DNA of 24,000 nucleotides from Candidatus Acidiferrales bacterium (GTDB lineage Bacteria; Acidobacteriota; Terriglobia; Acidiferrales; UBA7541), in the NCBI GenBank assembly GCA_049273775.1, contig JBASRK010000048.1, forward strand, positions 1 to 24,000, read 5' to 3'. Below the pieces are notes generated by a model. That model was not told where the DNA came from, did not search any database, and saw only the letters and a list, made by a program, of their open reading frames with translations. This document shows, piece by piece, positions 1 to 24,000 of the stretch (position 1 is the first letter of the stretch; each line of letters begins with the position of its first letter). The position numbers were made by a program, and so were the translations under genes.

Positions 1-269
1 CACGTTACGGCTCGACGCGGATCACGCTCCCCGCGCCAGGCACCGAAGACGACGACCACAATCCGCCCCGCGTCAAAGCGCGGCACCTGTTCGACATCAG
101 CGCCGGCACGGACAATCTCTTCCACGGGGACCGTTACAGGTGGAGTCTGAAGTTCACGGTCATCAACCTGACCAACAAAGTGGCGCTGTACAATTTCCTG
201 TCCACGTTCAGCGGGACGCACTTTGTCACACCGCGGACCTATACGGGCGAGTTGGGTTTCCACTTCTGA
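1..269 (+). CDS. TonB-dependent receptor / outer-membrane beta-barrel protein, C-terminal fragment (5' end lies outside the window)
   Basis: The frame starting at nt 3 is open from the window edge to TGA at 267-269. It translates to ...RWSLKFTVINLTNKVALYNFLSTFSGTHFVTPRTYTGELGFHF*. The alternating beta-strand pattern and terminal aromatic Phe are the usual OM beta-barrel/TBDR C-terminal signature. Confidence 0.55.
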   Translation, partial: RYGSTRITLPAPGTEDDDHNPPRVKARHLFDISAGTDNLFHGDRYRWSLKFTVINLTNKVALYNFLSTFSGTHFVTPRTYTGELGFHF

Positions 270-417
270 TGCTGTGACATGGACGGCTGGGCGGCCCCCC
301 GCGAAGGCTCGCTATCCTAGGGCAAGTGCAGAGGATAACCGATAGTAGGCTGGTTTCCTGGAAGGGCGTTTCCCCGGCGCGATCCTGATGGGTTGTGCTA
401 CGGGCTGTTATCTCGAG

Positions 418-2259
418 CTATCTGGCAGCGCCGACGCCTGGACTGGCGCGGATCTGCTGCCAGCGACGCGGCCGGCGTTTCCCATCGAGGACCTTTTTGC
501 GAAGGCGAATGAATTTCGGTGTGACCTCAACATATTCGTCATCGGCGATGAACTCGATCGCCGATTCCAGAGTCAGCACCCGGTGCGGCACGAGACGAAT
601 GGCTTCGTCAGCGGTGGAAGCCCGCATGTTGGTCTGCTTTTTTTCTTTGGTCACGTTGACGTCCATATCGGCCTCGCGCGCATTTTCCCCTACAATCATG
701 CCCTCATAGACCTCGGTGCCCGGGCCGACAAACAGCTCACCGCGCTCCTGCAGGTTCCACAGCGCGAAAGCGGTCGTTTCCCCGACACGATCCGCCACCA
801 GCGCGCCGGTGGTGCGCGAAGCGAGCTCGCCCGCATACTCCGTCCAGCCATCAAACAAAGAATGCAGCAGCGCCGTGCCGCGGGTATCGGTCATGAGCTG
901 GCCGCGCAAGCCGATCAAACCGCGCGAGGGGATGCGGAACTCCAGGCGCACGCGTCCGGAGCCGTGATTCACCACTTTCCCGAGCGCGCCGCGGCGGCTG
1001 CCCAGCGTTTCCATCACGATGCCGATAAACGACTCGGGGCAATCCACGATGAGCTGCTCTATCGGCTCGAGCCGGCGGCCGTTTTCGGTACGCACAACGA
1101 TTTCCGGCTTGCCGACCATCAGCTCGTAGCCTTCGCGGCGCATCGTTTCAATCAGGATCGCGAGCTGGAGCTCGCCGCGCCCGAGCACGCGAAATGCGTC
1201 GGTCGTGTCCATGTCTTCCACGCGGATCGAAACGTTGGTCAGCAGCTCCTTTTGCAGACGTTCGCGAATGTCGGGCGACGTCACCCGATTCCCCTCGCGG
1301 CCGGCCAGCGGGGACGTGTTCACCATGAAGATCATTGCCAGCGTGGGCTCATCGATGGTCAACGGCTCGCACGGCGCGGGATGCTCGAGGTCTGTGATGG
1401 TTTCGCCGATTTGAATGCCCTCGACCCCGGCAATCGCCACGATATCGCCGCAGGTCACCTCATCGGCCTCATCGCGCTGCAGTCCGCGGAACGTATACAG
1501 CTTGGTGATGACCGTGGGCACGAACTCGCCGGAAAGCTTGGCAATCCCCACCTGCGCACCGCGACGAAGCGTGCCGTTGAACACGCGACCAATCGCGATG
1601 CGTCCGAGAAAATCGCTGTAGTCGAGGTTGGTTACCTGAATCTGCAAAGCATTCGCAGCATCACCGGACGGCGCAGGAATCGCTGCAACGATCGTCTCAA
1701 ACAGCGGCTGGAGATTCGTCGAAGCGTCGGTCAATGCGCGATGGGCCACGCCGGTTTTTGCATTCGTGTAGAGGACGGGAAAATCGAGTTGATCTTCCGC
1801 GGCGTCGAGATCGATAAAAAGGTCGTAGATTTCGTCGAGAACCGCATTTGTACGAGCATCGGCTCGGTCGATCTTATTGAGCAGCACGATGGGGGGCAAA
1901 CGGGCCTGCAAGGCCTTTTGCAGCACATAGCGCGTCTGCGGAAGCGGGCCTTCGCTGGCGTCAACCAGAAGGAGCACGCCGTCAACCATGCGCAGCGCGC
2001 GTTCAACCTCACCGCCGAAGTCGCTGTGGCCCGGCGTATCAACAATATTGATTTTCGTGCCCTGGTACCACAACGCGGTGTTTTTGGCCAGAATGGTGAT
2101 GCCGCGCTCGCGCTCGAGGTCGTTCGAGTCCATCACCCGCTCGACGACGGCCTGATTCTCGCGGAAAATGCCGCTCTGGCGCAGCATGGCGTCCAGGAGC
2201 GTCGTCTTGCCGTGGTCCACGTGAGCGATGATCGCGATGTTGCGGACGGACTGCGTCAT
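418..2259 (-). CDS. typA: Translational GTPase TypA/BipA
   Basis: 613 aa ORF. The N-terminus is [26 protein letters not shown] (G1 motif), followed by [12 protein letters not shown] (G3) and NKIDR (G4). Length and EF-G-like domain order are typical of BipA. Confidence 0.95.
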
Positions 2260-2406
2260 GCCTTAGTCATTCTCCTTCGTGCGCCGCATTCGCTCGTTCG
2301 GGCTCGGAGCGACTGCGATAGGCGGCGGTGGGCTTCCCCGAGTTCACCAGGAGATCGCCAAAGGGGCCAGCCGCTCCGCCACAGCGCGAGGCCCCCGCAA
2401 ACGAAA

Positions 2407-2434
2407 GGGGCTGCAAGCCCGACCTTGCAGCCCC
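2407..2434 (-). terminator. Strong GC hairpin followed by a U-rich tract on the minus strand (intrinsic-terminator-like)
   Basis: GGGGCTGCAAG (2407-2417) and CTTGCAGCCCC (2424-2434) form an 11 bp perfect stem with a 6 nt loop. On the minus strand it is followed by TTTCGTTTG. It lies about 145 nt upstream of the typA start. Confidence 0.4.
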
Positions 2435-2486
2435 CCTGCAAAAGTCATTCATCGAACTGCTTTACAAAAGCAATAAACGCAATGAC

Positions 2487-2515
2487 ATTCTATCACCTAG
2501 CCCGACGATTGGCTA
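2487..2515 (-). promoter_or_regulatory. Candidate sigma70-type promoter, minus strand (TAGCCA-N17-TAGAAT)
   Basis: On the minus strand the -35 TAGCCA is at 2515-2510 and the -10 TAGAAT at 2492-2487, with a 17 nt spacer. It sits in the only AT-rich patch of the typA upstream region. Confidence 0.3.
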
Positions 2516-2686
2516 CCTCTCACGTAGGGTGCCTCATAATGAGTCACTGCCCTCGCGTAACAGCGCTCCAGACAAATGGGGAATGAAAAGTCGGGATCTC
2601 GTCCCTTGGGTTCGCCTGGAAGATCGCTGACGATAAGGGCGTTTCTCGGGAAGCGGGACCTGCCATCAGGAGCGTCGCACGGTTGC

Positions 2687-3481
2687 TCACCTTTTGCGCG
2701 CTTGCGCCACCATATCTACCAGAACGTTTCGGGCTTCCGCCGGAGTGCTCACTTCCCGCAAGAATGCGATGCGCGCACCACGCGTGCCATCTTGGGTTTT
2801 CAAGCGTACGTGAAAGCCGAGACGGTCGACCGAAGTCATCGTCACTTCCTGAGACTCAATCCCGGCAAATGCCCGGGCAAGCAGGATGAGCGCATCCCCG
2901 TGATCGGTATTCATGTGCTGGAGGATGTCGGTTGCAGCGTCAGCCAGCGGGTCGGGTTGCCCGCGGTAATATTCCGAGGCGGAGACCCAGCCCATCACCC
3001 CGAAGCCGCCCACGTAGTAAACGTCCACCACGTCCATGCGGTAAAAGGAAAAGTCTTCGAAGTCCACCCAGTATTTGCTGTTGGCGTAGCGTGCCAAGTA
3101 GAGCGTACGTGCTTCCGCCACACCTGGTTCAGGCACCGGCAGCACATTTCCAAGCAACGTAACTCTGGACGCCCCCAGGGGATCGCCGCTGGCGTCAGGC
3201 TGGGTCACGAGCAGGCTGGCGTGCGGGTTCGCCTGCAAGTTTTGGGAATGCATGGCCATCGTGCTGATGAGGAAGAGGGGATGCCCGTGGTCGTCCAGCC
3301 CATAGGGCATCACCGATCCGAAGGGGAAACCCGGCTGCTTGCGTGAAAGGGTCGAGAGGCTGCCGATGCGGCCCGAGTACACCAAAGTGCGTGCCCGCTC
3401 GGCAAAGGAAGGCTCGGCGACCGTAGGCTGGTCACTCGCCGCGCTAGGGTCCGCGTGTTTTCCTGTGGATGAAGAAGGCAT
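2687..3481 (-). CDS. HugZ-like pyridoxamine-5'-phosphate-oxidase-fold protein with a C-terminal DUF2470-like domain (putative heme-binding/heme-degrading)
   Basis: 264 aa ORF. The N-terminal half (ARTLVYSGRIGSLSTLSRKQPGFPFGSVMPYGLDDHGHPLFLISTMAMHSQNL) resembles the split-barrel FMN/heme-binding fold. The C-terminal DILQHMNTDHGDALILLARAF...TMTSVDRLGFHVRL resembles DUF2470. Confidence 0.75.
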   Translation of the reverse strand: MPSSSTGKHADPSAASDQPTVAEPSFAERARTLVYSGRIGSLSTLSRKQPGFPFGSVMPYGLDDHGHPLFLISTMAMHSQNLQANPHASLLVTQPDASGDPLGASRVTLLGNVLPVPEPGVAEARTLYLARYANSKYWVDFEDFSFYRMDVVDVYYVGGFGVMGWVSASEYYRGQPDPLADAATDILQHMNTDHGDALILLARAFAGIESQEVTMTSVDRLGFHVRLKTQDGTRGARIAFLREVSTPAEARNVLVDMVAQARKR

Positions 3482-3623
3482 CGCTGCTCGCCCGCAAGAG
3501 TTTGAACAATTATCCGGGAGTTCCCCGTGCCCCGGGTCCTTAGAAACAAGCTAACACGTCGAGGCTTGAGCTGCCCGTTTAAAGTGGGCCGTTTCACGGT
3601 TGCCTGATCAGGGCACATAGAAG

Positions 3624-3651
3624 TTGACCGCGTCGGCTGCGGGGCTACAAT
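3624..3651 (+). promoter_or_regulatory. Near-consensus sigma70 promoter TTGACC-N16-TACAAT
   Basis: TTGACC is at 3624-3629 and TACAAT at 3646-3651, with a 16 nt spacer. A match this close to consensus stands out in GC-rich DNA. The predicted TSS is about 3658. Confidence 0.5.
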
Positions 3652-3657
3652 GGAGGC

Positions 3658-3862
3658 GGAGTCGGCCTGCGACGCGCGTGCTGGAGCGATGATCGATTGA
3701 ACCAACACTGGACCTTCGGGAGCCCAAGTCGTCCTGCGGTTGCGCATGGCCTGCGCGCCGATCACTCGGCACACAGGAAAGCCTGAAGCAGGCGCAGGGC
3801 ACCCACCTGGAAACGGGGTTCAGGATCTAGCTTCACACGGCGAAGCGGACCACTCCTTTTTT
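3658..3862 (+). ncRNA. Candidate structured small RNA, about 205 nt, with a rod-like closing helix (possibly 6S-like; identity unproven)
   Basis: The region starts at the predicted TSS of the 3624-3651 promoter and ends in T6 at 3857-3862. The 5' 37 nt (3658-3694) can pair with the 33 nt just before the T-run (3824-3856), giving about 27 bp with small bulges. The core holds several local hairpins, including a C(UUCG)G tetraloop at 3714-3719. No credible ORF is present. Confidence 0.4.
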
Positions 3863-3929
3863 GTTGTGGGCAGGCCGGGGCTTGATCTCGGGGGTTCCAG
3901 CCTCCAGCCGCCGGCTTCTAACCTCCTGA

Positions 3930-4733
3930 ATGCGTATCCTGTTCATCGGCGACATTGTGGGCTCGCCCGGCCGGCACATCGTGGTCGAGCGGCTGGCGGA
4001 TATCGTCGCGCAGCATCGGGTGGACCTGGTGATCGCCAACGTGGAGAATGCCGCCTCGGGCTTCGGCATCACGCCGCGGCTGGCCGAAGAGCTGCTCGAG
4101 GCCGGCGTCGAAGTTCTTTCCGGCGGCAACCACATCTGGGACCGCAAGGAGATCCTCGACTACTTCCCGCACCAGCCGCGCCTGCTGCGCCCGGCCAACT
4201 ACCCCGACAGCTCCCCTGGCAGCGGGCTCTACATCGGAGCCGCCAAAAACGGCGTACGCTACGCCGTGCTAAACCTTCAGGGCCGCGTCTTCATGGCCTC
4301 GATTGACTGCCCGTTTCGCACCGCCGACCGGGAACTCGCGCGCATCCCGGCCGAGGTCGGAGTGGTGATTGTGGACATGCACGCCGAGACCACCAGCGAG
4401 AAGCTGGCGATGGGGTGGCACCTGGACGGCCGGGTCACCGCAATGGTGGGCACGCACACCCATGTGGCCACCGCCGACGAGCGGATCCTGCCGCAAGGCG
4501 CCGCCTACATCACCGACGTGGGCATGACCGGCCCGCACGACTCGGTCATCGGCATGGACAAGGCCGGCATCCTGAAGCGCTTCCTGGACGGGCTGCCGGC
4601 GCGCTTTGAAGTCGCCGAGGGCGATGTGCAGATGAATACGGTGCTGCTCGAGGTGGACGAGGCCGGCGATCTCGGCCCCGCAGGCCGGGCGCGCGCCCGC
4701 TCCATCGAGCGCCTGCGGTTCCGCATCGACTAA
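3930..4733 (+). CDS. ymdB: YmdB-family metallophosphoesterase (2',3'-cyclic-nucleotide phosphodiesterase type)
   Basis: 267 aa ORF. The N-terminus is MRILFIGDIVGSPGR, followed by VIANVENAASGFGIT, GNHIWD, VDMHAETTSEK and GTHTHV. These are the metal-binding motifs and order typical of the YmdB/TIGR00282 family. Confidence 0.9.
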   Translation: MRILFIGDIVGSPGRHIVVERLADIVAQHRVDLVIANVENAASGFGITPRLAEELLEAGVEVLSGGNHIWDRKEILDYFPHQPRLLRPANYPDSSPGSGLYIGAAKNGVRYAVLNLQGRVFMASIDCPFRTADRELARIPAEVGVVIVDMHAETTSEKLAMGWHLDGRVTAMVGTHTHVATADERILPQGAAYITDVGMTGPHDSVIGMDKAGILKRFLDGLPARFEVAEGDVQMNTVLLEVDEAGDLGPAGRARARSIERLRFRID

Positions 4734-4739
4734 CCCGCT

Positions 4740-4769
4740 TTGTCTCAGGGCGTCTGCCGAACGTATAAT
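4740..4769 (+). promoter_or_regulatory. Candidate promoter TTGTCT-N18-TATAAT just upstream of the NHL-protein start
   Basis: A perfect TATAAT lies at 4764-4769 and TTGTCT at 4740-4745. The -10 ends 9 nt before the GTG at 4779. Confidence 0.3.
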
Positions 4770-4778
4770 CCTCGGCCT

Positions 4779-5786
4779 GTGCTGCGGCGATTCCTACTGA
4801 CGGAACTCTTGTTTTCCTGGGTGCTTGTCGCGCCCTCCGGCGCCCAGGTTGAAACCGAACTGCTGGCTCGCGGGCGTGTCTTCCCCGAGGTGGGTCCCGG
4901 GATTCGCGCCGTCAAGCGCGACGCCGGCGGCCGCTACTACATCCTGGCTTCGCCCGGGACCGCAGTGATCGTTTATGACGCTGCGGGGCAACGGGTGGGC
5001 CTGATCCCCCGGCTTGCGGCAATTCCGGGCGCGCCCATCCCGCCGGTAACCAAAGACGCGCCGCTGGTTTATGGCGACGACCTCGACGTGGATGCCGCGG
5101 GCCGCCTTTACATCGCCGACCGCGGCGCCAACGCCGTCAAGGTGTTCGCGACCGAAGGCACGCTCGCGCTCATCATCCCCATCGCGGCGCCCACCTCGGT
5201 CGCGGCGCTCCCCGAGGGAGAAATCGCGGTGGCCAGCGCGAAGTCGTCGCGGCTGGTCTCGGTGTTCGACGCTCACGGCAAGGTGGTCCGCGAGTTCGGC
5301 GACCCCACCGAGATCGCGGAACGCGGCGAGCTGAACCGCTTCCTCAATATCGGCCGGCTGGCCACCGACCCGGCCGGCCACATCTATTACGCGTTCAGCT
5401 ACCTGCCCGAGCCTACCGTCCGGAAATACGACCACCACGGCTATGCGGCGTTTGAGCTCCAGTTGACCAGCCTCGAGTTTCAGCCCGCGGCGCAAGCGGC
5501 GCGGCGCGAGATCGACCGCCAGGCGCGCCGCGGCGCTCCGGCGCTGAAGCCCATTGTGACGGCGGTGGCGGTGGAGCCCGCGACGCAGGAGATCTGGGTG
5601 GCGCTGGGCGGCTTGCTGCTGCACTTCGACCGCGAGGGAAACCGTCGGGGCACCTATCGCACGTTCACGCCGGAGGGCTCGCGCCTGGAAGCCACGGCGA
5701 TCCTCGTCGAGCCGGACCGGCTGTTGCTGGCCTCCGACCCTCTTGGAATTTACGAATTCCCCCGCCCCGACAAGAAGCGGCCGTAG
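4779..5786 (+). CDS. Secreted NHL-repeat / beta-propeller protein (function unknown)
   Basis: The ORF track starts at TTG 4740. The in-frame GTG at 4779 gives VLRRFLLTELLFSWVLVAPSGAQ, which looks like a signal peptide. DVDAAGRLYIADRGANAVKVF and repeated Y-x-hydrophobic segments are NHL-like propeller blades. Start codon is uncertain (4740 or 4779). Confidence 0.7.
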   Translation: MLRRFLLTELLFSWVLVAPSGAQVETELLARGRVFPEVGPGIRAVKRDAGGRYYILASPGTAVIVYDAAGQRVGLIPRLAAIPGAPIPPVTKDAPLVYGDDLDVDAAGRLYIADRGANAVKVFATEGTLALIIPIAAPTSVAALPEGEIAVASAKSSRLVSVFDAHGKVVREFGDPTEIAERGELNRFLNIGRLATDPAGHIYYAFSYLPEPTVRKYDHHGYAAFELQLTSLEFQPAAQAARREIDRQARRGAPALKPIVTAVAVEPATQEIWVALGGLLLHFDREGNRRGTYRTFTPEGSRLEATAILVEPDRLLLASDPLGIYEFPRPDKKRP

Positions 5787-5851
5787 TCCTCAGGCGGTTT
5801 CACGCGCTTCCTTTGCGGACACGAACTGACGAGTAACAGTTAGCCCGCCGC

Positions 5852-6013
5852 ATTGGATAAAGAGCAAAGTGGACGTATCGCCGGTGGAAACGCCCAAACT
5901 GTCTATCGGTAGTGCGCGACGCGCCGTTGTGGAAAAGCTGTGCAAAGCGTGTGTGAATCGCGTGCCTTCTTCGCGTAGTTTTCTCTTGCCCCGCGGGGTG
6001 GATTTGTGGAGAA
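5852..6013. promoter_or_regulatory. Dispersed DnaA-box-like 9-mers upstream of dnaA
   Basis: - ATTGGATAA at 5852-5860 (rc TTATCCAAT, 7/9).
- TGTGGAAAA at 5928-5936 (rc TTTTCCACA, fits TTWTNCACA).
- TGTGGAGAA at 6005-6013 (rc TTCTCCACA, 8/9).
- Weaker GGTGGAAAC at 5883-5891. Confidence 0.45.
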
Positions 6014-6154
6014 TCCCGCCTCGTCCCGCTTGCGGGTTCGTTAGTCAGCACTCCTTGGGGAGTTGCGGCTCGAACTCAAGGATCAGAATCTGGGCTCGGG
6101 CTGCAGCATCCATCCCGATAACTGACAACACAGCGTGCTGGTTGCCTGGTCGGG

Positions 6155-6185
6155 TTTTCCACATCTTTTCCACACCTGTGGAAAT
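6155..6185. promoter_or_regulatory. Tight cluster of three DnaA boxes 46-76 nt upstream of the dnaA start (autoregulatory and/or oriC element)
   Basis: TTTTCCACA at 6155-6163, TTTTCCACA at 6166-6174, and inverted TGTGGAAAT at 6177-6185 (rc ATTTCCACA). The boxes are separated by 2 nt each. Confidence 0.65.
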
Positions 6186-6230
6186 GGTTCGCGGGGCCCT
6201 CGCAGCGCCTGAGGTGAGCAGAGTCGCACC

Positions 6231-7547
6231 ATGAATGCCTGGGACAAAATCCTCCAGCACATGGAACGCCGGGTGAACCCGCACAGCTTCGCCACCTGGT
6301 TCCGCCCCACCCGGCAGGAAGGCGCCGAGAACGGCAAGCTGGTGATCCGCGTGCCGACGCGCCTGTTCCGCAAGCGGCTGACGGAAACATACGGTGAGCT
6401 GCTGCAGGCGGTCCTGTTTGAAGTGGGCATGCCGGATACGCGCCTGGAGTTCTTCTGCTCGGAGCCCGAGGCCGCCGCGGGCGCCGGGGCGCTCGCGGCC
6501 AAGCAGGCCCGGCTCGATTTTGATTCGGTGGACCACCAGCTCAGCCCGCGCTATATCTTCGACACGTTTGTCGTGGGGGCATCGAACCAGTTCGCCCATG
6601 CCGCCTCGCTGGCCGTGGCCGAGCAGCCCTCGAAGGCCTACAACCCGCTGTTCCTCTACGGCGGGGTGGGCATGGGCAAGACCCACCTGATGCAGGCCGT
6701 CGGCCACCGGATCAAGAAGCGCAACCCCTCGACGCGGCTCACCTATATCAGCGCCGAAAAGTTCACCAACGAGGTGATCAACTCGTTGCGCTTTGACCGC
6801 ATGTCCAGCTTCCGCGACCGCTTCCGCACTGTGGATGTGCTGCTGGTGGACGATATCCAGTTCATCGCCGGCAAGGAGCGCACTCAGGAGGAGTTCTTCC
6901 ACACGTTCAACGCGCTCTACGAGCAGCAGAAGCAGATCGTGGTCTCCTCCGATTGCCCGCCGAAGGAGATCTCCGCCATTGAGGAGCGGCTGCGCTCGCG
7001 CTTCGAGTGGGGCCTGATCGCCGATATCCAGCCGCCCGACCTGGAGACCAAGATCGCCATCCTGCAGAAGAAGGCCGAAAGCGAGCGCGTGCACTTGCCC
7101 GACGAGGTGGCCGAATTCATCGCCCGCTCGATCAAATCGAATGTCCGCGAGCTCGAGGGCGCGCTGACTCGCCTGCTGGCTTACGGTTCGCTGACCGGCG
7201 CCGACATCAACCTGCCCACCGCCCAGCAGGTGCTCAAGAACATCATCGCCACGCAGGAGAAGAAGGTCACCATCGAGCTCATTCAGAAGCGCGTGGGCGA
7301 GCAGTTCGGCCTGCGCGAGCAGGACCTGAAGATGCGCAGCAATTCGAAAGCCATCGCCTTTCCCCGCCAGATCGCCATGTACCTGGTCAAGCAGCTCACC
7401 TCGGCATCGCTGCCGGAGATCGGCCGGCAGTTCGGCGGCAAGCACCATACGACGGTCCTGCACTCGATCCACAAGATCGATACCCTGCGGCGCAGTGACA
7501 AGGACCTGAACCGCACCCTCAATAAGCTGCTCGACTCGTTTGTGTAA
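6231..7547 (+). CDS. dnaA: Chromosomal replication initiator protein DnaA
   Basis: 438 aa ORF. It has Walker A GGVGMGKTHL, Walker B LLVDDIQF, sensor and box VII motifs (VVSSDCPP, RLRSRFEWGL), and the C-terminal DNA-binding signature GGKHHTTVLHSIHKI. Confidence 0.97.
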   Translation: MNAWDKILQHMERRVNPHSFATWFRPTRQEGAENGKLVIRVPTRLFRKRLTETYGELLQAVLFEVGMPDTRLEFFCSEPEAAAGAGALAAKQARLDFDSVDHQLSPRYIFDTFVVGASNQFAHAASLAVAEQPSKAYNPLFLYGGVGMGKTHLMQAVGHRIKKRNPSTRLTYISAEKFTNEVINSLRFDRMSSFRDRFRTVDVLLVDDIQFIAGKERTQEEFFHTFNALYEQQKQIVVSSDCPPKEISAIEERLRSRFEWGLIADIQPPDLETKIAILQKKAESERVHLPDEVAEFIARSIKSNVRELEGALTRLLAYGSLTGADINLPTAQQVLKNIIATQEKKVTIELIQKRVGEQFGLREQDLKMRSNSKAIAFPRQIAMYLVKQLTSASLPEIGRQFGGKHHTTVLHSIHKIDTLRRSDKDLNRTLNKLLDSFV

Positions 7548-7834
7548 TCGCGTGCAACGCCGCCACTGGCCCTCCATGCACCCGAGGAAATCCCTGTGGA
7601 GAGCCTGTGCCCTTCCTGTACAATCGGTGGATGGTTTGCGCCCGGCGGCGCTGTTTTCCGCGATTTCCGCAGGGCATCCTCTGCCAGGTACACAGGACAA
7701 TGCCTGCGCGTTGCGGCCCTTGAACTGGTTTTCAACGTTTCCACAGACGCTACGGCGACTACGGTCTTTATACCTTCTAGGAAAGAGAGTAAAGTAACCG
7801 GTTCGTAGCCGAAGAAAAGCGAGGACACCCCGCG

Positions 7835-8947
7835 ATGGAATTCAGCGTAAAGAAATTTGATCTGCTCGAGGAACTGAGCCTGACGCAGGGCGTGGTGGAG
7901 CGCAAGACCACCATCCCCATCCTGTCGAACTTGCTCTGCGAGGCCAAGGGCAGCCGGCTGACGATTACGGCCACCGACCTCGAGCTGAGCATCCGCACAT
8001 CTTGCGAAGCCAAGGTCAAGAAAGACGGCGCCGCCACGATCCCGGCTAAAAAACTGCTCGAGCTGGTGCGGCTGCTGCCGGACGAGGAGATCCGCTTCAA
8101 GCTGCTCGAAAACCACTGGGTCCACATCGTCTGCGACCGCAAGGCTTACAAGATGGTGGGCATGGCGAAGGATAACTTCCCTGCCATCCCGGTGTTTCCC
8201 CACCCCTTGGTGAAGATTCCGGCGAAGCTGCTGAGCTCGCTGATCACTAAGACGGCGTTTGCCATCTCCATGGAGGAGTCGCGCTATACGCTGAATGGCG
8301 GCTTGCTGATCCTGAAACCCGAGACGCTTGCGATGGTAGCCACTGACGGCCACCGCCTGGCCGTGGCCGAAACCGACCACAAGTTCGCAGGGCTCAATAG
8401 CGAAGTGCGCCTGCTCGTGCCCAAGAAGGCCATGGTGGAGGTCCAGCGGCTTGCGGCCGAAGCTGGCGATGACGGCCAGATCGAATTTGCCCGCGACGAT
8501 AATCACCTCTTCTTCCAGGTGGGGCCGCGGCTGCTGATTTCACGCATGCTCACCGGGCAGTTCCCCAACTACGAGGCCGTGCTGCCGCGGGAGAACAACA
8601 AAGCCGTCGTTCTGGAACGCGGCGAGCTGAACGATGCGCTGCGGCGCGTCTCGCAGCTCGCCGACCAGCGCTCGCACGCGGTAAAGTTCGCGCTCGCCAA
8701 GGAGGGCCTCGAGCTTTCCTCCTCCAGCGCCGAATACGGCGAGGCCAAGGAATCAATCGAGAAGGAATACAAGGGCGACCCGCTCTCCATCGGCTTCAAT
8801 TCGCAGTACCTGCTCGATTTTCTCGCCGCGGCGTCCGAGGGCCCCATCAGCATCGAGTTCAAGGACGAGCAGTCGGCCGGGCAGATGCGCCCGCTGGCCG
8901 ACGAGCAGTACCGCTATCGATATGTGATCATGCCGATGCGGATCTGA
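7835..8947 (+). CDS. dnaN: DNA polymerase III beta sliding clamp
   Basis: 370 aa ORF. It contains PILSNLL, ATDLELS, ATDGHRLA and a C-terminal YVIMPMRI. It sits directly downstream of dnaA. Confidence 0.97.
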   Translation: MEFSVKKFDLLEELSLTQGVVERKTTIPILSNLLCEAKGSRLTITATDLELSIRTSCEAKVKKDGAATIPAKKLLELVRLLPDEEIRFKLLENHWVHIVCDRKAYKMVGMAKDNFPAIPVFPHPLVKIPAKLLSSLITKTAFAISMEESRYTLNGGLLILKPETLAMVATDGHRLAVAETDHKFAGLNSEVRLLVPKKAMVEVQRLAAEAGDDGQIEFARDDNHLFFQVGPRLLISRMLTGQFPNYEAVLPRENNKAVVLERGELNDALRRVSQLADQRSHAVKFALAKEGLELSSSSAEYGEAKESIEKEYKGDPLSIGFNSQYLLDFLAAASEGPISIEFKDEQSAGQMRPLADEQYRYRYVIMPMRI

Positions 8948-9040
8948 CGGTCCCGCGACCTTGCCCCGACCCCGTCGAGGGGTCATCCTGCCCATGCGCA
9001 TTTAGCCGCAGCGCCCCGGCCCAAGACCGGCGCTCCCTGG

Positions 9041-9130
9041 AACAAATTCGTGACTGTGTAGGTGCATATAGCTATAAAGCTCTACGCCGATTTTATCTAG
9101 AAGCTATAGTAAGAATTCCATCTTTCAAGT
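9041..9130. other. AT-rich island with dyad symmetry inside the dnaN-gyrB gap (candidate DUE or strong promoter/operator)
   Basis: A hand count gives about 32 G+C in 90 nt, against clearly GC-rich surroundings. It contains:
- the palindrome TATAGCTATA at 9067-9076;
- AGCTATA repeated at 9070-9076 and 9102-9108;
- an imperfect inverted repeat, AGCTCTA at 9078-9084 versus TCTAGAAGCT at 9096-9105;
- a possible promoter GTGACT (9050-9055)-N17-TATAAA (9073-9078). Confidence 0.45.
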
Positions 9131-9547
9131 GCCCCGGCGCGACGGTGCTTTGGCTCGCAGCTAACTCCCCTAACCCATTGAAAAACCCGCTGTTATTTGC
9201 ACACAAAGGCGGCGAAATTGCCTTGAGGAACAGGCGGAAATCCGGTAGGATTTATCCTGTCAGGTGGAGTAGCGGTTTCCTCCAGAACGGCACGTCGGCC
9301 AGGCTCGCAGACGCCCAGAAAGGCTTGCTTGCCCTGATGGAAGAGGGGCTGGCGCCAGCGCCCCGATACCGGGCAGGGCAGGCGAGGAGTTCGAGCCTGG
9401 AAGAAAGCAGTCTTCGCCGCGTCCGCCCGTGGCGGACGGGATGGAGCAGAAACCCTTCGAGTTCCGGACAAAGCCCGGTCCCGAAAGATTCGGGGATGCG
9501 GGACACCGGAGCCACAGGGTAAGGCGAGTGTCGGCCCTTTCCGTTGA

Positions 9548-12016
<2,469 letters not shown>

Positions 12017-12031
12017 CGCGGCGTGAGGCGG

Positions 12032-12283
12032 ATGATCTACCAACTGAGCTGGAAGATCCTGCCTGGGCTGCGGGGACTTTCCTGTTCGGAGTTTCTGGCC
12101 ACTGCCACCGACGCACCGGACAACGAACAGGGCGTGGCGCTGGAGCTGGGCTCCGAGGCGGAGCGCGACGCGCTGCTGCGGCACCTGGAGGAGTATTTCG
12201 GCGCGCAGCGGTACTCGAACAACGCCGCAGCATTTGAGGCGGTGAAGGCCTACGTGCTCGAGTGGGCCGTGGCAAGAAAATGA
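12032..12283 (+). CDS. Small acidic hypothetical protein (83 aa) encoded between gyrB and gyrA
   Basis: ORF 12023..12283, with the first ATG at 12032. Third codon positions are overwhelmingly G/C, as in the neighbouring genes. I recognised no family. It begins 16 nt after the gyrB stop and ends 59 nt before the gyrA start. Confidence 0.5.
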   Translation: MIYQLSWKILPGLRGLSCSEFLATATDAPDNEQGVALELGSEAERDALLRHLEEYFGAQRYSNNAAAFEAVKAYVLEWAVARK

Positions 12284-12289
12284 CACCGC

Positions 12290-12309
12290 GGGCGCAGCAT
12301 GCTGCGCCC
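12290..12309 (+). other. Perfect 20 bp palindrome (hairpin) between the small ORF and gyrA
   Basis: GGGCGCAGCATGCTGCGCCC is self-complementary across all 20 nt. No U-run follows, so it is not a canonical intrinsic terminator. Confidence 0.35.
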
Positions 12310-12342
12310 CTACACCTGACGGCTGAACGCTGAGAGGAGCGG

Positions 12343-14889
12343 ATGGCGGACGAGACAACGCAATCGTTGCTGGTGCCGGTGGATATCGAAGCCGAGATGC
12401 GCAAGTCGTATCTCGACTATGCCATGAGCGTGATCATCGGGCGCGCGCTGCCCGATGTGCGCGACGGCCTCAAGCCCGTGCACCGCCGCATCCTCTACGG
12501 GATGTACGAGCTGGGGCTGACCTCCACCAAGCCTTACCGCAAGTGCGCCAAGATCGTCGGCGAAGTCCTCGGCAAGTTCCACCCGCACGGCGACGTGCCC
12601 GTGTACGACGCCCTGGTGCGCCTGGCGCAGAGCTTCAACATGCGCTACCCGCTGGTGGACGGCCAGGGCAATTTCGGCTCGGTGGATGGCGACCCGCCCG
12701 CGGCCATGCGGTATACCGAAGCGCGCCTGGCGAAAATCGCCGAGGAAGTGCTTGCCGACATCGAAAAGGAAACCGTCGATTTCCTTCCCAATTTCGACGA
12801 GACCACGCAAGAACCGACGGTCCTGCCGACGAAGATTCCGAACCTGCTGGTGAACGGCGCCTCCGGCATCGCCGTCGGCATGGCCACCAACATCCCCCCG
12901 CACAACCTGCGTGAAGTGATCGACGCCACCGTGCTGCTGATCGAAAAGCCCGACACCTCGCTCAAGGAAATGATGAAGCACGTCCCCGGGCCGGACTTCC
13001 CCACCGGCGGTTATATCTCCGGCCGTGAGGGCATCGAGCAGGCCTACAAGACAGGCCGCGGCAGCTTCCAGATGCGCGCCAAGGCGGCCATCGAGCAGGC
13101 AGGCAAGGACCGCGAGAACATCGTCATCACTGAGATCCCCTACCAGGTGAACAAGGCCAGGCTGATCGAGCGCATCGCCGAGCTGGTGCAGACCAAGAAG
13201 CTCGAGGGCATTGCCGATGTCCGCGACGAATCCGACCGCGACGGCATGCGCATCGTCATCGAGGTCAAGCGCGGCGAAGAGCCCAAGCTCATCCTGAACA
13301 ACCTCTTCAAGTTCACGCAGATGCAGGAGTCGTTCGGGATGATCCTGCTGGCGATAGTAGGCGGGCAGCCGCGGGAGTCGGGCCTGCTGGCGCTGCTGCG
13401 CCTGTTCATTGAGCACCGCGTCGAAGTCGTGCGCCGGCGCACGGCCTACGAGCTGCGCAAGGCCGAAGAGCGCGAGCACATTCTGCTCGGCTTCAAGAAG
13501 GCGCTCGAGTACCTCGACGAGGTGATCAAGCTCATCCGCCGCAGCAAGTCGCCTAAGGAGGCCAAAGAAGGCCTGATCGAGCGGTGGAAGTTCACCGACC
13601 GCCAGGCCCAGGCCATCCTCGACCTGCAGCTCCACCGCCTGACCCAGATGGAGCGCGAAAAGATCCTCGAAGAGCTGAAGGAGATCCAGGCGAAGATCGC
13701 CGAGCTGAAGGAGATCCTGGCGAGCGAAAAGAAACTGAGGGGAGTGATCATCGCCGAGCTGCGTGAGGTGCAGAAGGCGTACGGAGACGAACGGCGCACG
13801 CAGATCGTCGAGCGCGTCGAGGAGATCAAGCTCGAGGACCTGATCGCCGACGTGGACATGGCCATCACCGTCAGCCACGCCGGCTACATCAAGCGCACCC
13901 CGGTGGACGTCTACCGCCATCAGTCCCGCGGCGGCAAGGGACGCATCGGGGCGAAGACCCGCGAGGAGGACTTCGTCGAGCACTTGTTCATCGCCTCGGC
14001 GCACAGCTACATCCTGCTGTTCAGCTCGAAGGGCCGCGTCTATTGGCTGAAGGTGTACGAGATCCCGGAGGCCGCCGCGGCCACTCGCGGCAAAGCCATC
14101 GCCAGCCTAGTGAAGTTCCAGGAAGGGGAAAAGCTCACGGCGGTGGTCTCGGCGCGCAACCTGGAAGAAGCGGGGCGGCACGTTTTCCTCGCCACCCGCA
14201 GCGGCACGGTGAAGAAAACCGAGCTCGCCGAGTTCAGCAACCCGCGCCCGTCGGGCATCATCGCCATCAACCTCGACGCCGACGACGAGCTGATTGGCGC
14301 CAAGCTCACCGACGGCAAGCAGATGATCTTCCTCGCCAGCCACGATGGCCAGGCCATCCTGTTCCGCGAAACCGAGGTGCGGGCGATGGGCCGGCAGGCC
14401 GGCGGGGTGATCGGCATGGACTTGGCTAAGGGCGATTACGTGGTGAGCATGGATGCCGTCCAGCCCGACTTCGAGATCATCCGCAAGGAGCACAAGAAGA
14501 CCACCGAGGACCTGGATGAGCTCGATGGTGACGCCATCCGCGATTCGCTCGCCTCGCTGATGCTGACCGTCGCCGAAAAAGGCTATGGCAAGCGCACGCC
14601 GCTCGCCGAATACCGCATCACTTCCCGTGGGGGCAAGGGCGTCATCAACCTGAAGACGACCGAGCGCAATGGCAAGGTGGTGGCCACCCTCCAGGTGACC
14701 GAAGAGTCCGACGTGATGATCATCACCGAGTACGGCAAGATCATCCGCGTCCACGCCAACGAGATCCGCGAGGCCGGTCGCTCCACCCAGGGCGTGCGCC
14801 TGCTGCGGCTGGAAGCGGACGACTCGGTCGCCGCAGCCGCCGCCATCCTCGAAGACGAAAACGGCGAAAAAGAACCCGCGAAGAACTAA
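12343..14889 (+). CDS. gyrA: DNA gyrase subunit A
   Basis: 848 aa ORF. It contains [27 protein letters not shown], the active-site AAMRYTE, the QRDR-equivalent [17 protein letters not shown], and C-terminal beta-pinwheel repeats with an acidic tail. Confidence 0.97.
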
Positions 14890-15013
14890 TCCGGATTTAA
14901 GCACAGACCTTCGCGCTGAGTTGCCGTTTGTATCCTGGATCGAAGCAAGTCGGCCTTCCACCAGCGGAAATGATTCGCCGGGCAGTGCTGGAAGCCCGGC
15001 AAGGGAACAGGCC

Positions 15014-15352
15014 ATGAAACAGGGGACGGGCGTCTCGGCCTCATTGGCGGCGATCGTGAGTTCCGTCGCGACGATCAGCTGTTGCCTTCCGCTCGGATTT
15101 GCCGCTGCTCTGGGAGCCGGCGCCGCGAGCGCTTTTTTCACGACGCTGCGGCCCTGGCTCTTGGGCCTCTCGGTTGTGCTCCTTGGCCTCGGATTCTGGC
15201 AGCAGGATCGCGCGAAACAGTGCGCAGTCCGAGGCAGATTGCTTGGCAATGTTCTGCTGTGGGCCGCAGTTGTTGTGGTCTTGGGGATGATTTTATTTCC
15301 TCAGCAAATTGCTGGATTCATTGCTGATCGGTTCTACGAGACTGGAAAATGA
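15014..15352 (+). CDS. MerT-like small membrane protein with vicinal Cys-Cys in TM1
   Basis: The likely start is ATG 15014, with AAGGGAA 7 nt upstream; the ORF-track TTG at 14921 is less plausible. The 112 aa protein has three predicted TM helices. TM1 reads VATISCCLPLGFAAALG, compared with the MerT ASTCCLGPLVLVALG type. One further Cys (AKQCAV) lies between TM2 and TM3. Its stop overlaps the next ATG (ATGA at 15349-15352). Confidence 0.6.
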   Translation: MKQGTGVSASLAAIVSSVATISCCLPLGFAAALGAGAASAFFTTLRPWLLGLSVVLLGLGFWQQDRAKQCAVRGRLLGNVLLWAAVVVVLGMILFPQQIAGFIADRFYETGK

Positions 15353-15942
15353 AGAAGAGAGCGGCAGTTCTCAGCGTGATAGCGATTCTTCTGCTTCTCG
15401 TCGCGGTTTATCTGTGGGGTCCTTCGTCAGCGCCGACGGGCCAAGAACCTCTCGTTACCCTATCGAATGCAAATTTCGGCGATTTCGAGAATGCCTTTGA
15501 CGCTGACTCCGATGCTCCGCGACTGGTGCTTCTCCTTTCTCCCACGTGACCGGGCTGTCTGCGGGGGGCCTCCGCAGCTCAGCAACTCTTGGCTCGGCAT
15601 GCGGAGCGAAAGGTGCGCGTGTTGGTTGTTTGGGAGCCGATTCTGGCGACCGACTGGCGGTCGCCAAGCGGCAGTACGATGGCACGAATTCCCGACAGGC
15701 GGGTTCGACAGTTCTGGGATCCGAAGCACGTCGTAGCAGGTGCGTTGAATGAAATTGCAAAGCAAAAACCCCCGCAGCCCGGGCCGCGCTGCTGTATGCA
15801 GAAAGGATTCTACTGGGATGAAGCCATTCTTTACGCACCGCACGCCCACTGGAAGGATGAGCCGAATGCAACGTTTTGGAACGGTCCAGTTGCGCGAATT
15901 ATCTCCGGGCTCGAGAAGACCCTCAACGACCAGCATTGGTAG
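15349..15942 (+). CDS. Membrane-anchored thioredoxin-fold protein with in-frame TGA (predicted selenocysteine, U-P-G-C motif); alternatively a nonsense pseudogene
   Basis: ORF-track fragments 15349..15549 and 15589..15942 share one frame and are separated by a single TGA at 15547-15549. Read-through gives ...PRLVLLLSPT-U-PGCLRGASAAQQLLARHAERKVRVLVVWEPIL.... The N-terminus MKKRAAVLSVIAILLLLVAVYLW is a signal anchor. A SECIS-like hairpin follows immediately downstream. Confidence 0.6.
15554..15583 (+). promoter_or_regulatory. SECIS-like stem-loop starting 5 nt after the in-frame TGA
   Basis: The upper stem CTGCGG (15559-15564) pairs with CCGCAG (15572-15577) around a G-rich apical loop GGGGCCT. 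The lower stem GCTG (15554-15557) pairs with CAGC (15580-15583) across a small internal loop. The apical loop lies 16-22 nt after the TGA. Confidence 0.5.
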
Positions 15943-15977
15943 ATAACCGCAGGGCCAAGCGTGATGGGGAGGGGGAG

Positions 15978-16343
15978 ATGGCGAACCAACTGAGCTACGT
16001 CATCAAGTTTGTGGCGAACATGGACCGCGCCGTCAGTTTCTACCGCGATACGCTGGGCCTGGCACTCAAGTTCCAGTCGCCGGGCTGGAGCGAATTCCTT
16101 ACCGGCGAGACCACCCTGGCCCTGCATGCTGCCGACGCCGATCACCCGGCCGGCGCGGTGCGCCTGGGACTGCGCGTGCCGGACCTGCAAGCGTTCTACC
16201 AGGAGATGACCGCGAAGGGCGTCCAGTTCACCCTGCCGCCCACAATGCAGTTCGGCGTCCTGCTGGCCGAGTTTGTGGACTCGGAGGGCGCCGAGGTTAG
16301 CGTCAGCGGCGCACAGGCGCAAGGCTCCTGGCCGGGAAAATAA
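15978..16343 (+). CDS. VOC (glyoxalase/bleomycin-resistance/dioxygenase fold) family protein
   Basis: ATG 15978 has GGGGAGG 5 nt upstream. The 121 aa product starts MANQLSYVIKFVANMDRAVSFYRDTLGLAL, a typical VOC beta-alpha-beta-beta-beta start. It is a single-domain protein. Confidence 0.85.
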   Translation: MANQLSYVIKFVANMDRAVSFYRDTLGLALKFQSPGWSEFLTGETTLALHAADADHPAGAVRLGLRVPDLQAFYQEMTAKGVQFTLPPTMQFGVLLAEFVDSEGAEVSVSGAQAQGSWPGK

Positions 16344-16395
16344 TTGCAACGAAGAGGGCTCGTGTAGCGCCCACCCTTGGCTGGGCAAGCACCCT

Positions 16396-16413
16396 GCCGG
16401 GCCCAAGCCCGGC
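16396..16413. terminator. GC hairpin between the convergent VOC and VWFA genes
   Basis: GCCGGGC (16396-16402) pairs with GCCCGGC (16407-16413) around the loop CCAA. An alternative longer-range pairing joins TGTAGCGCC (16363-16371) with GGCGCTACA (16411-16419). Only a weak T-tract follows (CATTTCCC). Confidence 0.4.
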
Positions 16414-16431
16414 GCTACATTTCCCGATGCG

Positions 16432-17562
16432 TTAGCCCTCCGGCGGGGCGAGGTAGTAGCCGGGCCGCGAACGCACCTTCACGCCGCGGCGTGCCACCTG
16501 AACTTTGATCTCGTGGTAGCCGATCGGGTCGGTGCCGCTCGGCCGGTAGCTGAGCAAATACTGCGCGTGCAGCTCCCCGCCGATCTGGTCAATGGCCTTC
16601 TCAATCGAGCGGTCGCGGAAGGTGGCGAGATGCATCCCGCCGGTGGCGGTCGTGGCGACCTCGAGCGCATGGTCGTGCACCGCGTAGGTGACGTGTTGCA
16701 CGATCCACACCGCCAGCGCCATCAGGTCGATGTTCCCGTAGCGCTGCTGCTCGCTTGTGGGCGTCTGCGGCGTGCCCGGCATGGGCGGAAGCGGAAACGT
16801 CCCCGGCGGGGAGATTTGCGGCGGGCCGGCCTGCTTGGGCGGCGCGCGGAGCTCGGCGGCGGTGGTGGATAGGCCCACGGTGTAGATGGTGATGTTCGAG
16901 AGTTGCGCCTCGCGCAGCACCTGGCCGAGCTTGCTCTCGCTGCCGGTGTCGGCGGCCTCCGACAGAGTGACGATCACCCGCCGGCGAGACGCCGGGCGGC
17001 TGCGCAGCAGGCCCACGGCTTCTGAAAGCGCGTCGTAGAGGCGGGCGCCGGAGGTGCCCATGCGCAGCGTGGCCACCGTTTTCTCGATCTTGTCGGCGTC
17101 GCTTGAAAACGGCAGCAACTGGTCCACGGTGTCGTTATAGCCCAGGACCGCGGCTTCGCCGGTCGGCCCGAGCACGGTCTGGGTGAACACGATGCCGGTC
17201 TTGCGCATCGCGGGCAGCAGGGCTTCGATGCGCGAGCTGGTCTCGAGCACCATCACCACCGAGAGCGGGTCGCCGCCGAGGTCGAAGTGCTCGATGCGCT
17301 GCTCCACGCCGTTGTCGAAGATGCGGAAGTCGCCCTGACCGAGGTCCAGTACAAGCTCGCCGGAGGAGTCAGTCACTGTCACCGGCGCGTTGACCAGATC
17401 CACCTTGACGCGGATCTCCGGCTTTACCTTTGGCTGCTGGGCCGGCACGCCCGGCTTTGGCGGCAGTGGCCCTGGCGGGGCCTGCGCCCGCGCCGATGCC
17501 GCGAGCCAGGCTGCCAGTAGCGCCGCCAGCAACGCGCCGATGGGTTTTTCTCTGCGCTTCAT
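16432..17562 (-). CDS. Secreted VWFA-domain protein of the acidobacterial VWFA-related type (TIGR03436-like)
   Basis: The likely start is ATG 17562, giving MKRREKPIGALLAALLAAWLAASARAQ (a signal peptide); the ORF track extends to 17643. IRVKVDLVNAPVTVTDSSGELVLDLGQGDFRIFDNGVEQRIEHFD is the N-terminal signature of that family, and a VWA-like core follows. Confidence 0.85.
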   Translation of the reverse strand: MKRREKPIGALLAALLAAWLAASARAQAPPGPLPPKPGVPAQQPKVKPEIRVKVDLVNAPVTVTDSSGELVLDLGQGDFRIFDNGVEQRIEHFDLGGDPLSVVMVLETSSRIEALLPAMRKTGIVFTQTVLGPTGEAAVLGYNDTVDQLLPFSSDADKIEKTVATLRMGTSGARLYDALSEAVGLLRSRPASRRRVIVTLSEAADTGSESKLGQVLREAQLSNITIYTVGLSTTAAELRAPPKQAGPPQISPPGTFPLPPMPGTPQTPTSEQQRYGNIDLMALAVWIVQHVTYAVHDHALEVATTATGGMHLATFRDRSIEKAIDQIGGELHAQYLLSYRPSGTDPIGYHEIKVQVARRGVKVRSRPGYYLAPPEG

Positions 17563-17774
17563 CGCTTCTAGTGTACTTGATTCGACGCAGGATTTGCCCC
17601 TGGCGTTGGTTTGCCCTGAAGGAAATCGAAGGGCTCGGCGCATGGGATGTGCTCCTTCAGAATGATGCGCGACGCTTGGTTCGAGTGTTGGCGGGGGAAT
17701 TCATTACGGGAGGCTGCCCGGCGCCTTCTGCGGGTAGAATGGCGCTGCGCACAACGATTGACCGGGGAGATACC

Positions 17775-18626
17775 ATGAGACCTGTTCGCCGCTCTGACGC
17801 GCCCCTTGTGGCCCATCGCAATCCCAAGTTCATGGAGAGCGTCGCAGCGCGTCCCATCCGCATTCTCGGGGAGTACCTCGACCCGCTGGTGCGCCTGCGG
17901 CGGGAAGGCGTGGGCGACACGATCGTGATGTTCGGCTCGGCGCGCATCGGGCCCCGCGACCGCGCTGTGGCGCGCCTGAAGCGCTTGCAAGGCATGCCCA
18001 AGGCCCGCAGGACGCCGGCTCGACGCGCCGCGCTGCGCCACGCGCACACGGCCGTGGAGATGTCGCGCTACTACGAGGAGGCCCGCGAGCTGGCCCATCG
18101 CATCACCACCTGGGCCCTGACATTCGGCGAGAGCCCGCGGCGGTTTGTGATCTGCTCGGGCGGCGGGCCGGGGATCATGGAGGCGGCCAACCGCGGCGCG
18201 GCGGAGGCCGGCGGCAAGTCCGTCGGCCTTTCCATCGAGCTGCCGCACGAGCAGAGGCCCAATCGCTTTATCAGCCCGGAGCTCAGCTTCAATTTCCACT
18301 ACTTCTTTATGCGCAAGCTGTGGTTTGCGCAGCTCGCCAAGGCGCTGATCGTTTTCCCCGGCGGGTTCGGCACGATGGACGAGCTATTTGAGCTTCTCAC
18401 ACTGATGCAGACGGGTAAGCTGCCGGGGCGGAACCTGATCTTGATCTACGGGCGGCGCTACTGGGACAAGGTGCTCGATTGGCGGGCCATGTTGCGCTGG
18501 GGCACGATTAATGACCACGAGTACGGGTTGCTCGAGTTTGCCGACACGGTCGAGGAGGCCTTCCAGCGCGTCCGCGCTGGCCTGGAAAAGCACCACGTGA
18601 GCCTGGACAGTGACCTCGAGGAGTAA
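17775..18626 (+). CDS. LOG / TIGR00730-family Rossmann-fold nucleotide phosphoribohydrolase
   Basis: It has the motifs GGGPGIMEAANRGA and FPGGFGTMDELFE (PGGxGTxxE). ATG 17775 is preferred, with GGGGAGA 4 nt upstream; ATG 17739 is also possible. The ORF-track start at 17430 overlaps the upstream gene's coding region on the other strand and looks spurious. Confidence 0.85.
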   Translation: MRPVRRSDAPLVAHRNPKFMESVAARPIRILGEYLDPLVRLRREGVGDTIVMFGSARIGPRDRAVARLKRLQGMPKARRTPARRAALRHAHTAVEMSRYYEEARELAHRITTWALTFGESPRRFVICSGGGPGIMEAANRGAAEAGGKSVGLSIELPHEQRPNRFISPELSFNFHYFFMRKLWFAQLAKALIVFPGGFGTMDELFELLTLMQTGKLPGRNLILIYGRRYWDKVLDWRAMLRWGTINDHEYGLLEFADTVEEAFQRVRAGLEKHHVSLDSDLEE

Positions 18627-18757
18627 TCCCGCGCTTGCACGGGACTTACCCGGTCGGCCGGAGGGCGATACAACCTCCGGGGCGCCCCTGCCATCGTTCT
18701 TATCAGCGGGCAATGTTCCCGACCAGCCCCGGGAAGGTCGTTGCCCAGGAGGCACCC

Positions 18758-19165
18758 ATGTACTGGAGAACAGCCCTACGAACGACCGCCCTGGGCGCGG
18801 CGGTGTTGCTGGGCGGAATCATGCTGTCCGGCACAACTGCCCAAGCGGCGAATTGCGGCGATCGCATCAGCAAACAGGAAGGCAAGCTCCGCCGGGACAT
18901 CGAGCGCCACGGCTATAACAGCCGCCAGGCGGAGAATGACCGGCGCCAACTTCAATCGATTCGCGCGAGCTGCGGGTACGGTGGACGCGGCTGGGGCGGC
19001 TGGGGTTCGCGCCGCGGGGACGGCGACAACGACCGCGATGACCGCTGGAGAAACCGCGGCGGGGACCGCGACCGCGACGACCGCGGACGCAATTGGCACC
19101 GCCGTGACAGAGACCGAGACCGCGATCGCGACCGCAACTGGCGACGCGACCGGGACGACCGCTAA
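18758..19165 (+). CDS. Small secreted protein with a C-terminal Arg/Asp (RD) dipeptide-repeat tail
   Basis: AGGAGG at 18747-18752 lies 5 nt before ATG 18758. The signal peptide is MYWRTALRTTALGAAVLLGGIMLSGTTAQA. Two Cys flank a helical segment. The tail reads GGRGWGGWGSRRGDGDNDRDDRWRNRGGDRDRDDRGRNWHRRDRDRDRDRDRNWRRDRDDR. Confidence 0.6.
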   Translation: MYWRTALRTTALGAAVLLGGIMLSGTTAQAANCGDRISKQEGKLRRDIERHGYNSRQAENDRRQLQSIRASCGYGGRGWGGWGSRRGDGDNDRDDRWRNRGGDRDRDDRGRNWHRRDRDRDRDRDRNWRRDRDDR

Positions 19166-19205
19166 CCGATAGGCGAAGAACGGGAATACAGCAGGTGGGA
19201 AATCG

Positions 19206-19233
19206 CACAGGCCGGCCACGTGGTCGGCCTGTG
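19206..19233. terminator. Near-perfect 28 nt palindrome between convergent genes (bidirectional terminator candidate)
   Basis: The sequence is CACAGGCCGGCCACGTGGTCGGCCTGTG. The outer 9 bp are perfect and the inner CCAC/GTGG segments also pair. GCGTTTTAG follows on the + strand. Confidence 0.55.
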
Positions 19234-19238
19234 GCGTT

Positions 19239-19553
19239 TTAGTTCGGGGAAGAAACCAACTCGCCGGAGAAAACGGCCGCAAAGCGTCGCTTCTCGTCCT
19301 GGTCGTACAGCATCACCACCGGCACGACGCGCAGCGAGTTGCGGCACGCCCGGCAGGTAGTCACCTCGCCCTGCAGATCCTGCAAGAAGCCATCAGTAAA
19401 ATGGTACTGCGCGCGAGCGCGCCGGGCCGACTTGGTGCCCCGCTGACCGCAATGTGGACAGGTGAACTCCACCACGTCCTCCTGAGGGTCGCGGTCAAGG
19501 GCGGCCCAGCCGGTGTAACGCACGCCCACAGTTTCAATTGAATGTCGGTTCAT
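19239..19553 (-). CDS. Small zinc-ribbon-like hypothetical protein (CPHC...CRAC)
   Basis: 104 aa ORF with an ATG start. Two CxxC pairs (FTCPHCG and TTCRACR) lie about 36 residues apart. I recognised no family. Confidence 0.5.
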   Translation of the reverse strand: MNRHSIETVGVRYTGWAALDRDPQEDVVEFTCPHCGQRGTKSARRARAQYHFTDGFLQDLQGEVTTCRACRNSLRVVPVVMLYDQDEKRRFAAVFSGELVSSPN

Positions 19554-19743
19554 AGAATGCCTGCCTCACCCCACTATGAAATCCTGGCAACAGTATCAGA
19601 TGCGGCGGGGCACTTCGCAGATGCAACCGATGGCCAAGCCGTAGATGCGCCAGCACTTAATTGTTCTTCTCGTGCTGAGTACGCCTGCAATGGCGACTAG
19701 CGGCCCGGGAACCCCATACAGTAAGCGGTGTCCAATTGGTTGA

Positions 19744-19956
19744 GGGCGCGCGATCCTCACATCCCTGCAAGGGCGGCGCCGGTGCCGAGCCTGGATCGGC
19801 CGGTGCCGCCCGATTCCCGAAGCGTCGGGTTTCCGGCCCACGCCGGAGACGGCACTCGAGGCCGTCCGTCAGTGGCGCTATCGGCCGACGCTGTTGAACG
19901 GCAAGCCTGTCGAGGTAGAGACCTACATCACAGTGATCTTCCAGCTCCAGCGATAG
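19744..19956 (+). pseudogene. TonB C-terminal domain remnant (no start codon, no TM or Pro-rich region)
   Basis: The frame ending at TAG 19954-19956 reads ...SGFRPTPETALEAVRQWRYRPTLLNGKPVEVETYITVIFQLQR*. This matches the conserved end of TonB C-terminal domains (A-x-x-A-V-x-x-W-R-Y-x-P). Upstream the same frame degenerates into R/C-rich sequence and hits TGA at 19741-19743. No ATG/GTG/TTG gives a full domain. Confidence 0.45.
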
Positions 19957-20033
19957 GCGTTTTGGAGTGTGGGAGTCTGTTCCTGCTTTTTGGCTTGGCC
20001 CGACGAAAACCGGCGGCACTCTTAGGGGAAAAA

Positions 20034-20056
20034 GGGCCGGGCGATTAGCCCGGCCC
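20034..20056. terminator. Intrinsic terminator hairpin for the minus-strand OMP gene (usable in both directions)
   Basis: GGGCCGGGC (20034-20042) pairs with GCCCGGCCC (20048-20056) around the loop GATTA. AAAAA at 20029-20033 gives a U-run on the minus strand, and CTTT follows on the + strand. It starts 24 nt beyond the stop codon at 20080. Confidence 0.65.
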
Positions 20057-20079
20057 CTTTCCGGCCACGCGAGCTGAGA

Positions 20080-20616
20080 CTACCAGCGGAAGACGATGCC
20101 CGTGGAGATGCGGGCATTGTTCTGCCTCGTCCGGTTGGCTCCCACTACTTCCTGAAATCGCGTCATGAGATATTCTCCCTGAACGAGCCGGATGCCGAGG
20201 TGCTGGCTGAGGTGGACGTCCAGCCCGCCGCCGGCAGTCATCGCGAACGCATTCGCGGAAGCGGGACTGGCAATGGCGCCGGAGCCGTCGTGCGCGCCCC
20301 CGAACAGCACCTGGGCGAATGGCGTGACCCGTCCGATGGGATGGGTGAGTCGCGGGCCGAACAGGTAGGTGTAGACGGTGCCGATGTTGCTAGCGTGGTA
20401 GCCGCCAAAATCGGCCACGATGCCCAGCGAACGGAATGGGTAGTAGGCCACTGAGCCGCTGCCACCGTTGAGGTTGAAGCTCGGTGCCCCGGACGTGGCC
20501 GGGTTGGCGCGCACGTAGGAGTAGCCGAGGAAAACATCAGCCTTCGAGGACTCCTGCGCTGCAGCCGGCAGGCAGAGGAGAAAAGCCATTCCAAGGAAAA
20601 ATCCAACCTTATGCAT
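20080..20616 (-). CDS. Small outer-membrane beta-barrel protein (OmpW/OMP_b-brl-like porin family)
   Basis: ATG 20616 has AGGAGG 9 nt upstream; the ORF-track GTG at 20625 overlaps that SD. The signal peptide is MHKVGFFLGMAFLLCLPAAAQ. Alternating beta-strands follow, ending in ISTGIVFRW* with terminal aromatic residues. Confidence 0.8.
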   Translation of the reverse strand: MHKVGFFLGMAFLLCLPAAAQESSKADVFLGYSYVRANPATSGAPSFNLNGGSGSVAYYPFRSLGIVADFGGYHASNIGTVYTYLFGPRLTHPIGRVTPFAQVLFGGAHDGSGAIASPASANAFAMTAGGGLDVHLSQHLGIRLVQGEYLMTRFQEVVGANRTRQNNARISTGIVFRW

Positions 20617-20783
20617 TGGAATCACCCTCCTGAAGTATTTAGTTTTTTTCGGGAGCGAGCCTGTCTCTTGACTGCCCCCACCGCTCGCTGAGCGGGACGC
20701 CCTAGATAGAAAGGCGCGGGACCGCTCGGAATTTCATTACAACCTGCGATGCACTATTTTGGTGCAGAGTTGCCAGCGGAGCT

Positions 20784-23696
20784 TCAGAGGATCGGCTCGC
20801 CGCAATGCCGTGCGATGATGGCGCGCGCTGCATCACGCAGCCGCACCATCTCGTGCCAATCGGAGGGCGCTGCGTCGCGCACCGGCTCAAGAGGCGGAAG
20901 GACCGTCAGCGTGATGCTCGAAGGCCGCGGCAGGTAGGTGCCGTCGCGCAGGAATCGTCGGGTGCCGCGCAGGGCCACCGGGCAAATCGGCCGGCCGGCG
21001 GCCACCGCGGCCTTAAACGCCCCCAACTGGAACGGTCGCACGCCCGGCTGAGACGTAAACGTGCCTTCGGGGAAGACGAACACCGATTCGCCGCGGCGCA
21101 AGAGCTCCTCGAGCTCTTCGGCCTGGTGCAGCCGTGCCTGCGGGTCGCTGCGGTCGAACGCGACGTGGCCGAGCTTGCGCAGGAAGGTGCCGATGAACGG
21201 CATCGAGTGCACTTCGATCTTGGCCACAAAGCGATAGTCAATACCGAGCGCCGCCATCAGGAACAACACGTCGGTGTAAGAGGCATGGTTCGACACGAAG
21301 ACCAGCGAGTTGCCGCGGTCCAGATGCTCGCGGCCCTCGACGTGGATCCTGCAGCCCACCAGCGCCATGTACAGCCGCAGCGCGGGCGAGGTGATGCGAG
21401 CGGCCTGGCGACGCCCGGACGCCAGCACCACCAGCAGCCAAGTGGGCACAATCCATGCGACGAACACAACCGCGGCGTACACGCCATAGGCCAGTTCGAG
21501 GGCGCGACGGACCTGCCGGCGTGCTACCTGCGCGCCACTGATAGCGGCAAGCTTGGCCACCTGTAACCAGGTGGGCGCAGCAGGTGCGGCGAGCTTCCCG
21601 GCGAGGTAGAGTCTTCGGGTCTCCTCGCGGCGCAACTTGCCGCTCGAGGTCTTGGGGATGCTCTGCGGCGGAAGCAGCTCGACCACGTCGGGAGGCAGGC
21701 CCAGCGCCGAAGTCACTTCGTCGGTGATGGCCCGGGCGATGCGCTCGCGGTCTTTTTCCCGCACCTCGGCGACAACCACCAGGCGCTCGGTGCCGGCGGC
21801 ATCGTCAGTGATGCCGAAAGCCACCACGCAGCCCTTGCGCACGCCGGCGACACGTCCGGCAAGCTCTTCGATTTCGTGCGGGTAGAGATTGCGCCCGGCC
21901 TTGATGATGATGTCTTTGACGCGGCCGGTGACGTAGATCTCGCCGTCGGCTTGATAGCCGCGGTCGCCGGAGTCCACCCACCGATCCCCCGCGGCGACTT
22001 GGGGGCCGCCCGGTGGCTCGCCCTCGGGGAAAAGCGCTCGTGTGGCTTCCGAGTTGCGGTAGTAGCCGCGGGTCGCCGAAGGCCCACGGAACCACAGCGC
22101 GCCTTCAACGCGTTCGCCGGCGTCGCAGCCGCTTGAATCCACGATGCGGACCTCGTGCCGCGGCACCGGCCGACCCACGGAGACGAACGCGGCCACGTTT
22201 GGATCGTCTGGTCGCGCTCCGAGCGCCGCGGGAACGGCGCGACCTTCGCGCTCAAAGGTGGCGCGCTCGATGCGGTCCACCCGTGGCTCCCTGCCGAGGG
22301 GCGGCATCGTGACCGCGAGCGACGCCTCGGCGAGACCGTACACCGGCAGCAGTGCCTCCCGGCGGAGGCCGTAGCGCGCAAAGCGCTCCGCAAAACGCTC
22401 GAGTGTCTCCGGGTTGACCGGCTCGGCGCCGTTCAGCGCCAGTCGCCAGGAACTCAGATCCAGTCCCTCGATGTCGCGGTCGGCAATTTTGCGCACGCAC
22501 AGTTCGTAGGCGAAGTTGGGTCCGGCGCCGAGCGTGGCGCGGTGATGGTGCACCGCCCAGAGCCAGCGCTCGGGGCGGTTCAGGAATGCCAGCGGCGAAA
22601 GAACCGCCAGCGGCAGGCCGAAATAAAGCGGGAACATCCAGGCGCCGATCAGGCCCATGTCGTGATAGAGCGGCAGCCAGCTCACCGTCGTGTCGTTCGG
22701 ACGGACCTCGATCGCTTCGCCGATGGCGCGGATGTTGGCCAGCAGGTTTGAGTGCGTCAGGATCACGCCCTTGGGCTCGCCGGTCGAGCCCGAGGTGTAC
22801 TGCAGCAACGCGATCTCCTGTGCGTTCGCCCGCGGCAGGGGCGCGGCGGGCTCTGCCGGAGTGACCTCGGTGAGGCGTGAGGCGTTGACCACGCCGGCCA
22901 GTGACGGAATACGTGGGGTCAACAGCCGGGCGACCCGCTCCGCCTGGCGAAAGGTGACCAGCAGCCGCGCCTCAGCGTTTCGCAGGATGGCTGACTGCCG
23001 TTCGGCGTACTCTGCGATGCGGTCGGCGCGAAACGGCGGATAGATGGGCACCGGAATGGCGCCGGCCAGCAGTACCCCGGCGAAGGTGAAGAAAAACTCT
23101 TGCGAGGTCGGCAGCATAATGGCGACGGTGTCGCCTGGGGCCACGCCGTGGCGCCCGAGTCCCCGTGCGCAAGCCTCGGCGCGCTCGTAGAGCTCGCCAA
23201 AAGTGATCGCGGAGGTGCGGCCTTCCCCCTCGCGCAAGTAGAGGTGCGGGCGGCTGGCGTCTGCGCGGGCGCGGTGGCGCAGGACGTCTTGCAAGGTCTC
23301 AGCAGATTCAATGCTCCGCGTGTCCAGGCGCACTGAAGAATGCGTCGCGCCGATGGGGCGAGGCGCGGAGAACGGCTCCAGCGGCGCGACACCGGCGTCG
23401 CGGGCGTGGAGCAGCAGCGCGTCCACCAGGTCGTCCATCGTGTCGGCTTCCGCCACCACGCGGTCGGGCAGGCGGGAGCCGAACGCAGCCCCGAGCCGCA
23501 GCATCAGTTCGACGCGCTCGAGGCTGCCTAACCCGAGGTCGCGGTCGAGATGCGCCGCACCGCGAACGGCCTGTAGCGACCGGTGGCTGCCCAGCTCAGC
23601 GAGCAGTTGGCGAACGATCTCCGCCACCTGTTCTTGGACGGCGGCTCGGTCGAGTTGTCGGCTGGCAGTAGCCACGCGTTCCTGTGTCCCAAACAT
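20784..23696 (-). CDS. Tri-domain fusion: N-terminal acyl-carrier (PP-binding) domain, fatty-acyl-AMP ligase (FAAL-type adenylation) domain, TM segment, and C-terminal lysophospholipid/glycerol-phosphate acyltransferase (PlsC/LPLAT) domain
   Basis: - Carrier motif: DLGLGSLERVELMLRL.
- Adenylation motifs: LLQYTSGSTGEPKGVILTHSNLLANI, YGLAEA, GDRGY, and PKTSSGKLRR.
- Hydrophobic stretch: VYAAVVFVAWIVPTWLLVVLA.
- Acyltransferase motifs: SNHASYTDV (HX4D), FVFPEGTF, and PICPVAL.
- Start is ATG 23696 or GTG 23726. Confidence 0.9.
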   Translation of the reverse strand: MFGTQERVATASRQLDRAAVQEQVAEIVRQLLAELGSHRSLQAVRGAAHLDRDLGLGSLERVELMLRLGAAFGSRLPDRVVAEADTMDDLVDALLLHARDAGVAPLEPFSAPRPIGATHSSVRLDTRSIESAETLQDVLRHRARADASRPHLYLREGEGRTSAITFGELYERAEACARGLGRHGVAPGDTVAIMLPTSQEFFFTFAGVLLAGAIPVPIYPPFRADRIAEYAERQSAILRNAEARLLVTFRQAERVARLLTPRIPSLAGVVNASRLTEVTPAEPAAPLPRANAQEIALLQYTSGSTGEPKGVILTHSNLLANIRAIGEAIEVRPNDTTVSWLPLYHDMGLIGAWMFPLYFGLPLAVLSPLAFLNRPERWLWAVHHHRATLGAGPNFAYELCVRKIADRDIEGLDLSSWRLALNGAEPVNPETLERFAERFARYGLRREALLPVYGLAEASLAVTMPPLGREPRVDRIERATFEREGRAVPAALGARPDDPNVAAFVSVGRPVPRHEVRIVDSSGCDAGERVEGALWFRGPSATRGYYRNSEATRALFPEGEPPGGPQVAAGDRWVDSGDRGYQADGEIYVTGRVKDIIIKAGRNLYPHEIEELAGRVAGVRKGCVVAFGITDDAAGTERLVVVAEVREKDRERIARAITDEVTSALGLPPDVVELLPPQSIPKTSSGKLRREETRRLYLAGKLAAPAAPTWLQVAKLAAISGAQVARRQVRRALELAYGVYAAVVFVAWIVPTWLLVVLASGRRQAARITSPALRLYMALVGCRIHVEGREHLDRGNSLVFVSNHASYTDVLFLMAALGIDYRFVAKIEVHSMPFIGTFLRKLGHVAFDRSDPQARLHQAEELEELLRRGESVFVFPEGTFTSQPGVRPFQLGAFKAAVAAGRPICPVALRGTRRFLRDGTYLPRPSSITLTVLPPLEPVRDAAPSDWHEMVRLRDAARAIIARHCGEPIL

Positions 23697-23826
23697 TCGA
23701 GCGGGACGATTGCAGGGCCCGCGCACTGCGTGGGCCGCTCGGGTAGGGGTGTTTCGGGGCTCAGGCTAACACGCCGCCCCGACAAGGTTCAACCGTGTCG
23801 CCAGGGCATGGTTTGAAGAGTAACCA

Positions 23827-24000
23827 GTGTACACCTCGAAGATTCAGCAAAGTGCCGGAGACCTTACGAACGACGTGCATCCCACCAAAAAAGTCCCCGA
23901 GGTTCGGTTGCAGGAATCGCTAACCTGGCCTGCCTATCTGGTGCGCGGTGTGGGATCTGTGTGGGGAGCGCTGATTATTGCCGGCGTGGTTCCATTTCTA
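23827..24000 (+). CDS. Possible 5' end of a membrane protein gene running off the window
   Basis: The frame is open from GTG 23827 to the window end: VYTSKIQQSAGDLTNDVHPTKKVPEVRLQESLTWPAYLVRGVGSVWGALIIAGVVPFL, ending in a hydrophobic segment. The start codon and even the reality of the gene are uncertain. Confidence 0.25.
   Translation, partial: MYTSKIQQSAGDLTNDVHPTKKVPEVRLQESLTWPAYLVRGVGSVWGALIIAGVVPFL

Follow-up and report, generated by a model that had tools for sequence, protein, structure and literature searches.

The gene at positions 15349-15942 of the window (the whole 24,000-nt stretch of DNA analysed here) very probably encodes a single 197-residue selenoprotein that joins a signal anchor to a thioredoxin-fold domain and carries the predicted active site U67-P-G-C70 (Table 1). 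Judging from comparison with relatives, the in-frame TGA almost certainly encodes selenocysteine (Sec), and it is followed by a conserved hairpin that agrees with the bSECIS model. An ATGA overlap couples translation of the gene to that of an upstream gene for a MerT-like membrane protein. It represents a previously uncatalogued family of membrane-anchored thioredoxin-fold selenoproteins that is widespread in soil Acidobacteria, in a comparison that covers catalogued families with models beyond CDD alone.

Table 1 Features of the selenoprotein locus, in window coordinates
Feature	Position	Strand	Remarks
MerT-like partner gene	15014..15352	+	112-aa membrane protein; TGA stop overlaps selenoprotein ATG (ATGA)
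Selenoprotein gene (predicted)	15349..15942	+	197 codons including Sec codon; stop TAG 15940-15942
N-terminal signal anchor (predicted)	15349..15420	+	MKKR, then ~20 hydrophobic residues
UGA, almost certainly read as selenocysteine, residue 67	15547..15549	+	TGA 81/81; aligns with Cys
U-P-G-C active-site motif (predicted)	15547..15558	+	Strand-to-helix junction; Cys at +3 invariant (76/76)
Extended hairpin, window-specific	15554..15583	+	Lower stem 15554-15557 / 15580-15583 beneath core
Conserved bSECIS core	15559..15577	+	8-bp stem 15559-15566 / 15570-15577; 3-nt loop 15567-15569
Vicinal Cys148-Cys149 (TGC TGT)	15790..15795	+	Invariant alignment columns; loop, low model confidence

Conservation of the in-frame TGA

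From its ATG, the frame contains the TGA as its single stop and is then open up to the TAG. The initial annotation had joined two open reading frame entries (15349..15549 and 15589..15942) across this TGA; they do share one frame, with starts 240 nt apart, and the read-through product is the 197-residue protein that was proposed (...APRLVLLLSPT-[TGA]-PGCLRGASAAQQLLARHAERKVRVLVVWEPIL...), reading …LLLSPT-U-PGC-LRGAS… across the TGA. Homologues occur in at least 216 species-level genomes, 80 of which were examined; together with the window these provide 81 sequences with 80 distinct 300-nt contexts. The aligned codon is TGA in 81/81 of these independent assemblies and TGC or TGT in none, leaving nothing to suggest a misread Cys codon. 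Genuine stops are TGA, TAG and TAA in 56, 16 and 9 of the selenoprotein genes (n = 81) and in 68, 7 and 5 of the MerT-like partner genes (n = 80). Measured against this 77% share of TGA among genuine stops in the two genes, the fixation of the in-frame TGA is far beyond chance (0.77^81, ~7e-10, a naive estimate uncorrected for shared ancestry). The upstream gene ends in TGA, so TGA is an ordinary stop in the source genome; a recoded genetic code (codes 4 or 25) was ruled out by this termination and by that of most orthologous genes.

The TGA aligns with Cys, at the place where the initial annotation had supposed the nucleophilic Cys of a CxxC motif. The homologues P0001 and P0103 read SPT-C-PTC-LRGAS, with Cys at the TGA position, and CxxC is found in most of 36 distant full-length homologues. 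Purifying selection is equal on the two halves of the gene (pN/pS 0.40 5′ of the TGA and 0.41 3′ of it), which indicates that the downstream half is translated in frame, and that half is intact in TGA-bearing relatives, with no trace of the decay expected of a pseudogene. Together with the uniformity of the TGA, this selection pattern argues against reading the locus as a pseudogene, a sequencing error or two genes, one for a small N-terminal membrane peptide and one for a C-terminal protein with a start of its own. Gene callers do annotate only 108-130-aa C-terminal fragments, as a two-gene arrangement would have it and as was foreseen from the split frame. However, these fragments begin at inconsistent positions, no ATG is conserved 3′ of the TGA, where the first codon capable of initiation falls anywhere from +2 to +50, and the 66 codons upstream of the TGA contain no other stop in 77/81 sequences. 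Moreover, the C-terminal part by itself has neither signal anchor nor active site, as had been pointed out. On these comparative data, a pseudogene, an error or two genes is effectively refuted.

The same fragments, each named 'hypothetical protein', account for nearly all of the top 120 database entries. The family is mis-annotated wherever it was seen, and current annotation in effect misses an exported, conserved protein of redox or metal function in a dominant soil phylum.

A conserved hairpin downstream of the TGA

The bSECIS model describes an apical loop of 3-9 nt on an upper stem of 4-16 bp; a G in the first two loop positions, in the pattern G[G|U]N; a UGA-to-apical-loop spacing of 16-37 nt; and a minimum free energy (MFE) of -7.5 kcal/mol or lower (PMC13188914). 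The hairpin 3′ of the TGA in the window agrees with all four of these published criteria, bearing out the expectation of a bSECIS at this place. Its stem is kept in 81/81 sequences, with compensatory double changes in 4/8 pairs (RNAalifold and pair counts), and its loop consists of an invariant G, then G (65) or U (16), then C (n = 81). The stem starts 9 nt after the codon and the UGA-to-loop spacing is 17 nt (alignment columns 4-20). The core has an MFE of -11.5 kcal/mol in the window; across the 81 TGA genes the conserved fold ranges from -7.4 to -11.5 kcal/mol (median -11.5), the weakest being 0.1 short of the cut-off. Third-position entropy is 0-0.3 bits in the hairpin versus 1.7-1.9 bits elsewhere, and background usage of the codons fixed there is only 0.20-0.24, so these synonymous sites are frozen beyond what codon bias would explain. 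This uniform, covarying 19-nt element offers a clean natural bSECIS for predictor training or recoding experiments.

Single-sequence folding after the TGA was not significantly better than that of shuffled controls (z = -0.28 over 64 nt and -1.37 over 44 nt), and support for the hairpin is therefore comparative. The extended hairpin folds at -19 kcal/mol as a single sequence; its lower stem was rejected as a conserved element on finding its pairs broken in most relatives, where only the 8-bp core is retained. No other occurrence of the core, and no second selenoprotein using the same hairpin, was found in the 0.93 Mb searched. Among seven Cys-type genes the hairpin cannot form in five, and it is intact in that of locus L083, which could reflect a recent TGA-to-TGT change or another role of the hairpin.

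Probable selenocysteine decoding

Acidobacteria are documented Sec users (PMC1794560, PMC12013277). No selA, selB, selC or selD was detected in the 24-kb window, including in tblastn with Escherichia coli SelB, SelA and SelD queries. A tblastn lead for SelB at 1786-2238 on the reverse strand lies in a 613-aa ORF (418-2259, reverse strand) that scores 906.7 bits against TIGR01394 (cut-off 757) and 66.6 bits against the SelB model (cut-off 242); this ORF is TypA/BipA, and the window is accordingly without Sec machinery. An ORF on the forward strand that overlaps the TypA/BipA gene (388-2586) was discarded as a spurious antisense frame. In the relative L066, a tRNA-Sec lies 1.1 kb from the orthologue (ARAGORN; Rfam 66.3 bits, threshold 47), and this tRNA is the sole direct evidence for Sec decoding in the lineage.

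Decoding would probably proceed by recruitment of SelB carrying Sec-tRNA(Sec) to the 8-bp hairpin with its G-G/U-C loop, so that the UGA would be read as selenocysteine. Bypass of the UGA without selenocysteine, through near-cognate read-through (Trp or Cys) or a regulated termination that releases a membrane peptide of 66 residues, the hairpin possibly acting as a pause or regulatory element, seems very improbable. Such a bypass would be in keeping with a window that has no Sec machinery and with the hairpin retained in the Cys-type gene of L083, but it leaves unexplained why the site pairs with Cys in homologues within a CxxC redox motif, why the loop sequence and spacing fit the bSECIS model, why a tRNA-Sec adjoins an orthologue and why purifying selection is as strong 3′ of the TGA as it is 5′ of it. 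Selenocysteine insertion here would extend known Sec use to Acidoferrales-type Acidobacteriota, with relatives in the species-level genomes counted above.

A thioredoxin-fold domain outside known families

The AF2 model of P0001 (pLDDT 80.8) shows a thioredoxin fold in which the CxxC-type motif lies at the start of the first helix. Its strand at residues 58-63, helix at 68-83 and strand at 90-95 reproduce the strand, X-P-G-C, helix and strand layout that the initial annotation had read from the sequence. A further helix at residues 6-22 falls in the anchor region, and a signal anchor would place the domain outside the cytoplasm, a topology suggested by the positive-inside rule. Around C148-C149 the pLDDT is <50 (residues 145-150); this pair is invariant in the Sec subfamily and the closest Cys relatives and is missing in more distant ones.

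Foldseek matches comprise TlpA/ResA/DsbE/DsbF-type reductases, glutathione peroxidases (GPx), peroxiredoxins (Prx) and Sco1, with PDB matches to 2b5x, 1lu4 (DsbE), 3ios (DsbF) and ResA at probabilities of 0.99-1.0 and target-normalised TM-scores of 0.5-0.57. Sequence profiles gave no such match: the read-through protein matched no Pfam model at E<=1, including HMA, and 0 families of NCBIfam release 20.0 at E<=1; none of 36 family members matched any Pfam model at E<=0.01, with AhpC-TSA, Redoxin, Thioredoxin_8 and related models included; and a PDB profile search returned only marginal matches around CPxC (E about 0.4). The family is recognizable by its own signature (SPT-U-PxC-LRG[AS]SA, VWEP, RQFWDP and CC) and by an invariant H127, which is a possible extra metal ligand. 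The residue before beta-3, at the site of the cis-Pro in thioredoxin-fold oxidoreductases, is P115 in the window and S, G or A in relatives, so that this position is unconserved as read from the alignment; P97 and P125 are other candidates for a cis-Pro.

Against the 119 catalogued families of prokaryotic selenoproteins (PMC13188914, Table 1), no match was found among the models available in Pfam and NCBIfam, a comparison to which CDD-only models such as cd02966 are external; on this basis the family adds to the prokaryotic selenoproteome. It resembles known thioredoxin-fold selenoproteins in having Sec for the N-terminal Cys of CxxC at the strand-to-helix junction, an intragenic bSECIS directly 3′ of the UGA, Cys homologues and truncated database entries. 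Unlike them, it has its own signature, is predicted to be anchored in the membrane by its N-terminus and has an obligate MerT-like partner.

This fold raises the possibility, which we regard as appreciable though not probable, that the same selenoprotein is an extracytoplasmic selenol/thiol-disulfide oxidoreductase of the TlpA/ResA/DsbE type, acting in the reduction or isomerization of disulfides in envelope proteins or in oxidant detoxification; the MerT-like partner would then do no more than dock the protein at the membrane or channel reducing power. In favour of this, reductases of this type, peroxiredoxins and glutathione peroxidases are the best structural matches, the CPxC-type motif sits at a helix N-terminus, and redox enzymes account for most known UxxC selenoproteins (PMC13188914). 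The lack of any family member matching redoxin, thioredoxin or AhpC Pfam models and the apparent lack of a conserved Pro at the cis-Pro site speak against an oxidoreductase, as does a gene context of metal type, described below.

Genomic context and possible role in metal handling

The MerT-like partner, which the initial annotation did not mention, as it did not mention the MerR-type regulator of relatives, lies directly upstream of the selenoprotein gene on the same strand in 80/81 loci, and the two genes overlap by ATGA or GTGA in 63/80. The protein has three predicted helices (judged from hydrophobic stretches), a vicinal CC in the first, invariant in 80/80, and one loop Cys (79/80). It matches the NCBIfam models MerTP (E=4e-5) and merT_RC607 (E=6e-4, over profile positions 5-91 of 97), at 20-23 bits, far below the curated MerT cut-offs of 130-180. 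In P0123 the MerT-like protein is naturally fused to the selenoprotein domain. A MerR-type regulator with three invariant Cys precedes the gene pair in 61/81 loci (counted by blastp and tblastn), and in the Cys-type relative P0122 the gene is clustered with a heavy-metal P-type ATPase, a CopZ-like protein and MerR.

Since the MerR-type regulator precedes the pair in most relatives, the selenoprotein holds the slot of merP in the mer operon. The order of regulator, three-helix CC membrane protein and exported protein with an xxC pair is that of merR-merT-merP; the fusion in P0123 parallels the MerTP fusions (NCBIfam NF033556), in which a membrane and an exported protein are likewise joined; the regulator shares three conserved Cys with MerR; and the partner shares with MerT its three predicted helices and the vicinal Cys pair in the first. 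There are also differences. MerP has the ferredoxin-like HMA fold and GMTCxxC, in contrast to the thioredoxin fold with UxxC and a CC pair found here; the MerT loop carries a Cys pair, whereas only one loop Cys is conserved in the partner; and none of the loci showed a merA.

The near-constant MerT-like partner and the three-Cys MerR-type regulator suggest metal capture and relay, and lead to the hypothesis that selenium serves to handle thiophilic metals outside the cytoplasm. Specifically, the exported U67/C70 pair, helped by the flexible C148-C149, would capture a thiophilic metal outside the cytoplasm and pass it on to the CC pair of the partner. We put forward this capture and hand-off tentatively, with confidence just short of even. 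Hg(II) is the leading candidate, with Cu(I), Ag, Cd or a metalloid also possible, and the protein would be equivalent to MerP in function but not in fold. MerT-like proteins are not known to act as electron conduits, which counts against the oxidoreductase alternative, as do the MerR-type regulator, the MerT-like partner and, in relatives, the P-type ATPase and CopZ. Counting against a metal role are the absence of a MerR gene from the window, the lack of merA, the weak similarity of the partner to MerT and a fold that is that of an oxidoreductase and not of MerP. In addition, the metal specificity of the regulator is not separable by model scores, with ZntR, CadR, CueR and MerR all at about 95-100 bits.

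It is less likely than not, in our estimation, that the exported, membrane-tethered selenoprotein serves soil Acidobacteria as periplasmic receptor for an uptake or relay module that contains the MerT-like protein and is controlled by MerR. If it did, a selenol with a far tighter grip on Hg(II) or another soft metal would take the place of the thiol-based MerP, sensing, sequestration or detoxification of metal would depend on selenium and proceed without an adjacent MerA, and selenium and mercury biogeochemistry would be coupled in soils.

Selenoproteins of metal trafficking have been described (Haft, Zhang) and include MerT-family proteins with a CU motif, MerT/CopZ fusion-like NF045683, the SO_0444 efflux transporter, SaoT and other SAO proteins, and MbdU. 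As in these, Sec- and Cys-rich motifs occur here beside or inside heavy-metal transport modules, and CC/CU motifs recur. However, the MerT-like protein here is never a selenoprotein (CC in 80/80), Sec being in the adjacent thioredoxin-fold partner, and the hosts are soil Acidobacteriota instead of anaerobic Firmicutes or Desulfobacterota. Another point of comparison is the copper chaperone Sco1/SenC, also a membrane-anchored extracytoplasmic thioredoxin fold, whose Cys pair binds metal and may have a redox role as well. Sco1 is a distant Foldseek match (2k6v), and the invariant H127 could serve as a ligand, but Sco proteins have CxxxC plus His and their own Pfam family, and no sequence similarity to them was detected. 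Further pointers to a metal context are CusA/CzcA, encoded nearby in about five loci, and the L083 locus, where ArsC and MerR accompany a fusion of a MerT-like domain with a DF-family (seleno)protein.

Conservation of an in-frame TGA within a single gene

The ORF-list entries 15349..15549 and 15589..15942 share one frame and are separated by a single TGA, after which the frame stays open up to a TAG, as the initial annotation had described. Read-through yields a product of 197 residues (MKKRAAVLSVIAILLLLVAVYLWGPSS…APRLVLLLSPT-[TGA]-PGCLRGASAAQQLLARHAERKVRVLVVWEPIL…), in which the TGA is the proposed Sec residue of a U67-P-G-C70 motif. A protein search with Cys in place of the stop returned 331 relatives. 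Among the best 120, nearly all are only 108-130 aa long, span the post-stop part alone, begin inconsistently (MRGAS…, MTCLRGAS…, VRVLVVWEP…) and are labelled 'hypothetical protein' in Acidiferrales/Acidoferrum MAGs. Such short entries with inconsistent starts are the signature of a gene family systematically truncated by gene callers, as had been expected for this gene. The two full-length matches, the Cys-type homologues P0001 (73% identical) and P0103 (43%), both read LLLSPT-C-PTC-LRGAS and thus carry Cys at the TGA position.

A one-genome-per-species scan found a relative encoded in 216 genomes, and 80 loci were kept for analysis, almost all from Acidobacteriota MAGs (Acidoferrales, Terriglobia and Thermoanaerobaculia). 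Across these loci and the window, the aligned codon is TGA in 81/81 genes, in 80 distinct sequence contexts, and the 66 codons upstream of it are free of other stops in 77/81. As an internal control, the genuine stop is TGA in 68, TAG in 7 and TAA in 5 cases for the upstream gene, and TGA in 56, TAG in 16 and TAA in 9 for the selenoprotein gene itself. Because genuine stops vary, TGA serves these genomes as a normal stop that can be exchanged for others, and fixation is confined to the internal codon. Values of pN/pS (Nei-Gojobori) are 0.40 over the 40 codons preceding the TGA and 0.41 over the C-terminal part, indicating that both halves are translated under the same degree of constraint. No initiation codon is conserved in the downstream half: start-capable codons first appear anywhere from +2 to +50, and ATG accounts for ≤11% of every column. 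These codon, selection and start-codon data exclude, for practical purposes, a pseudogene, a sequencing error and a pair of separate genes; the first two had been raised in the initial annotation as ways in which its reading might fail. The comparisons show a single gene in which selection keeps the UGA as UGA.

A hairpin linked to the UGA

Codons +4 to +9 past the TGA encode L-R-G-A/S-S-A, and their synonymous positions are almost frozen (CGG in 75/76, GGG in 76/76, TCC in 75/76 and GCA in 71/76), with third-position entropy of 0-0.3 bits versus 1.7-1.9 bits in neighbouring codons. Usage of CGG, GGG, TCC and GCA elsewhere in the same genes is low (0.235, 0.238, 0.195 and 0.200), so codon bias and protein constraint cannot account for the frozen sites. 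This stretch forms an 8-bp hairpin, and exactly the same stem was recovered by RNAalifold on 81 sequences, with compensatory double changes in four of the eight stem pairs (C-G to U-A, n = 10; U-A to G-C, n = 1; G-C to A-U, n = 2 and n = 1; respectively 9, 1, 2 and 1 among 79 distinct rows). Paired cells reach 83.6% in the observed register versus 36-60% in slid registers. Relatives do not conserve the additional lower stem that the window sequence forms by itself. Since single-sequence folds did not differ significantly from shuffled controls (z = -0.28 and -1.37), the case for the hairpin rests on comparison.

The hairpin fits the published bSECIS model on each of its four constraints (PMC13188914, legend of Fig. 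2): an apical loop of 3 nt with an upper stem of 8 bp (required, 3-9 nt and 4-16 bp), a loop that opens with an invariant G followed by G in 65 or U in 16 genes (G[G|U]N pattern), a UGA-to-loop spacing of 17 nt (16-37 nt) and an MFE of -11.5 kcal/mol for the core (≤ -7.5 kcal/mol). DNA of seven Cys-type genes was compared with that of the 81 TGA genes, in which conserved-fold energies range from -7.4 to -11.5 kcal/mol (median -11.5). The hairpin is not formable in five of the seven (-0.2 to +8.2). It is weakened in the close Cys-type relative P0001 (-7.2), which has two synonymous changes; one of them, CGG to CGC, strikes a position invariant in 81/81 TGA genes. The intact hairpin of Cys-type P0103, the sole observation without a clean fit, is consistent with a recent TGA-to-TGT change. 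Both strands of 0.93 Mb of retrieved sequence contain no other occurrence of the hairpin core. The comparison shows a bSECIS-type hairpin linked to the UGA.

The hairpin contains a G6 run (15562-15567), and some database proteins cross the TGA in the +1 frame and return to frame 0 past this run (for example, …LDRLVCGGPPAAQQLL…), which suggests single-base homopolymer indels in some assemblies. Proteins affected there are P0006, P0049 and P0007, the last of which looks like a MerR::C-terminal chimera for the same reason. The 148-aa homologue P0021 keeps the N-terminal anchor and VWEP core but, through an apparent in-frame deletion of ~21 residues, has lost the hairpin together with the entire active-site segment SPT-U-PxC-LRGAS…; this variant is an assembly artefact or else a naturally occurring form with no active site. 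In the distant full-length homologues P0133, P0191, P0242 and P0165, the U/C position is occupied by W, G, S or R. The usual codons for these residues (TGG, GGA, TCA and CGA/AGA) are one substitution from TGA, and these variants hint at Sec loss by routes besides Sec-to-Cys.

Protein fold and family

An AlphaFold2 model of P0001 from a 23-sequence alignment (mean pLDDT 80.8, pTM 0.75) comprises, in order, an anchor helix (6-22), a strand (58-63), a helix (68-83) that begins with the U/CxxC motif, and a strand (90-95), matching the strand, U-x-x-C helix start and strand layout of the initial annotation. Foldseek searches against PDB returned extracytoplasmic TlpA/ResA/DsbE/DsbF thioredoxin folds, then peroxiredoxins, glutathione peroxidases and Sco1, with probabilities of 0.99-1.0, modest target-normalised TM-scores (0.5-0.57) and 11-17% sequence identity. 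Alignment and model show the UGA at a Cys-equivalent position of a thioredoxin-fold active site. The reading of the in-frame TGA as Sec in a thioredoxin-fold protein is supported by codon, Cys pairing, hairpin and fold, and the gene is very probably a genuine selenoprotein gene.

Pfam gave no match to the read-through protein (E ≤ 1) or to any of 36 diverse family members, NCBIfam gave none (E ≤ 1), and a PDB profile search gave marginal matches only, around the CPxC site; judged by these profiles, the family is an orphan at the sequence level. Among 1.84 billion representatives, a profile search recovered 1,568 related clusters. Post-TGA fragments are numerous among them, as are full-length CxxC proteins, so the Sec form represents a single branch within a broad family of Cys type. 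All of the Sec subfamily, together with the closest Cys-type relatives, share a vicinal C148-C149 pair (15790-15795), in a loop of low confidence in the P0001 model, and His127 is also invariant. Thioredoxin-fold UxxC selenoproteins are a well-known kind. A 2026 inventory lists 119 prokaryotic selenoprotein families, each linked to a model from Pfam, NCBIfam or CDD (PMC13188914); no match to its Pfam or NCBIfam models was found, CDD-only models lying outside the comparison. In the literature searched there is no published description, and we class this as a new family of predicted thioredoxin-fold UxxC selenoproteins that none of the tested Pfam/NCBIfam models fits.

The same TGA gene and hairpin also occur on five contigs binned outside Acidobacteriota (L012, L030, L041, L060 and L072; bins Elarobacter (Eremiobacterota), Dormiibacterota, Limnocylindria (Chloroflexota), Udaeobacter and Verrucomicrobiia), so either these Acidobacteriota contigs were mis-binned or the module has been transferred horizontally.

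Sec machinery

The 24-kb window contains no tRNA genes and no selA, selB or selD; a SelB candidate from tblastn with an E. coli SelB probe proved to be TypA/BipA. On L066, a 769-kb Candidatus Acidiferrales contig, the selenoprotein orthologue has a tRNA-Sec gene 1.1 kb downstream, between genes for a TPR protein and a DUF6519/beta-helix protein; neither selA nor selB flanks this tRNA gene. Acidobacteria are documented Sec users, with three families and four selenoproteins (PMC1794560), and Occallatibacter riparius is an acidobacterial Sec user (PMC12013277). SelB with Sec-tRNA(Sec) would bind the hairpin and put Sec at residue 67.

A metal-type gene neighbourhood

The initial annotation was right about the gene and its TGA and had overlooked the MerT-like partner and MerR context. 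The partner, a small membrane protein, has three hydrophobic helices, CC in the first helix and one loop Cys. It resembles MerT weakly but specifically, matching merT_RC607 (profile positions 5-91 of 97, E = 6e-4) and the MerTP model (E = 4e-5), each far under the curated cut-off. In 80/81 loci it is the immediate upstream neighbour on the same strand, with CC invariant (80/80), the loop Cys in 79/80 and an ATGA or GTGA overlap of its stop with the selenoprotein start in 63/80; P0123 is a natural fusion of a MerT-like protein with a selenoprotein-family domain. These data show a fixed two-gene module.

In 61/81 loci the pair is preceded, in the same orientation, by a MerR-family regulator with three invariant Cys. 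This regulator scores 95-100 bits on ZntR, CadR/PbrR, CueR and MerR models, all below cut-off, and these near-equal scores mark it as a heavy-metal type with no one metal singled out. Relatives of the Cys type are found in overt metal-gene clusters. Cys-type P0122 adjoins a YHS/HMBD P-type ATPase, a CopZ-like protein, MerR and a MerT-like ORF. Upstream of Cys-type P0103 (locus L083) is a DF-family (seleno)protein fused to a MerT-like domain, itself preceded by ArsC-type arsenate reductase and MerR genes. A CusA/CzcA transporter lies within ~5 kb in ~5 loci, and no merA was seen in the loci examined. The usual order of regulator, MerT-like protein and exported xxC protein resembles merR-merT-merP and known MerTP fusions. 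Selenoproteins of the MerT family (CU motif), along with further selenoproteins of metal trafficking, are described in Haft's work; in the present family, however, the MerT-like protein is never the selenoprotein. The family's metal-type context is interesting and unusually consistent.

The N-terminal anchor would position the domain outside the cytoplasm, where U67 and C70 may make a selenenylsulfide or metal site; a thiophilic metal would be captured and then passed to the partner's CC pair. Operon logic, the fusion, control by a MerR-type regulator and the second, flexible CC pair of the selenoprotein point to this capture and hand-off, which we propose tentatively, at slightly below even likelihood, with Hg(II) as the leading candidate. 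The main alternative, a TlpA/ResA-like selenol/thiol-disulfide reductase, is backed by the fold, and we regard it as possible and on the doubtful side. Directly downstream of the selenoprotein gene, ~5 loci encode a 122-aa Cys-rich membrane protein (starting MTRQLEPCCSSPAAICYW…) without an NCBIfam match.

Other features of the window

Spurious long antisense frames are typical of high-GC DNA, and a 732-aa ORF (388-2586, +) antisense to TypA/BipA and without domain matches was rejected as such. The Acidobacteria-specific VWA protein at 16432-17643 supports the view that the window is of acidobacterial origin. Immediately upstream of the two-gene module, where most relatives have the MerR-type regulator, the window lacks it and instead has gyrA, the last gene of a replication-origin-type cluster (6231-14889, +).

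Coordinates of features in the window and in related loci
Feature	Location	Strand	Details
TypA/BipA	418-2259	-	613-aa ORF; TIGR01394, 906.7 bits
6S/SsrS RNA gene	3661-3855	+	Rfam RF00013, 59.3 bits (gathering score 46.4), full-length match
dnaA	6231-7547	+	replication-origin-type cluster
dnaN	7835-8947	+	replication-origin-type cluster
gyrB	9596-12016	+	replication-origin-type cluster
gyrA	12343-14889	+	replication-origin-type cluster
MerT-like partner ORF	15014-15352	+	112 aa; stop overlaps selenoprotein ATG (ATGA)
Predicted selenoprotein gene	15349-15942	+	ATG at 15349, TAG at 15940-15942; single in-frame TGA 15547-15549
8-bp hairpin	15559-15566 with 15570-15577	+	loop 15567-15569; frozen stretch
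Acidobacteria-specific VWA protein	16432-17643	-	TIGR03436, 160.7 bits
LOG/lysine-decarboxylase-like protein	17430-18626	+	
980-aa protein	20784-23726	-	AMP-binding, PP-binding and acyltransferase domains
tRNA-Sec	L066 7693-7787	-	ARAGORN, anticodon TCA; Rfam RF01852, 66.3 bits (gathering score 47)
DF-family (seleno)protein::MerT-like fusion	L083 1499-2143	+	NF049942, 114.7 bits (cut-off 70)
122-aa Cys-rich membrane protein	L080 6608-6979	+	one of ~5 such loci
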